A DNA stretch of 61,512 bases, the filler included, from Nitrospinota bacterium (lineage in GTDB: Bacteria > JADFOP01): NCBI GenBank assembly GCA_022562795.1. It is 3 parts of 3 records of this genome, joined end to end, with 100 filler letters (N's around TTAATTAATTAA, not from the genome) between each part and the next. Parts side by side here need not be neighbours in the genome. Positions count along the whole stretch, not along the records: positions 1 to 27,510 come from JADFOP010000028.1; 2 more parts are not named here. The stretch is one strand, 5' to 3'. The translations under genes and the position numbers were made by a program. Shown one piece after another: positions 1 to 61,512 of the stretch (positions are counted from its first letter, which is position 1; each line of letters begins with the position of its first letter). Under the pieces are notes generated by a model. The model worked only from the letters and a program-made list of their open reading frames with translations, was not told the DNA's origin and did no database searches.

Positions 1-88
1 GTAGGGACAGGCCTTGTCCCTGTCCGCGGACAGCCGTAAAGGCCGTCCCTACACCCCGGGTAGTCGGGGTCGCCCCTGACCCCAACAC
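1..88. repeat. GTAG-type REP palindrome cluster
   Basis: GTAG+GGACAGG..CCTGTCC hairpin, inverted GGAC..GTCC+CTAC copy, then GTAG+TCGGGGTC..GACCCCAAC; same units recur at ~15570, ~46450 and ~60400. Confidence 0.8.
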
Positions 89-173
89 GGCCCGTTCTTG
101 CATATTGAGGATGGGCGGAGGGGCCTGGTGGTGAAAGGCCTGGCCTGCGGCGAAGGGGATGATGGGACCGGAT

Positions 174-1019
174 TCAGTCGGCAACATCTTTAGCACTGGC
201 GTCACTTACCCCTCTAAAATTCTGGAGATGTGACTCCGCGAAATTTTCGACCGCTTCATAAAGGGAATCATGTGCGCTATCAACATCTGCCTCAGTCCCC
301 GTTTTCTCATCAAATAAATCAAACGTCATACGAACGAATCCTGCAGCTGTTAACATGTAATCTGGTTCCCCTGGGAGAGAGGGATCAACCGGAATGCCGT
401 GATGACGATGTAGCGGGTTTCGGCATATATCAAGATTACATTTTCCGACATGGTTCCACATACTATGAGTCGTGGAACTAAATGGAGCGTATGCAAAGCG
501 GTGTACATCTATACACTCAGCATCTTCCGCCATTTTCCTGGTATCAACACCAGACCAACTACCAACATTCACTTCGGTTAGAAAGGCGAACCTTTGTGAA
601 TTTAGCCACTCTTCTCTATTCCTAATTAGTGGATGTTCATCGACCTCTCCTTCACCATCAGCCTCTAGTTGAGCCTTCAAGTGTTCTATATATAATTTCT
701 CTTGCCCAAGACCATATGAGATGTACTCCTGTGATCTTTCGAAGGGCTCGCGAAATATCCAAGCGAAAGTTATATATGTATCCGCCATCGTTCTCAAAAC
801 AATAGGAGCAATGTGAGCATTCCAGATTGATGGAGAACCAGCAAGTTGCGTAGCCAATGTTACTTGTCTAGCCATGAGGGCTCCTATCACCTCCTGCATC
901 CGCCTGTTTGCCAAGTTAAGCGGCCAATTATTCCATCTCTCAGCCAGCTCAGTACGGACCATTCGGATGTAGGTTTCAAGAATGTTGTAAAAGTCTTCCA
1001 AAACTTTTCGGTCATCCAT
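174..1019 (-). CDS. DUF5677-like protein (possibly HEPN-related fold)
   Basis: AT-richer ORF; likely start MDDRK at 1019, just after the upstream stop (1031 is an alternative); LRTMAD..I..AWI and Y...S...H (YAPFSSTTH) motifs resemble DUF5677. Confidence 0.6.
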   Translation of the reverse strand: MDDRKVLEDFYNILETYIRMVRTELAERWNNWPLNLANRRMQEVIGALMARQVTLATQLAGSPSIWNAHIAPIVLRTMADTYITFAWIFREPFERSQEYISYGLGQEKLYIEHLKAQLEADGEGEVDEHPLIRNREEWLNSQRFAFLTEVNVGSWSGVDTRKMAEDAECIDVHRFAYAPFSSTTHSMWNHVGKCNLDICRNPLHRHHGIPVDPSLPGEPDYMLTAAGFVRMTFDLFDEKTGTEADVDSAHDSLYEAVENFAESHLQNFRGVSDASAKDVAD

Positions 1020-1020
1020 G

Positions 1021-1782
1021 TTACTCATCATCCCCACTAATTTCGCATGGTTCAAGTTCCAGACCTCTATTCCAAAAGTATCCTGGCCAAAATGAAGACT
1101 TATCGTAAAAATATTCTCCGAAGAATACATTGACCGTAGCACGAGCTCCACTAGCTATCATCTTTGACTCTAATGTATCTGGAAAATCGGCCACCGCCGG
1201 GAAATTAGCCATAGGGGTGCCTGCCGCGACCTTTAACTTGCCAGTAACAAACGCAACATAAACCGCATTAGCCTGTACACGTGTGGCTGGGGTATCCCAT
1301 CTATCGAAAAGTGTTGAGACTACTTCTTTTAACGCTTCTAGATGTCCTCTGGAGTCCTTAGGTTCAGGTAGTTTCCCCTCAAATAAAAAATTGAGAGGAC
1401 AATCTGGATAGAAAGCACCAAGGGGAATAATTGCTTTTCTCAATGATTCTAAGTGCCTCGATTCTTTAAGCGTTCTTGTTACTACGCTCCTTTGTTCTAC
1501 GGTAAGACTACCGTATGAGCTTGTTGGCGCAAACCAGAGTTTCGGGACCTCGTCAAATGTTTCCACTGCCGCTTTGGCCAAAGATAATGCTAGGTCTGCT
1601 CCTTCCGTGAAACCGAAACGTCTGTTTAAAAGGCCTATCCACAATAGTTCTGGAAGAACGCAATCGGGCCAATTAGCCTCCTCATACTGGCCCAGTTTGT
1701 GAAGAAAGGGGGGCCTAAATCGCTTTCCCACTTGATGATGGTCTGCTAGAATTCTTTTGTTTTCTTTATTTTGTTTACCCAT
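1021..1782 (-). CDS. hypothetical protein, 253 aa
   Basis: Long ORF in AT-richer DNA, directly abutting the downstream gene; no recognisable motif. Confidence 0.7.
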   Translation of the reverse strand: MGKQNKENKRILADHHQVGKRFRPPFLHKLGQYEEANWPDCVLPELLWIGLLNRRFGFTEGADLALSLAKAAVETFDEVPKLWFAPTSSYGSLTVEQRSVVTRTLKESRHLESLRKAIIPLGAFYPDCPLNFLFEGKLPEPKDSRGHLEALKEVVSTLFDRWDTPATRVQANAVYVAFVTGKLKVAAGTPMANFPAVADFPDTLESKMIASGARATVNVFFGEYFYDKSSFWPGYFWNRGLELEPCEISGDDE

Positions 1783-1997
1783 GAAAGAATTACATCCTTT
1801 TCAAACCATATGCACTCCCGTTCGGCCCATCTCCTCATTCTCGGACTATGTTGGTGACGGTTTGTGCTATTAGAGCTTTATCAGAGAGCGATAATAACGT
1901 CAACGGGTATAACCTCCGACGTAACAGCGCAAGCGCTTTTATAATTTTTTTGAAGACCGGCTTCCGGGGAGGCGTTTCTCCTTCCTCCCCCCACCCG

Positions 1998-2807
1998 CTA
2001 CTTGACCAGGTCGTGGAAAATCCAGCCGGGGCGGCCGTCGCTCAAGCGGACCTTCATCCATCCGTACCGGAGGTGGGATGAAGCCGCCCGAACCGTATCG
2101 CCCCTCTTGAGGGTTGCGGCCACCGGGTAGGCGAGCCCGAAGCCTTCTCGGACGTTGGCCTCCCAGTTGACGACCTGAACCTTCGTGAGCTCCCCGGTGA
2201 GGAAATCAGCGTTGCCCCGCGGGTCCTTTAGCTCGGCGAGCTCCCGCTCCACCTCCCGCGTCACGTTCCTGAGATGCTCGCTACGCTCCTCGCCCCAAAG
2301 CGCGTTGGCGGACACCGCATCGGCGGCCCGCTTGAGGGCCGCCACCGCCCGGGTGAGTCGAAAGACGTCCTCCTTCGTCTCCGGCCGGAGATTCGGCTCG
2401 GCGAAAGATCGGTGGGCCCCGGAGCGGTGGACTATGGCGATGTTTTCGTGGGCCACATCAAAGGTTGGGATGATGGCAACCGCCCGCTGGAAGGCATCGA
2501 GGGCTTCATTCGGCCTCCCCATCCCGGCGTCCAGCACCAGGCCCCTAAGATAGTGGAGGTAAGCGCACTCAGGGGTTGCCGTGAGGCCCTCCTCAACGAT
2601 GGCGAGCCTCACGACGGCTGGCGTGCGAGTCCACTCAAGGGCGGCCGCCCGCTCCGGCTGGCGGGCCAGGGCCTCCTGATAACAGCGGTCCTGGTTTGTC
2701 TCGGCCGCGGAGCCCCCGGACGCCCAGGTCAGCGCAAGGAGGAGAACAACGCCTGCGCGCAAAAACGCCCTCACGAGGGCTCCTCTCTCGATACGCTCCC
2801 GCAACAA
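1998..2807 (-). CDS. exported TPR + C-terminal SH3b-like domain protein
   Basis: Hydrophobic signal peptide; TPR (YLRGLVL..GRPNEALDAFQRAV..P); C-terminal ANVREG..V..L..G..GWMKV..GWI SH3b pattern; start may lie further downstream. Confidence 0.7.
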   Translation of the reverse strand: MLRERIERGALVRAFLRAGVVLLLALTWASGGSAAETNQDRCYQEALARQPERAAALEWTRTPAVVRLAIVEEGLTATPECAYLHYLRGLVLDAGMGRPNEALDAFQRAVAIIPTFDVAHENIAIVHRSGAHRSFAEPNLRPETKEDVFRLTRAVAALKRAADAVSANALWGEERSEHLRNVTREVERELAELKDPRGNADFLTGELTKVQVVNWEANVREGFGLAYPVAATLKRGDTVRAASSHLRYGWMKVRLSDGRPGWIFHDLVK

Positions 2808-2812
2808 GCCGG

Positions 2813-3046
2813 TTAGGGCTCCATGCAGAACATGGTGTGGGTGGCCTCGATGCCCTCGATGGTGCGGATCTGATTGTAGACGATCTTAAGGACGTCCTCG
2901 GCAGTATCGCCCTTAACGGTCGCCACCACATCGTAGAGACCGCTCACCAGGAATACGTCCGAAGCCCCTTTGACCCCTTGGAGGGTTTGGGCTGACTCTG
3001 TATCAAGCCCAGCCTCGGTGTTTATTAAAATCAGTGCTAGCGCCAT
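2813..3046 (-). CDS. stand-alone Lrp/AsnC ligand-binding (RAM) domain protein
   Basis: 77 aa; ALILIN..G..VSGLYDVVA..IRTIEGIEATHT pattern; GGAGG RBS. Confidence 0.85.
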   Translation of the reverse strand: MALALILINTEAGLDTESAQTLQGVKGASDVFLVSGLYDVVATVKGDTAEDVLKIVYNQIRTIEGIEATHTMFCMEP

Positions 3047-3199
3047 GGGTTTGCCTCCTTGCCTTCGCGCCGTCGGTGCAATACGGCGAAGGGGTGGGAT
3101 GTGAGATTCGAAAAAGGGCCGACGGCCCTACCTCCAAACCTGGTACGCTTTTAATATAGCGCTGCTTTCGGTGAAATTGCAACGAGACGGCGGGGAAGA

Positions 3200-3982
3200 T
3201 CAGCCGCCGGGCAGGCAGAGCCGCTCGATAGAGAGCGCCCGGCCCGTGGACTCATCCACCTCGATGATGCAGGCGGAGAACTGGGACGGGCCGCTTGCGG
3301 TCTCCATCTTCTGGGGCTGGAGCGTTAGGAAACGCTTCAGGGCGAGCTCCTTGATCACGCCGATGACGCTCTCGGAAGGGCCGGTCATGCCGACGTCTGT
3401 GATGTAGGCGGTCCCGCCGGGCAGGATACGTTCGTCGGCGGTCTGGACGTGGGTATGGGTGCCGATGACCACCGAGGCCCGCCCGTCGAGATAGTAGCCC
3501 ATGGCCTGTTTCTCGCTCGTGGCCTCGGCGTGCATGTCCACGACGATGACCCGGGCGGCCTCGGCGAGCGCCGGCAACAGATCGTCGGCGGTCCGAAACG
3601 GACAGTCGTAGGATGCCATGAAGACCCGGCCCGAGAGGTTGAGGACAGCCACGGGAACGCCGCCGGGCGTCTCAGCGACGATTGAGCCGAACCCGGGCTG
3701 CGCCGGGGGGTAGTTTGCGGGCCGTAGCAGCCTGCGTTCGGTATCGATGACTTCCATGACCTCACGCTTGTCCCAGATGTGGTTGCCGCTGGTGAGCACA
3801 TCGATGCCGTAGGCGAAGAGCTGCTTGAGTATCGAGGGGGTCACGCCGAATCCCCCGGCTGCGTTCTCACAGTTGGCGATGGTGAGGTCCACGTTGCGGC
3901 TGTCAATGAGGCCGTAGAGGTGCTCGGCCACGGCCCTGCGGCCTGGCTTGCCCACGATGTCGCCGATAAAGCAGATCCTCAC
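3200..3982 (-). CDS. ymdB: YmdB-family metallophosphoesterase
   Basis: GDIVG, NCEN, TSGNH, DMHAEATSEK and GTHTH motifs; downstream of rny. Confidence 0.95.
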   Translation of the reverse strand: MRICFIGDIVGKPGRRAVAEHLYGLIDSRNVDLTIANCENAAGGFGVTPSILKQLFAYGIDVLTSGNHIWDKREVMEVIDTERRLLRPANYPPAQPGFGSIVAETPGGVPVAVLNLSGRVFMASYDCPFRTADDLLPALAEAARVIVVDMHAEATSEKQAMGYYLDGRASVVIGTHTHVQTADERILPGGTAYITDVGMTGPSESVIGVIKELALKRFLTLQPQKMETASGPSQFSACIIEVDESTGRALSIERLCLPGG

Positions 3983-4011
3983 TACGTCCTGGACTCCTTA
4001 TCTCCCTACGA

Positions 4012-5577
4012 TCAGCGCGCGAAATCAGTGGCCCTGGTCTCTCTGATAACGGTGACCTTGATCTCCCCCGGGTAGGCCATCTCGGCCTCGATTTTCTTGG
4101 CAATATCCCTGGCCAGCAAGTAGGTCTCTTTGTCGGGGATCGCCTCCGGCTCAACAAGGACCCGCACCTCACGACCCGCCTGAATGGCGTACGTGCTCCT
4201 CACCCCACGGAAGGAGTTGCCAACCTCCTCGAGCTGTGTGAGGCGCTTGATGTGGGACTCCAACATCGCCCGGCGCGCCCCCGGGCGTGCCGCGCTCAAG
4301 GTGTCGGCGGTGGAGACGAGGACCGCTTCGATGCACGTAGGCTCCTGGCCCTCGTGATGGCTGGCTATAGCATCGAGAACCGGCTCGGGCTCGCCGTACC
4401 GGCGGGCGATATCGAGGCCTATCTCGACGTGGCTCCCCTTGGTCTGGTGGTCGATGGACTTGCCGATGTCGTGGAGCAAGCCCGCACGCCTGGCCATTGT
4501 TGCGTCAATGCCAAGCTCGGAGGCCATCATCCCGCACAAGTGCGCCACCTCTTTGACGTGCTTTAGGCTGTTCTGGCCGTAAGAGGTCCGGTACTTGAGC
4601 CGGCCCACGAGCTTGATGATTTCGGGATGGAGCCCTTCGATCCCAAGCTCGAAAGCCGCCGCTTCGCCTTCCTCTTGAATGAGCTGATCCATTTCCTTCT
4701 TGACCTTGGCGACCATCTCCTCAATACGGCCCGGGTGGATGCGGCCGTCTTTGATGAGCCGCTCCAAGGCGATACGGGTGATCTCGCGTTTAACGGGATC
4801 GAAAGCTGAGAGGATGACCGCCTCGGGGGTGTCGTCAATGATGAGGTCGACGCCGGTGGCCGCCTCCAGGGCCCGTATGTTGCGCCCCTCGCGCCCGATG
4901 ATGCGGCCCTTCATCTCGTCGCTGGGCAAAGCGACAACGCTTACGGTAGACTCCACCACCATATCCGTCGCACAGCGCTCCATGGCAATGCTGAGGATAT
5001 TCTGGGCCTTCTTTTCCGCGGTGGCAGCCGTTTCTTCATCGATTTTCCGGAGACGGTTGACTGCGTCGCGCCGCGCCTCGTCTGTAAGCCGCTCGATTAT
5101 CTCAGCCTTGGCGTCCTCTCGGCTCAGGCCGCTCATCTCCTCGAGGACAACTATGTGGCGGTCAACGAGACGCTGGGCCTCGGCCTGCCTTGCGGCCAGC
5201 ACCTCCCTGTTCTCTTGGAGAGTCTTTTCCTGCTCCCTAATCTCTTGGTCTTTCGTCTCAATATAATCCGCTTTCTTATCGAGGATTTCCTCCTTCTTTG
5301 ACATCCGCCGCTCGAGGTCCAAGAGCTCCTGCCGTCGGTCCTTCGTCTTGCTTTCAAAATCCTGCTGGGCCTGGTAGATGAGCTCCTTCGCCTCTATACG
5401 AGCCTCCTTGCGGAGCGTCTCGGCTTCCCTCTCGGCCGCGGAGCGAATCTGAACGGTCTCTGCCTTCGCACCCTTGACCCGTCGGGCCGCGATCACCTTA
5501 TGGACGAGTATCCCTAAAGCTAACCCTACTATGGGTATAGCGAATAATATCGCCGGGTGGACGAGTATTGGGCTCAC
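4012..5577 (-). CDS. rny: ribonuclease Y
   Basis: N-terminal TM, coiled coil, KH (KGRIIGREGRNIR), HD (LLHDIGK), C-terminal AIQAGREVRV. Confidence 0.97.
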   Translation of the reverse strand: MSPILVHPAILFAIPIVGLALGILVHKVIAARRVKGAKAETVQIRSAAEREAETLRKEARIEAKELIYQAQQDFESKTKDRRQELLDLERRMSKKEEILDKKADYIETKDQEIREQEKTLQENREVLAARQAEAQRLVDRHIVVLEEMSGLSREDAKAEIIERLTDEARRDAVNRLRKIDEETAATAEKKAQNILSIAMERCATDMVVESTVSVVALPSDEMKGRIIGREGRNIRALEAATGVDLIIDDTPEAVILSAFDPVKREITRIALERLIKDGRIHPGRIEEMVAKVKKEMDQLIQEEGEAAAFELGIEGLHPEIIKLVGRLKYRTSYGQNSLKHVKEVAHLCGMMASELGIDATMARRAGLLHDIGKSIDHQTKGSHVEIGLDIARRYGEPEPVLDAIASHHEGQEPTCIEAVLVSTADTLSAARPGARRAMLESHIKRLTQLEEVGNSFRGVRSTYAIQAGREVRVLVEPEAIPDKETYLLARDIAKKIEAEMAYPGEIKVTVIRETRATDFAR

Positions 5578-6224
5578 AGCGTCTCCACCTCCTTCTCCTT
5601 CCGGGCCGTAAGTTGTGGCTCCGGCAACGGCCCTCCGGATTGTCTGCGGCAGTCAAGAATCCGCCTCTCGGTACAGATGAAATCCATTGGCACATCGTGC
5701 TCTTCGGCCGGCAGGGCCGGCTGAAGCTGACATTCAAACGCCAGGGCAACGACCACGCTTTCCGGGGCGCGACGGCTCAAGAGCCGGTCGAAGTAGCCAC
5801 GGCCCGTGCCGCATCGTCTGCCTGAGGGATCGAAAGCCACCCCAGGTACGATGAAGCAGTCCACCGCCTCAGCCTCGAGGGGCGGGGCTGCTCCTAGGCG
5901 GGGCTCCTCGATGCCAAAGGCGCCGAGTTCCACCTGTCCCTCCAGAGCCTCGATGGGGTAAAGTTCCAGGCGTCCCTCGGCGGCCACCCGAGGCACGACC
6001 ACACGGCAGCCGACCTCCAGGGCTCGGCCCACCAAAGGTCGGGTCTCCACTTCCTCGGCCGTAGCGAGGTAGAAGCAGACCGTCGCTTCGGGGCGGATAA
6101 CATCGAGGCGTGAAAGCCTCTGGCTCACAGCCTCGCTACTTCGGCGCCGCTCTTCCGGGCTCATCTGACTGCGTCGCAACCGCGCCGCTTCACGGAAGCC
6201 GGCCTTGGGCATCATCAACTCCAC
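5574..6224 (-). CDS. ygfA: 5-formyltetrahydrofolate cyclo-ligase
   Basis: VPGVAFD..GRRCGTGRGYFDR and HDVPMD motifs; classic position downstream of 6S RNA. Confidence 0.92.
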   Translation of the reverse strand: MELMMPKAGFREAARLRRSQMSPEERRRSSEAVSQRLSRLDVIRPEATVCFYLATAEEVETRPLVGRALEVGCRVVVPRVAAEGRLELYPIEALEGQVELGAFGIEEPRLGAAPPLEAEAVDCFIVPGVAFDPSGRRCGTGRGYFDRLLSRRAPESVVVALAFECQLQPALPAEEHDVPMDFICTERRILDCRRQSGGPLPEPQLTARKEKEVETL

Positions 6225-6265
6225 CTCGGCCCTACGCCAGGAGCATCGGCGCTGGGGTCTATGGA

Positions 6266-6718
6266 GCGCGGCGGCAGGTTGGAATGTGGTTAGGAAGTAG
6301 TTTGGTTGAGCCTAGCTGCTAAGAGGCAGAAGGCAGTCTGAGCCTTGAACCTTTAGCCATAACCAGGAGAGGACGGACGCGACGACTAGGGTCGGGCTGA
6401 GCCCTCCAGCACCCCAGCTGTTCGCTTACGGGGGCGACCAATTGCGCTGTCAAGCATTGAAGCTAATTCTCACCAATTCAGTAACCTTCCGTTAGGAAGG
6501 AATGACGAGAGTCGGGAATGCCCCTCCCTCTTGGGAAAGGAACCGAGCCGCTCCACTGTCGTCTTGCTAACCCTGTTGGGTTACAACAGCTGCGCCTCAA
6601 CGCAGCCTCTCCTTACAGACTTCCTAAACCAGCTTTCCTTGCAATCGCCTCGGCAAGGCCTAGTAGGGGGACTTAAGGCCCCGCGGCCTGCTCGAGCCTG
6701 AGGCAGCCACCGCCGCCT
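6266..6718 (-). ncRNA. putative large structured non-coding RNA, family unknown
   Basis: No long ORF; four nested long-range helices (6268-6274/6710-6716, 6288-6298/6619-6630, 6365-6372/6606-6613, 6381-6386/6558-6563) plus many local hairpins with cUAACg and GAGA loops on the minus strand. Confidence 0.6.
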
Positions 6719-6772
6719 CGTGAACGCTCAAAGGGAACCCCTGGGGAGCCCCTTTCACACCATTAATAATAA

Positions 6773-6951
6773 AACCCCCACCCTAGCCGTGCGGCACCAA
6801 ATTTTGAACCTGGCTTAACCAGGTGGGTGCCCCCTGACCGGCTTTAGGCTCCCCTCTCGCGGAGGGTTTGCTCACCACCGTCCAAGCGGGGCTCCCCTTT
6901 TTAGGCTGTTGGCTCAAAATTTGTGTACCCACACGCACTTGGGTAGGGGTT
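6773..6951 (-). ncRNA. ssrS: 6S RNA
   Basis: Terminal stem AACCCCTACCC/GGGTGGGGGTT; GAGCC..GGCACCCACCTGG..CCAGGTTCAA signature; ~180 nt; upstream of the cyclo-ligase. Confidence 0.92.
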
Positions 6952-6964
6952 AAACACCGAAGGC

Positions 6965-6993
6965 ATTATAGACCCAGGGAGGGGGCCTTGCAA
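6965..6993 (-). promoter_or_regulatory. sigma70 promoter of 6S RNA
   Basis: Minus strand TTGCAA-17 bp-TATAAT just upstream of the 6S 5' stem. Confidence 0.85.
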
Positions 6994-7185
6994 GAAAAAA
7001 ACGGCTTTTGGGCGAAAACCCTCTTTTTCCATTGCTCGAACTATGGGGCGGCTTATTGCAGCAAAGAGGCAATCGGCGCGAAGAAGGCATAGGGACTGAA
7101 TCCCTTCGGTTTCCTGCCTGTCGGACGACCAGGGAAAAAGGGCTGGACACTCAGCCATCGGCCTGTTACAACCCTGTGGTGAAGC

Positions 7186-8382
7186 GTGCCGCGCCAATTT
7201 GTCATGCCGACGGAGGCGCCCATGACTCTGCGGGAAGACAACGAATCCTCGACACAGACGCCCCGTGAAACGGCTCCCGAACCCACCCCGCCAAGCATTC
7301 CTCTGACAGTGGCAATGCTCGCCGGCCTCATTGTCCTTACCTCCATTGCCTGGCGGGTAGACTCCAGACTGCACTCCAGCCTATTCAAGAAACCTGCTAC
7401 CGCCGTGGCACGTGTCGGGCGAACCGAGGTCGCCAAGGAGCCCCTCATCGAGGACCTCCCCCGGCCGGAGCAGAAAGCGGAAGAACCCCCCGTCGCCCCA
7501 GAGGAGCAATTCGCCCCAGAGGAACGTTTCGCCCCAGAGGAGCGTTTCGCCCCCGAAGATATGAAACCCCCTGTCGCCGAGGGGGCGCCACTTACAGAGG
7601 CCGACCGCTATTTTTTGCAAGCGACAAGCGACTACGAGGCCAAGGACTACAAGGCGGCAGCGGAGGCGCTTCGCCAAGGGCTCGCCCTGGAGCCCGACAA
7701 CACCGTCCAGCAGGCAATGTTCGCAATGGTGCTCTCGTACCAGGAGAGGTGGGCTGAGTCGGCTGAGGCATACCGCAAGGCCCTCAAAGGGCAGCCTAAC
7801 GACGCGCTGCTCCACCTCGGGTTGGGCGTGGCCCTCCACCGCCAGGAGCGGCCTCAGGAGGCCGTGGAGAGCATGGAGCGGGCAGTGGCCCTCAATCCCG
7901 AGCTGGAGGAAGCTCATCGGATGTTGGAATTCCTGACCCGAGAGCCGGAAGGGACGCTAGAGAAGGTTTGGTTTGAACACAACGTCCAGATTAAGGGATG
8001 GGAGGGATTTTGGATTCACGCAGCCTGCACGGCCAACTTCTGGAATAAACGCCAGGGTGTGCTACGGGTGGCCTTCTATCACGAGGACGGACGGCCGGTC
8101 TACGGCATCTTCTCCAATTTTGTCCTCACCAACGGCCAGGCGGTTATTGAAGGGCACTTTACACCACCCCACCGAAAGACACGGTATAAGGACCTCCACC
8201 TCTTTTTTCCCTATAAAGGGCTACGCCTCGGCGAAGGCGATCATCGCCTAAAAGCCCAATTGGAACTGGAGGGTCCAACAGGAGGGGTTCTCGCAACGCA
8301 GTGGGCGTCGATCATGCTGGAAGTGCTGGAGACAGCCTATAATGGGGCGGTGGAAGAGGCTCGCTCCTCGTCTGTTCCTTAA
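7186..8382 (+). CDS. membrane-anchored TPR protein with C-terminal beta-rich domain
   Basis: TM helix near aa 40-57; Pro/Glu linker with APEERF repeats; about three TPR units. Confidence 0.75.
   Translation: MPRQFVMPTEAPMTLREDNESSTQTPRETAPEPTPPSIPLTVAMLAGLIVLTSIAWRVDSRLHSSLFKKPATAVARVGRTEVAKEPLIEDLPRPEQKAEEPPVAPEEQFAPEERFAPEERFAPEDMKPPVAEGAPLTEADRYFLQATSDYEAKDYKAAAEALRQGLALEPDNTVQQAMFAMVLSYQERWAESAEAYRKALKGQPNDALLHLGLGVALHRQERPQEAVESMERAVALNPELEEAHRMLEFLTREPEGTLEKVWFEHNVQIKGWEGFWIHAACTANFWNKRQGVLRVAFYHEDGRPVYGIFSNFVLTNGQAVIEGHFTPPHRKTRYKDLHLFFPYKGLRLGEGDHRLKAQLELEGPTGGVLATQWASIMLEVLETAYNGAVEEARSSSVP
7495..7557 (+). repeat. 18-bp tandem repeat, 3.5 copies, encoding APEE(Q/R)F
   Basis: GCCCCAGAGGAGCAATTC / GCCCCAGAGGAACGTTTC / GCCCCAGAGGAGCGTTTC / GCCCCCGAA. 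Confidence 0.85.
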
Positions 8383-8389
8383 CTTGTAG

Positions 8390-9388
8390 TTAGACCGCCC
8401 AGCGCAAGACGTTCGCAGCCCAGGCCAGCCCCCCACCGAACCCCAGCAGCCCCACGATGTCGCCCTTCTTAATCTTCCCGAGCCGAACCGCCTCATCGAG
8501 GGTCACGGCAATGGAAGCGGCCGCCGTATTGGCGTACTTTTCGATGGTCATGTGGGTTTGGTCCATCGTCATGCCAAGGAAGTCGACGATGTGCTCGATG
8601 ATGTTGACGTTGGCCTGGTGCGTGATGATGAAGTCAAGGTCTTCGCGGCTAAGCCCGGCCTTCTTCAGGCAGGCGTCCATCCCGTGGGGAACGATACCCG
8701 TGGCGAAATCCCAGACGGCCTTGCCATCCATACGGAAGTAATTCTCCCGATTCGCGATGGTCTCCTCGCTCGATGGCCTGGCAGCCGCTCCGGCCAGCAC
8801 CTTAATGACGTCGGCCTTGGAGCCGTCGGCCCGCATGTAGTTGGAAATAAGCCCGTATCCCTCATCAACGGGCCTCAGTAGCACCGCCCCGGCCCCGTCG
8901 CCGAAGTAGACGCAGCTCGTACGGTCAGTGAAGTCGAGGATACGGCTGTATGCCTCGGCGCCAATCACCAGCACGGTTTCATGAGACCCATCGGCCACAA
9001 AGGCGCTCCCAACAGCGAGGGCATGGTTAAATCCGCTGCAGACGGTGTTGACGTCGAAGGCGCCCGCGTTCATCGCCCCAATCTTTCCCTGGGTTACACA
9101 GGCAGTAGGCGGCTGGATGTGGTCGGGCGAGGAGGTAGCGACAATCATCAACTCCACCTCCATGGGGTCGACACCCGCATCCTCAAGGCATCGCATAGCC
9201 GCCCGTGAGGCAAGGTCAGAAGTCGTATCCTCAGGGTCGATGATGCGCCTAGCGTGGATGCCGGTCCTCTCGCGGATCCACTCGTCCGTAGTATCGATCA
9301 ATTTTTCGAAGTCTTTGTTCGGCATGATGTGGTCAGGGACGTATGCCCCCGTGGCCACAATTCCAACAGATCTTAGTGCCCCGGGCAT
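8390..9388 (-). CDS. fabH: 3-oxoacyl-ACP synthase III
   Basis: WIRERTGI, catalytic Cys (VCSGF), FGDGAGA, HQAN, GFGGG. Confidence 0.93.
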   Translation of the reverse strand: MPGALRSVGIVATGAYVPDHIMPNKDFEKLIDTTDEWIRERTGIHARRIIDPEDTTSDLASRAAMRCLEDAGVDPMEVELMIVATSSPDHIQPPTACVTQGKIGAMNAGAFDVNTVCSGFNHALAVGSAFVADGSHETVLVIGAEAYSRILDFTDRTSCVYFGDGAGAVLLRPVDEGYGLISNYMRADGSKADVIKVLAGAAARPSSEETIANRENYFRMDGKAVWDFATGIVPHGMDACLKKAGLSREDLDFIITHQANVNIIEHIVDFLGMTMDQTHMTIEKYANTAAASIAVTLDEAVRLGKIKKGDIVGLLGFGGGLAWAANVLRWAV

Positions 9389-9576
9389 GGCGCTACCTCC
9401 TTAAATCAGAGTAGAGGTTACAGCCAATATAACACGGTTTGGGCGTAAATTCAAGGCTCTATAAGCCTTTTTAAAGATTAGTGAAATATGGATTATCACT
9501 TATCCTCTTCCTGCTGATTGGGAGGTTTAATGAACCTCCCTTCGGCGTAATCGGTATTTGTCTTAATAATATTCGC

Positions 9577-10485
9577 CTAAGGGCTTTTGAAGCCCCGCAC
9601 CAGTTCCTCATTTGGGGCCGGCGGCTTGGCGGTATAGTCGTAGAAGCCGCGGCCCCCTTTGCGCCCGACGAAACCGAGCGTCAGCATTCGGTTCAGCAGC
9701 TCCGGAGGGGCGAAGGCCTCGCTTCGATACTCCTCGTATAGATTGCTGGCCATGGCGTGGACGACGTCGATGCCGATGTAGTCGATCAGTTCAAAGGGAC
9801 CCATCGGCATCCCAGCAGCCTCGCGCATGGCGGTATCGAAATCGGCGATGGTCCCCAGGCCACGCTCCAGAAGACGGACGGCATCCAACAGGTAAGGCGC
9901 CAGAAGACGATTGACCATGAAGCCTCGGGAGTCGCGCACGACGATGGGTGTTTTGCCAAGTTCGAGCATGAAAGCCCTGACCGTCTCGACCACGGCAGGG
10001 TCGGTCTCTACGGTCGGGACCACCTCGACGAGCCCCATCACCACCGGGGGGTTGAAGAAGTGACAACCTAGAAAGCGCCGCCTCCGCTCCTCGCCCGTCG
10101 CACTGGCCAGGGACGTGATCGATAGGGTCGAGGTGTTGCTCGCCAAGATTGCCTCGGGGCCGAGACGCTCATCAAGCGTGCGGAAGAGGGTCTTCTTCGT
10201 CTCCAGATCCTCCACGATGGACTCAACCACCAGCCCGCAGCCTTTCAAATCGTCAAGGGTCGCCGTGTACGAGAGGTTTGCAACCACGGTATCGCGCACC
10301 TCGGCCTCGAGCCGCCCCGTGTCGACGGCCTTGGCCATGCGCCCCTCCACGCGGTCCCGAAGAGAGTCCACCTCCCCACCAGTGGCCTTCACAAGGACCG
10401 TCGGCGTCCCCACTTGGGCGACCACCTGAGCAATGCCGCTTCCCATGAGCCCGGAGCCAACGATGCCAACCTTTGAGATGGTCAT
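9577..10485 (-). CDS. hbd: 3-hydroxyacyl-CoA (3-hydroxybutyryl-CoA) dehydrogenase
   Basis: True start MTISK at 10485 (ATGA overlap with upstream gene); GSGLMGSGIA, ASNTST, HFFNP and PMGPFEL.D.IG motifs. Confidence 0.9.
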   Translation of the reverse strand: MTISKVGIVGSGLMGSGIAQVVAQVGTPTVLVKATGGEVDSLRDRVEGRMAKAVDTGRLEAEVRDTVVANLSYTATLDDLKGCGLVVESIVEDLETKKTLFRTLDERLGPEAILASNTSTLSITSLASATGEERRRRFLGCHFFNPPVVMGLVEVVPTVETDPAVVETVRAFMLELGKTPIVVRDSRGFMVNRLLAPYLLDAVRLLERGLGTIADFDTAMREAAGMPMGPFELIDYIGIDVVHAMASNLYEEYRSEAFAPPELLNRMLTLGFVGRKGGRGFYDYTAKPPAPNEELVRGFKSP

Positions 10486-10925
10486 GACCGGTCCGTCCTC
10501 CAGCCCACCTCTTCGGCCTCCCGCTTCGCCTCGGCCAAGCGGCAGCATTCCTTGACGACCGAATCCAGAGAATCCTCTTGACCGAAGACCATAGCAACCC
10601 CGAGCGCCGAGAGGGCGTCGTAATCTTTCCTGGGGACGACCCCCCCAATGACGACGGGCACATCCTCCATGCCCTCCTCTTTCAGGCGTTTCGCGAGATC
10701 GGCGCACACGCTCTTATGGGCTCCGGAGAGGAGGGAGAGCCCGATGAGGTCCACATCCTCTTGGACAGCCGCCTGGACGATGGCCTCCACGTTCGAGCGC
10801 AACCCTGTGTATATGACCTCCATCCCCGCCTCCCGAAGCGCCCTGGCTATCACCTTGGCCCCCCGGTCATGGCCGTCGAGACCGGGTTTGGCCACCAGAA
10901 CTCTCAGCGGACGCTCGACGCGCAT
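10482..10925 (-). CDS. acyl-CoA mutase small (B12-binding) subunit
   Basis: KPGLDGHDRG (DxHxxG) and SLLSGAH motifs. Confidence 0.93.
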   Translation of the reverse strand: MRVERPLRVLVAKPGLDGHDRGAKVIARALREAGMEVIYTGLRSNVEAIVQAAVQEDVDLIGLSLLSGAHKSVCADLAKRLKEEGMEDVPVVIGGVVPRKDYDALSALGVAMVFGQEDSLDSVVKECCRLAEAKREAEEVGWRTDRS

Positions 10926-10940
10926 TTGCTCCTCACTCGG

Positions 10941-12548
10941 TTAATAGCTCGTCAGCGGAATGTAGGCCCCGAAAACCTTCAGGAAGACCCCCATCATTTC
11001 GCCCACGGTGGCGTACGCCTTTACGCACTCGACCAGAGGGGGCAACGTGTTGGCCCCGGTGCGAGCCGCCTCTTCCAGAGCCGTTAATGTCCGGGCAACG
11101 GCCGTGCCGTCTCTGCCGTTGCGTACATCCTGGAGGCTTGATACCTGTCCCTGCTCAATGTTGCTATCCATCTCATAGATTTCCATATCCGCCGGGGGCT
11201 CCCCCGACCCGAAGCGGTTGACCCCGACAATCACCCGCTCGCCGGAGCCAACGGCCCGCTCGTGCTCGCTGGCCCGCTCGGCGATGCGCTGCTGGATGTA
11301 TCCGGACTTGAGACACTCGACCATGCCCCCGCGGGCCTCTATCTCGTCCATCACCTCGACGATAGCCTCTTCCATCGCATCGGTGAGGCCCTCCACGAAA
11401 TAGCTCCCTCCAAGCGGGTCCGGGGTGTTCGGAATGTCGGTCTCGTAGGCCACGATCTGCTGGATGCGCAGGGAGGTCCTGGCGCTCTCCTCGGTAGGAA
11501 TAGCGAAGGCCTCATCGTAGGCGGCCGTGAAGACGCTCTGAAGCCCCGCGCAGGCCACCGCCATCATCTCAATAGTAAGCCTGGCGATGTTGTTGAGCGG
11601 CTCCTGCTTGGTCAGTGAGTGGCCGCCACATACACAGGCGGCCCGCAACATCCAGCTCTTGGGGTCTTTGGCCCCGAACTCCTCACGCATTATCCGGGCC
11701 CACATGCGCCGTCCTGCCCGGTATTTGGCCACTTCCTCAAAAAAGTTGGTATAGGTGTAGAAGAACCACGAGAGCTGGGGCGCGAAGGCATCGACATCGA
11801 GGCCCCGGTCCAGGGCCGCCCGCACGTACGCCTTGCCGTCGGCCAGGGTGTATGCCATCTCCTCGACCGGCGTGGCCCCTGCGTCGCGGAAGTGGCTCGC
11901 AATTGAGATGGGATTGAAGGCCGGCATCTCTGTTGCGCAGTACTCGATGCAGTCCACCACCAGCTTCATGCTCGGGTCGACCGGCAGGACCCAGGCCCCG
12001 CGCGCGCCGAACTCTTTCAAGATGTCGTTTTGAACTGTGCCGCGCAGCCGGCTCGGAGGGACCCCCTGGGCGTCGCCCACGGCCTGGTACATGGCGAGCA
12101 GAATCGGAGCTGTGGCGTTGATTGTGAAAGACGTGGAGACCTTATCGAGCGGAATGCCCTCAAATATCTGCTCCATGTCCCTAAGCGAGTCGATGGCGAC
12201 CCCGACCCGGCCCACCTCGCCGGAAGCCTCTGGCGCGTCGGAGTCGTAGCCGAGCTGGGTCGGCAGGTCGAGCGCCACCGAGAGTCCCGTCTGTCCCTCA
12301 TCGAGCAGGTAGCGGAACCGTTCGTTGGTCTCCAGAGCGGTGCCCATCCCCGCGTATTGGCGCATGGTCCACATCCGCCCGCGGTACATCGTCGGATAAA
12401 TACCCCGGGTATAGGGGTACTGGCCCGGGTCGCCGAGCTTTTCCGAGTACTGATCGGGCGGCATGGCTTCTGGCCCGTACAGCGGCCCGATGGGAAGCCC
12501 GCTACGCGTCGAAAACTTCTCCTCCTTGGGATCCTCGTTCTCGCTCAT
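10941..12548 (-). CDS. acyl-CoA mutase large (substrate-binding) subunit, atypical active site
   Basis: WTMRQYAG, GLSVALDLPT, QNDILKEF and VGVNRF; several substrate-pocket residues diverge from methylmalonyl-CoA mutase. Confidence 0.92.
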   Translation of the reverse strand: MSENEDPKEEKFSTRSGLPIGPLYGPEAMPPDQYSEKLGDPGQYPYTRGIYPTMYRGRMWTMRQYAGMGTALETNERFRYLLDEGQTGLSVALDLPTQLGYDSDAPEASGEVGRVGVAIDSLRDMEQIFEGIPLDKVSTSFTINATAPILLAMYQAVGDAQGVPPSRLRGTVQNDILKEFGARGAWVLPVDPSMKLVVDCIEYCATEMPAFNPISIASHFRDAGATPVEEMAYTLADGKAYVRAALDRGLDVDAFAPQLSWFFYTYTNFFEEVAKYRAGRRMWARIMREEFGAKDPKSWMLRAACVCGGHSLTKQEPLNNIARLTIEMMAVACAGLQSVFTAAYDEAFAIPTEESARTSLRIQQIVAYETDIPNTPDPLGGSYFVEGLTDAMEEAIVEVMDEIEARGGMVECLKSGYIQQRIAERASEHERAVGSGERVIVGVNRFGSGEPPADMEIYEMDSNIEQGQVSSLQDVRNGRDGTAVARTLTALEEAARTGANTLPPLVECVKAYATVGEMMGVFLKVFGAYIPLTSY

Positions 12549-12590
12549 AGAGCCTCCTCAAGGGCATCTCTCGCCTGCGCCTCTCCCTCC

Positions 12591-13751
12591 TTAATCCAAT
12601 ATGCGTCTGGCGATGACCTCGCGTTGAATCTCGCTCGTTCCTTCGAAGACCCGAAAAAGGCGCCCGTCTCGCCAGTAGCGGCTGACCGAGTATTCCTTGG
12701 AGTAGCCGTAGCCCCCGTGAATCTGGAGGGCGCTGCTGGTAACCCGCTCGACCATATCCGAGGCGTAGAGCTTCGCCATGCCAGCCTCTAGGTCGCACCG
12801 CTGACCCGAGTCCTTGCGTGCTGCGGCGAAGTAGGTCAGCTGTCGGGCCGCCTCGATCTCGGTGGCCATATCGGCCAGCATGTGTCGTATGGCCTGGAAC
12901 TGAGAGATCGGCTGATCAAATTGGACTCGTTCCTTAGCGTACTGCTTGGCGAGATCGTAGGCCCCTTGAGCCACGCCGACCGCCCGGGCCGCCGTCTGAA
13001 TGCGGGCCGCCTCGTAGGTAGCCATGAGCTGGTAGAAGCCCTGGTTTTCCTGGTCTCCTATGAGATTGGCCGCCGGGACAGGAAGCTCCTCGAAGGCCAG
13101 GCTGTAAGAGCGCATCCCGTAGTAGCCGATTGTCGGGATGTGCTCGCCAGACAACTGCGGCGGATCAAAGCCTTCGACCGGCTCCTTCTCGACGAGAAAG
13201 AGCGACAGCCCCTTGTGGCGCTTGGAGTAATCGGGGTCGGTGCGTGCCAGGACACAGAGAAGATGGGCCCGATTGGCCATAGTGCACCAGGTCTTGGCGC
13301 CCGTCAGGAGGTAGTTGTCGCCGTCCTTGACGGCCCGGCACTTCATTCCACCGGTATCGCTGCCGTAATCCGGCTCGGTAAAGGCCGCGGCGCTCAAGAC
13401 CTCGCCGCTGGCCAGCCCCGGCAACCAGCGCTCCTTTTGTTCCTCCGTCCCGTGGGCCAGCAGAAGCGCCCCCGTGATGAGGTTGCGGGTCATGACGCTT
13501 CCCACGCTGAGCCAGCCCCGTGAGAGCTCCTCGGCGACCAGGGCGAGGCTCACGTAATCCATCCCGCTGCCCCCGTACTCAGGCGGGAAGACGAGGCCGA
13601 AGTAGCCGAGCTTGCCCAGGGCCTTCAGCAGCCCCTCCGGGATCTCCTTCTCCTCCTGGTAATACTCATCGGCGATGGGCAGAACCTCGCCCTCTGTAAA
13701 CTTCCGGACGGAGCGGCGAACCTCCTCATGTTCCGCCGTCAATAAACTCAT
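12591..13751 (-). CDS. acyl-CoA dehydrogenase, methylsuccinyl-CoA dehydrogenase-like
   Basis: FTEP..GSD, QGFYQLMATYEAARIQTAARAVGVAQ, QIHGGYG and FEG; resembles the Mcd catalytic domain; directly downstream of ccr. Confidence 0.8.
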   Translation of the reverse strand: MSLLTAEHEEVRRSVRKFTEGEVLPIADEYYQEEKEIPEGLLKALGKLGYFGLVFPPEYGGSGMDYVSLALVAEELSRGWLSVGSVMTRNLITGALLLAHGTEEQKERWLPGLASGEVLSAAAFTEPDYGSDTGGMKCRAVKDGDNYLLTGAKTWCTMANRAHLLCVLARTDPDYSKRHKGLSLFLVEKEPVEGFDPPQLSGEHIPTIGYYGMRSYSLAFEELPVPAANLIGDQENQGFYQLMATYEAARIQTAARAVGVAQGAYDLAKQYAKERVQFDQPISQFQAIRHMLADMATEIEAARQLTYFAAARKDSGQRCDLEAGMAKLYASDMVERVTSSALQIHGGYGYSKEYSVSRYWRDGRLFRVFEGTSEIQREVIARRILD

Positions 13752-13816
13752 CTCAATCTACCCCCCGGCCCGCTCCTTACGCCTATTCGGAGCTTCCTAT
13801 TCTTATTCTTAAAGCC

Positions 13817-15079
13817 CTACGGCTGGCTCTGGCGAACTTCCTCCAGGGTTTTTAGCCCCGCAGTTCTGGCCTGCACGAGAATGGCCATATTGCCGCTCGG
13901 GTGGAGGTTGTCGTGCATAAGCTGATGGCACGCCCCCGTATCAGCAAACTCAAAGACCCGCGAGAGGCACGGGTTCACCTTCCCGGCGATGACCAGATCG
14001 TTGATTCCTTTGGCCTGATCGTCGTTGGCGAAGTGTGAGCCCTGAAGCCTTTTTTGCCGCATCCAGTGGTAGCGCAGATCCACCGTGGCGTTGTAGCCGG
14101 TGGTGCCCGCGCAGATTACCACCATCCCCCCCGTATCGCAGACGAAAATCGAGGTGGGGATGGTGGCTTCGCCGGGGTGCTCGAAGACGATCCGTGGGCT
14201 TATCCGCTCGCCCAGGACGTCCCAGAGGGCCTTGCCGAACGCCCGGGCCCCTTTGAACCACACGCCGTAGGCCTCGTCGTCCTTCCAGTGAGGGAGCATC
14301 CCCCAGTGGTCGAAGTTCTTGCGGTTGATTACCCCGACGGCGCCCAGATTGGTACAGAAGTCAATCTTGTCGTCGCTGGAGACAACGGCTACGGCCCGTC
14401 CGCCGGCGGCTTTGACAACCTGGACCGCCATGCAACCAAGCCCGCCAGCCCCGCCCCAGACCAGCACCACATCGCCCTCTTTGACCTCGTTCTCTGACCA
14501 GCCGTGTAGCATCCGGTAGGCGGTTGCCCCGACCAGCATGAAGGCCGCCGCCTCCTCCCATGTAAGGTCAGGCGGTTTGGGCAGGCACATATGGTCCTGG
14601 ACCTTGGCTAGCTGGGCGAAACTGCCGTAGTTGATCTCGTAGCCCCAAATTCTCATTGAGGGTGAGAGGCAGGGGTCTTTGCCGGCAACGACGTGGGGGT
14701 CGTCGTGGTTCCACCATCCGCAGTGGACCACCACCTCGTCGCCCACCTTGAAGTTTGTGACCTCATCGCCCACCGCCCATACCACGCCAGAGGCGTCGGA
14801 GCCGCCAATGTGGAAATCCTCCGGCTCCCCGCCCTTTTGCCGAGCAGCGATGACGTCTACCGGCGAGCCCAGCGCGGCCCAGACGTTATTATAGTTGACC
14901 CCGGCGGCCATGACCATGACCAGGACCTCCCGTGGCCCGATTGAAGGGACAGGGATTTCCTCCTGGGCGAACGCCTTGGAGGGCTCCCCGAAGCGATCCT
15001 GGCGGATGACTTGTGCGAGCATCCTCTCGGGAACCACCCCGATCTCGGGAATCTCTCCTAGTTCGTAGAGTGGCTTCAT
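13817..15079 (-). CDS. ccr: crotonyl-CoA carboxylase/reductase
   Basis: [28 protein letters not shown] and [11 protein letters not shown] (CO2-binding N/E/H residues present). Confidence 0.93.
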
Positions 15080-15387
15080 GCGGGTCGTCTCCTTCGTCCG
15101 TGGTCATTCTCCGACCGAGCCGCGCCGCAGAGGCTCAGTCCCAGTCGGATTCGGCGGATGGTAGCGCCCTCCCGGGCCCGAGCCCCAGATTCAGCCGCAT
15201 GAAGCGACCATAGGCGCAGCCTCGGCTGAAGTGAATATCGTCCGCTCGCTTCCCGTGTTGAGAATCCCAAACCATGGAAACGCATTGACCACAAGTTCAG
15301 TTTTGGCACACAAAGCTAATTGAATCCCCCGGTGGGGTAAAATGCGGTTGCATTCGTAATGATACAGGATTCTTAGCGTTATGGCTA

Positions 15388-15492
15388 CGGGAATTTTTGG
15401 GATTTTTTGGATTTCTGAGAATTTTTAGAAATCGCGGAAAATCGCGGAAATTTGAATATTCGGAAATTCGCGGAAATTCGCGGAAAATCGGG
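15388..15492. repeat. ~10-bp-periodic GGAAAWTCGC / A-tract array
   Basis: AATCGCGGAAAATCGCGGAAAT..TCGGAAATTCGCGGAAATTCGCGGAAAATCGG. Confidence 0.7.
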
Positions 15493-15568
15493 CCGTCAGG
15501 GAGCTTGAACGGTCAATGGGGCAATCTCCTCTATTTGTGAATAATATGTGCTGGACGATCTGTCGAGA

Positions 15569-15664
15569 CACGGTTTACCCCTGTCCGAATTAAACGGGGT
15601 AGTCGGGGTGGCCCCTCACCCCGACACCTTATTAGGCGGGGTCAGGGGCGACCCCGACTACCCT
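15569..15664. repeat. REP doublet (inverted GTAG-TCGGGGT palindromes)
   Basis: GTAGTCGGGGTGGCCCCTCACCCCGAC .. GGGGTCAGGGGCGACCCCGACTAC, preceded by a degenerate GGTTTACCCCTGTCCG unit. Confidence 0.8.
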
Positions 15665-15836
15665 TAATTCCGTACACACAACTCGCCCCAATCCATTATC
15701 GTGGAGCGGCCAGAGCAAAGATTCCCGCCATATTCCTCTTGAATCCCCCCGTCGGCCCAAGATATTATTGTTATAGTTGAGTTTCACAATCTAAACTGTC
15801 TCTCGTCCACCCCTTCAAAGCCAGAGGAATCGGCCT

Positions 15837-16595
15837 TTGAAATTCTTAATACCCGTCAAGCGCGTGCCCGACCCGGATGCCACCATTAAGCTCACCAGCG
15901 ACGGTTCGGGAATCGTAACCGACCATGTGAGCTTCGTCATAAGCCAGCTCGATGAGATCGCCCTTGAGGAAGCGCTCCGTATCCGGGAGGGCCGTGGCGA
16001 CGAGAGCGAAATTGTGGCCGTCTCCATAGGGGGCGAGGAGGTGGTCGAACAGATACGAACGGCTCTGGCGATGGGCGCCGACCGGGGGCTCTTCGTCAGG
16101 GTCGAAAAGCCCCTCGACCCCCACGTGGTTGCGACGGCTCTGACCAAAGTGGTCGAGCGGGAGCAACCGGACCTAATCATCATGGGCAAGCAGTCGCCCG
16201 AGGATGACTCCACCCAGGTGGGCCAGCTGCTGGCCGAACACCTGGGCTGGCCCCAGGCGACCTTCCTCGCTAAGCTTACCCTTGAGGAGGACCTGACAGG
16301 CGCCGTATGCGAGCGCGAGGTGGACGGGGGGATCGAGACCATCCGGGTAAAGCTGCCGGCGGTCTTCACCGCCGACGTCAGGCTCAACGAACCCCGCTAC
16401 GCAAGCCTTCCCATGATTATGAAAGCCAGGGGCAAGCCCATCGACGAGGTGAGCCTCGACGAGCTTGGAGTGGCCTACGCCCCTGTCCAACACATCCACG
16501 CTCTGGAATTGCCCCCGGGACGCGAGGCGGGTGTGATGGTCAAGAGCGTGGAGGAGCTGGTGGATAAGCTCCGAAACGAAGCCAAGGTCTTGTGA
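15837..16595 (+). CDS. etfB: electron transfer flavoprotein beta subunit
   Basis: VKRVPD, ALAMGAD, GKQS and LNEPRYASL. Confidence 0.95.
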   Translation: MKFLIPVKRVPDPDATIKLTSDGSGIVTDHVSFVISQLDEIALEEALRIREGRGDESEIVAVSIGGEEVVEQIRTALAMGADRGLFVRVEKPLDPHVVATALTKVVEREQPDLIIMGKQSPEDDSTQVGQLLAEHLGWPQATFLAKLTLEEDLTGAVCEREVDGGIETIRVKLPAVFTADVRLNEPRYASLPMIMKARGKPIDEVSLDELGVAYAPVQHIHALELPPGREAGVMVKSVEELVDKLRNEAKVL

Positions 16596-16605
16596 GACTA
16601 CGACG

Positions 16606-17583
16606 ATGAGCGCAATTCTCGTCCTGGCGGAACACAGAGAGGGCCGGCTTAAGAAGGCCACCCTTTCGGCGGCCGCGTGCGCCAAAGAGGTGAGCGAGGC
16701 CCTGGGGGGTGTGCCCTGGCACGTGCTCGTGGTCGGCCACGAGGTGGCATCGGTCGCCGAGGAGGCGGCCCGTTACGGGCCTTCCGGCGTCCACGTCGTG
16801 GACAACGAGGCCCTCGCCCATCCCATGGCCGAGAGCTACGCGCCGGTCGTCGCGGAGGCGGCCCGGCAGATGGGCGTCGTGTTCCTTTGCGCGGCGGCGA
16901 CGAGCTTCAGCCGCGACCTCTTGCCGAGGGTTACTGCCAGACTCGGGGCCGGGATGGTGAGTGAGGTGCTGGAGACACGGCTGGAGGACGGGACGTTCTA
17001 TTTCAAGCGGCCCATGTGGGCCGGGAGCGTCATCGCGACCGTCTCGCTCACCAGCGACGTGAAGGTGGCTACTGTGCGGGCGACCGCCTACGAGCCCGTG
17101 GAGCCCGCCGCTGAGGCGGCCCAAGTAGTCACCCTCCCCATAGAGGTGGATGCGAACCGGCTCCAGACGACCTTCCTCTCGGTCGATGAACACAAAAGCG
17201 ACCGGCCCGATCTGACCGAAGCACGCATCGTGGTCTCGGGAGGCCGAGGCATGAGGGGCGAGGAGGGCTTGGCTCTAGTCTGCGCCCTGGCCGACGAGTT
17301 AGGGGCCGCGGTGGGCGCCAGCCGCGCGGCCGTGGACGCCGGATGGACCCCCAACGACTGGCAGGTGGGCCAGACCGGAAAGATTGTGGCCCCGGACCTA
17401 TACATCGCCTGCGGCATCTCCGGGGCCATCCAACACATCTGCGGGATGAAAGGCTCGAAGGTCATCGTGGCCATCAACAAGGACCCCGAGTCACCGATCT
17501 TCTCGCTTAGCGACTACGGGCTCGTTGGCGATCTTTTCGAAATCATTCCTGATATGATAGAGGCGCTGAAGAAACCCTCCTGA
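16606..17583 (+). CDS. etfA: electron transfer flavoprotein alpha subunit
   Basis: [29 protein letters not shown] and AINKD. Confidence 0.96.
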
Positions 17584-17626
17584 TTCGCCTCTTCACACAC
17601 GGGCTTCTTCCGCCGGGTGAGCAGCC

Positions 17627-19633
17627 ATGGACCCATCTGCCACGCGAGAAATTTTCTGGAACATCCCTCAGGCGACCATCCCTATATTTTACGGGGTGGC
17701 GGCCCTGGCAACGGCGGTCTTTGCATGGGGGTTCTGGCGTCGGTGGCAGGCCTGGTCTCAGGGCCGACCGGGGCCTGGGCTTGATGTAGTGGGCCGACGC
17801 CTTAAGGCCCTTCTTACGGAGGGGCTCGGCCAGCGGAAGCTCTTCCGGGAGCGCTTCGGCGGCTGGATGCACGCAGGGCTCATGTGGGGGTTTCTCGTCC
17901 TCCTCTACGGCACAACAGTCGTTTTCCTCGAGTACGATTTCAACTTAGGAATTTTTCGCGGGAGATCTTACCTCTTCACTTCTCTGGCCTGCGACCTCTT
18001 CGGCCTCTTTTTCCTCGGAGCAATTCTGGCGGCCGGCTGGCGCCGCTTTATAATCAAGCCCGACCGGCTTGAGCAGGGAAGAGATCTCGTAATCATGTGG
18101 GCCGCCCTCGTTCTCATCACCGTCTCCGGGTTCCTCATTGAGGGGCTCCGAATCCTGGGTACGGGATACCCGGCCTTCGAGGTCTGGTCGCCGGTGGGCT
18201 ACGGGCTGGCGGGGGTGTTTCGCCTGGCCGGACTAGGAGGCGATGCGCTCAGAGCCACCCACCTGTGGCTCTGGTGGGGACACGCCCTCCTCGTCTTCGG
18301 GCTGATCGCCTACGTCCCATTCAGCATGCTCCGCCACATAGTCGCGGCGAGCCTCAACATCCTCTATCAGCCTATGGAGGCCCCGGGCGCTCTTCGGCCC
18401 GTGACGATGGAGGAGGTGGAGGCCACAGGCAAGTTCGGCGCCGGAGAGCTGAAGGATTTCTCATGGACCCAGCTTCTAAGCCTCGACGCCTGCACCGAGT
18501 GCGGCCGCTGCCAGGACGCCTGCCCAGCCTACGCCGCAGACTTGCCCCTCTCGCCAAAGGCGGTGGTCCTCGACCTCCAGCACCACATGACAGACACCCT
18601 GGTTGGAGGCGACAAGGGGAAAGGAGCGATGCACGGCGATGTAATCCAGGCCGATACCCTATGGAGCTGCGTATCGTGCAGGGCCTGCGTCGAGGAGTGC
18701 CCGGTCATGATTGAACACATCGACATCATCGTCGATATGCGCCGCCACCTCGTGGGAGAGGGCGCAGTGCCCCCAACGGCCCGGACGACCCTCATGAAGC
18801 TCACCAACCACGGCAACGTCTACGGCTTTCCACAGGACGAGAGGGGCGAGTGGGCCGAAGGCCTGGAGCTCGCCGGGCCCGAGGAAGGCGACGAGGAGGC
18901 TTACCTCTTCTTTGTCGGGTGCGTGAGCTCCTTCGACCGCCGCAACCAGAAGATCGCCAAGGCCCTGGTAAAGGTCCTGCGCGCCGCAGGGGTGAACTTC
19001 TTCATTCTAGGGGCCAAGGAGCGATGTTCCGGCGACCCGGCCCGCCGATTCGGGGATGAGTTCCTCTTCCAGCAGTTCGTGGAGGAGAACATCGCGACCT
19101 TCGAGCAATACAAGGTCAGGCGCATAATCACCCACTGCCCTCACTGCTTCAACACTCTGAAGAACGAATACCCCCAGTTCGGGGGGAATTACGAGGTGCT
19201 CCACCACTCCCACATCATCGAGCAGCTCCTTAAGGACGGCCGCCTGCCCCTCAAGCGGACGCTCCCACAGGCACTCACCTACCATGACTCCTGCTACCTG
19301 GGTCGTCACAACCGGACATTCGACGCCCCACGGGAGGCCTTCGAGGCGGCCACGGGCGAGCCGATCCGGGAGATGGACCGCAGCCGCGACAAGAGCTTTT
19401 GCTGCGGCGGGGGGGGGGGGCACATGTGGATGGAGATAGACGTGGAGGCGCAGCGAATCAACCAGCTCCGTTTTAAGCAGGCCCTCGACGTCGAGGCCGA
19501 GACTATCGGAACCGCCTGCCCCTTCTGCGTCACCATGCTCGAAGACGCCGGGAAGGTCCTGGACCGGGAGGACGTGGAGGTGCGGGACTTCGTCGAGCTT
19601 TTGAGCGATGCGCTCGACGAGGAGCCGGCCTGA
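17627..19633 (+). CDS. membrane FeS oxidoreductase (FadF / ETF:menaquinone oxidoreductase-like)
   Basis: N-terminal His-containing TM domain, two CxxCxxCxxxCP motifs, CCG domains (YHDSCYLGR, CCGGGG, TACPFC); follows etfBA. Confidence 0.88.
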   Translation: MDPSATREIFWNIPQATIPIFYGVAALATAVFAWGFWRRWQAWSQGRPGPGLDVVGRRLKALLTEGLGQRKLFRERFGGWMHAGLMWGFLVLLYGTTVVFLEYDFNLGIFRGRSYLFTSLACDLFGLFFLGAILAAGWRRFIIKPDRLEQGRDLVIMWAALVLITVSGFLIEGLRILGTGYPAFEVWSPVGYGLAGVFRLAGLGGDALRATHLWLWWGHALLVFGLIAYVPFSMLRHIVAASLNILYQPMEAPGALRPVTMEEVEATGKFGAGELKDFSWTQLLSLDACTECGRCQDACPAYAADLPLSPKAVVLDLQHHMTDTLVGGDKGKGAMHGDVIQADTLWSCVSCRACVEECPVMIEHIDIIVDMRRHLVGEGAVPPTARTTLMKLTNHGNVYGFPQDERGEWAEGLELAGPEEGDEEAYLFFVGCVSSFDRRNQKIAKALVKVLRAAGVNFFILGAKERCSGDPARRFGDEFLFQQFVEENIATFEQYKVRRIITHCPHCFNTLKNEYPQFGGNYEVLHHSHIIEQLLKDGRLPLKRTLPQALTYHDSCYLGRHNRTFDAPREAFEAATGEPIREMDRSRDKSFCCGGGGGHMWMEIDVEAQRINQLRFKQALDVEAETIGTACPFCVTMLEDAGKVLDREDVEVRDFVELLSDALDEEPA

Positions 19634-19744
19634 GCGGAAATCGACTTATTCCCGAGAACTTCCCGGCTCAACTCACCACACGTTGCGACGATATAAAAGG
19701 ACGGGTATGGTAGGCTACATGGATGTCGCCGGAGGCCAACGGCC

Positions 19745-20212
19745 ATGATGCCACTTGATCACATCAAACACTCGTCATGGTTCAGCCTCGTCCTGTGGGC
19801 CGTCGCAGGTCTGCCCACGGCCGCCGTCGTATTTGTCTCGAGCCTGCTCATTGACATCGACCACTGGCTCTGGAGCATCTGGGCCTTCGGCCACTGGTCG
19901 CCCTTCAAGGCCGTCCGGTGGCACCTTTCAACCTTGAAGGACCCATCGAGCAAATACCACACCTGCTGTGTCTTCCACACCGTTGAGTTCCTCTCGGCCT
20001 TGGGCGCAGTGGCTCTCTTTTCGCCCTTCGCCAGGGCGGTCTTCGTCGGCTGCCTTTTCCACATCGCACTGGACCTCTATTACCACTTCAGCAGCGAGCC
20101 TGACCGGAGGGTTGACCTGCGGGTGAAATACCTCCTCACCCCGTTCCTGTCCAAGTTAGCCCGCCGCGAGGTCTACGTCCGGACTGAGGCCGCTGCCGCC
20201 AGGTGGCGATAA
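19745..20212 (+). CDS. membrane-bound metal-dependent hydrolase-like protein (YdjM/DUF457-like)
   Basis: N-terminal His, DIDH, FHT and HIALD motifs in a hydrophobic protein. Confidence 0.6.
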   Translation: MMPLDHIKHSSWFSLVLWAVAGLPTAAVVFVSSLLIDIDHWLWSIWAFGHWSPFKAVRWHLSTLKDPSSKYHTCCVFHTVEFLSALGAVALFSPFARAVFVGCLFHIALDLYYHFSSEPDRRVDLRVKYLLTPFLSKLARREVYVRTEAAAARWR

Positions 20213-20353
20213 GATCCCTTGCGCCAACCTAGCCACCGAGGCCCTGGACCCACCCCAGGCCCTCGGCTCATCCCGAACTCTATTGTTTCATAAGTTGATA
20301 AGAACCATACTTTATGGAAAAGGGAAAACACTAAAGGGAAGGAGGAGACAGAG

Positions 20354-20626
20354 ATGACAGAGCCTGTCCAGATTAGTGTTCAGCCCACACCGAATCCCAA
20401 CAGCGCGAAGTTCGTCCTGGACCGGGAGGCCGCTGGCGGCGAGATGAAGAGCTACATGCGAAAGGAAGAGGCCGAAGGCGACCCCCTGGGAGAGGCTATA
20501 TTCGCCATCGAGGGGGTGGAGACCGTCTTCATGATGGCCAACTTCGTCACCGTGAACAAGGCTGCTGAGGCCGACTGGAACAACCTCATCGGGCCCGTGG
20601 AAGAGGCAATCAGGGCCCACCTTTAA
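20354..20626 (+). CDS. NifU N-terminal (Nfu_N scaffold) domain protein
   Basis: PTPNPNSAKF..IEGV..VF...NFVTV.K...W. Confidence 0.85.
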   Translation: MTEPVQISVQPTPNPNSAKFVLDREAAGGEMKSYMRKEEAEGDPLGEAIFAIEGVETVFMMANFVTVNKAAEADWNNLIGPVEEAIRAHL

Positions 20627-20630
20627 GCCC

Positions 20631-21683
20631 TCAGACGGAGCAAATCGCCTGCAGCGTCTCTTCGTACGGAGCCCTTACAATCCCTCGCTCGGTGATGATG
20701 GCCGTGATGAGCTTCGAGGGGGTTACGTCGAAGGCGGGGTTGGCCACACCGATGCCCTCAGGGGCGACGCGCTTCCCCGCCCAAGTGGTGATCTCCTCGG
20801 GCGAGCGCTCCTCAATAGGAATTTCAGCACCCGAAGGCAGGCCGAGATCGACCGTGGAGGTGGGAGCCGCCACGTAGAACGGCACCTCGTGCTCCCGAGC
20901 CAGAACGGCCAGGGTGTATGTGCCGATCTTGTTTGCCGTATCGCCATTGGCGGCGATGCGGTCGGCGCCGACGATTACGAGGTCCACGGCCCCCTGCTGG
21001 AGGAAGTGGCCGGCCATGTTGTCGGTTATGAGCTGGATGGGAATGCCGTCGCGGGCGAACTCCCACGCCGTAAGGCGGCTTCCCTGGAGGAACGGGCGGG
21101 TCTCGTCGACGTAGACGGAGATGGTCTTGCCCTGGTAGTGGGCGGTTCGGATAACTCCGCCTGCCGTCCCGTATCCCGCCGTCGCCAACCCGCCGGCGTT
21201 ACAGTGAGTGAGCACCATAGCGCCCTCGTCGATTAGGGTAGCTCCGGCCTGGCCCAAGGCCTGGCAGGTGGCGACATCCTCTTCGAGAATCGACAACGCC
21301 TCATGCTCCAGGGCCTTGGCCACCTCAGGAAGGGCCGACTTTTGGTGGCGTTCGGCCACTGCCCGCATCCGCTCGATGGCCCAAAAGAGATTCCGCGCCG
21401 TCGGGCGGGTGTCGCTCAACCTCTGGAAAGAGGCCTCCAGGGCGTTCCAGAAGGCCTCTGGCTCGCCGGCGTCGATGGCTCTGACTGCTACCAACACGCC
21501 CAGGGCCGCCGTCACCCCTATAGCCGGAGCCCCACGGACCACCATCGTCTCGATCGCCTGGGCGACCTCTTCGACGGTCCGTAACTTGAGAAAAACCTCC
21601 TCCGCCGGAAGCTTTCGCTGATCGATCAGCACCACAGCCCCGTCTCGCCAGGCCACGGTTGGGATGAGGGGAACCTCCCTCAT
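20631..21683 (-). CDS. mtnA: methylthioribose-1-phosphate isomerase
   Basis: VRGAPAIG, RPTA.NL, THCNAG.LAT, ETRP.LQG.RLT, NKIGTY. Confidence 0.95.
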   Translation of the reverse strand: MREVPLIPTVAWRDGAVVLIDQRKLPAEEVFLKLRTVEEVAQAIETMVVRGAPAIGVTAALGVLVAVRAIDAGEPEAFWNALEASFQRLSDTRPTARNLFWAIERMRAVAERHQKSALPEVAKALEHEALSILEEDVATCQALGQAGATLIDEGAMVLTHCNAGGLATAGYGTAGGVIRTAHYQGKTISVYVDETRPFLQGSRLTAWEFARDGIPIQLITDNMAGHFLQQGAVDLVIVGADRIAANGDTANKIGTYTLAVLAREHEVPFYVAAPTSTVDLGLPSGAEIPIEERSPEEITTWAGKRVAPEGIGVANPAFDVTPSKLITAIITERGIVRAPYEETLQAICSV

Positions 21684-21982
21684 AGGAGCTCCATCTGCCC
21701 GCCGAGCCGCGCCCGAGCTTCTTCGAGGCTGACCCCGGCGACGTCCAGCACCTTCCGCCTTCCTCGCTCGCCCCTAACGATGGCGACGGCATCTTTGGCG
21801 ACACCAAAGGTTTTCGCCACGAAAGCGATTAGCGCTTGGTTCGCCTTGCCATTGACGGGCGGGGCAGCCACCCGCACACGCAGGATATCTCCATGCGGCC
21901 CGGTCCATCCGGTTTCCTTTGCGCGAGGCTGGACCTGAACGGTGAGTCGCACTCCTTCTTTCGTTGAATGGAGGGCTCCCAT
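21680..21982 (-). CDS. yggU: DUF167 (YggU) family protein
   Basis: VQVQP, AAPPVNGKAN and G..GR.K; conserved operon context. Confidence 0.9.
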   Translation of the reverse strand: MGALHSTKEGVRLTVQVQPRAKETGWTGPHGDILRVRVAAPPVNGKANQALIAFVAKTFGVAKDAVAIVRGERGRRKVLDVAGVSLEEARARLGGQMELL

Positions 21983-21984
21983 GG

Positions 21985-22533
21985 CTATCCTCGCGGCTTG
22001 GGAGGCGCCGTCGAGGGGGCCTTGGCCCCTTCCGTCTCTAGCAGCCGGAGCTGACTCTCCAGCAGGTTCCGCACCTGCTCGATCATCTCCCGGCGCTGCT
22101 CGGCGAGGGCCTCGACCTCCTCTTGGGCCTTTGCCCTCTCGTGGCGGGCAACCTCCACGATGGCCTGGGCCTCCCGCGCGGCAATGGCCCGCGCCTCCGC
22201 CGTCTCAGTGCGGAGCGCCTCCTTAGTCTGGGCCATCGCCTTCTCGGCCGCCCCGAGGGCTTGTTCTCTGTCCCGCTGCGCCGCGCCCAAGGCCTGGGCC
22301 TTCGACCTTTCCGCAGCATTTAGGGCCTCGCGCAGCCGTTTGACCTCCATCTCAAGGGCCTTGGACTTCTCTTCCAGGCGCTTTACCTTCTGTCTCGTTG
22401 CCTTGCCGGCTTGAATGATGATCTCGAACTCGTCGGCGACCATCTCCAGGAAGGTGTCCACCTCCTCTGGGTCGAAACCTCTAAGCTTCACATGGAAGCG
22501 CTGCTGCCTGATCTCCTGGGGCGTTATCTCCAC
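21985..22533 (-). CDS. divIVA: DivIVA domain protein
   Basis: ITPQEI...F...LRGFDPEEVD.FL followed by coiled coil. Confidence 0.9.
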   Translation of the reverse strand: MEITPQEIRQQRFHVKLRGFDPEEVDTFLEMVADEFEIIIQAGKATRQKVKRLEEKSKALEMEVKRLREALNAAERSKAQALGAAQRDREQALGAAEKAMAQTKEALRTETAEARAIAAREAQAIVEVARHERAKAQEEVEALAEQRREMIEQVRNLLESQLRLLETEGAKAPSTAPPKPRG

Positions 22534-22545
22534 GAGTGGCCCTCT

Positions 22546-22845
22546 CTATCGGAGGCGTTGCGCGAGGTCCAGGAGGCTGCGAATCAGGAAAACTCTTGTA
22601 AAATAGATAGCCAGCAGGACGATGATGGGCGAGAAATCGAGGCCCCATCCAGACATGGGGAGATACCGGCGGACTCTGTAGAAGACGGGCTCGGTGGCTT
22701 GGTGGAGGAAGCGGACGATGGGGTTATACGGGTCGGCGCCGACCCACGAGATGATTACCGACCCGATGACAATCCACATGTAGGCCCAAAGCACATAGCT
22801 CAATATCAGCGCCACAGCCTGGAGGAAGTTGCCAAAGACAAACAC
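22546..22845 (-). CDS. yggT: YggT family membrane protein
   Basis: SWV..DPYNP...TEP..GLDFSPI. Confidence 0.92.
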   Translation of the reverse strand: MFVFGNFLQAVALILSYVLWAYMWIVIGSVIISWVGADPYNPIVRFLHQATEPVFYRVRRYLPMSGWGLDFSPIIVLLAIYFTRVFLIRSLLDLAQRLR

Positions 22846-22856
22846 GTCCGCCTCCG

Positions 22857-23669
22857 CTAAAAGAGACCCAGCTCTTTGGAGCGTCGGGTGGCGGCCGCCA
22901 CCGCCTCCATGAAGGCTGCCCTAAGCCCTCTGGCCTCCAGCGCCGCGAGGCCCGCGATGGTCGTCCCTCCGGGGCTGGCCACATTGTCGCGCAGCACCGC
23001 CGGATGTTCGCCCGACTCCAAGACGAGCTTCGCCGTCCCATAGACCGTCTGAGCCGCGAGGAGTTGGGCCTCAGACCGTGGGATACCTTGCCGGACGCCG
23101 GCATCGGCGAGGGCTTCGATGACCATTAAAATATAGGCCGGGCCGCTGCCGGACAACCCTGTCACCGCATCGAGGAGCGACTCAGGTACCCGGACCACGC
23201 TGCCGACTGCCTCGAAGAGGACCGTCACCTCCCGGAGGTCCTTCTCGGTCGCCCAGGTGCCGCCAGCCAAGGCGCAGGCGCCCGCCCCGACGAGAGCAGG
23301 CGTGTTGGGCATGGCGCGGACACATCGGACCCGATGCTTGAGAGAGGCCTCGATGGTCTCCAGGGTAAGCCCGGCGGCGATGGAAATGAGTAGGTGATGC
23401 TCATCAACAACCGGGGCGATGCTGGATAAGGCCTCGGAGGCGTCCTGGGGTTTCACGGCCAAGATGATGATCTCCGCAACTTGAGCCGCCTCGGCGTTGC
23501 TCTCCGCCTGCACCGCCTCGAACGTCCTGCCGATCTCCTGCAACCGCTCAGGCCGGATGTCGGCAGCAACGATCTGCTCAGGTCTCCTAAGGCCGACGTT
23601 CAAAATCCCGCGGATGAGGGCCTCGGCCATCTGGCCCGCACCGATGAAGGCTATGCGCTTCGTCCTCAC
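22857..23669 (-). CDS. proC: pyrroline-5-carboxylate reductase
   Basis: IGAGQM, AVKPQ, RAMPNTP, SGSGPAY, SPGGTT. Confidence 0.96.
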   Translation of the reverse strand: MRTKRIAFIGAGQMAEALIRGILNVGLRRPEQIVAADIRPERLQEIGRTFEAVQAESNAEAAQVAEIIILAVKPQDASEALSSIAPVVDEHHLLISIAAGLTLETIEASLKHRVRCVRAMPNTPALVGAGACALAGGTWATEKDLREVTVLFEAVGSVVRVPESLLDAVTGLSGSGPAYILMVIEALADAGVRQGIPRSEAQLLAAQTVYGTAKLVLESGEHPAVLRDNVASPGGTTIAGLAALEARGLRAAFMEAVAAATRRSKELGLF

Positions 23670-24409
23670 AGATGCGTCTCCCGGGGCCCAAAGAGGGCGG
23701 TCCCTATCCGGACGATGGTCGCTCCCTCCTCTATGGCGACCTCGAAGTCGCCGGTCATCCCCATGGAGAGGTGCGTCATATCCACCCCCTCGAGGCCGGC
23801 CCGGCCGATTTCGTCCCGAAGGAGGCGCAGCGCCTTGAAATGGGCCCTGTTCGCCTCCGGCTCAGCAACCAGGGGCGGCATGGTCATAAGGCCACGAAGG
23901 CGCACCCGCTCGAGCCGACCGACGGCTCTGGCCAGGGCAACCGCCTCGTCAGGCGCGACACCGCACTTCGAGGCCTCGCCAGCCGAATTGACCTCAATTA
24001 GAACGTCCATCGCCTCATCTTTTGCAGCGGCCCGCCGCTCAATCTCCTCGGCGAGGGCGACGGAGTCGACCGAATGGATGAGGTCGAAGAGGTCGAAACA
24101 GTGTTTAACCTTGTTGCGCTGCAGGGGTCCCACCAAGTGCCACGAGAGCCCCGGGCGGCCGACCAGCGGAATCTTGGCCCGCGCCTCCTGAACCCGGTTC
24201 TCCCCGAAGACGGTCAGGCCACAATCGATCGCCCCCCGGACGACCTCCGCCGGGAAGCTTTTGGTGACGGCCACCAGAGTGACCTCGGCGGGGTCTCGCC
24301 CGGCTTGGCTGGCGGCCCGGGCGATGCGCTCCCGGACCTGGGCGATCCGCTCGCTCAAAAGCTCGATAGCCGCTACGGAGGTGGCTTCCTGTGAACCCAT
24401 AACGATCAA
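23666..24409 (-). CDS. yggS: PLP homeostasis protein YggS
   Basis: AVTK, FGENRVQE, LQRNK, GLMTMP, LSMGM, VRIGTALFG. Confidence 0.95.
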   Translation of the reverse strand: MIVMGSQEATSVAAIELLSERIAQVRERIARAASQAGRDPAEVTLVAVTKSFPAEVVRGAIDCGLTVFGENRVQEARAKIPLVGRPGLSWHLVGPLQRNKVKHCFDLFDLIHSVDSVALAEEIERRAAAKDEAMDVLIEVNSAGEASKCGVAPDEAVALARAVGRLERVRLRGLMTMPPLVAEPEANRAHFKALRLLRDEIGRAGLEGVDMTHLSMGMTGDFEVAIEEGATIVRIGTALFGPRETHL

Positions 24410-24473
24410 TCATGGTATCACCCCGGGACGGGCGCTGCAAGGGAAATCCATATGTTCCAGTGAGCTGGCCAGC

Positions 24474-24502
24474 TTGACAGGGGCCCGACCTGCGCTTATG
24501 CT
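24474..24502 (+). promoter_or_regulatory. sigma70-like promoter
   Basis: TTGACA-17 bp-TATGCT upstream of the DUF1122-like gene. Confidence 0.65.
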
Positions 24503-24520
24503 ACCGAAGTTGGGAGCCAG

Positions 24521-25354
24521 GTGACGATGGCCATTGACCAAAGAGTCCAGACTATCCCCAAGCCCCTTGAGGCTCTCGTGGGCCGCCCGGTGGGCCCTTA
24601 TACTCTCCATGTTACACGATGCGAGCCCCAAGCCCGTCGTAGCGGCTGGAGGAGGGTCGCATTTTGCCTGACCGACAGCGACGGCCGACAGGCCGACCGC
24701 CCCGTGGTGGAGGGCTTCTACAGCATCGCCGGCCAGCGAGTCGGCAGCTGGCTCGACTGCGACGTCTACCCCATTCAGGCCTTCGACGGCTCCAGGGTCG
24801 ACATCACCGAGGAGGGGGTCGCCATCGAGCTGTTTAGGGTGTTAGGCGAGGCAATCACCAGCCACTGCATGGTGTCCTACGAGGTCTGGGAGCAAACTTC
24901 TCCTCTACACACCATCACGGAGCGGAGCTACCGCCTCGGCATTCCTCCTGAGGCGACGCCCGTGGGAGAGCTCCTCATCGCCGCCGGCTGTGTCGCCGGC
25001 TTCAAGGATTGGTATATCGCCGAGGGGGGCAACGAAGGGCCTCGCAAGCTCCAGGCCGAGAAACCCCCGAACGAGGCCGCCCATTCAACAGCCCTCGCCA
25101 CGCTGGCCCGCTCCCTCTCCGGCTATCTGGCATCCCAACCCGTGGCGGGAGCCGAGGCCGTGGAACTCGACTGCCGGGCCCGGGCTGCGCGCCTCCTGGA
25201 GAGTCTAGAGTGGCCTGAGGCGGTGGGCCCTATGGCCCGAGCCGTCGCCGCTTCGGCAGGCGAAGTGGAAGGTCTCCTTCGGGACGGGCAAGAGCGGGTC
25301 CTGGAGACCCTCGCGGCCCGACGTCCCCCCTGGAACCTGGAGGATGGACCATGA
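24521..25354 (+). CDS. DUF1122-like protein
   Basis: T..G..L..AG..FKDWYIAEGGNEGPRKLQAEKP matches the recalled DUF1122 signature. Confidence 0.7.
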   Translation: MTMAIDQRVQTIPKPLEALVGRPVGPYTLHVTRCEPQARRSGWRRVAFCLTDSDGRQADRPVVEGFYSIAGQRVGSWLDCDVYPIQAFDGSRVDITEEGVAIELFRVLGEAITSHCMVSYEVWEQTSPLHTITERSYRLGIPPEATPVGELLIAAGCVAGFKDWYIAEGGNEGPRKLQAEKPPNEAAHSTALATLARSLSGYLASQPVAGAEAVELDCRARAARLLESLEWPEAVGPMARAVAASAGEVEGLLRDGQERVLETLAARRPPWNLEDGP

Positions 25355-26616
25355 AACGTCTCGCTCCATTGCTGGCCCTGTTCCTTACCGCGGGAGGCGC
25401 CTTCGCCGAGACCCCGCCCGCCCTAGAGCCCTGCAAGGCGGTGGATGAGTTCAACCTCCACGACCCCCGCCGGCCGGAAACACGCTTCACCACACCGCCC
25501 TACGTGGCCCTCGCCGCTTCAGGGAAGCTCAAGCGAATGGTCCATCGGACCCGGCCGTCACGCCAGGAAATCGCCCTGGCCCCCGAGCAGGCGGCTTGCC
25601 TCGAGAGCCTCACCGGCGCCCTGATGACCGCCGTGCGGGCCGAATCGACCTACCGCTATAAGCTACAGACTCCCGCCGGAACCCTGTTAATCTTTCACGT
25701 GGGCGACCTCGTGGGCAGCGAGGCCATCCCTCCTACCCAAGTCGAACGGCTGCTGGCCAACGCCGAGCGGTTCCTAGCGGAAGGCAACCGCGAGGAGTCC
25801 GCCAAAGCCTACCTTGAGGTGCTCAAGGCCGAGCCCCGCCCCGTCGAGGCGGCGACGGCTTTCACGGCGCTCGGAATGATGGAGAAGGAAGCAGGCCAGA
25901 AATTCAAAGCCTTGTACCACTTCCGTAAAGCCGTGGAAGCCCATCCCAGCTCAACCCTCGCCCTCCAAGAGCAGGCCGCCCTCGCCGTAGCTCTGAATCA
26001 GCCCGAGGAAGCCCGGCTGGCCAACGAGGCCCTCACCAAGCTGATCCCTGGCCGGCCCGGCCCCTACGTAGCCCTCATCCAGCTGGCTAAGAAGCAAGAC
26101 GACCAGGAGGAGATGGTACGCCTCTTCAGCAAGCTCCAGGCCGTCGACCGGAAGGCCGCCGAGCACCTTGCTCACACGATGCCTGAGCTCAAGGGCCGGC
26201 TTAGGGCCGTGCGGGAGCACGCTCCCACGGTCAAGGACGTGCTGGAGATTCCGCTCAACGCCCGGCCCGGGGGAACCCTCACGGTCGATGTCAGCGTCAA
26301 CGGCAGCGAGCCGATGACCTTCATGGTCGATACGGGCGCCTCCTTCGTGAGCCTAAAGGAAGAGACCGCCCGGCGCCTCGGTATCGAGATCGACCCGGAG
26401 CGCAAGGGGGTTTTCATAACGGCCAGCGGCCCCCAAACGTCATTCGTAATCAATATTGAGCGGATGGAGATCAAGGGAATCGAAGCCAAAGACGTCAGTG
26501 GCGCCATCCTCAACCAAGACTTCGGAGGGGGGGTGGAGGGCCTCCTCGGCCAGAGCTTCCTCCAAAAAATCAACGCCCGCATCGACATCGCCAAGAAGGT
26601 GATGATTATCGAGTAA
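25351..26616 (+). CDS. exported TPR protein with C-terminal retropepsin-like aspartic protease
   Basis: Signal peptide, TPR units, FMVDTGAS and GLLGQSFL. Confidence 0.85.
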   Translation: MKRLAPLLALFLTAGGAFAETPPALEPCKAVDEFNLHDPRRPETRFTTPPYVALAASGKLKRMVHRTRPSRQEIALAPEQAACLESLTGALMTAVRAESTYRYKLQTPAGTLLIFHVGDLVGSEAIPPTQVERLLANAERFLAEGNREESAKAYLEVLKAEPRPVEAATAFTALGMMEKEAGQKFKALYHFRKAVEAHPSSTLALQEQAALAVALNQPEEARLANEALTKLIPGRPGPYVALIQLAKKQDDQEEMVRLFSKLQAVDRKAAEHLAHTMPELKGRLRAVREHAPTVKDVLEIPLNARPGGTLTVDVSVNGSEPMTFMVDTGASFVSLKEETARRLGIEIDPERKGVFITASGPQTSFVINIERMEIKGIEAKDVSGAILNQDFGGGVEGLLGQSFLQKINARIDIAKKVMIIE

Positions 26617-26817
26617 GAGAGTGGGCGGCCCCAAGGCGCTCTATTTGCTGGCGCTCCCAGGCTACGGGATGCAGACCGGCCCAGCAGACCATAACGTCTT
26701 ATTTTCAATAAATCACTCCTCCCCAGCGCGGCCGTTAATACCGTTGCATTTGCTCTCCGAGGCCATTATCCTGCTTACAATCAGGTAAGACGGCTCCTTC
26801 GGAAGAGGACGTCTGCA

Positions 26818-27510
26818 ATGCCTCACCGCTCGTGGCTTTGGGTAACGCTGCTGGGTTTAGGCCTCGTTGGGTTTTTGAGCGGATGCCGCTCAGCCCCGCC
26901 ACCGCCTCCCGCGCCTTCCGCCGAGACCCCCGTCGGGCCCCTCTGCCAGCTCCAAGGCCGCCCCGACATTCCTGCGACCCTCGGGGAGGGATGGAGCTTT
27001 TGCGTCAGGCAGCAGGCCGACTGCAACCTGGCCAACGCCTCCGAGGCGGTTCGCCTCCGCTGGTGCGTCCAGTCAACCGCTCAAATATGCCTCGATACGG
27101 GCTGCAAGAAGCACCGGGCCAAAGAGTGCCGGCTTGGAGTGGACGCGCCTCCAGGGGCGGAGCTTCAGGCCACACCGCCTCGAAACACCATGTGCGGGAA
27201 GAGGTGGAAGTGCACGGTGCGCGCCCCACGGCCGTCCGTCTTTCTATGCAAGTGTGAGTGCCCCGGGTGCCCAGGGGTCCCTCAGGCCCGGCATTCGAGA
27301 GCGCCTCTGCTGCCGCTTGCTGAGGGCGCCTACGCCGTTGTCGCCGTATGGGACGAGGGCTTCTGCCTCAGCGGGAAGGTGCGGGTGAGTAAGTTTGAGG
27401 GCGAAGCCTTCACCCTGACCACAGCCGGGAAATGCCTGCCGGCGGGACTTAAGCTGCGGGCGGTATTCGCTCGCTCTGGAGGCGCCTTCTTCGCCGTGGG
27501 TGAAGACCCC
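26818..27510 (+). CDS. Cys-rich lipoprotein (3' truncated at contig end)
   Basis: LSGC lipobox, Pro-rich linker, 16 Cys in the visible part. Confidence 0.6.
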
Positions 27511-27610
27511 NNNNNNNNNNNNNNNNNNNNNNNNNNNNNNNNNNNNNNNNNNNNTTAATTAATTAANNNNNNNNNNNNNNNNNNNNNNNNNNNNNNNNNN
27601 NNNNNNNNNN
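27511..27610. other. artificial contig linker
   Basis: N runs flanking TTAATTAATTAA (stops in all six frames). Confidence 0.98.
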
Positions 27611-27811
27611 GAGACAGGTGTGGAGGCGACCCAGGAAGCGTTTCGCACTCGCTTTGTGGAGTCAGGACGGGTCTTCGCTGGCTCGGCCAACTACTTCGTA
27701 CAGGCTGCACCGGTGGAGCACGAGATTACGGATAAAGACGACGCCTACCAGCTGGTCGACAAGGCCTCCCTCTTCGTCGACGAATGTCAGATGGCTTACA
27801 GTCGAATGTAA
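27611..27811 (+). CDS. C-terminal end of a gene cut by the contig start
   Basis: Frame open from the contig edge; helical tail reminiscent of the C-terminal domain of some nitrite/sulfite reductases (weak). Confidence 0.4.
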   Translation, partial: ETGVEATQEAFRTRFVESGRVFAGSANYFVQAAPVEHEITDKDDAYQLVDKASLFVDECQMAYSRM

Positions 27812-27850
27812 GCGGTCGCTTCCCTCAGAAGGAGGCGGCCTTTCTGATGA

Positions 27851-28207
27851 CTACTCCTCTCGCCTTTTGTTCTGAGAACGGCTGAAGCCAATTTGATACC
27901 GCTCCGAGACGAGTACCAAAAGTGTCCCGACAATCATCCCGATGAGAAATCCATACGGCAGCCCAACCGCTATCAACCCTACTAACAGAGCGATTGAGAA
28001 GTGAGCCCTTGGATAGACGATGTCTCCTATTAACCTCATCAGGGTCAATCCTTCAAAAAATAAGATAACCCCTAAAATAGGAAGGGGAAAGATCGTGATG
28101 ATCCCGTTAAAACTGCCACTAAAGAAAAGCCCCAACAATAGATACATGGAGCCGTTAATAATAACGGAGCCTCCCGTCCGCCCTCCGAACGCATAATGCC
28201 CAGCCAT
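27851..28207 (-). pseudogene. C-terminal fragment of a MOT1-like molybdate/sulfate transporter
   Basis: MAGHYAFGGRTGGS motif and TM helices; N-terminal part absent. Confidence 0.65.
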
Positions 28208-28267
28208 GCTACATGCGCCGGGAGAACGGCGCCTGCATTTACCATTTGTGTATAATCAACTCTTATT

Positions 28268-28332
28268 AACTTTTATGGGTTTTTCCGGGTTATTTTTCCG
28301 CGAATTTCCGCATTTCTCACTTTTTTCGGCGT
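28268..28332. repeat. ~10-bp-periodic GGAAAWTCGC / A-tract array (reverse orientation)
   Basis: Reverse complement reads GAAAATGCGGAAATTCGCGGAAAAATAACCCGGAAAAA. Confidence 0.55.
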
Positions 28333-28378
28333 TCCAAAGGCGTCAGCGGGTGGCTGACGGGGCTTACTTGGTAGAGGG

Positions 28379-29110
28379 TCAGTCTGCGCAGACGACCTGG
28401 AACGGCGTCTCGCTGAGGAGTTCGCCCATGCGGTCGACGGTGTCCTTTCTCTCGGGTGATGAGGCCTTGGTGCAGTAGAGGAACCATCGGGCTCCAGGAG
28501 GGCCCTTGCCGAGGTATGACTCGGGCGCGCTCACCACCTGGGCGATGACCTCAGGCGAGATTATCCCACCCATGGCCAGGCCCGTAAGGGCCGTGACCCT
28601 CTCTGGGCGGTGGACGCTCAGCTCGTCCATGGCCTTGCCCACCGCCTCCATCCCCACCACCACCACAACGTGGGTGGCGAAGGGAGGAATCACAGGCTCG
28701 TTGTCGGCTGGCGCCTTGAAGGGCCTGCGGCGGGCGCCGCAGCACTCAAGCACGAATAGGTCGGCCAGCCCCGCCTCGTGGAGACCCTCCAGGGTTTCTA
28801 CAGGCACCCCGAGCATTTTGTCTCGGCGCTCTTCCGTCCCGAAGAGGACGACTTGGCCGGTGGCGGCGAAGGTTTCCCTCAGGTGGGACTCGAGGTCGGA
28901 AATCTCTTCTGCGACCACCACGGCTCGGTCGGGGGCGGGGGAGACCATCTGGGCGGTGACGGTGCTTGAGCAGAGGGTCTTCCATCCCCGCTCCGCCGCC
29001 TCGCCGGCCAGACGGTAAAGCAAGGTCGTCTTGCCCCCGCTGCCGCAGATGGCCACGACGCTGCCGAGGGTGACGCCGAAGCGGTCTATCAGGCTAGCAG
29101 CGCCTCCCAT
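28379..29110 (-). CDS. yqeC: YqeC-family selenium/molybdenum cofactor accessory protein
   Basis: GSGGKTT, STT-like motif, E..GARRRPFKAP...EP.IP and VHRPE. Confidence 0.85.
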   Translation of the reverse strand: MGGAASLIDRFGVTLGSVVAICGSGGKTTLLYRLAGEAAERGWKTLCSSTVTAQMVSPAPDRAVVVAEEISDLESHLRETFAATGQVVLFGTEERRDKMLGVPVETLEGLHEAGLADLFVLECCGARRRPFKAPADNEPVIPPFATHVVVVVGMEAVGKAMDELSVHRPERVTALTGLAMGGIISPEVIAQVVSAPESYLGKGPPGARWFLYCTKASSPERKDTVDRMGELLSETPFQVVCAD

Positions 29111-29736
29111 TAGGAGTTCCGGCCCCCCGCGTGGGGCAAATCCCCGGCTCCCTCAAGGGTGCGAGCGAGGATATTGGCCTCTTGCAGATCGTCCATTCGG
29201 TTGATGTTGAAGAAGCTTCGCCACTCGGGGTCGAGGTCGGTGAGCTCGGCGCCCTCTACCATTCGTACATTTATCCGCGAAACGAGGTCGGCCAGCTTCA
29301 GCTGCCCGGCGGCGATGCCCTCTTCGATGGCCGGCAGGCAGCGCTTCGTGTAGACGGAGTGAAGGGGTTGAAGGCCGTCGGGACTCTTGGGGACTACCGC
29401 ATCGGCACCGGAGGCCAACTCTGCCAGGTAGCGGATGAGCCGAGGGTTTAAGAAGGGCATATCGCAGGCGCAGAGGAAACAGGCCTCGCCTGAGGAGTAT
29501 GACAGCGCGGCGTGGAGGCCTCCCAGAGAGTCGTTGCCCGGCAACAGGTCTGTGTGGATGGGGAAGCCGAGGTGAGCGTAGGGCTCGGGCCGGGTGGTGA
29601 CGATGAAAACCTCATCAAAGAGGCCCCGAAGGACCTTCAGGGCCCGCTCGATGATGGGGATTCCGCCCACCTCTACAAAGGCCTTGTTAAGGCCCATCCT
29701 TTTTGACTCACCTCCCGCCAAAATCGCCCCGGTCAC
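29110..29736 (-). CDS. mobA: molybdenum cofactor guanylyltransferase
   Basis: LAGGESKRMG..KA, CDMPF, QPLH..Y and FFNIN. Confidence 0.9.
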   Translation of the reverse strand: MTGAILAGGESKRMGLNKAFVEVGGIPIIERALKVLRGLFDEVFIVTTRPEPYAHLGFPIHTDLLPGNDSLGGLHAALSYSSGEACFLCACDMPFLNPRLIRYLAELASGADAVVPKSPDGLQPLHSVYTKRCLPAIEEGIAAGQLKLADLVSRINVRMVEGAELTDLDPEWRSFFNINRMDDLQEANILARTLEGAGDLPHAGGRNS

Positions 29737-29780
29737 TGAGAAGTCCCCCTTCCGGCATCACCGAGGGGTAAGGATCCGGC

Positions 29781-30119
29781 TTATGCCGTTGCTCCAGAGG
29801 CCCACTCCTTCGTGACCCAGGTGTAAGCCGCTATTGTCCCGGGCAGGCCAAGGGTGGGCAGAGCGAGGGCAACAACGTGCTCTACGTCGGCCGGGTCGAG
29901 GCCATCGGAACGGGCCTTCCTGACCTGGCCTCGCGCGCCCCCTTCGAGCTGGGCCCCAACGGCAATGGCCAACTTGACCAAGCGCCGGGTCTTGTCGTCC
30001 AGAGGACCGGCCCGGTGGCAAGCGTCTCCAAGACCTTCGTATTGGCTCCAAATTTCCGGGTACTTCTCACTGAACTCCTGAAGCGCAGGTGGGATACCGC
30101 TTGCTTTGCTTGATGACAT
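29781..30119 (-). CDS. carboxymuconolactone decarboxylase family protein
   Basis: GPLDDKTRRLVKLAIA..PTLGLP pattern. Confidence 0.8.
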   Translation of the reverse strand: MSSSKASGIPPALQEFSEKYPEIWSQYEGLGDACHRAGPLDDKTRRLVKLAIAVGAQLEGGARGQVRKARSDGLDPADVEHVVALALPTLGLPGTIAAYTWVTKEWASGATA

Positions 30120-30352
30120 AGGTCGCCTCCTTCTTGTCGAAAGAAATCAGCCTCACCTTGGCCAATGGGTAGGGGAAGAGACGTAGCACTCCTGGGTGTT
30201 GATCGTAGGAGCTCCAACCCCTCCTGATTGGCTATTATACCCCAAGTCTGGGGCATTGACCGCGGAATCAAGGCGCAAGAAGTCGTCGAAGCGGACCTGA
30301 AGCCGACTCTCCCATCTATTGCCTTAATTCTTCATTTAAAAAAGAGGTTACG

Positions 30353-30396
30353 CCTTGACTAAAGTCAAGGTTCCAGTTGGACGGGGAGCCTAGATT
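30353..30396 (+). promoter_or_regulatory. Crp/Fnr (HcpR-type) box and class II promoter
   Basis: Palindrome CCTTGAC-TAAA-GTCAAGG; TAGATT -10 element places the box centre at about -41.5. Confidence 0.75.
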
Positions 30397-30556
30397 GAAA
30401 GGTGGAGGATGCATGAAGGCATCCAAGACCACACTAAAGGCTCCACGATGACTTTTCCCTATTTGATTGTCCAATGTCGCACGAGGAACAATCGTTGCAC
30501 AAATCGCTCGACCATAGAGCGGTTCCGAGCCCCCAAAGAAGGGAGGGTAGCTGCTT

Positions 30557-31159
30557 ATGGCTGAAAAACGCTACGCGATGGTGATCGACCTCAACCGTTG
30601 CATCGGCTGCCACGCCTGTTCGGTAGCCTGCAAGGCTGAGTTCGACGTCCCAGTGGGGGTCTGGCGGAGCTGGGTCACCTACGGTGAGAGAGGGACATAC
30701 CCCGACGCAGTCCTCTCTTTCCTCCCGCGGCTCTGCAACCACTGCGAAGATGCCCCCTGCATTCCCGTTTGCCCCACTGGGGCTACCTACCAGCGCGACG
30801 ACGGGGTGGTGGTCATCAAGGAGGAGCGGTGTATAGGCTGCGGCTACTGTGTCGAGGCTTGCCCGTACGAGATGAGGTTTCTCCACCCAGAGACGAAGGT
30901 CGCCTCGAAGTGCGACTTCTGTGTCCATCGAGTCGATCAGGGGCTCGAGCCTGCCTGCGTGCAGACCTGTCTCGGTACAGCCCGCATCTTCGGTGACATG
31001 AACGACCCCAACAGCGAGGTGTCACAGATCCTGAAGAAGGAGAAGGTCCACCAGATACGGCCCGACTTTGGGACCGATCCGAGGGTCTTCTACGTTGACC
31101 CTGACCCCACATTGCTGGACGTCTTCAAGCGTACAGCGCCCCAAGAGGAGGTGGTATAG
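30557..31159 (+). CDS. 4x[4Fe-4S] electron-transfer subunit (PsrB/TtrB/ArrB/NrfC-like)
   Basis: CIGCHACSVAC, CNHCEDAPC, CIGCGYCVEACP and KCDFC. Confidence 0.93.
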   Translation: MAEKRYAMVIDLNRCIGCHACSVACKAEFDVPVGVWRSWVTYGERGTYPDAVLSFLPRLCNHCEDAPCIPVCPTGATYQRDDGVVVIKEERCIGCGYCVEACPYEMRFLHPETKVASKCDFCVHRVDQGLEPACVQTCLGTARIFGDMNDPNSEVSQILKKEKVHQIRPDFGTDPRVFYVDPDPTLLDVFKRTAPQEEVV

Positions 31160-31161
31160 CC

Positions 31162-32079
31162 GTGAAACCAACAATCGTCTACGAGGTGTTTCACCCCATC
31201 TCCTGGGGGATTGAGATCGTAGCGGACTTCTTCCTCGTAGGGCTGGCGGTCGGCGCCTTCCTCCTGTCTGCGGGCATCAAACTCTACTACGGACCGAACA
31301 GAGTTCTGCCGGAGGAGTATAGGAAAATCTGCAGGATCGGAGCCTACATCGCCCTCGTCGGATTGGTCTTGGGCAGCGCCTTCCTCATAGGCCACCTGGG
31401 CCGTCCCGAGCGTTTCTTCACGCTATTTTACCGCTTCCAGGTCACCTCGGTGCTCGCGTGGGGCGCGTGGATTAAGCTCGGCTTCACCATCTTCGCGCTC
31501 TGGTATGCGCTGCTCTGGTGGCGCGACCGCCCAGGGGAGGCCCGGAAGCGTCTGGTGGTCGGCGTGGTCGGCTCGGTCTTTGCCTTAGCCCTGGGGATGT
31601 ACCACGGGATCCTCAGGACGGTGCTGAAAGCCAGCGCGCTTTGGAACGCCGGTCCCACAACGGTGGTCTCCATTCTGGGGTTCGTCCTTACGGGCATCGC
31701 CGCCGTGACCCTGGTCATCGCCTTGCGCCGGCGGGGCGATGTGGCGCTCAAGGCCATCCTTGCCGTTCGGTGGATCTTCGGCCTGGCCATCATCGCCCAG
31801 CTCTTTACCGTGCTGTTGTGGCTATTTACCCTCTATACGGGGCCCCATGACGCCAAAGCTGCAGCCCAGGTCCTGATGGACCGCTTCCCGCTTCTGCTTT
31901 GGGGCGGGGCCATCGGGTTGGGCCTAATCCTGCCGCTGGCCCTCGGCCTCTACGCCATCGTCCATGAGCGCAAGGATCCACGGCTAAGCGTGGCCATCCC
32001 GGCGGTGGCCGCGGCGCTCGTGCTCGTCGGTGGGTTCATCCTCCGCTACGTCATCGTCGTAGCCGGGCAATTGAGCTAG
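31162..32079 (+). CDS. NrfD/PsrC-family membrane anchor
   Basis: WG..I..FF..GL, HLGRPERF, S.LAWG and GG.ILRY; about 8 TM helices. Confidence 0.9.
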   Translation: MKPTIVYEVFHPISWGIEIVADFFLVGLAVGAFLLSAGIKLYYGPNRVLPEEYRKICRIGAYIALVGLVLGSAFLIGHLGRPERFFTLFYRFQVTSVLAWGAWIKLGFTIFALWYALLWWRDRPGEARKRLVVGVVGSVFALALGMYHGILRTVLKASALWNAGPTTVVSILGFVLTGIAAVTLVIALRRRGDVALKAILAVRWIFGLAIIAQLFTVLLWLFTLYTGPHDAKAAAQVLMDRFPLLLWGGAIGLGLILPLALGLYAIVHERKDPRLSVAIPAVAAALVLVGGFILRYVIVVAGQLS

Positions 32080-32098
32080 AGAAAGGAGGTAAAGGACA

Positions 32099-34543
32099 AT
32101 GCGACTCTCTAGACGTGATTTCCTCCGGCTCGGGATGGCAACGGCGGGGATGGCCGCAGTACCCGTGAATCCCGCCTTCTTGCTGGCGGCCGATGCTCCC
32201 GCCCCGGTGACGGGTGTCTCGTCCCACACGGGCCGCAAGCTCAAGGCCGTCCCGAGCGCATGCTGGCAGTGCGTATGTCGTTCCTCCATCGTCGGCTATG
32301 TCGAGAACGGCCGCCTGCTCAAAGTCGACGGCAACCCCAACTCCCAGCGCACCCGGGGCCGCATCTGCGCCAAGGGCCAAGCCGCCCCGAATTTCCTCTA
32401 CGACCCCGACCGGATCCTCTACCCCATGAGGCGGGTCGGCCCGAGGGGCTCAGGAAAGTGGAAGCGTATCAGCTGGGATGAGGCCCTGGACGAAATCGCC
32501 GGGCGGCTGAAGAAGCTGCGCGACGAGGGCCATCCGGAGCGCTTCATGTTCCACTACGGCCGGATGAAGGCCTCTAGCTCGACAATAATCAAGAGCTACT
32601 TCCTGCCGGCCTACGGCACCAAGACCATCGGAAATCACACATCCATATGCGAGGGGGGCAAGTGGACCGCCCAGGAGCTCACCTGGGGCAAGCACTACGA
32701 CGTCAACGATGTGGCCCGCTCCAAGTACATCGTAGTCATGGGCTCCAACCCCCTCGAGGCCCACACCTCCCATGAAGTAATCGCCCAGCGGATCGTTGAG
32801 GCCCGGGCCAAGGGGGCCGGGATGGTGACGTTCGACGTGCGGCTTAGCAACACTGCCGCCGTCAGCGACAAGTGGTACCCCGTCAAGCCCGGCACCGACG
32901 GGGCCGTAGCCCTCGCGATGGCCCACGTCCTTATGAAGGACGGCCTCTACGACGAGAAGTTCATCGACAAGTGGACCAACGTGACGGTCCGGGAGCTCAA
33001 GGACCACCTGGCCCGCTACACCCCCGAGTGGGCCGAGGGCGTCAGCGGCGTGCCGGCCAGCGAGATCCGGGCCGTGGCCCGGGCATACGGCACGAAGAAG
33101 CCCTCGACCATCATCAGCTACCGGGGCGTGGTGGCCCACTACAACGGGGTGGAGAACGAGCGGATCATCCAGATGCTCGAGGCCATCGCGGGCAACATCG
33201 ACGTTCCGGGGGGACGGACAAAACCGGCGGGCCCCAAGTGGAAGAACTCCTACAAGAAGCCTAAGGGGAAGGCCAAAAAGCTGAAGATTCTCGACGGCAA
33301 GGGCATCGCCTACCCCACCCACCACGTCAGCCACCAGGGCTTCAAAATGATCAAGGACGGCTCCAACGGCCGACCCGAGGTCTACATGTGGTACTGCTAC
33401 AACCCGGTCTACGTCAACGGGGACGTAAAAGAGAACATGGAGGTCCTGAAGGACGAGAAGCTCATCCCCTTCACCGTGGCCGTCGATGTAGCTATGAGCG
33501 AGTCCTCGGCGCTGGCAGACATCATCCTTCCCGATGCCACTTACCTGGAGCGGTGGGACTGGGAGGATATGGTCTCTTACGACAAAACGCCCGAGTACTA
33601 TATCCGCCAGCCGATGGTCAAGCCCCTGGGCGAGGCCCGCGACTTCAAGGATGTCTGCGTCGATCTGGCCCAGCGCATCGGGCCCGATGTGGCCAAGTGG
33701 CTGCCGTTTAAAAGCGCCAAGGAATTCGTCAAGGACGCTTGCGAACACACCAAGGCGGTCAAGGCCGCCGGCGGCTTCCGCTACATGGTTAAGCACGGCA
33801 CCTACGTCGATCACAAAGCCAAGCATCCCTACCGGAGCTACGCCAAGAAGCTCAAGCCGAAAGACCTTCAAGGGACCAACGTTGATAAGAAAACGGGTGT
33901 CGTCTGGAAAGGCAAGCCCGGCCAGGACTACACCAATACGAAGGGTGCCTACAAGAAGTACGTAGGCCAGATGATTGACGGGGTCGCCTATGCGGGCTTC
34001 AAGCCCGACAAGCTCAACAAGAACGGTCTGTTCGAGATCAAGAGCGAATTCCTCGCCAAGAAGGGCTTTGCGGCCATGCCGAGCTGGATGCCCATTCCCG
34101 AACACGAGAGGATGAAGGAGGACGAGCTCATCCTGACCACCTTCAAGGTAAACGTACAGATCCACTCGCGGTCGTCCAACTCCAAGTGGCTCACGGAAAT
34201 CTATCACACCAACCCCGCCTGGATTAACCCGGAGACGGCGGCCCGGCTGGGAATCAAGAACAAAGACCGGATCAAGGTCAAGTCGCATATAGGGGAGATT
34301 ACGACCAAAGCCTACGTCACCCCGAGGATCCACCCCAAGGTCATCGCCATCAGCATGCACTGCGGTCGTTGGGCATACGGCCGCTACGGCAGCGGCAAGA
34401 AGGTCTTCCCAACGGTGAAGGACGACGAGCCGTGGTGGACCGATTTCGGGGTGCATCCCAACTGGATTATCCCCAACGCGCCCGACCCCATCGGCGGTCA
34501 GCAACGCTGGATGGATACGGTGGTCAGCGTCACAAAAGCGTGA
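32099..34543 (+). CDS. TAT-exported bis-MGD molybdoenzyme catalytic subunit (Psr/Ttr/Arr-related branch)
   Basis: SRRDFL TAT motif, CWQCVC..CAKG FS0 region, WKRISWDEAL, HTSIC Cys ligand and ADIILPD..YLER. Confidence 0.9.
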   Translation: MRLSRRDFLRLGMATAGMAAVPVNPAFLLAADAPAPVTGVSSHTGRKLKAVPSACWQCVCRSSIVGYVENGRLLKVDGNPNSQRTRGRICAKGQAAPNFLYDPDRILYPMRRVGPRGSGKWKRISWDEALDEIAGRLKKLRDEGHPERFMFHYGRMKASSSTIIKSYFLPAYGTKTIGNHTSICEGGKWTAQELTWGKHYDVNDVARSKYIVVMGSNPLEAHTSHEVIAQRIVEARAKGAGMVTFDVRLSNTAAVSDKWYPVKPGTDGAVALAMAHVLMKDGLYDEKFIDKWTNVTVRELKDHLARYTPEWAEGVSGVPASEIRAVARAYGTKKPSTIISYRGVVAHYNGVENERIIQMLEAIAGNIDVPGGRTKPAGPKWKNSYKKPKGKAKKLKILDGKGIAYPTHHVSHQGFKMIKDGSNGRPEVYMWYCYNPVYVNGDVKENMEVLKDEKLIPFTVAVDVAMSESSALADIILPDATYLERWDWEDMVSYDKTPEYYIRQPMVKPLGEARDFKDVCVDLAQRIGPDVAKWLPFKSAKEFVKDACEHTKAVKAAGGFRYMVKHGTYVDHKAKHPYRSYAKKLKPKDLQGTNVDKKTGVVWKGKPGQDYTNTKGAYKKYVGQMIDGVAYAGFKPDKLNKNGLFEIKSEFLAKKGFAAMPSWMPIPEHERMKEDELILTTFKVNVQIHSRSSNSKWLTEIYHTNPAWINPETAARLGIKNKDRIKVKSHIGEITTKAYVTPRIHPKVIAISMHCGRWAYGRYGSGKKVFPTVKDDEPWWTDFGVHPNWIIPNAPDPIGGQQRWMDTVVSVTKA

Positions 34544-34559
34544 TATGCTCCGCAACCTG

Positions 34560-34606
34560 GGGGGCAGGGGAGATCGAAAGGGTCCCCCCTGCCCCTTCTT
34601 TTTTTG
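34560..34606 (+). terminator. intrinsic terminator-like hairpin
   Basis: GGGGCAGGGG..CCCCTGCCCC followed by a T run. Confidence 0.6.
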
Positions 34607-34622
34607 GGGAGAATGGGGGAGC

Positions 34623-35264
34623 ATGAACGAGCGGAAAAAGGAGAACGGAAAGGCCGAGGAGGCCCGCGCCCGGGCGGGGCTATATCGGCTCGTGGCCCAG
34701 ATGGTCGCCCAAGAGCCGGATGAGGCGTTCCTACGCGACCTCAACGCCACCGGTTTCCGCGAAACCGTCGCCTCTCTCGGCCTGAGCCCACCGCCCGCAC
34801 CGACCTCAACCGAGGCAGATGTCACCTGTGAGGAGCTGGCGGTCGAGTACGCCCGACTGTTTCTCCTGCCCGGGGCGCCTCTCCATCCATACGAGTCGGT
34901 TCAGCGGGGGGAGGGCCAACTCTGGGGCGAGGCGACTGCCGGAGTCCAGGAGACCTACCTTGAGGCCGGTTTCGAACTGAATCCCGAGGTCCACCATGTC
35001 CCCGATCACCTCGCCGTGGAGCTCGAGTTCATGGCGCACCTGGCCGGCAAGGAAGCTGAGCGGTTGGCGGCCGGCTCGACTGAGGAGGCCGAGGCGCTCC
35101 AGAAGCTCCAGAAATCGTTTCTCCGCAATCACTTAGGAACATGGGCCGTCGCCTTCGCACACACCCTCAAGGCAGAGACGTCCCAGCGATATTTTCAGTT
35201 TCTCGCCGACCTCCTTGAAACGGTCATCAAGTCCGACGCCTATTTCCTCGACGCCCCCTTGTGA
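34623..35264 (+). CDS. TorD/DmsD-family maturation chaperone
   Basis: YARLF, PYES, PDHLAVELEF and HL..W; likely start at 34623. Confidence 0.9.
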   Translation: MNERKKENGKAEEARARAGLYRLVAQMVAQEPDEAFLRDLNATGFRETVASLGLSPPPAPTSTEADVTCEELAVEYARLFLLPGAPLHPYESVQRGEGQLWGEATAGVQETYLEAGFELNPEVHHVPDHLAVELEFMAHLAGKEAERLAAGSTEEAEALQKLQKSFLRNHLGTWAVAFAHTLKAETSQRYFQFLADLLETVIKSDAYFLDAPL

Positions 35265-35422
35265 GCGGGCCGCTCTGGCCGGAGCCGAGGCTCGTCCCTT
35301 CGGCCCCTCCATCATCGCGGCCCCATCTTCGTCTGTGCCTCCAAGGTTGAACTCCGAATCGCCAGAGAGTAGAATGAGATACGAATGCCCGGCCTTGGGC
35401 ATTCGTATCTCGTAGGACGCAC

Positions 35423-36112
35423 ATGGCGACGACATCCCGCGGCCTCAAAACAATCCCCATCTTTGCCGACCTGGAGTCCTCCGACCTGGAACTGCTGGAG
35501 GCTGTTGCGTCTCGACGGACGCTCGGGCGGGGCGAGCATCTCTTCTTCGAGGACGACCCTTCCGTGGGATTTTTCGCGTTAGAGAGCGGGCTCATCAAAA
35601 TCTACAAGATAGCCCCCGACGGCCGGGAGCAGGTGCCCTACTTCATAGGGCCAGGCCAGACCTTCGCCATAGCTTCTCTCTTTGGCGATGGGTTATACAT
35701 GGCCAACGCTGAGGCCGTCGAGCCCTCGAAGCTGTGGCTTATTGCCAAGGCCCCGTTTCTCGACCTGGTGCGGGCTGAGCCGGAGCTGGCCGTCAAGCTG
35801 CTGGCGTATATGGCCCAGTGGATGAAGCGCCTTCTGGCCCTCGTCGAGACCCTCTCGCTCAAGAACGTGGAGGCCCGGCTGGCCGAGTACATTTTAAGCC
35901 GCGCTCATGTGGATGGCCGCCACACCGACGATGGCGACATCTTGCTCACCCTCGATGTGGAAAAAAAGATGATTGCCGCCCATCTGGGCACCATCAGCGA
36001 GACCCTCTCGCGCTCGCTTAGAAAGCTAAAAGACCGGGGCCTCATCCGCGAGGACGGCCCCCTAATCATCATCACAGACCTCGAGGGTCTCCGAAAGATT
36101 GCCGCAGGCTAA
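35423..36112 (+). CDS. Crp/Fnr-family regulator (HcpR/Dnr-like, no Fe-S Cys cluster)
   Basis: cNMP-binding fold; HTH GTISETLSR (E..SR); no Cys residues. Confidence 0.9.
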   Translation: MATTSRGLKTIPIFADLESSDLELLEAVASRRTLGRGEHLFFEDDPSVGFFALESGLIKIYKIAPDGREQVPYFIGPGQTFAIASLFGDGLYMANAEAVEPSKLWLIAKAPFLDLVRAEPELAVKLLAYMAQWMKRLLALVETLSLKNVEARLAEYILSRAHVDGRHTDDGDILLTLDVEKKMIAAHLGTISETLSRSLRKLKDRGLIREDGPLIIITDLEGLRKIAAG

Positions 36113-36157
36113 CGCTCAACCCTCCCGCTCGCCCTTACCTACAAAAACCGCAATCCT

Positions 36158-36199
36158 TTGACTTAAGTCAAGGTGCCTGGCAGACGTGGAGGCTATCCT
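36158..36199 (+). promoter_or_regulatory. second Crp/Fnr (HcpR-type) box and promoter of usp
   Basis: TTGAC-TTAA-GTCAA followed by TATCCT with the same 22-nt spacing as at 30355. Confidence 0.75.
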
Positions 36200-36325
36200 A
36201 CGTTCAGGGAGAGGCTTCTAAGAATGCGCCCGTGCTCAACCGCTCCAAACTAGGACCGCCGGGCCGTTGGATGCAGAGGCCCGGAACGGGCGAAGGCGAA
36301 GGATCCAAGGAAAGGAGGGGGGACG

Positions 36326-36811
36326 ATGTTCAGGAAAATCCTGGTTCCACTGGACGGCTCAAGCTTGGCCGAGAAGGCCCTTCCCGTCGCTGAGGAGGAG
36401 GCCAAGGCCCACGGAGCGAGCATCGTGCTGCTGCGAGTCGTCCATCCAAATTTCTTCGACAAGCCCTTTAGCAAGGCTGAGAAAACCCTCATTGAGAAGT
36501 ACAAGGAGCAGGCGAATAAGTACCTCGCCATCGTGGCGGAGAGAGTTCGGAACGAGGCGGCGGTGAATGTGAATGTTGAGGTCGAGGAAGGTGATCCAGT
36601 GAAAGTCATTCTCGATGTGGCCGAGGCCCAGAAGTGCAGCCTGATCGCAATGACCACCCACGGCTTTTCCGGATTGAGGCATATAACGTTGGGCAGCGTG
36701 GCGAGCAAGGTGGCCAAGGCGGCCAAGGCGCGCGACATTCCTTTGCTGCTAATAAGAACCGCTCCCCTGACCGTCTCGGCAATGGAGGCCGAGGCGGCGG
36801 TTGCTTTTTAA
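36326..36811 (+). CDS. universal stress protein
   Basis: KILVPLDGS and THG.SG....LGSVA. Confidence 0.92.
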   Translation: MFRKILVPLDGSSLAEKALPVAEEEAKAHGASIVLLRVVHPNFFDKPFSKAEKTLIEKYKEQANKYLAIVAERVRNEAAVNVNVEVEEGDPVKVILDVAEAQKCSLIAMTTHGFSGLRHITLGSVASKVAKAAKARDIPLLLIRTAPLTVSAMEAEAAVAF

Positions 36812-36996
36812 GAAAGGCTGGCCGGGTCCTCAGCCGACGCCGAAAGGGAATTGTCCCCTATCCCTGACTCTCACGTCGGGGGAACGATGACGAGGGGCCC
36901 GGCCACAGATAGGAGATAAAACCCATGATCATCTTCGAGTACCGCTTCGACGTCTTGCCGGGCAAGATGGAGGAGTTCCTTTTACGCTCGAAACGC

Positions 36997-37042
36997 CTTC
37001 CCAAGCCGGAGGTCGCGGGTTCGAGACCCGTTGCCCGCTCCA
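36997..37042 (+). mobile_element. 3' fragment of tRNA-Gly(CCC), att-site-like scar
   Basis: TTCCCAA anticodon loop, GGTTCGAGAC T-arm, TGCCCGC-TCCA end; 5' acceptor strand and D-arm absent. Confidence 0.75.
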
Positions 37043-37047
37043 TCTTA

Positions 37048-37083
37048 GAGCCCGGAATTCAACAAGTTCCGGGCTCATTCTTT
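37048..37083 (+). terminator. intrinsic terminator after the tRNA fragment
   Basis: GAGCCCGGAA..TTCCGGGCTC hairpin followed by TTCTTT. Confidence 0.7.
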
Positions 37084-37131
37084 ATAAAGCAGTTGAAGAT
37101 AGGTTCGTGTGGTGCGATTCGGCCCGGCCGT

Positions 37132-37599
37132 TCAGCCCCAGTGGCGACCCGTCGCCCCGATGAGGGCGGTCAGCAGACCGAGCGGCAGGTTGATGGCGAT
37201 GATCAGCCGGATCTGGTTGAGGCGCCTGCCTGCTTCGGCCAGATCGTTGGCCCCCAGGGCATCTTTGAAGCGGCGGTAGGGCGCGAACCAGAGGTGCAGG
37301 TAGAGCAGGATCATCGTAAGCCCCGTCACCTGCATGATGTGGACATGGACGCCAACCGAGCCGAAGCCGCCTAAGACGACGAAGATCATCCCGTAGCCGC
37401 TTAAGAGCAAGGCCGCGATCGAGGCCCAGACCCAGGGGAAAAACTTCTCGAAGCCCCGCCCCCAGAGCTCCAGCCTCTGGGCGGGCTCGAGCGGCCCGGC
37501 AGCCGGCCTGAGGCACATGTAGGCGAAGAACATCCCGCCGACCCATACGATGACGGCGAGGGTGTGTAGCCCCATGGCCACCATTGAGAATAATCCCAT
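37132..37599 (-). CDS. CopD/DUF2269-like four-TM membrane protein
   Basis: LHTLA..WVGGMFF..LRPA..SGY pattern. Confidence 0.7.
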   Translation of the reverse strand: MGLFSMVAMGLHTLAVIVWVGGMFFAYMCLRPAAGPLEPAQRLELWGRGFEKFFPWVWASIAALLLSGYGMIFVVLGGFGSVGVHVHIMQVTGLTMILLYLHLWFAPYRRFKDALGANDLAEAGRRLNQIRLIIAINLPLGLLTALIGATGRHWG

Positions 37600-37721
37600 A
37601 GTATTTACCTCATCCTATTTTTTCGTCAGTTTCTCTTACCTTCATTCCGCTCCATTTTCCGGGACAGGCTCCCGTATGTCAAGAAAACCTGGGGATTCGT
37701 CCTTCCGAGATGGGCGGGCAG

Positions 37722-37795
37722 CCACCCGCTTCAGGCGGACCGAAAGGGAGTCGAGGTCCGGGGGTCGCAAGCGACCTTTGGTCGCCCGACTACCC
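37722..37795. repeat. REP-like palindrome
   Basis: Reverse complement GTAGTCGGGCGACCAAAGGTCGCTTGCGACCC; same core at ~60345; CCGCTTCAGGCGG unit nearby. Confidence 0.65.
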
Positions 37796-38069
37796 GATAT
37801 CATTCATTGCTTGACACCATTTTACACTTTTCAGCCTCTTAGACGGCCGCATTTCATTTAATGCCAGTAAGTTCAATGTCTTGCATCCAGCTTGACGCTT
37901 CCTTAAAAACCCAAGATGTGTCTAAAAGTGTCACGTGGCCGGAGGGCGATCTCCAGGCTAAGGCTGGGTAGACATGCGGGCCTTTGAGGGATATATTTTC
38001 CTTAGGGCGTTATGGTATCCTCGATGATAGAAAAAAGAAATTAGGGCGAACCGAGAAAGGACCCTCATC

Positions 38070-40031
38070 ATGGGAACCAATCTAACAAGAAAAATTTTGC
38101 AAGAGCATCTCGTCTCCGGCGAGATGTCTCCGGGCGAGACGATCGCTATCGGCATAGACCAGGTCCTGGTGCAGGACCTCACCGGGACGCAGGCGTTTCT
38201 CCATTTCGAGGCGATGGGCATCGAAAGGGTCCGTTGCGAGTTGGCTGTGTGCTTCGCCGACCACAACGTCTTGCAGATTAAGCCGGAGAATATGGAGGAC
38301 CACATCTACCTTAGGACGGCGGGCCGGAAGTACGGTATCTGGTTCGCCAAGCCCGCCAGCGGGATCGGCCACCAGATCCACCTCGAGCACTTCGCCGTTC
38401 CGGGCAAGACGGCGCTCGGCGCCGACAGCCACACGCCCCACTGCGGGGGGATAGGGATGATCGCCATCGGCGCGGGGGGGATGGACGTGGCTGTCGCCAT
38501 GGGCGGCGGGCCCTTCCACATGCTTATGCCTCGGGTGGTCAACGTACACCTCACCGGCGAGCTCAGGCCTTGGTGTACGGCCAAGGACGTCATCCTTGAG
38601 CTCCTTCGCCGCCTCACGGTGCGGGGGGGCAAGGAGAAGGTCTTCGAGTTCACCGGGCCGGGAATCAGAAGCCTCAACGCCCAGCAGCGGGTCACCATCA
38701 CCAACATGGGGACCGAGCTCGGCGCAACGACCAGCATCTTCCCCAGCGACGACATAACCCTGGAGTTTTTCCGCCGCCTGGGGCGCGAGGGCGACTGGCG
38801 CGAGATTCTGCCCGACGACGATGCCGGCTACGACGAGGTCATCGAGCTAGACCTATCGACCATCGAGCCCTTGATAGCCGAGCCGAGCCTGCCCGACAAG
38901 GTCGTTCCGGTCCGCGAGGTGGCGGGCACCAAGGTCCACCAGGTCATGGTCGGAAGCTGCACCAACGGCTCGTACACCGACCTACAGGCGGTGGCCAAGA
39001 TGATGAAGGGAAGGCGGGTCCACCCGGAGACGACCTTCTTCATCCACCCGGCCAGCCGCATGGCCCTGGAGCTTCTGGCCAAGGAGGGCTACCTGGGAGA
39101 CCTCCTCGCCGCAGGGGTCAACGTGGCCGAGGCCACGTGCGGGGCCTGTATCGGGCTCGGCCACGTGCCCGCACCAGGGACGGTGAGCCTTAGGGCCATC
39201 AACCGAAACTTCAGGGGCCGAAGCGGCCTCAAGGACGACGCCGTCTACCTGGCCAGCTCCGAGACGGCCGCAGCCACCGCGATCCGGGGAGTCATCATCG
39301 ACCCCCGCGACCTGGGCGAGGAGGAGGGCTTGGAGGCCCCGCCGGCCGAGCTCCCCTCCGAGATCAGCCAGGACAACCCGAACCTCATTCCCCCGGCTTC
39401 GGATGAGGAGGCTCCCGCCATTGAGGTGGAGCGGGGTGAGAACATCGTTCCGGCTCCGATGAAAGGGGCGCTCGAGGCCTCTGTGAGCGGCGAAGCGCTC
39501 CTGAAGGTCGAAGACGACATCAGCACCGACCACATCATGCCGGCCAGCGCCGATATTCTCGCCTATCGGTCGAACATCCCAAAGATAAGCGAGTTCGTAT
39601 TTCATCGGCTCGACCCCACCTTCAGCGAGCGGGCCAAGGCCAAGGGCAGCGGCTTCATCGTGGGGGGGCTCAACTACGGCCAGGGCTCGTCCCGCGAGCA
39701 CGCGGCGCTGGCCCCCATGTTTCTCGGGCTCAAGGGCGTATTGGCTAAGTCCTTCGCGCGGATTCACCACGCCAATTTGGTGAATTTTGGGCTTTTGCCC
39801 ATGGTCTTCGCCTCCACGGACGATTACGACATGATCGATCAGGGCGATGAGCTCGCCATCGAGGGCACCTGGGAGGGGGTTGATCAGGGCAGGCTCACCG
39901 TGCAGAACAAGACCAAGGGGACGACCATCGAGGTGACTTTGGAGCTCACCGATCGCCAGGGGGAGATTCTCAAGGCCGGCGGCCTTCTGCCTTACACCCG
40001 TGATTTAGGGTCCGGCGGCGCATCTGCCTAG
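38070..40031 (+). CDS. aconitate hydratase (short ~650-aa type)
   Basis: DHN, GADSHT, GSCTN, CGACIG, NRNF.GR, STDHI and NYGQGSSREHA. Confidence 0.92.
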   Translation: MGTNLTRKILQEHLVSGEMSPGETIAIGIDQVLVQDLTGTQAFLHFEAMGIERVRCELAVCFADHNVLQIKPENMEDHIYLRTAGRKYGIWFAKPASGIGHQIHLEHFAVPGKTALGADSHTPHCGGIGMIAIGAGGMDVAVAMGGGPFHMLMPRVVNVHLTGELRPWCTAKDVILELLRRLTVRGGKEKVFEFTGPGIRSLNAQQRVTITNMGTELGATTSIFPSDDITLEFFRRLGREGDWREILPDDDAGYDEVIELDLSTIEPLIAEPSLPDKVVPVREVAGTKVHQVMVGSCTNGSYTDLQAVAKMMKGRRVHPETTFFIHPASRMALELLAKEGYLGDLLAAGVNVAEATCGACIGLGHVPAPGTVSLRAINRNFRGRSGLKDDAVYLASSETAAATAIRGVIIDPRDLGEEEGLEAPPAELPSEISQDNPNLIPPASDEEAPAIEVERGENIVPAPMKGALEASVSGEALLKVEDDISTDHIMPASADILAYRSNIPKISEFVFHRLDPTFSERAKAKGSGFIVGGLNYGQGSSREHAALAPMFLGLKGVLAKSFARIHHANLVNFGLLPMVFASTDDYDMIDQGDELAIEGTWEGVDQGRLTVQNKTKGTTIEVTLELTDRQGEILKAGGLLPYTRDLGSGGASA

Positions 40032-40279
40032 AGCTCCATCTTTCCAAGGCGACTTCCTCCGCTGGGGCGGCAAATGTCATCCCCATCCCTTCGGGGCAGG
40101 CTCTTTTCGACACCAGTCTATCCCATCCCAGGTTGCTGACGGCCAGGTCGACGGCCCGAGAACAACCTCTATTGGTGCCTCTCTTAGGAATTATTACAAA
40201 GGAGGCGCCGATATAGGCAAACTGCGGGCCGCAGTATTATGATACGCAAAATTAATTTGTTGAAATCTACATTTTTGTG

Positions 40280-40307
40280 TTGACTTCAGTGAAGGGCTTA
40301 TTATAAT
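40280..40307 (+). promoter_or_regulatory. sigma70-like promoter
   Basis: TTGACT-16 bp-TATAAT upstream of the kinase gene. Confidence 0.6.
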
Positions 40308-40386
40308 AGGCATCCTCCTAAAATTTCCTTTTAAATAAGGAAATTCGAGGCGTTTTCTATACCTCCAGGCGGGACGGTCCGTAGAG

Positions 40387-41532
40387 ATGCAGCAACCGTA
40401 TACCCATCCCATAGAGAGCAAGGACTACTTGGAGGCGCTTATTGAGCGGTCGATGGATGCCATTATATCGACCGATGCTGATGGAAATGTGGTCACTTTC
40501 AACCAGGGCGCAGAGGACCTCTCGGGCTATCGGAGGGAGGAGGTCATAGGCCAGCGCGTACGGGTGCTCTACGAGAGCGAGGAGGTTGCGAGAGAGGTGA
40601 TGGGCCGGATGCGCGAAGAGGGCGGTACACTCTCGGCCTTCGAGACAGAACTTCAGGCGAAGGACGGCCAGCTAATTCCCGTTTTGATTTCGGCATCAAT
40701 GCTTTATGACGAAGAGGGTAATGAAGTTGGGACGGTGGGCTTTAGCAAGGACATTAGGGAGCGAAAGCTGGCCGAGGATGATCTCCGGAAGGCCAGCGAA
40801 GAGCTTAAGCACTCGTACGAGAGGCTGGAGCGAGCCCAGGCCTCGGCCATCTCTGCCGAGAAGCTGGCGGCCATTGGCCGGCTGACCGCCGGGGTCTCCC
40901 ACGAGATCTTGAACCCACTTGCCATTATCACGATGAGCCTGCAGTTGATGATCAAAGACCAAAAGACCCCCCCGGAGATTGCCGACCAGCTCCGAGTCCT
41001 GGAGGAGCAGTCCTACCGAATTGCGAAAATCACCCAAAACCTCCTCTTTTTCTCTCGCCAGAGAGAGCCGGAGCGCAGTCCGCTCGATTTCAATCAGATG
41101 TTAGAGCGGACCTTGGACCTCTTGGGGAATGAAATGATGCTGCAAAACATCTCCTTGGAGCTTAAGCTTGATGGAGGGTTGCCGCCCGTCTCGGCCGATC
41201 AGGGCCAGCTCCAGCAGGTGGTCCTCAACCTGCTGACCAACGCGAAGGACGCCATGCCCGACGGAGGCCAGCTCGTCCTGAGCACCAAGGCGGTCGAGAA
41301 CAACGGTAAGAAATTTGTGGAGCTGCGGGTGGAGGACTCGGGATCGGGCATCGCCGCCGATCATATGGATAAAATCTTTGACCCCTTCTTTACCACCAAG
41401 CCCGAGGGGGAGGGAACGGGCCTTGGCCTTTCGATCTGTCAGGGCATCGTCGAGGCGCACGGGGGCTCCATCCGGGCCGAAAACATTCCAGAAGGGGGCG
41501 CGGCCTTAGTAATCCAAATGGGCTCAGAGTAA
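40387..41532 (+). CDS. PAS-domain sensor histidine kinase (NtrB-like)
   Basis: PAS/PAC, SHEILNPL H-box, NLLTNA, DSGSG and FFTTK..GTGLGL. Confidence 0.93.
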   Translation: MQQPYTHPIESKDYLEALIERSMDAIISTDADGNVVTFNQGAEDLSGYRREEVIGQRVRVLYESEEVAREVMGRMREEGGTLSAFETELQAKDGQLIPVLISASMLYDEEGNEVGTVGFSKDIRERKLAEDDLRKASEELKHSYERLERAQASAISAEKLAAIGRLTAGVSHEILNPLAIITMSLQLMIKDQKTPPEIADQLRVLEEQSYRIAKITQNLLFFSRQREPERSPLDFNQMLERTLDLLGNEMMLQNISLELKLDGGLPPVSADQGQLQQVVLNLLTNAKDAMPDGGQLVLSTKAVENNGKKFVELRVEDSGSGIAADHMDKIFDPFFTTKPEGEGTGLGLSICQGIVEAHGGSIRAENIPEGGAALVIQMGSE

Positions 41533-41742
41533 CCCCCTTACCTCCAGATCCTGCTCCCCCAGCGACCCATCTCCGACATGCCAATATCCTATTTTCTATA
41601 AAAGTCCGCCTGACGCTGCCTAACAGAAAGGGAGTCTTTTAAGGCTCTGCGGCATGCCCTCCATCTCCGTCAGCACTCTGAAAACTATTATATCCTTGAC
41701 TATCAACTCAGGGTGCGATATATAATAAACATAGTTGTCTTT

Positions 41743-41912
41743 CTCTGCGGATGCCCGCTAGGGCTGTAGACAGGGAAGAGGGTGAGAATCCCTCACGGTC
41801 TCTCCGCCACTGTGATGGGGGACGAAAGCCCGAAGTCGCCACTGTCCCTTTGCCGGGATGGGAAGGCAGGGCGAGTAGGACGATCCCTAAGTCAGTAGAC
41901 CTATTCGTAGAG
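41743..41912 (+). promoter_or_regulatory. cobalamin riboswitch
   Basis: AGGGAA.GGTGAGAATCC, GCCACTG twice, GGGAAGG, AGTCAG.AGACC B12 box; P1 41743-52/41903-12; upstream of a TonB receptor. Confidence 0.93.
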
Positions 41913-41971
41913 CGTTTCCAACAGTCCTTCGGGGGTAGAGGACGTGGAAGTTGCTCGCATCACTCCACGGC

Positions 41972-41999
41972 CCCGGTTCTGGAAAGGACCGGGATTTTT
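41972..41999 (+). terminator. terminator in the riboswitch expression platform
   Basis: CCCGGTTC-TGGAAA-GGACCGGG-ATTTTT. Confidence 0.65.
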
Positions 42000-42138
42000 G
42001 ATGGCCCCAACCACGGGTCTCTTCCCGCCTGGGGCCGCCTTTCACATCTTCGAGCTCTCCACACCCTTCGCCCCTCGCCAGGACGTTCCGGCGAGGTGCG
42101 CGCCGTAGGCGCTCACCTCCCGCAAAGGGAGGTGTCCC

Positions 42139-44355
42139 ATGTTCGCGTTCGCAATCACCCTGGTTATGGCTGCTCTGGTCGCTCTTGGGCCTGCGACCGC
42201 TGCCGCCCAAACCACTCCCGGGCCGCCTCAGGGCCCCGAGGCCGTCCAGCTTCAGCCGAAGGAAAAGGAGGTCGCAAAGAGTTCCGAGGCGGCCAAGCCT
42301 CCTGGCACCGAGGCTCAGACCGCTAAGAAAGCTGAAGAGCTAGGCCCCGTCGTCGTGACGGCCACGAAGACGGTCGTGCCGCTCTCCCTCTCCCCCTTCT
42401 CCACAGAAGTTATTACGGGCCAGGCGATCGAGGAAAAACAGGTCCCCTCGGTCCGGGAGGCCCTCAGGGGCGCCCGGGGCCTCCATGTCGTCGGGACGGG
42501 CCGCGAAGGGAGCCAGACCTCCATCTTCGTCCGCGGCGGGGCGAGCGACCACAATCTCGTCCTCCTCGACGGCATCCCCTTCAACGATGCGGGCGGCCTG
42601 GTTAACTTCGCCGATCTGACGTCGGACAATATCGAGCGCATCGAAGTCTTTCGGGGAGCCGGAAGCGCGCTCTACGGCTCCGACGCCATGACGAGCGTCA
42701 TCCACATCATTACCAAAGAGGGCGACGGACCCCCGACCCTCACCGTCTCTACGGCCTTCGGCGACCAGGGCACGACCAGAGAAATGGCCAGGTTGCAGGG
42801 CAGCCGGCCGGGGACGCGCTACAGCTTTACTCTGAGCCGTTATGACACCGACGGGTTCTTCGAGCCCAACGACTTTTACGGCAACACGACCGCTAGGGGC
42901 AAAGTTTCCCTCGCCCTGACTGACTACACCAAGGCGACCTTCACAGCGCACTACCTGGACCAGCGAAAGGGTCTGCCAGGCCAGACGGGCTTTTTCGTCT
43001 TCGACCGTGACGAATTTTCTGAAAGCGACGAGCTAGCATTGGGCCTCACATTGACCCAGCAGCTCTTTTCCTGGTTCGACCACACGGTTTTCGTCGCGGT
43101 TTTGGACCGCAGACGTTTCACCCAAGATCTAATTTTTGACCCCGCAATTGCCCGGCGGCCCGAGGAGACTGATGTCGCCGTCCCCGCTTTCGACTTCATC
43201 AATGAGAGGAGCGATGAGATTGAACGCCGGCTCGCCGACTACCACTTCAATCTCCACGTCAATCAGCTCGATGTTGAGGCCGTTTTGACCGGAGGAGTTG
43301 AGTGGGAGCTGGAGGACGGCGAGCTCATTTTCGCCACCCCAGTATCATTTGGTGGCCCTTCCGAGGTCTTTCCCTTTGTCGAGTTCAATGATGAGCGGCG
43401 AAATCTCGGCTACTATGTACAGGCTCAGCTCAACTGGCGCGACCGGATTATCGTCGTGCCCGGCGTACGCTTTGAGGACAACGAGGCATTCGGTGGCGAG
43501 ACGGTGCCTCGGGTGGCGGCCGCCATAATCCTGGGCGATCCACCTGAGGAGACCTGGGTCGGCCCGCTGAAGATAAGGGGGAGCTACGGAGAGGGCATCA
43601 AGGAGCCGCAATTCGGGGAGAACTTCAGCCCGCCGCCGTTTAGAGGCGACCCGGGGCTCGCACCCGAGGAGACGGCCCACTGGGATGCCGGAGTTGAACT
43701 CACTCTCTGCAAGGGCCGCTGCTTCATTGAGGCGGTCTATTTCCATGTGAGGCAGAAGAATCTTATTTCGTTCATCACTGATACCTTTTTTCCCTTCACG
43801 GGCCACTTCGAGAACCTCGGCAAGGTCCGTTCTGAGGGATTGGAGGTCTACGGTGCGGTGGAGCCCTTCGACTGGCTTCGGATCGAGGGCCAGTACACCG
43901 GCCTAGAGACGGTCGTCAAGGATTCCGCCAGCCCCGACAGCCCGACCGTCGGCGTTGGCAAGGAACTGCTGCGGCGGCCCAAGCACAGCGGATCCGGCTC
44001 AATTGTCGCACGGTATGGCCCGCTCACCGTCCGGGGCGACGCCGTCTTCGTCGGCAGGCGGTTCGACTTTGACGGCCAGGGCCTTTCGATATTCGATAAC
44101 CCCGCCTACATGCGCGTCGATCTTGCCGCCCGCCTCCGGCTGGAAAACCACCTCGTTGAGCTCTGGGGATCGCCATTCCCGCACGCGGTGGAGGTCTTCG
44201 TCCGCGCCGAGAACCTCTTAGACGAAGACTACGAGGAGGTCCTCGGCTTCCCGGCGCCGGGGATTAACGTCCTGGCGGGGGTGCAGGTCACTTTTCAAGG
44301 GGCGGCCCAAGAGTTGAGCATAGCGCCCAGGAAAAACACGCTCGCCCAGCAATAG
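42139..44355 (+). CDS. btuB: TonB-dependent cobalamin receptor
   Basis: Signal peptide, VVVTAT TonB box, IERIEVFRG..SALYGSDA plug, LLRRP and NLLD..Y; under a B12 riboswitch. Confidence 0.88.
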   Translation: MFAFAITLVMAALVALGPATAAAQTTPGPPQGPEAVQLQPKEKEVAKSSEAAKPPGTEAQTAKKAEELGPVVVTATKTVVPLSLSPFSTEVITGQAIEEKQVPSVREALRGARGLHVVGTGREGSQTSIFVRGGASDHNLVLLDGIPFNDAGGLVNFADLTSDNIERIEVFRGAGSALYGSDAMTSVIHIITKEGDGPPTLTVSTAFGDQGTTREMARLQGSRPGTRYSFTLSRYDTDGFFEPNDFYGNTTARGKVSLALTDYTKATFTAHYLDQRKGLPGQTGFFVFDRDEFSESDELALGLTLTQQLFSWFDHTVFVAVLDRRRFTQDLIFDPAIARRPEETDVAVPAFDFINERSDEIERRLADYHFNLHVNQLDVEAVLTGGVEWELEDGELIFATPVSFGGPSEVFPFVEFNDERRNLGYYVQAQLNWRDRIIVVPGVRFEDNEAFGGETVPRVAAAIILGDPPEETWVGPLKIRGSYGEGIKEPQFGENFSPPPFRGDPGLAPEETAHWDAGVELTLCKGRCFIEAVYFHVRQKNLISFITDTFFPFTGHFENLGKVRSEGLEVYGAVEPFDWLRIEGQYTGLETVVKDSASPDSPTVGVGKELLRRPKHSGSGSIVARYGPLTVRGDAVFVGRRFDFDGQGLSIFDNPAYMRVDLAARLRLENHLVELWGSPFPHAVEVFVRAENLLDEDYEEVLGFPAPGINVLAGVQVTFQGAAQELSIAPRKNTLAQQ

Positions 44356-44363
44356 GAGGGCCG

Positions 44364-45248
44364 TTGCAGGAAGAACGCCAAATCCAAGGGGCCAGGCCTC
44401 GCAGGGGGATGGCCCTTGCCTTCATCGCCTCGGTGGGGCTCCACGCCGTGGCGGTGTGGGGGACTGGGTGGTGGGTTCAGCCCGTATGGCGTCTGGAGCC
44501 TATCCACGTCATCTCCCTGAGGGTCCTTAATGGAGAGGGCGCCACAGGGGCCTCTAGCCCCGTCCAAGCCCGGCCCAACCCTCAGAGGACACCTCTCAAG
44601 GACAAGTCGAAGGTGGTCATGCGTAGGGCGGCCCCTCCCGAGGAGCGCACCATGAAGCATCCTCAGAAGATCCGCATCGCGCAGAAGCCTCATACCCAAG
44701 TCACCCCGTCCGCACCACCGCCTCCGAAACCGCAACTGCGGGTGGCGACGGCTACGAGGCTCTCGCTCCCGGAGCCCTCTTCGCCCATGCCGCCATCGAG
44801 AAGCCCTCAGGCCGGAGAGTCCAGGCTGAGGCTTGAGACGCATCCACGTCCGGTCGGGAGGGGAGACGAGGAGAGCGCTGCCGGACCCTCCTCTCCGTCG
44901 GGCTCGCCCCTCCTCGTCGCAAAGGTCGAGCAGCCCAATAGGGGGTGGGACCGCGATGCGCGCCTGGAGGCCATCCGCCGCCTCATCCAGAAGGCCCTCG
45001 TCTATCCTCAGGCGGCCCGCCGTTTCGGCTGGGAGGGGACGGCGCGGGTTCGCTTCGCCCTGGGCCCCGACGGGCGACCCTCCGAGGTGACCCTGGAGTC
45101 CTCAAGCCAAATGGCGATACTCGACCAGGAGGCCCTGGCAGCGGTCCGCCGAGCCGCTCCATATCCATATCTTAAGGGGGCCATTGTCGTTCCCATCGTC
45201 TTTGACATCCGGGCTCCACGTCCCCGAATCATCCCAGGTGCGCAATGA
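44364..45248 (+). CDS. tonB: energy transducer TonB
   Basis: S...H TM motif, Pro-rich linker, YP..A...GWEG...F..G..SS..LD.EAL. Confidence 0.85.
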   Translation: MQEERQIQGARPRRGMALAFIASVGLHAVAVWGTGWWVQPVWRLEPIHVISLRVLNGEGATGASSPVQARPNPQRTPLKDKSKVVMRRAAPPEERTMKHPQKIRIAQKPHTQVTPSAPPPPKPQLRVATATRLSLPEPSSPMPPSRSPQAGESRLRLETHPRPVGRGDEESAAGPSSPSGSPLLVAKVEQPNRGWDRDARLEAIRRLIQKALVYPQAARRFGWEGTARVRFALGPDGRPSEVTLESSSQMAILDQEALAAVRRAAPYPYLKGAIVVPIVFDIRAPRPRIIPGAQ

Positions 45249-45350
45249 AGCCCCGTAAAATTCAGGACGTTTTGACCTTGACCGGGCCTAACCTCCTATG
45301 GTAGAAAAAAACCAGAAACCATCGATTTGTGGAACGAGAAAGGGTTGCCA

Positions 45351-45881
45351 ATGTTAAGAGCGCGCATGAGTGTCCTTGTTGGAATGATATTGTTTACTGC
45401 CGCTACCCGGCTCCTTCCCCATCCGCCAAACTTCACTCCGGTAATGGCAATGGCTCTCTTCGGGGGCGCATTCCTGACCAGCAACCGGGCCGCGTTTGCA
45501 GTCCCTATTTTGGCAATGGCCTTGAGCGACCTCTTTATTGGGCCCGACCATCTCTTGCCGGTCGTTTATTTCTGTATTCTTCTAACAACCTGTATCGGCC
45601 TGTTGCTCCGATCGAGGAAGAGCCTTGTTGCGGTTACGGCGGCGGCGCTTGGAAGCTCGGTGCTATTCTTTGTGATTACAAACTTTGGCGTGTGGTATTT
45701 TGGGCCTTACTACCCCCATACGGCCGCAGGGCTTGCAGCCTGCTACGTGGCGGCTATACCGTTTTTTCAAAACACGCTTGTTGGCACGCTCGGCTACACC
45801 GCGGTCCTCTTTGGGGGCTTCTACCTGGCTGAACGGTTGTTCCCAGTTTTGAAAGAGACAATACACGAATTGCCCGCCTAA
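45351..45881 (+). CDS. DUF6580-family putative transporter
   Basis: RLLPHPPNFTP..ALF.G, SD, FF..TNFGVW, CY.AAIPFF; about 6 TM helices. Confidence 0.75.
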   Translation: MLRARMSVLVGMILFTAATRLLPHPPNFTPVMAMALFGGAFLTSNRAAFAVPILAMALSDLFIGPDHLLPVVYFCILLTTCIGLLLRSRKSLVAVTAAALGSSVLFFVITNFGVWYFGPYYPHTAAGLAACYVAAIPFFQNTLVGTLGYTAVLFGGFYLAERLFPVLKETIHELPA

Positions 45882-46027
45882 CGCTTGCTCCTAATTGCTC
45901 CTAATAGGCGGCTTCATCTTCGCCTCTAAGTTCACACGGCCCCTCGATCAATAAATTAGGAGCAGTCGAGGCATCCCGGGACAACTGAAACCCTCCCTCC
46001 CGGATTTTCAGATAAAATATCACAAAG

Positions 46028-46324
46028 CTAAATACGCCCATTGACCTCGGTGACCTTTCCAAAAGTTCGGGAAATTTGTCTTTTGAGGTCGACCACGTAG
46101 AGGACGGCCCTGACCACAGCGCGGTGCACCGCTGGGTCGAGAGGGCAGGGGACGAGCTCGCCGTCCTTCGCCGAACAGGCGATCGCCTCTGCGGCGGCTA
46201 TCCTCATGAGCGGCGTGATGGCCGAGGCGCGTGCAAGTAGCGCCCCTTTGAATAGGCCCGGGAAGCCAAGCACGTTATTGACGGCCGCCAGATCGACTTC
46301 CTCAGAGGTTTGTATCCGCGCCAT
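46028..46324 (-). pseudogene. malic enzyme C-terminal remnant
   Basis: NNVLGFPGLFKGAL..A..IT..M..AAA.AIA..P.PLD; N-terminal part missing. Confidence 0.7.
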
Positions 46325-46447
46325 AATACTAAAACTCCTCTTATGACACCGAAGACCATTCCATGCTCTATTATCGGACAAAGGGTATTTTAACTTAACG
46401 CTATTGAAGCGGATTATCCCAGTCTGAGAATTAGAAGGGCGAGGGGC

Positions 46448-46818
46448 CGGACAGCCTAAAGGCTGTCCCTACATGGGGGCCGAGAATTGGAAGGGGAATC
46501 CCCTGTAGGGACAGGGTTTACCCTGTCCGCGGGATTGAAGGGCGAGAAACGACGGACAGCCTAAATCCGCCTCAGGCGGACTACATCGACGTGTGCCTGT
46601 GTAGGGACAGGGTTTACCCTGTCCGAGGGTATGAAGGGCGGGTCGTGTATGCGGACGGGGGTTTATCCTTTTCCTGGGGGTCATGCTTGTTCGCGGACAC
46701 CCATCCGCCTTAGGCGGACCTAAGGCGGACTACATAACAAGAGAACGGAGGCTACATTGGCCTAATCCTTTGTAGGGATCCGCCTCAGGCGGGCCTGAGG
46801 CGGATGACCCCGACACCA
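46448..46818. repeat. composite REP (BIME/REPIN-like) array
   Basis: Multiple GTAGGGACAGGGTTTACCCTGTCC, GGACAGCCTAAAGGCTGTCCCTAC and CCGCCTCAGGCGG units. Confidence 0.85.
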
Positions 46819-46915
46819 CACCCCGGACCTTCATCGTAAATAATTCTAAAACCCCCTTGATTTTCGCTTTTTTTTCGTTTATGCTTGATATCTCCACTAT
46901 GGAGGGAGGGAGAAT

Positions 46916-47578
46916 TTGCGCATAGCGCCCACACACCTTCAGCGGGAGCTTCTCCCTGTTCCTGGAGCAGGCCCAGGGGGGTCCTTTGTCCTCCTCTATG
47001 GTAGCAAGACAACCTACACGCTCTCCCTCTACGCTGTCTCCGTGCTCCTTGCTCGGGGCGACCATCTGCTGGTGGTAGACGGCGGCAATTCCTTCGATCC
47101 CTACGTCATCTCCGAAGCGGCCCGATGGCTCGGCCAGAGCCCAGAGGAACTTCTGGGGCGCATCCACATCTCCCGCGCATTCACCTGCCACCAGCTGGAG
47201 GCCCTAATCACGGGACGCCTCTCAGATGCGCTACGGCGTTTCCACTCACGGAGCCTACTGCTTTCCGGCCTCCTGAATACCCTCTACGACGAGGATGTCT
47301 CGCACGGTGAGGCCTGGAAGCTGTTCCATCGGATAGTGGCGACGCTCCGCTCCTTGAGGAGGCAAGGCGTGAGCATGGTGGGCCTTTGCCCCGAAGCGTC
47401 GGCTCCAATCGCCATGCGACGGAGGTTTCTCGCCGAGCTTAAGGGCGAGGCCGACCGGGTGATGCGGGCTGAGACCAACGATGGCCGGACCTTGCTCACA
47501 ACCGAGAAGCCTGCGGGCCTCGGCGGCCCACGGCAGCTGATAACAGAAAGCATCTCCGATGGAAGGGGATACAGATAG
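46916..47578 (+). CDS. inactive RecA/RadA-like protein (iRadA) of a PolB2 cassette
   Basis: VDGGNSFDPY and I.ISRAFTCHQ; no intact Walker A. Confidence 0.75.
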   Translation: MRIAPTHLQRELLPVPGAGPGGSFVLLYGSKTTYTLSLYAVSVLLARGDHLLVVDGGNSFDPYVISEAARWLGQSPEELLGRIHISRAFTCHQLEALITGRLSDALRRFHSRSLLLSGLLNTLYDEDVSHGEAWKLFHRIVATLRSLRRQGVSMVGLCPEASAPIAMRRRFLAELKGEADRVMRAETNDGRTLLTTEKPAGLGGPRQLITESISDGRGYR

Positions 47579-47869
47579 ATGGGACGGACGGTGCTTTCGG
47601 CAACCCAGGTGGTCTTGAGGGAACAGGCGAGCTGGAGCAAGTTCCGGAGGGTCCTTCGGAAAGAGGATCAAGAAACGCTGGACGCCCTCTTCCAGGCGGC
47701 CCGGTACCATGCAGCGGCTCTCTCGTACGTCTCGAAGCCCACGCCCTTGGAGCCGATCCTTATATCCATGCTCATTGAGCACCAAAAGGCCATCCAGGCC
47801 CTGGAAGAGAAGATAAGAAAGCTGGAGGAGAAGCGAGGCGATGACGGAGACGACCGGCTGGCTCTTTGA
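47579..47869 (+). CDS. PolB2-associated small helical protein (arCOG07300/PPB2-like)
   Basis: MGRT..W.KFRR.LR.ED...D.LF..A..H; lies between iRadA and polB. Confidence 0.75.
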   Translation: MGRTVLSATQVVLREQASWSKFRRVLRKEDQETLDALFQAARYHAAALSYVSKPTPLEPILISMLIEHQKAIQALEEKIRKLEEKRGDDGDDRLAL

Positions 47870-50060
47870 CGTCTATCCCTCCAGCGAGGGGATGGTGGTG
47901 TGGCTCCTGGACGATGAGGGGAAGTCAACCGCGTTCGTGGACCGCTACGAACCTTACTTCTACGCCTCGGGAAGCAGAGAGGGCCTGAGGCTGCTAAGGC
48001 AGCGCCTCTCCAGAATCAAGGTGCCAATCCGAACGGAGCGGGTCGAGCGGACGGAGTTCTGGAGCGGAAGACCCCTGGAGGTCCTCAAGGTCTCAACCCC
48101 CAACCTCCTGGCCTACGGGCATTTGGCGAGGGTCGCTGGCAGGCTGGAGGGTATCGAGCTCTTTAACTGCGATATCCCACTGCCCCAGGTCTATCTCTTC
48201 GAGAGGAATGTCTTCCCGCTGGCCCGATGTCGTCTAGATTGTGACACCGAGGGTCGGATCGGGGCGATGGAAGCGCTTGACTCGCCCTGGAGCACAAACT
48301 ACGCCATTCCTCCTTTAAGGGTGATGGAACTCAGGGTCGAAGGCGGGGGGGTAAACCCCAACCACAGTCGCCGGGGCAGGCTTGAGGTGGAGCTCGACGG
48401 CGCAACCTACACCCTTGAGCCCGACGACCCGGCCGAGCTTATCCACACCTTCAATAGCTTGCTTGAGAGCCACGATCCCGATCTCATCATCACTGAATGG
48501 GGGGACTCTTTCATCATCCCTCGGCTGATGAGTCTTTCGGGGGCGGCGGGCCTCCCCTTGCTCCTTAATAGGGACCCAAGGAAGCAAAAAGTCGCTTCTC
48601 GAAGAGCTCGCTCTTATTTCACCTACGGCAAGACCGTCTACCAGGCAGGCGCCCGGACGCTGTTCGGACGGTGGCACGTTGACCGCTGCAATTCCTTCAT
48701 TTTGGGCGAGGCGGGGCTGGAGGGCCTCTTCGAGCTCGCCAGGATCGCCAAGATTCCTGTCCAGCGGACAGCCCGTACATCAACCGGCACCTGTATAAGC
48801 AACATGCAGATGGAGCGGGCCGTCCGAGACGGCATCCTCATTCCCTGGCGCAAGCGGCGGGCCGAGGAGTTCAAAACGGGGCTTGAGCTGCTGACCGCCG
48901 ACAAAGGCGGTCTCACGTACCAGCCGGTGCTCGGCGTCCATGAGAACGTGGCCGAGATCGACTTCTCTTCCATGTACCCCACCATCATGGCGACCTACAA
49001 CGTCTCACCTGAAACGGTGGGGTGCGCCTGCTGTCGCAACGCCGTCCCAGAGATCAACGCCTCCACCTGCCAGAGGAGGGAGGGGCTGGTGCCGAAGACC
49101 CTGAGGCCCATCCTTGAGAAGCGGGCACGCTACAAGTCGCTCATGCAGGAAGCAGGCTCTAAGAAGGAACGAGGAGTCTATGACCGGAGGCAGTGCGCCA
49201 TCAAGTGGATGCTGGTCACGTGCTTCGGCTACCTGGGCTACAAGAACGCGCGGTTCGGCAAGATCGAGGCCCACGAGTCTGTCACGGCCTACGGTAGGGA
49301 AAAGCTCCTCCAGGCGAAGGAGGTCGCCGAGGCGAGAGGCTTCGCGCTCATCCACGCCCTGACCGACTCCCTCTGGGTGAAGAAGAAGGGTTCGACGGAG
49401 ACAGAGTACGAGGCCCTGCGCGAGGAGATGGCCCGCGCCACGGGGCTGCCCATCGGGCTTGAAGGGGTCTACCTGTGGATAGCCTTCCTCCCATCGAAGG
49501 TCTCACCCAAGATGCCCGTGCCCAACCGGTTCGTCGGGGTCTTCACCGACGGGAGGGTCAAGGCCCGAGGCATTGAGATGCGGCGCTCCGACATGCCCCC
49601 GTTCGTCAAGAAAGCTCAGGCTGAAATCGTAAGGCTACTCTCAGAGGCCGGGAGCGTAGAAGAGATCAAGGCCAAGGTGGATGATGCTCTGGAGGTGCTC
49701 TCCGGGTATCTGGCGGAGCTAAGGGAAGGAGGGGTGCCGCTGCACGAGCTCGTGATAAGGAAGCGGTTGTCGAAAGACCCCTTAAGCTATAAGAAAAAGA
49801 GCATCTTGGCTGAGGTGGCGGGAGAGCTCGTCTCCAGGGGGGTGGCTCTCAGGCCTGGGGAGAAGGTCGATTACGTCATCACAGACTTCGAGGGAAGGAG
49901 TGGAGGGCCGAGGGCCAGGGCGTATGCAACGATGGATGAAAGCTGCGGCTACGACGTCGGCAAATATACCGACCTGCTCCTTGAGGCCGCCGGGACCATG
50001 CTGGCCCCCTTCGGCTACGACTACCAGCGGCTGGTGGAAATCGCCCCGCTGTCTGCTTGA
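47841..50060 (+). CDS. family B DNA polymerase, PolB2-like
   Basis: DFSSMYP, K..LVTCFGY.GY.N..FG, HALTDS (altered motif C), K.RGIE.RR.D; degenerate exonuclease domain. Confidence 0.85.
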   Translation: MTETTGWLFDVYPSSEGMVVWLLDDEGKSTAFVDRYEPYFYASGSREGLRLLRQRLSRIKVPIRTERVERTEFWSGRPLEVLKVSTPNLLAYGHLARVAGRLEGIELFNCDIPLPQVYLFERNVFPLARCRLDCDTEGRIGAMEALDSPWSTNYAIPPLRVMELRVEGGGVNPNHSRRGRLEVELDGATYTLEPDDPAELIHTFNSLLESHDPDLIITEWGDSFIIPRLMSLSGAAGLPLLLNRDPRKQKVASRRARSYFTYGKTVYQAGARTLFGRWHVDRCNSFILGEAGLEGLFELARIAKIPVQRTARTSTGTCISNMQMERAVRDGILIPWRKRRAEEFKTGLELLTADKGGLTYQPVLGVHENVAEIDFSSMYPTIMATYNVSPETVGCACCRNAVPEINASTCQRREGLVPKTLRPILEKRARYKSLMQEAGSKKERGVYDRRQCAIKWMLVTCFGYLGYKNARFGKIEAHESVTAYGREKLLQAKEVAEARGFALIHALTDSLWVKKKGSTETEYEALREEMARATGLPIGLEGVYLWIAFLPSKVSPKMPVPNRFVGVFTDGRVKARGIEMRRSDMPPFVKKAQAEIVRLLSEAGSVEEIKAKVDDALEVLSGYLAELREGGVPLHELVIRKRLSKDPLSYKKKSILAEVAGELVSRGVALRPGEKVDYVITDFEGRSGGPRARAYATMDESCGYDVGKYTDLLLEAAGTMLAPFGYDYQRLVEIAPLSA

Positions 50061-50321
50061 GGCTTGGTGCGGTTTAGGGAGGCTCGCGAGTCGTTGTGTT
50101 GGCACATCTGGCCGGTTTCTATCAGGGGTCGTCTCCCTCCTCGACGGCGCCTGGGGTTCAGGGCGGAACGGGTTTCTTTTCCCTCCGCAATGTGATAATC
50201 TTAAACATCCTTTCAAACACCTCGCCTTGTCCGGGGGCAGTCCTCAAGGGAGAGGGGGGCAAGCCCAGAGAGCAGGAGTCATCCACTCCTACCAGCAACC
50301 GCCAACCTGGAGGAGAGCATA

Positions 50322-51842
50322 ATGGTCCCTACCACATCCATTGAATTTCCCGAAGTAGAGATCAGTTCCAAGGTGGAGGAGTTTTTGGCCTCGCCCCGGA
50401 AGCTGCTCATAGGCGGCCGGTGGGCCGACGCCGCTTCCGGCAAGACCTTTCCGGTTTACAACCCGGCGACCGGTGACGAGCTCGCGCGTGTGGCCGAGGG
50501 GGACAGGGAGGACATCGACCGCGCCGTCGATGCCGCCCGGAAAGCGTTCGAGGAGGGCCCGTGGCGCCGGATGACGCCTTCGGAGCGCGGCCGCATCATT
50601 TGGAAAATCGGCGATTTGATTCTCGAGAACCTCGACGAGCTCGCCGAGCTGGACTCACTCGACAACGGCAAGCCCCTCGGCGTCGCCAAGGTCGCGGACG
50701 TGCCGCTCGCCGCCGACCTGTTTCACTACATGGCCGGCTGGGCGACGAAAATCGAGGGCAGCACCATACCCATCTCGGTGCCCTACGCGCCGGGCGCCAA
50801 GTTCCACGCCTTCACCACGCGCGAGCCAATCGGCGTGGTGGGCCAGATAATCCCGTGGAATTTCCCGCTCCTTATGGCCGCCTGGAAGCTCGGCCCCGCG
50901 CTCGCGACCGGAAACGCCATCGTCCTCAAGCCCGCCGAGCAGACGCCGCTCTCCGCCCTGCGGCTCGGCGAGATAATTCAGGAAGCGGGCGCGCCCGACG
51001 GTGTCGTCAACATCGTGCCGGGTTACGGCGAGACGGCCGGGGCGGCGCTCGCCGCGCACGATGGCGTCGATAAGATCGCCTTCACCGGCTCAACCGAGGT
51101 CGGCAAGCTCATCGTCCAGGCCGCTACTGGGAACCTGAAGAAAGTCACCCTCGAGCTCGGCGGCAAATCTCCCAACATCGTCTTCAAGGACTCCCCCGAT
51201 CTCGACGCCGCCATCGCGGGCGTAGCCAGCGCCATCTTCTTCAACCACGGCCAGTGCTGCTGCGCCGGCTCTCGCCTCTTGGTCGAGCGGGAGATCTTCG
51301 ACGACGTGGTTGCCGGCGTTTCCGAGGCCGCCCAGAATATCAAGCTCGGCCCCGGCCTCGCCGCCGACACGCAAATGGGCCCGCTCGTCTCTGAGGAGCA
51401 GCTGGAGCGCGTGACCGGCTACATCGACGCCGGCCAGAACGACGGCGCGTGCGTCGTCACGGGCGGCCGTCGTATCGGTGAGCGCGGCTACTTCGTCTCA
51501 CCCACCGTGATAACCGACGCCCGGCCGGAGATGAGCATCGTCCGCGAGGAGATTTTCGGGCCGGTCGTCGTCGCCGAGCCGTTCACGAAGACCGAAGAGG
51601 TGCTTCCGGTCGCCAACGAAACCGTCTACGGCCTCGCGGCCGGCATCTGGACGGGGGATATCTCCAAGGCCCACCGGGTGGCCGAGCAGCTCCGCGCGGG
51701 CACCGTCTGGATAAACTGCTTCAACATCTTCGACGCCGCGCTCCCCTTCGGCGGATACAAGCAGTCCGGCTGGGGCCGGGAGATGGGCAAAGGGGCCCTC
51801 GACCTCTACACGGAGACCAAGGCCGTCTGCATCGGTCTGTAA
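50322..51842 (+). CDS. NAD-dependent aldehyde dehydrogenase
   Basis: PWNFP, KPAEQTP, FTGST, LELGGKSP, GQCCCAG and EEIFGP. Confidence 0.96.
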   Translation: MVPTTSIEFPEVEISSKVEEFLASPRKLLIGGRWADAASGKTFPVYNPATGDELARVAEGDREDIDRAVDAARKAFEEGPWRRMTPSERGRIIWKIGDLILENLDELAELDSLDNGKPLGVAKVADVPLAADLFHYMAGWATKIEGSTIPISVPYAPGAKFHAFTTREPIGVVGQIIPWNFPLLMAAWKLGPALATGNAIVLKPAEQTPLSALRLGEIIQEAGAPDGVVNIVPGYGETAGAALAAHDGVDKIAFTGSTEVGKLIVQAATGNLKKVTLELGGKSPNIVFKDSPDLDAAIAGVASAIFFNHGQCCCAGSRLLVEREIFDDVVAGVSEAAQNIKLGPGLAADTQMGPLVSEEQLERVTGYIDAGQNDGACVVTGGRRIGERGYFVSPTVITDARPEMSIVREEIFGPVVVAEPFTKTEEVLPVANETVYGLAAGIWTGDISKAHRVAEQLRAGTVWINCFNIFDAALPFGGYKQSGWGREMGKGALDLYTETKAVCIGL

Positions 51843-51867
51843 ATAACTGGGCGGGCAAATCTGGAAG

Positions 51868-51900
51868 GGCCGGGGGGGGCTCCCCCTGGCCCTTTCTCTT
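51868..51900 (+). terminator. intrinsic terminator-like hairpin
   Basis: GGCCGGGGG..CCCCTGGCC followed by a T-rich tail. Confidence 0.55.
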
Positions 51901-52006
51901 CCCCCATGCATGAAGGCGGCGGCCTCTCCCGCCTCCCGTGGTCGTTGACTTTGGGGCGGAGTTTGCTAAGATGACCTCCCGCCTCAACACCGGGATGGGG
52001 GCCAGT

Positions 52007-52093
52007 GCCCAAGTGGCGGAATTGGCAGACGCGCATGATTCAGGGTCATGTGGCCTTACGGCCGTGGGGGTTCGAGTCCCTCCTTGGGCACCA
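52007..52093 (+). tRNA. tRNA-Leu(CAG)
   Basis: GCCCAAG/CTTGGGC acceptor stem, CATGA-TTCAGGG-TCATG anticodon arm, long variable arm, GGTTCGAGTCC, encoded CCA; TTGACT-16-TAAGAT promoter at 51945-51972. Confidence 0.96.
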
Positions 52094-52194
52094 CCAAAGC
52101 GGAACAAGGGGGTTCGGGGAGCCGGGCCTCCTGATTTTTTTGCCCGCGCTAGGGCGACGGCCCCGGCGGAAAGGCAGACGCTTGGAGGAGTACC

Positions 52195-52854
52195 ATGAGT
52201 AGGCGATACGAGATCGACAAGCTCGCCGTCGAAGAGTCGTGGCGGATGTTCCGCATCATTGGGGAGTTTGTCGAGGGCTTCGACGCGCTCTCCCACCTGG
52301 AGAAGGCCGTGACGATATACGGCTCGGCGCGCTCCAAGCCGGGCGACCCGGTCTGGCGTATCGCCGAGGAGATCGGCCGGGAGCTCGCGGCGGAGGGCTA
52401 CGCGGTCATCACCGGCGGTGGGCCGGGGGCGATGGAGGCTGCGAACAAGGGCGCCTTCGAGCAGGGGGGCGAGTCGGTGGGCCTCAACATCGACCTGCCC
52501 GAGGAGCAGGCCTCCAACCCGTATGTGACCATCTCGCTCGATTTCCGCTACTTCTTCGTCCGAAAGGTGATGCTTGTAAAATACGCCACGGCCTTCGTCC
52601 TTCTGCCCGGAGGCTTCGGCACCCTCGATGAGCTCTTCGAGACCTCCACCCTCATCCAGACCCTGCGGATCAAACCCTTCCCAATCTTCCTCGTCGGAGC
52701 CGACTACTGGGGTGGACTTCTCGGCTGGCTGAGGGGCGAGAGCGTCGCGCGGGGCTACCTGACCCCGGAGGATATAGAAATTTATCAGGTCGTCGAGAAG
52801 CCTGCCGAGATCGTCCCCGCCATCGAAGCCTACCTCCAGCGCGAGACGGGGTAG
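52195..52854 (+). CDS. LOG-family (TIGR00730) phosphoribohydrolase
   Basis: YGSAR, TGGGPGAM, FFVRK and PGGFGTLDE. Confidence 0.93.
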   Translation: MSRRYEIDKLAVEESWRMFRIIGEFVEGFDALSHLEKAVTIYGSARSKPGDPVWRIAEEIGRELAAEGYAVITGGGPGAMEAANKGAFEQGGESVGLNIDLPEEQASNPYVTISLDFRYFFVRKVMLVKYATAFVLLPGGFGTLDELFETSTLIQTLRIKPFPIFLVGADYWGGLLGWLRGESVARGYLTPEDIEIYQVVEKPAEIVPAIEAYLQRETG

Positions 52855-53028
52855 GGGGACGTGATAATGTGGAAGGCCTGACCGCCTGAAGGGCAATTTC
52901 TTGACAAATATAGACTTTTCAAGAGGTTATTCGAAATTCAAGATTTCCTGAGAAAGTCTTTAATTGCTAATGGCGGTTGCATTATCCATTAGAGTGAAGT
53001 AAAGTTTTTACGCTGCACCTCAAATGTA

Positions 53029-53712
53029 ATGTTAAGGAACACTAGCTGCATATCAGGCGGGGATGGCGCGGCGGACGACATCGATAATTCGAAAAAGGGT
53101 AAGTTCTTGATCTTGAAACCACCTCAGCTCCCATCCGAGGATGATAGGCTCTTTGAGGGCGACGACGACTGGTGGAACAACGCCTGCGTCAACTTCCTCC
53201 CTGACGATTGGCATATCTACGCGACAGGATACAAAGACGCCGCCGACGTACTCATGGCCCATGTCGAAAAGCACCAAGGGCGGCAGGATACTCTCGTGTA
53301 TCCGGTCGTATTCTTGTATCGACAGTATCTTGAACTGAAGATCAAAAATTTGATACGACAGGGTAGAGACCTGCTGGACATTCATGAGCCTTTTCCCAAG
53401 ACTCACCGGATTGATGAGCTGTGGAAGGTTTGTAGCGACTTATTGCGTGAGATTTTTCCCGGGGATTCTGAGGAGGAGCAAGCTCAGATAGCCCGCCTAA
53501 TCGAGGAGTTCTGTCAAGTCGACCCCACATCTACGGCATTTCGATATCCGGAAGACCTAGATGGGAACCCTTCACTTCCTCCGGTGGTTCGGCACATCAA
53601 TCTCCGGAACGTAAAGGAAGTGATCGACAAGATCTCAGTGATTCTTGTTGGGGCAGATACCCTGATCGCCGAATACTTGTCAATCAAGGCAGACATGTAC
53701 TCTGGGCTTTAG
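53029..53712 (+). CDS. hypothetical protein, HEPN-like
   Basis: YP..FLYRQYLEL.IK..THRI..LW..DP.ST.FRYP pattern resembles HEPN proteins; start uncertain. Confidence 0.55.
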   Translation: MLRNTSCISGGDGAADDIDNSKKGKFLILKPPQLPSEDDRLFEGDDDWWNNACVNFLPDDWHIYATGYKDAADVLMAHVEKHQGRQDTLVYPVVFLYRQYLELKIKNLIRQGRDLLDIHEPFPKTHRIDELWKVCSDLLREIFPGDSEEEQAQIARLIEEFCQVDPTSTAFRYPEDLDGNPSLPPVVRHINLRNVKEVIDKISVILVGADTLIAEYLSIKADMYSGL

Positions 53713-53730
53713 TGAGAGTCTCGTGATGCA

Positions 53731-53818
53731 CTCTAACAAAGCGTTGCACATGGACCGCCTGAAACGCTGGGCGTTTCAGAGACCCTCCGCGCTTCACGTT
53801 CATGCGCGGCGGTTAGTT
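53731..53818 (+). other. attC-like imperfect inverted repeat
   Basis: CTCTAAC-AAAGC-GTTGCAC .. TGAAACGC/GCGTTTCA .. GTTAGTT between two AT-richer genes; degenerate. Confidence 0.4.
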
Positions 53819-53845
53819 GCCGACTAAAAAAAGGAATGCCTTAAT

Positions 53846-54632
53846 ATGAAACCCTCCGACAGAATCCATCTCATTAAAGAAATATCCGCCTCCCTTGGAG
53901 AAGAGAGCTGGAAGCTCATTGATTTAACTCTAAAACAATTTAACTTGCCTTGGACCGATGAATGGAACGGAGATACCAAGGGCGATTATGTCATCGATAT
54001 GATCAGCGACGCCAGCAATCAATCTTTAGTGAAATTAGCTAAACATCTAGGGGTTGTGACAGAACTTGAATCCTCTGAACTACCAACTTTTTGGTCACCC
54101 AATCATCTACGTATATTTCTCAGTGGTCTCGCTACTGAAAAAAAAGCCATCAAAGCTATAAAAACTGAATTGGGAGATTATGGGCTTGTATGTTTTCTCG
54201 CTCATGAGGATATTGAGCCAACAAGGGAATGGCAGACAGAAATTGAGACAGCCCTAACGACAATGGATGCTCTCGTAGCGTATTTAACTCCAGGTTTTAA
54301 TGAAAGCGAATGGACAGATCAAGAAGTGGGTGTGGCTATCGGCCGCAAAGTTCCAATTGTTCCTCTGAAAGCTGGAATCGATCCCTATGGCTTCATAGGT
54401 AAATACCAAGCACTTCAAGCTAAAGACCGAATGCCAGAGGAAATTGCAAAAGAGATTGTGGAATTGCTTGCAGCAAAACCTCAGATTGCGGCCAAGATTT
54501 CAAATGCGCTTGTTGAACGCCTTGAAGGCTCAGGGTCTTTTAGTGATTCAAAACTAATTATGGATTTAATAGAAAGATGTCGCCAGTTTTCGGAGGACAC
54601 ACTTGAAAGGCTTAAAGCTGCACCAAAGGGCA
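53846..54632 (+). CDS. TIR-domain protein (3' truncated at contig end)
   Basis: RIFLS, FLAHEDIEP..EW..EI..AL and S.WTDQEVG with the conserved Glu; AT-rich. Confidence 0.85.
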
Positions 54633-54732
54633 NNNNNNNNNNNNNNNNNNNNNNNNNNNNNNNNNNNNNNNNNNNNTTAATTAATTAANNNNNNNNNNNN
54701 NNNNNNNNNNNNNNNNNNNNNNNNNNNNNNNN
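54633..54732. other. artificial contig linker
   Basis: N runs flanking TTAATTAATTAA. Confidence 0.98.
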
Positions 54733-54745
54733 ATACGAGGCGACG

Positions 54746-57157
54746 ATGAGACGAGTCGGCGAGGGCTTCCCCCTCAAACGAGCCATCCCATTTCTGGCCT
54801 TACCGCTTACTTTCTTACTCCTGTGCGGTCAGCTAGAAGCCCAAGCCTCGCGCCCTAACGTCAAGTTCTTCTACAAGGCGGGCAAGGTCGTCCGCCAAGA
54901 GATGGATAAGGACCGAGACGGCCGGACGGATGTCTGGTTCATGTATGAGCAAGGCGTGCTCATCAGGCAGGAGGAGGATACCGACGGCAACGGCCGAGCC
55001 GATGTATGGTATCACTACGAAGGAAACCGGCTCAAAAAGCAAGAGAAGGACAGCAATGGGGACGGCAAGCCCGATGCCTGGTATTTCCTCAATGAACGAG
55101 GGGACCTTGAGAGGACATGGAAAGATACCAACTACGACCGAAAAGTTGACCGCTTCGGCTACTACGAGCGAGGGCGTCTCGTTCGCCAAGAAGGCGATAC
55201 CAACGCAGACGGAAAGGTGGACCTCCTCGTCCATTACAACGCCGCCGGGAAGGTTATCAAGCGGCAGGAGGCGACGGGCAAGACGGGGGAGCTCAATTTC
55301 ACGGCCATTTACAATAGCGCCGGCCAGCCGATACGGGACGAAGAGGATACCAATGGCGATGGGTTTCCTGACATCATCCACTACTACAAGAACGGTCAGC
55401 TCCAGCGGCGCCTGGACGATACGAACGGGGACGGGAAGATCAACCTCTGGAGCTTCTTCATGGGCGGCCAAATGGTCAGGCGGGAGGCCGACACGAGTAA
55501 GGACGGCCGGGCCAACGTAATCACCCACTACCGGAATAAGCAGCTGCTGAAACAGGAAGAGGACACCAACGGCGACGGTAAAATGGATGTCGTCTTTCTC
55601 TACGAGGGGGGCAAGATTGCACAGCGCAAAGAAGATACTAACCACGATGGGCACTTTGACCTAACGGCATTATACCGGGGCGAAAAAGTGGTCAAGGAGG
55701 TGAGCGACCTCGACGCCGACGGCAGGCCCAATGTCTCGACCTACTACGAGGGCGGCAAAATTGCTCGCGTCGAGGAAGACACCAACGGCGACGGCCGGAT
55801 CGACCTTACAAGCTTCTACAAGGGTGGCGTGCGGGTGCGCCGGGAGGTGGACTCCGACAAGGACGGCCGGGTGGACCAATGGGAGACCTATAAGGCTAAG
55901 AAGTTGGTCCTCCAGGAGGTCGATAAGAACAGGGATGGCAAAAAAGACGTTATAGTCCACTATGATAGAGGCGTCGTCACCCGCCGGGAGGTCGACTCCA
56001 ACAGGGACGGCCGCTTCGATATCGTAACCTACTACAAGGGGGGCAAGGTCTCGCGCCAGGAGGAGGACAAAAACGGCGACGGCACCTTCGAATTTGTTAT
56101 CTACTACCGGGCTGGCAAGATTTCCCAACAGGAGGAAGACAAAAACGGGGACGGCAGCGTGGATCTCTGGAGCTATTTCATCGGAGACCGGCTTGATAAG
56201 CAGGAGAAGGATTCCAACGGCGACGGCAAGGCCGATCTCTGGTTTTTCATGAACCAGGCAGGCAACCTAGAGCGCCATTGGAAGGATACCAACTTCGACG
56301 GGAAGCAAGACGTCTGGGTCTCCTATAGCGGGGGCAAGAAGGTCAAACAGGAGGCCGACACCGACTTTGACGGCGAGGTCGACCTCGTGCTGACCTATTC
56401 GGACAACGAACGGCTCGCCAAGCGGGAGGAGCGCCGTCGTAAGGAGGGCATGCTCGTCTCCTTTTATGATCGCTGGGGCAACCTGGAGCGGGAGGAGGAG
56501 GACAGAGACGAAGACGGACGCCCTGATGCCATCTATCACTACAATGGCAAGAAGCTCGTCAGGGCCGAAGAGGCGAGAAAGGGCAAGGGCCGGATCGACC
56601 GCTGGTCGTATTACAAGAACAACCTCCTGGTTCGTCAGGAAGACGACACCGACGGCGACGGAAAGCCCGACCTCAAGAGCTTCTTTAGGAACAAGGTTTT
56701 GGTTCGTGTCGAGCAGGACCCCGATGAGGACGGGCGACCAAATGTGACGCAGCACTTGAAGAGGGGCAAGATCGTGCGGGAAGAGCGCGATGCCAACGGC
56801 GACGGAAAGCCCGATCTCGTTCTCGAATATAAGGACGAGAAGCTGGTCAAGAAATCAGAGGACACCGACTTTGACGGGCGCCCCAACGCCGTCTCCCACT
56901 ACGAGGGCGGGGCTTTAGTCCTCCTTGAGGAAGATACAAACAAGGACGGCCAATTTGACGTCGTCTCCCACTACGAGGGCAAGAAGCTCGTCAGTCAAGA
57001 GGCCGACAGCAATCACGACGGCCGAATAGATAGATGGAATTACTATAAGCGCGGAAAGCTCTCCCGCCATGAGGAAGACGACAACGGCGATGGTCGACCC
57101 GACAGGCGGTGGACTTACGACTCCAAGGGCCAAATTACGAGCCTCGAGACCCTTTGA
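54746..57157 (+). CDS. exported ~23-aa repeat protein with DxNxDGxxD loops
   Basis: Signal peptide followed by roughly 30 repeats of Y..G.L.R.E.DTNGDG..D. Confidence 0.85.
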   Translation: MRRVGEGFPLKRAIPFLALPLTFLLLCGQLEAQASRPNVKFFYKAGKVVRQEMDKDRDGRTDVWFMYEQGVLIRQEEDTDGNGRADVWYHYEGNRLKKQEKDSNGDGKPDAWYFLNERGDLERTWKDTNYDRKVDRFGYYERGRLVRQEGDTNADGKVDLLVHYNAAGKVIKRQEATGKTGELNFTAIYNSAGQPIRDEEDTNGDGFPDIIHYYKNGQLQRRLDDTNGDGKINLWSFFMGGQMVRREADTSKDGRANVITHYRNKQLLKQEEDTNGDGKMDVVFLYEGGKIAQRKEDTNHDGHFDLTALYRGEKVVKEVSDLDADGRPNVSTYYEGGKIARVEEDTNGDGRIDLTSFYKGGVRVRREVDSDKDGRVDQWETYKAKKLVLQEVDKNRDGKKDVIVHYDRGVVTRREVDSNRDGRFDIVTYYKGGKVSRQEEDKNGDGTFEFVIYYRAGKISQQEEDKNGDGSVDLWSYFIGDRLDKQEKDSNGDGKADLWFFMNQAGNLERHWKDTNFDGKQDVWVSYSGGKKVKQEADTDFDGEVDLVLTYSDNERLAKREERRRKEGMLVSFYDRWGNLEREEEDRDEDGRPDAIYHYNGKKLVRAEEARKGKGRIDRWSYYKNNLLVRQEDDTDGDGKPDLKSFFRNKVLVRVEQDPDEDGRPNVTQHLKRGKIVREERDANGDGKPDLVLEYKDEKLVKKSEDTDFDGRPNAVSHYEGGALVLLEEDTNKDGQFDVVSHYEGKKLVSQEADSNHDGRIDRWNYYKRGKLSRHEEDDNGDGRPDRRWTYDSKGQITSLETL

Positions 57158-57167
57158 GGCATCAATC

Positions 57168-57346
57168 ACGCGAATTCCCCCTCGGATAAAATTTTAAGCA
57201 GAATTCGAAAATCCCGAAAAAAGCTGGTATTCGGAAATTCCCGGAAAATCCCGGGAAATCCAGATAAAAAAGTAGGCTAGGCGGAAAATCGCGGAAAATC
57301 GCGGAAAAAAAGGAGGGTAGCGGAAAGGGCGAAAAAATTACGAAAC
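57168..57346. repeat. ~10-bp-periodic GGAAAWTC(G/C)C / A-tract array
   Basis: TCGGAAATTCCCGGAAAATCCCGGGAAATCC..GCGGAAAATCGCGGAAAATCGCGGAAAAAA between convergent genes. Confidence 0.7.
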
Positions 57347-57359
57347 TGGCGTGAGGGTA

Positions 57360-57758
57360 TTATTGAACCGCGACGCCGATGTCGCGGATCTGAGCGTCTT
57401 TGACGAAGCCCATGACCTTGACCACGTCACCGTAGGGCAGACGTTTGTCGGCCTTGATAATTGCGCTACCTCTTTTCGCCGTCTTCATCTGCCGCTTTAG
57501 CTCGACCTCCAGCTCATCAAAAGTAACAAGCTTGCCGTTCAGGTGAATCCTCTTATCGATGCCCATCTCGATGATAAACGACTTGACCTTCTCGATGACC
57601 TGGGCCGCCTTGGCTTCTGGCAGCTGAATGTCAAGCCGGCGGGTGAAGTCAATAAAGGCCGTCGAGACCATGAAGAAGATGAGGAGGAGGAATATGACGT
57701 CTATCAGTGGGGTGAGCTGGAGGCTGTAGTCTTCCTCCGCTTCTTTACGAAACTGCAT
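57360..57758 (-). CDS. exbD: biopolymer transporter ExbD/TolR
   Basis: LTPLIDVIFLLLIFFMV and ADK..YG.VV.VM. Confidence 0.92.
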   Translation of the reverse strand: MQFRKEAEEDYSLQLTPLIDVIFLLLIFFMVSTAFIDFTRRLDIQLPEAKAAQVIEKVKSFIIEMGIDKRIHLNGKLVTFDELEVELKRQMKTAKRGSAIIKADKRLPYGDVVKVMGFVKDAQIRDIGVAVQ

Positions 57759-57761
57759 GGC

Positions 57762-58565
57762 CTAGCCCTCTTCCTTGGCAACCTCTTTTGCTCGGTAGGC
57801 AAGCTCCTCGAGGAGCTTCAAGCTGATCTCTTCCATCTCAAAGACGTACTTGTCGACCCTGCCCCTGAAGACGTGGTAGAGAGCCAGGGCGGGGATTCCG
57901 ACGACGAGCCCCGAGGCCGTGGTGATTAGAGCCTCGGCGATACCTCCGGCGACGAGGCCCGGGTTTCCGGTGCCGCTTTGAGAAATGACGTTGAACGCCT
58001 TGATCATCCCCATCACCGTGCCTAGAAGCCCGAGCATCGGCGCCAGGTTCGCTATGGCGCCAAGGACCCGCAGGTTCGATACCAGCAGCCCCGCCTCGTG
58101 GTTTCCGGCTCCTTCAATAGCCCGCTCCATCTCTAAAAACCCGTACTCAAAACGCATGAGGCCTCCCCTCAGAATCCGGGCGATGGAGATGTCCCACTCC
58201 TGACAGGCCTCAATGGCTTTCGACACATCGTGGCGATACCAGTGGCGCTGGATATCTTCGAGAAATTCCGGGTGGATGATTTTGGAGCGGCGGAGGTTGA
58301 AGAGTCGCTCGAAGCAGATAGCCAGAGCGGCGATGGAGCAGAAGAGTATAGGGTACATGACGACTCCTCCGCGCCGGAAAAGGCTGAGGACCGCCCAGCC
58401 CTCATCACCGCCCGTTGGGACCGGTTTCTGTTGGGCCAGAGCAGGCAACACCCAGGGTGCGAATATTAGAACGAATAGAGCAAGGCTCGCGGCGATGATT
58501 AGGCGCCTGGTCATGCTTATAGTCCTCCGTTGGTTGAGCGCCTCTTGAATGATTTGACCCACCAA
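57762..58565 (-). CDS. exbB: MotA/TolQ/ExbB proton channel
   Basis: APMLGLLGTVMGMIKAF and GGIAEALITTA.GL.V.IPA; start probably MTRRL. Confidence 0.92.
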   Translation of the reverse strand: MVGQIIQEALNQRRTISMTRRLIIAASLALFVLIFAPWVLPALAQQKPVPTGGDEGWAVLSLFRRGGVVMYPILFCSIAALAICFERLFNLRRSKIIHPEFLEDIQRHWYRHDVSKAIEACQEWDISIARILRGGLMRFEYGFLEMERAIEGAGNHEAGLLVSNLRVLGAIANLAPMLGLLGTVMGMIKAFNVISQSGTGNPGLVAGGIAEALITTASGLVVGIPALALYHVFRGRVDKYVFEMEEISLKLLEELAYRAKEVAKEEG

Positions 58566-58750
58566 GGGCGAATTAAGAAAAACCCCCGCCGGTTATTTCC
58601 GCAGGGGGAATATCCATATGTTCGCCGCCCGATTTCGGTGGGCCCATCTTAATCTTCCCTCGGGGCGACGCTTGAACTCCCAACTCCAACTATGCCCGTT
58701 TGTAGCATAGGGCTTGAAAGAGTGTCAAGCCTAAATCCGATTGTAATGCG

Positions 58751-58779
58751 TTGACAGGACCTTCCCTCTCGATTAGCAT
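58751..58779 (+). promoter_or_regulatory. sigma70-like promoter
   Basis: TTGACA-17 bp-TAGCAT. Confidence 0.6.
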
Positions 58780-58804
58780 CACGAGCGTGGGGGGTTCATA
58801 GAGA

Positions 58805-59635
58805 GTGAGGAAGGAAGGCGTAGCGGTCTTGGTCGCGGCTTTAACGGCCTCTATGGCTCTGGCTGCGGGGTGCGCCACCGAGACGGGTCGCGGAACCCTC
58901 GGCGGCCTCGTCTACGGCTCAATGGTAGGCACCTCCATCGCTCCCGGCATCGGCTCTGCCATCGGTGCGGGCGTTGGGATGGTCGCCGGGGCGATTGAAG
59001 GAACCCAGAAAGAAGAGGTCGAGAAGGCTAGAGAGGAAGCATACCGCCGGGCGTTTTATCCCACAGAAGGTGAAATTTCGAGAACGGCCGCCGCCCGACG
59101 GGAGGGTGCTCCTTTCTCAAGCGAGTCGGGGCAGGCCTCCGACAGCTTCAGCAATCTCCTCGCTCTCCAGGACGACCAACCCATCGTCTCCATGCTAGAG
59201 AGAGAAGTCCACGAGACTGAGTCGCCGGGCCGGGTCGCGGGCAAGCCGGAGGCCGAAGCGGTGGCGATGGCCTCGGACGTTGCGAACCTATACCAGGAGT
59301 TGAGCGAGGTCCGCCGGGAGCGTAGCGACCTGGAAGCTCGGGTGGGCCTTCTCGCCGCGCTCCTAGAGGAATACGACCGGTCCGGCCGGACCTCCAAAGC
59401 CCTGCTGGAGAAGATGGAGGAGGCGCTGGGACGACCTCCCAGGAATGATGTCGCCTCACCAGCGGGCCAGGAAAGCCCCGAGCTCCTCTACCTTCAGCAG
59501 GAATACGAGATCGCCCTCAGGATTGGAAACGCTCCCCTTGCCGAGGCGCTTGCCCGCCGCTTCGAGCGCCTGGCGGGCCGAAGGCCTCATCGGAGCCCCC
59601 TATCGTCTCCGCCGCCTCTGCCCACTAGACGATAA
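58805..59635 (+). CDS. lipoprotein with glycine zipper and coiled coil
   Basis: AAGC lipobox; GxxxGxxxG zipper; C-terminal heptads. Confidence 0.7.
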   Translation: MRKEGVAVLVAALTASMALAAGCATETGRGTLGGLVYGSMVGTSIAPGIGSAIGAGVGMVAGAIEGTQKEEVEKAREEAYRRAFYPTEGEISRTAAARREGAPFSSESGQASDSFSNLLALQDDQPIVSMLEREVHETESPGRVAGKPEAEAVAMASDVANLYQELSEVRRERSDLEARVGLLAALLEEYDRSGRTSKALLEKMEEALGRPPRNDVASPAGQESPELLYLQQEYEIALRIGNAPLAEALARRFERLAGRRPHRSPLSSPPPLPTRR

Positions 59636-59702
59636 GGAGCCTTCACTCGCATAGGCTTAAGAGAGTTGGATAAGAGGGGCAGGGTAGGGGGCCATTCATC
59701 CG

Positions 59703-60335
59703 ATGGACAAACCGAGCGTTCAGGTCGATAGAGAGGCATTTGAGGCAGCGGCCCTGCCGCACCTCGACGCCTGCTACGGGTTTGCCCTGCGCCTGACCCG
59801 AAACGTGGAGGAAGCCGAGGACCTCGTTCAAGACGCGATCCTTCGGGCCCTACAGTACTTCCATCGCTTTGAGCCCGGCACAAATTTCAGAGCCTGGATA
59901 TTCAAAGTCCTCCTGAACACCTTCATCAACTCCTACCGCAAGGGCGCGGCGGCGAGGGAAGGCCCCTCTTCCCATAACCTGGAGCTGTTGCACGAACGGA
60001 TGGTCGGCACGCAGGGGCCCCACCCGAGCAGCGACCCCGAGCGGGCCGCCATTGGCCGTCAGGCGGCTAGAGCGCTGCACGAAGCCCTGGAGAAGCTCCC
60101 CGAGGCGTTCCGCACCGTCGTCCACCTGGCCGACATCGAAGGGTGCGCTTACAAGGAGATAGCCTCAATCGTTGGCTGCCCCATTGGAACGGTGATGTCG
60201 CGGCTCCATCGGGCCCGCCGTCTTCTTCAAGCGGCTCTCGTTCCCCACGCGCCCCACCGCATCTCAACAACGACCCCCAAAGAAGAGGAATCAGGCGAGA
60301 GCGGCCGGGCGGGGTCACAAAAAGAGTCCTTGTAG
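59703..60335 (+). CDS. ECF RNA polymerase sigma factor (SigH/SigR-like)
   Basis: AEDLVQD, F.PGTNFRAW and YKEIA..GCPIGTVMSRLHRAR. Confidence 0.93.
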   Translation: MDKPSVQVDREAFEAAALPHLDACYGFALRLTRNVEEAEDLVQDAILRALQYFHRFEPGTNFRAWIFKVLLNTFINSYRKGAAAREGPSSHNLELLHERMVGTQGPHPSSDPERAAIGRQAARALHEALEKLPEAFRTVVHLADIEGCAYKEIASIVGCPIGTVMSRLHRARRLLQAALVPHAPHRISTTTPKEEESGESGRAGSQKESL

Positions 60336-60812
60336 ACACAGGACCGACCAAAGGTCGCTTGCGACCCAGCCAAAGGCTGCCTGCAGCACCCCGACACCAC
60401 CAGCCCGCCTAAGGCGGACTTCCCGCTCCCTGCCCTAAAGGCCGGACACCCACGAGGGGCGTCCCTACATAACAAGAGAACGGACAATACATTGCCCTAT
60501 CCTGTGTAGGGACAGGGTTTACCCTGTCCGTGCGTATGAAGGCGGGTCGTTGTTCGAAAGGCCAAAAGGCCGGACAGCCTAAAGGCTGTCCCTACATAAC
60601 CAGAATTCGATGGTTTGGGGACGAATCCCCTGTAGGGACAGGGTTTACCCTGTCCGCGGGTATGAAGGGCGAGACGTGTATACGGAGAGGGTTTATATAT
60701 GCCCTCATAAAACCGGGTAGTCGGGGTCACCCCTGACCCCGACACCACCAGCCCGCCTCAGGCGGATGACCCCGACGCCTTTTTTGGCGGATAGCCGTGA
60801 AGGGTGTTCCTA
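60331..60812. repeat. composite REP (BIME/REPIN-like) array
   Basis: Same GTAGGGACAGG, GTAGTCGGGGTC and CCGCCTCAGGCGG units and linker sequences as 46448-46818. Confidence 0.85.
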
Positions 60813-60967
60813 CAAAAAAAATGCCCGCCACGCTTGACGGCCCCAGGAGGAAGAAGGGTTTTTACATCCATTCTTCAAGGCCGCCTGGCGGTGGCGGGCG
60901 GAAAGACTGCAGTATGGGGTAAGGGGTGGGGGGGGAATGTAGGCCCCCCGCTGCCCATTAAAAAACT

Positions 60968-61510
60968 TTAATCATCACTCGCTTTCGGGACGCAGGTGTC
61001 AAACCCGCCGGTGGAGAAGACGTTGCCGCCGAGGTCCGTCGCGGCGCCGGCGGAGCCGGTGCAGTCAGAATCGGTATCGTCGTCGCCCGCGCCGGCCAGG
61101 TCGGTCCGGTTGCCCCTCATGATGTTGTCCTCAAGGGTCGTATCAGTCCCGCCGTCGTTCTCGATACCCGTCCCGCGGTTTCTGATCGCCCTGTTGCCGA
61201 CCATGGTGATCGTCGCGCTGTCGCCGTCTATGTCGAACCCATCCCCGTCGTTTCCCTTGGCCACGTTCTTAATCAGGTCCGTCGTTTCGGAGCCGCCATC
61301 TATATCAAAGCCGTCCCGCGCGTTGGTGAATGCCCTGTTTCCAGAGATCAAGGAATCATCGATGTCATCGAGCTCGAAGCCCTCGTCGCCGTTGTCTCTG
61401 GCCAGGTTCTTCTCAATGACCCCATCTATGAACCCATTAATTTCGAAGCCATCGCCTTGGTTCCTGATGGCAACGTTCCCAGAGAGGGTGGTATCATCGA
61501 AGTCATTGAG
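60968..61510 (-). CDS. right-handed parallel beta-helix repeat protein (5' part outside window)
   Basis: Frame open to the window edge; repeated I.GN.A..N..DGF.I units. Confidence 0.8.
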   Translation of the reverse strand, partial: LNDFDDTTLSGNVAIRNQGDGFEINGFIDGVIEKNLARDNGDEGFELDDIDDSLISGNRAFTNARDGFDIDGGSETTDLIKNVAKGNDGDGFDIDGDSATITMVGNRAIRNRGTGIENDGGTDTTLEDNIMRGNRTDLAGAGDDDTDSDCTGSAGAATDLGGNVFSTGGFDTCVPKASDD

Positions 61511-61512
61511 CA

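What the first reader, a model, noticed from the sequence alone, without database searches (positions are those of the whole stretch)
6260..6760. Unannotated ~450-500 nt ornate structured RNA between 6S RNA and the ygfA-rny-ymdB operon
Seen: ~550 nt with no long ORF where 6S and the cyclo-ligase gene are normally close. On the minus strand four long-range helices nest correctly: GCGGCGG/CCGCCGC (6716-6710 with 6274-6268); GGUUUAGGAAGU/ACUUCCUAACC, extendable by GGAA/UUCC (6630-6619 with 6298-6288); AGGAGAGG/CCUCUCCU (6613-6606 with 6372-6365); GACGAC/GUCGUC (6563-6558 with 6386-6381). The junctions are filled with hairpins: GCUGCG/CGCAGC, CUGUUG/CAACAG, CCUUCC-UAAC-GGAAGG, a GAGA-capped stem, CCUUGC/GCAAGG. 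Alternative or pseudoknot pairings also exist (UAACCC/GGGUUA, CCCC/GGGG, AGUCUG/CAGACU). cUAACg and GNRA loops read on the minus strand, the same sense as 6S. I do not see the signatures of RNase P, tmRNA, SRP, group I/II introns, T-box or HEARO/omegaRNA. Inference: a new large ncRNA or giant cis-regulatory leader, possibly tied to RNase Y/YmdB RNA turnover or folate sensing.
Basis: partly seen in the sequence, partly recalled or inferred. Interest (0 to 1): 0.85.

Follow-up and report, generated by a model that had tools for sequence, protein, structure and literature searches.

The report
Structured RNA tail behind 6S RNA
The 546-base gene-free stretch after the 6S RNA gene of an uncultured marine-sediment bacterium is found as RNA joined to 6S, has a well-folding core and matches no catalogued RNA family, but with only one usable relative its elaborate proposed fold cannot be proven and it looks most like an oversized transcript spacer that ends or trims the 6S transcript before the RNase Y operon.

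Summary
The gap is real: 546 nt (6225-6770) between 6S RNA (6771-6952, minus) and the 5-FTHF cyclo-ligase/RNase Y/YmdB genes. It is non-coding and single-copy, and neither copy matches any Rfam 15 family even at E<=10. One close relative (L001) keeps a 550-nt spacer; a third, more divergent contig keeps the length. Metatranscriptome contigs cover 6285-6577 and 6649-6900, bridging 6S into the element, but not the flanking genes. The core 6281-6638 folds better than dinucleotide shuffles in both genomes (z -3.3, -5.35). The shared fold beats a substitution-permutation null (z -3.6 to -3.9).

Against the 'ornate' model, single-sequence MFE folds do not transfer between the two genomes (33-36% of changed pairs kept vs null 35-36%). 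A structure model scores lower than a sequence-only one. Compensatory counts are not significant, and helix H3 and the pseudoknots fail. H1, the H2 core, H4 and hairpins HpA, HpC and HpE survive. The 3' end is a conserved C-rich, G-poor tract (35 C, 10 G in 80 nt).

Best reading (0.5): an expanded, structured, transcribed ssrS-ygfA spacer acting in 6S 3'-end formation and read-through control. A free-standing new large ncRNA stays possible (0.25). Folate sensing has no support.

The parts
6965..6993 (-). 6S promoter (TTGCAA, 17 nt, TATAAT) preceded by a T-run
   Evidence: Promoter scan, 10 of 12 matches. T-run, CTTGC and GTCTATAAT are conserved in L001. No shared promoter-like site between 6S and ygfA.
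6771..6952 (-). 6S RNA (ssrS)
   Evidence: RF00013, 107.1 bits, full length; 85% identical to the L001 copy.
6757..6770 (-). A/U-rich single-stranded linker directly after the 6S closing stem; possible endonuclease cut site (inferred)
   Evidence: Sequence. Unpaired in the consensus fold. Bridged by RNA contig 6649-6900.
6730..6755 (-). Hairpin P0 (AAAGGGG/UCCCUUU with inner GCUCC/GGGGU)
   Evidence: Joint base-pair probability 0.73-0.80 in both genomes folded separately; double changes in consensus helices 2 and 3.
6707..6716 (-). H1, 5' arm (GCGGCGGUGG)
   Evidence: Pairs with 6268-6277. 7 of 7 core pairs kept in L001 with two G-C to G-U changes, which pair only on this strand.
6639..6706 (-). 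Variable, strain-polymorphic region with poorly conserved hairpins
   Evidence: Identity 0.45-0.53 to L001. Strain indel at 6676, and DNA contigs break at 6595-6700. CCUUGC/GCAAGG keeps 4 of 6 pairs.
6281..6638 (-). Structured core, closed by GGAA/UUCC (6638-6635 with 6284-6281) and H2 (6631-6619 with 6298-6287)
   Evidence: MFE z -3.29 (window) and -5.35 (L001), 0 of 100 shuffles each. Closing helices have joint probability 0.87-0.98. H2 core has a U-A to C-G exchange. RNA contigs cover 6285-6577 and 6281-6504.
6588..6607 (-). Hairpin HpA (GGCUGCG/CGCAGCU)
6558..6563 (-). H4, 5' arm (GACGAC), pairs with 6381-6386
   Evidence: 6 of 6 kept in L001, two changes to G-U. A local alternative partner, UCGUC at 6504-6508, also exists (by eye).
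6537..6556 (-). Best-conserved block, GUGGAGCGGCUCGGUUCCUU (one C/U difference from L001)
   Evidence: Alignment. The same C to U change occurs in strain variants at 6545.
6521..6540 (-). Hairpin HpC (CCUUUCCC/GGGAGGGG; L001 CCUUAUCU/AGAUAAGG)
   Evidence: By hand, 8 of 8 pairs kept with 3 double and 2 one-sided changes. Joint probability 0.67. The register is slippery, and strain SNPs at 6526 and 6538 would break pairs in this register.
6485..6500 (-). Hairpin HpE (CCUUCC-UAAC-GGAAGG), followed by conserved UUACU
   Evidence: Probability 0.99. Stem invariant; loop UAAC against UCAAC in L001; strain SNP at 6491 falls in the loop.
6365..6372 (-). H3, 3' arm (CCUCUCCU; partner 6606-6613): present in the window, not conserved
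   Evidence: 6 of 8 in L001 with two internal mismatches. In L001's MFE the homologous stretch pairs elsewhere.
6254..6333 (-). C-rich, G-poor tract (35 C, 10 G in 80 nt); holds the 3' arms of H2 and H1; candidate Rho loading (rut-like) site
   Evidence: C-G = +25, against -1.7 +/- 6.8 (maximum 16) in the operon's coding sequence; +20 at the same place in L001. No local structure of its own (z -0.3).
6268..6277 (-). H1, 3' arm (CUGCCGCCGC)
   Evidence: See H1 5' arm. Lies just beyond the ends of the RNA contigs at 6281/6285.
5574..6224 (-). 5-formyltetrahydrofolate cyclo-ligase gene (ygfA type), first gene after the element; followed by RNase Y and YmdB
   Evidence: PF01812, E=5e-40. Not covered by the RNA-library contigs.

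Best explanation
The element is the transcribed spacer of an ssrS-ygfA-rny-ymdB unit: a greatly enlarged 3' trailer of the 6S transcript that doubles as the leader of the RNase Y operon.

Proposed mechanism. Transcription starts at the conserved 6S promoter and runs through 6S into the element (shown only as an RNA-library contig bridging the junction). A roughly 360-nt core (6638-6281) folds into a compact domain whose ends are clamped by the GGAA/UUCC and H2 helices, which lets it accumulate as RNA. The last ~80 nt form a C-rich, G-poor, locally unstructured tract. This is where I infer that Rho loads, or an endonuclease cuts, so most transcripts end before ygfA and are trimmed back to the base of the clamp at about 6281-6285. 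How much of that tract is tied up in the long-range helices H1 and H2 would then set how much read-through from the strong 6S promoter reaches the RNase Y operon.

Shown: non-coding, found in an RNA library joined to 6S, length-conserved, stable core, conserved C-rich tail. Inferred: Rho or RNase involvement, 3' trimming, control of read-through.
For: Layout. 6S and the operon share a strand, and the only strong promoter is the 6S one, conserved in L001.

RNA evidence. Metatranscriptome X19 has one contig at 6649-6900 bridging the 6S 3' end by 130 and 122 nt, and another at 6285-6577. X20 has 6281-6504. None covers 5574-6224 or the region upstream of 6924. Contigs from two studies stop at 6285/6281 where DNA contigs continue.

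Folding. Core z is -3.29 and -5.35. The end clamp is predicted independently in both genomes.

Conservation. Spacer length is 546 vs 550 nt, and 692 vs 686 in a third, divergent contig. Identity is 0.57 over all columns, against 0.35 and 0.32 for the two other syntenic intergenic regions and 0.31 for shuffles.

C-rich tract. +25 in the window and +20 in L001 at the same position. Rho is present in G001.

Precedent. [quoted passage not shown]

Context. 6S followed by (ygfA and) rny is common: 5 of 14 loci and 12 of 29 relatives' loci. Their spacers are about 40-470 nt and mutually unrelated.
Against: No read-through into ygfA was seen; contigs cannot show ends, strand or levels.

The C-rich tract is composition only. 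In an independent set of 8 spacers of 150 nt or more, the most C-rich window lay in the 3' part (relative centre above 0.6) in only 5, and at 0.22-0.44 in 3.

A simple trailer need not be 546 nt or hold a stable 360-nt domain. Other lineages manage with 40-300 nt, so the size itself is unexplained.

The 3' arm of H1 lies outside the RNA contigs.

The element's identity in ungapped columns (0.63) equals that of 4-fold sites (0.62-0.66). All 4 and all 5 differences in two strain contigs fall in the element and none in the adjacent CDS, so constraint is weak.
Confidence: 0.5

Rival explanations
1. A free-standing, trans-acting large structured ncRNA of a new family (about 360-490 nt). It would be co-transcribed with 6S and cut out at the A/U-rich linker, and would have its own partner, for example RNA polymerase, RNase Y/YmdB or another protein.
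For: No Rfam family matches either copy. The core is significantly stable in both genomes, with 5' and 3' ends paired as in many stable RNAs. It is present in RNA libraries while the flanking mRNA is not. The shared fold beats a substitution-permutation null at z -3.6 to -3.9, 0 of 100. HpC shows 3 double changes. G-U changes in H1 and H4 fit only the 6S strand.
Against: Only two full sequences. Compensatory pairs number 22 against 17.3 +/- 3.6 expected (12 of 100 permutations reach it). Blind MFE transfer is at chance. The structure model scores below the sequence-only model. Local windows give only z -0.3 to -2.6. The sequence evolves fast. No homologue in G002, in 29 relatives' 6S loci or in 13 metagenome loci. 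The RNA contig bridges 6S and the element, so separate molecules are not shown.
Confidence: 0.25
2. Weakly constrained or neutral spacer DNA, for example the remains of a decayed gene or insertion. It would be transcribed only because it lies downstream of the strong 6S promoter, with its helices being by-products of a G-rich 5' half and a C-rich 3' half.
For: Identity (0.63) equals that of 4-fold sites. Strain differences concentrate in it. The whole-gap z is -1.38. MFE folds are not conserved. Other lineages have unrelated spacers of many lengths.
Against: Length is kept in three lineages with only small indels. It aligns far better than the two other intergenic regions, which sit at shuffle level. 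The core z-scores are -3.3 and -5.35. Some blocks and hairpins are invariant. There is no trace of a reading frame or Pfam domain.
Confidence: 0.17
3. A metabolite-sensing leader (riboswitch-like, for example folate-related) controlling ygfA.
For: Position upstream of a folate enzyme gene; large conserved hairpins.
Against: No hit to any Rfam riboswitch family at E<=10 in either copy. There is no expression platform: no terminator-like site on the 6S strand within the gap in the window (the only one found lies upstream of 6S at 7156-7141), and in L001 only HpE scores weakly as terminator-like while RNA contigs read through the window's copy. Most ssrS-ygfA loci have short, unrelated spacers.
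Confidence: 0.04
4. A mobile repeat (MITE) or a CsrA-type protein sponge.
For: A weak RsmW-like hit in L001 (20.5 bits, E=0.34). Many inverted repeats.
Against: Single copy in G001 and in the window. GGA count is 7 and 12 against 9.6 and 10.8 in shuffles.
Confidence: 0.01

Closest known systems
E. coli ssrS-ygfA dicistronic transcript with Rho-dependent 3'-end formation and 3' trimming of 6S RNA (Chae et al. 2011; seen only as cited, with describing passages in PMC3299989 and PMC7641849)
   Same: 6S RNA directly upstream of, and on the same strand as, a 5-FTHF cyclo-ligase gene. One strong promoter ahead of 6S. Transcription continues past the 6S 3' end. A C-rich tract and a Rho gene are present in the lineage.
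   Different: Here 546 nt separate 6S from ygfA. The intervening RNA has a stable ~360-nt core that itself accumulates. The operon continues into RNase Y and YmdB. Rho dependence is untested. In E. coli the termination is reported within ygfA, not upstream of it.
Structured 5' UTR of E. coli rne, used for RNase E autoregulation
   Same: A long, structured non-coding RNA ahead of the gene for the cell's main decay-initiating endonuclease. It suggests feedback by RNase Y cleavage in the spacer.
   Different: A different enzyme family. A ygfA gene lies in between. No sequence or structure similarity was tested, and no evidence of cleavage exists here.
Large 'ornate' bacterial ncRNAs (OLE, GOLLD, ROOL, HEARO, raiA), which I recall as being in Rfam
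   Same: Size class (350-550 nt), many helices, unknown biochemical function, uncultured or environmental hosts.
   Different: No match to any Rfam model at E<=10 in either copy. Much narrower distribution, much faster sequence drift, and no significant covariation.
6S RNA precursors with leaders or trailers removed by RNases (B. subtilis 6S-1/6S-2; PMC10578484, abstract and passages seen)
   Same: 6S is made from a longer transcript and trimmed at its 3' end by exonucleases.
   Different: Those extensions are short. That paper could not assign RNase Y a specific role. Here the extension is about three times the length of 6S.

Membership tests
6S RNA (RF00013) | Match of the element itself to the 6S covariance model | tested here: not met
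   Only 6771-6952 matches. Nothing in 6150-6800 outside 6S at E<=10.
Any catalogued RNA family (Rfam 15, 4227 models, including large ornate RNAs and riboswitches) | Score at or above the gathering threshold | tested here: not met
   Window: best 15.5 bits against 85 needed. L001: best 20.5 against 52.
ssrS-ygfA co-transcribed spacer (E. coli type) | 6S immediately upstream of, and co-oriented with, the 5-FTHF cyclo-ligase gene | tested here: met
   the same in L001.
ssrS-ygfA co-transcribed spacer (E. coli type) | Transcription continues from 6S into the spacer | tested here: met
   RNA-library contig 6649-6900 bridges the junction with 122 and 130 nt on either side. Caveat: these are contigs, carry no strand information, and DNA carry-over cannot be excluded.
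ssrS-ygfA co-transcribed spacer (E. coli type) | Transcript reaches ygfA (dicistronic RNA) | tested here: inconclusive
   No RNA contig lies over 5574-6280. Absence of cover in contigs proves nothing.
ssrS-ygfA co-transcribed spacer (E. coli type) | Rho-dependent 3'-end formation | not testable with these tools
   Indirect only: a C-rich, G-poor tract (35 C, 10 G), conserved in L001, and Rho in G001. The pattern generalises to only 5 of 8 independent spacers.
Structured ncRNA supported by covariation | Significantly more compensatory changes than expected | tested here: inconclusive
   Two sequences only. 22 against 17.3 +/- 3.6. Blind transfer at chance. The circular count is not evidence.
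Structured ncRNA supported by thermodynamics | MFE clearly below dinucleotide shuffles | tested here: met
   Core: z -3.29 (window) and -5.35 (L001), 0 of 100 each. The whole gap in the window gives only -1.38.
MITE / dispersed repeat | Multiple copies in a genome | tested here: not met
   One match in G001 and one in the window.
CsrA/RsmA-sequestering sRNA | Excess of GGA motifs | tested here: not met
   7 and 12 observed against 9.6 and 10.8 in shuffles.

The most novel reading that the evidence does not exclude
6S RNA in this marine-sediment lineage is made as, and may work as, a composite RNA of about 670 nt: the RNA-polymerase-binding 6S domain fused to a new ~360-490-nt folded domain. 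That second domain would either be released as a new stable large ncRNA or couple 6S production to expression of the RNase Y/YmdB RNA-decay operon, through a structure-gated Rho loading site.
Probability: 0.25. Interest if true: 0.75.

Novelty: new variant of a known kind. Interest (0 to 1): 0.5.

Why it matters
6S RNA is a global regulator of transcription, and RNase Y starts most mRNA decay in the bacteria that have it. I found the two genes linked, with spacers of very different lengths, in many uncultured lineages: 5 of 14 and 12 of 29 loci examined. This window holds the longest spacer seen among them, and it is the only one that I checked against sequencing runs, where it turned up as RNA.

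If the spacer gates read-through from the 6S promoter, it would tie a transcription brake to the RNA-decay machinery in one transcript. If it is a free large RNA, it adds a new member to the short list of big bacterial RNAs of unknown function. Either way it is a concrete, clonable target of about 700 nt for Rho, RNase Y and structure-probing experiments.

The case is limited by sampling. The lineage is widespread in sediment metagenomes (18 runs from 9 studies hold half or more of the query's sampled words), so the sequences needed for a covariation test exist but were out of reach here.

Tried and rejected
1. Whole-genome search of the window's own genome: none is held.
13 loci came back and none carries the element.
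3. G002, the only other genome of the phylum held: it has ygfA-rny but no 6S and no long spacer upstream.
4. nhmmer and blastn of the element against all loci, and against 29 6S-downstream regions: no hit beyond L001. Covariance model R1 over 35 loci: none at E<=1. A short 35-nt match in G041 (E=7.8e-4) was not in a 6S context and was not pursued.
5. Using alignability as proof of selection was weakened by 4-fold-site identity being equal, then partly restored by the intergenic baseline (only two regions).
6. Transfer of single-sequence MFE folds failed. L001's full MFE used as a covariance model also failed (the two models are weighted differently, so the scores compare only roughly).
7. The count of structure pairs on the consensus gives 22 double changes against 1-4 when slid. 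This is circular, because the structure came from the same two rows.
8. Coding or pseudogene reading: rejected.
9. CsrA sponge: rejected.
10. HpE as an intrinsic terminator (flagged in L001): rejected, because RNA contigs read through it.
11. RNA cover missing over ygfA and upstream of 6S in X19 and X20: contigs only, so not used as proof of absence.
12. Earlier scan notes: nothing near this place and no look-alike stretch.
13. The primary paper of Chae et al. 2011 is not held. Its content is taken from citing passages only.
14. Papers' supplements were not consulted.
15. Searches for prior description, '6S RNA' plus 'Nitrospin' (0 papers) and three ssrS/ygfA/RNase Y/Rho searches, listed nothing describing a long structured RNA between ssrS and ygfA.
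Full report
WHAT IS THERE

The window carries a full-length 6S RNA gene at 6771-6952 on the minus strand (RF00013, 107 bits). A sigma-70-type promoter sits at 6993-6965. Downstream on the same strand lie a 5-formyltetrahydrofolate cyclo-ligase gene (5574-6224), RNase Y (4012-5577) and YmdB (3200-3982). Between 6S and the cyclo-ligase gene are 546 nt (6225-6770).

The gap is non-coding:
- The longest ORFs are 40-56 aa, and no Pfam family reached significance in any of the 5 tested; the only listed match (Tim29) had E=0.19 at 11.7 bits against a 25-bit cut-off.
- Differences from the one relative are spread evenly over codon positions (0.38/0.37/0.35).
- The indels (1, 3, 5, 6, 7 and 13 nt) shift any frame.

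Rfam 15 gives nothing. At E<=10 the only hits are eukaryotic snoRNA and lncRNA models at 8.6-15.5 bits in the window and four sub-threshold hits in the relative. The element is single-copy in the window and in the relative's genome, so it is not a dispersed repeat.

RELATIVES

No genome is held for the window. A scan of species-representative genomes with RNase Y found one close relative, L001 (record title 'Nitrospinae bacterium ...'), at 80% protein identity. Everything else was at 57% or less.

L001 has the same layout: 6S at 2621-2803, a 550-nt gap, then the cyclo-ligase gene at 3354. Its phylum holds only two genomes in the collection. The second, G002, keeps ygfA-rny but has no 6S and no long spacer there. 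A metagenome scan gave 13 loci, none with the element.

A 'relatives' search reached 100 genomes. Among 29 further 6S loci, 12 have RNase Y within 1.5 kb downstream; 4 of these have the cyclo-ligase gene in between, and a fifth locus (G005) has the cyclo-ligase gene only. The spacers are about 40-470 nt. Earlier, 5 of 14 loci from other phyla showed 6S upstream of RNase Y. None of these spacers resembles the element, either by nhmmer (no hit at E<=10 in the 29 regions) or by a covariance model (no hit at E<=1 in 35 loci).

The arrangement 6S, spacer, (ygfA), rny is therefore common. This particular spacer is confined to a narrow lineage and is the longest one seen.

IS IT CONSTRAINED?

- Identity to L001 is 0.63 in ungapped columns and 0.57 over all columns. 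6S stands at 0.85.
- 4-fold degenerate sites of the two flanking genes are equally alike (0.62-0.66), so alignability alone does not prove selection.
- The two other true intergenic regions in the syntenic block have fallen to 0.35 and 0.32 over all columns. That is the level of shuffled controls (0.31, maximum 0.38).
- Length is kept: 546 against 550 nt. A third, divergent contig in a sediment metagenome has 686 letters where the window has 692.
- Against strong constraint: in two strain-level DNA contigs spanning the gene and the element, all 4 and all 5 differences lie in the element and none in the coding part.

I read this as moderate constraint on length and on some blocks, with fast drift elsewhere.

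IS IT RNA?

One metatranscriptome (X19) holds two contigs of a ~97% identical strain. One covers 6285-6577. The other covers 6649-6900 and crosses the 6S 3' end, with 130 nt on one side and 122 nt on the other. A second library (X20, labelled RNA-Seq but possibly DNA) holds 6281-6504. Neither covers the cyclo-ligase gene or the region upstream of 6924, while DNA contigs run through both. The contigs from these two studies stop at 6285 and 6281.

Contigs cannot give strand, ends or levels, and DNA carry-over cannot be excluded. Cover restricted to 6S plus the element is, however, what an abundant RNA would give. The gap at 6578-6648 coincides with a strain-polymorphic zone that also breaks the DNA assemblies.

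STRUCTURE: WHAT HOLDS

- All quoted helices are present.
- The whole gap folds no better than dinucleotide shuffles (z -1.38). The core 6281-6638 does (z -3.29, 0 of 100). L001's copy does so strongly (z -5.35, whole and core).
- Folding each genome separately and projecting base-pair probabilities onto the alignment gives a shared set: a hairpin just after 6S (6755-6730); H1 (6716-6707 with 6277-6268); GGAA/UUCC (6638-6635 with 6284-6281); the outer part of H2 (6631-6627 with 6291-6287); and hairpins HpA (6607-6588), HpC (6540-6521) and HpE (6500-6485).
- In L001, H1 and H4 each keep every pair through two changes to G-U, which pair only on the 6S strand. The H2 core swaps U-A for C-G. HpC keeps 8 of 8 pairs with three double and two one-sided changes. 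HpE's stem is invariant while its loop changes.
- A strain variant deletes one U at 6625/6626, within the run of three U (6628-6626) in the 5' arm of H2 that leaves one U bulged, which would remove the bulge (my inference).
- The two-sequence RNAalifold energy (-119.4 kcal/mol) beats column shuffles (z -4.39 sense, -3.48 antisense). It also beats a stricter null in which the window sequence is kept and L001's letters are permuted among columns with the same window base (z -3.9 globally and -3.6 in 60-column blocks; 0 of 100).

STRUCTURE: WHAT FAILS

- Taking the MFE fold of one genome and asking whether the other genome's substitutions keep the pairs gives 0.33 and 0.36 kept, against a null of 0.36 and 0.35 (P 0.71 and 0.43).
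- A covariance model built from L001's own MFE structure finds the window at 57.7 bits with many non-canonical pairs. The sequence-only twin scores 96.6 bits.
- Re-predicted consensus folds of permuted alignments contain 17.3 +/- 3.6 'compensatory' pairs against 22 observed (12 of 100 reach it). The impressive table is circular.
- Sliding 140-column windows reach only z -0.3 to -2.6.
- H3 acquires two internal mismatches, and in L001 its 5' arm is the one needed for H2. The homologue of its 3' arm pairs elsewhere in L001's MFE.
- CUGUUG/CAACAG is replaced by a shifted hairpin. The pseudoknot proposals keep 1 of 6 and 0 of 6 pairs.

Conclusion: a clamped core with several conserved hairpins is credible. 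The detailed 'ornate' nesting is not established.

The element is polar. It has a G-rich 5' half (C-G down to -16 per 60 nt) and a C-rich, G-poor tail. Positions 6333-6254 hold 35 C and 10 G, against -1.7 +/- 6.8 (maximum +16) in the operon's coding sequence, and L001 has the same at the same place. This tail has no local structure of its own (z -0.3). It holds the 3' arms of H2 and H1 and ends 29 nt before the gene.

In the first seven 6S-downstream spacers examined, the most C-rich 80-nt window always ended 10-32 nt before the next ORF (the window and L001, and L009 and L012, are close pairs). In an independent set of eight spacers the most C-rich window lay in the 3' part in five and not in three. 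So this is a tendency, not a rule. Rho is encoded in G001.

HOW IT MOST LIKELY WORKS

In E. coli the ssrS-ygfA dicistron is processed to mature 6S. [quoted passage not shown]

The simplest reading here is an expanded version of that design:
1. The conserved 6S promoter drives 6S and the spacer.
2. The core folds and is clamped at its ends.
3. Rho (or an endonuclease such as RNase Y, which prefers A/U-rich single strands according to the introduction of PMC10578484) acts on the exposed C-rich tail or the A/U-rich linker.
4. Exonucleases trim back to the clamp at about 6281-6285.
5. Pairing of the tail with the G-rich 5' arms (H1, H2) would limit Rho access and set read-through into ygfA-rny-ymdB.

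Steps 1 and 2 rest on data. Steps 3 to 5 are inference. I give this 0.5.

A free-standing new large ncRNA gets 0.25, a weakly constrained transcribed spacer 0.17, a metabolite-sensing leader 0.04, and a repeat or CsrA sponge 0.01.

COMPARISON AND NOVELTY

It works most like the E. coli ssrS-ygfA trailer but differs in three ways. It is several-fold longer, it contains a stable folded domain that itself shows up as RNA, and it precedes the RNase Y operon. It is not a member of any Rfam family.

Four full-text searches listed nothing describing such an element.

I file it as a new variant of a known kind, with interest 0.5. It is real, expressed and unexplained, but narrowly distributed, fast-evolving and unproven structurally.

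Noticed in passing
L009:2243-2669 and L012:2231-2648: In two Nitrospirota genomes 6S RNA is followed by a ~420-nt stretch that is 79% identical between them and unrelated to this element. After it come a 446-aa ORF whose N-terminal part carries a GPPGSGKT P-loop motif (family not tested) and RNase Y. One copy has a 95-aa ORF that looks spurious. This may be another structured 6S trailer.
   Followed up: partly
L074, L086, L012, L009, L014; L110-L133: 6S RNA lies directly upstream of RNase Y (sometimes with ygfA between) in 5 of 14 and 12 of 29 loci from several phyla, often with zapB-zapA ahead of 6S (by eye in G005 and G008). I did not find this ssrS-rny linkage described in the four searches made.
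   Followed up: partly
L111 (G008:C132), 591 nt after 6S: At least 591 nt downstream of 6S have no ORF of 80 aa or more up to the contig end. This is possibly an even longer spacer, unrelated in sequence.
   Followed up: no
window 6289-6297 and 6491-6499: The 9-nt word CUUCCUAAC (RNA sense) occurs twice: once as the 5' strand plus loop of hairpin HpE, and once as the 3' arm of H2. The 5' arm of H2 (6620-6627) could therefore pair with either (D4, I9, I14), giving a possible alternative fold. It is only partly kept in L001.
   Followed up: partly
window 6595-6700: A strain-polymorphic zone: 1-nt deletions at 6625/6626, a 3-nt insertion after 6676, several SNPs, and broken DNA and RNA assemblies in all four runs laid.
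   Followed up: partly
window 41732-41922 (+) and 52007-52090 (+): A cobalamin riboswitch (90.7 bits) and a tRNA gene were found by the Rfam scan of the whole window.
   Followed up: no
window 2808-3199 (-): Downstream of ymdB lies a small conserved ORF of about 77 aa, preceded by a promoter-like TTGCAA...TATATT and a hairpin. The region is 0.70 identical to G001 in aligned columns. G001 has about 2.3 kb of extra DNA after it.
   Followed up: no
window 6225-6260 (-): A hairpin (GCGCC...GGCGU) sits between the C-rich tract and the Shine-Dalgarno-like GAGGUGGAG of the cyclo-ligase gene. It keeps pairing in L001 through five one-sided changes (helix 25). The true start codon may be one of the ATGs at about 6213-6210 rather than the GTG at 6224.
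   Followed up: no
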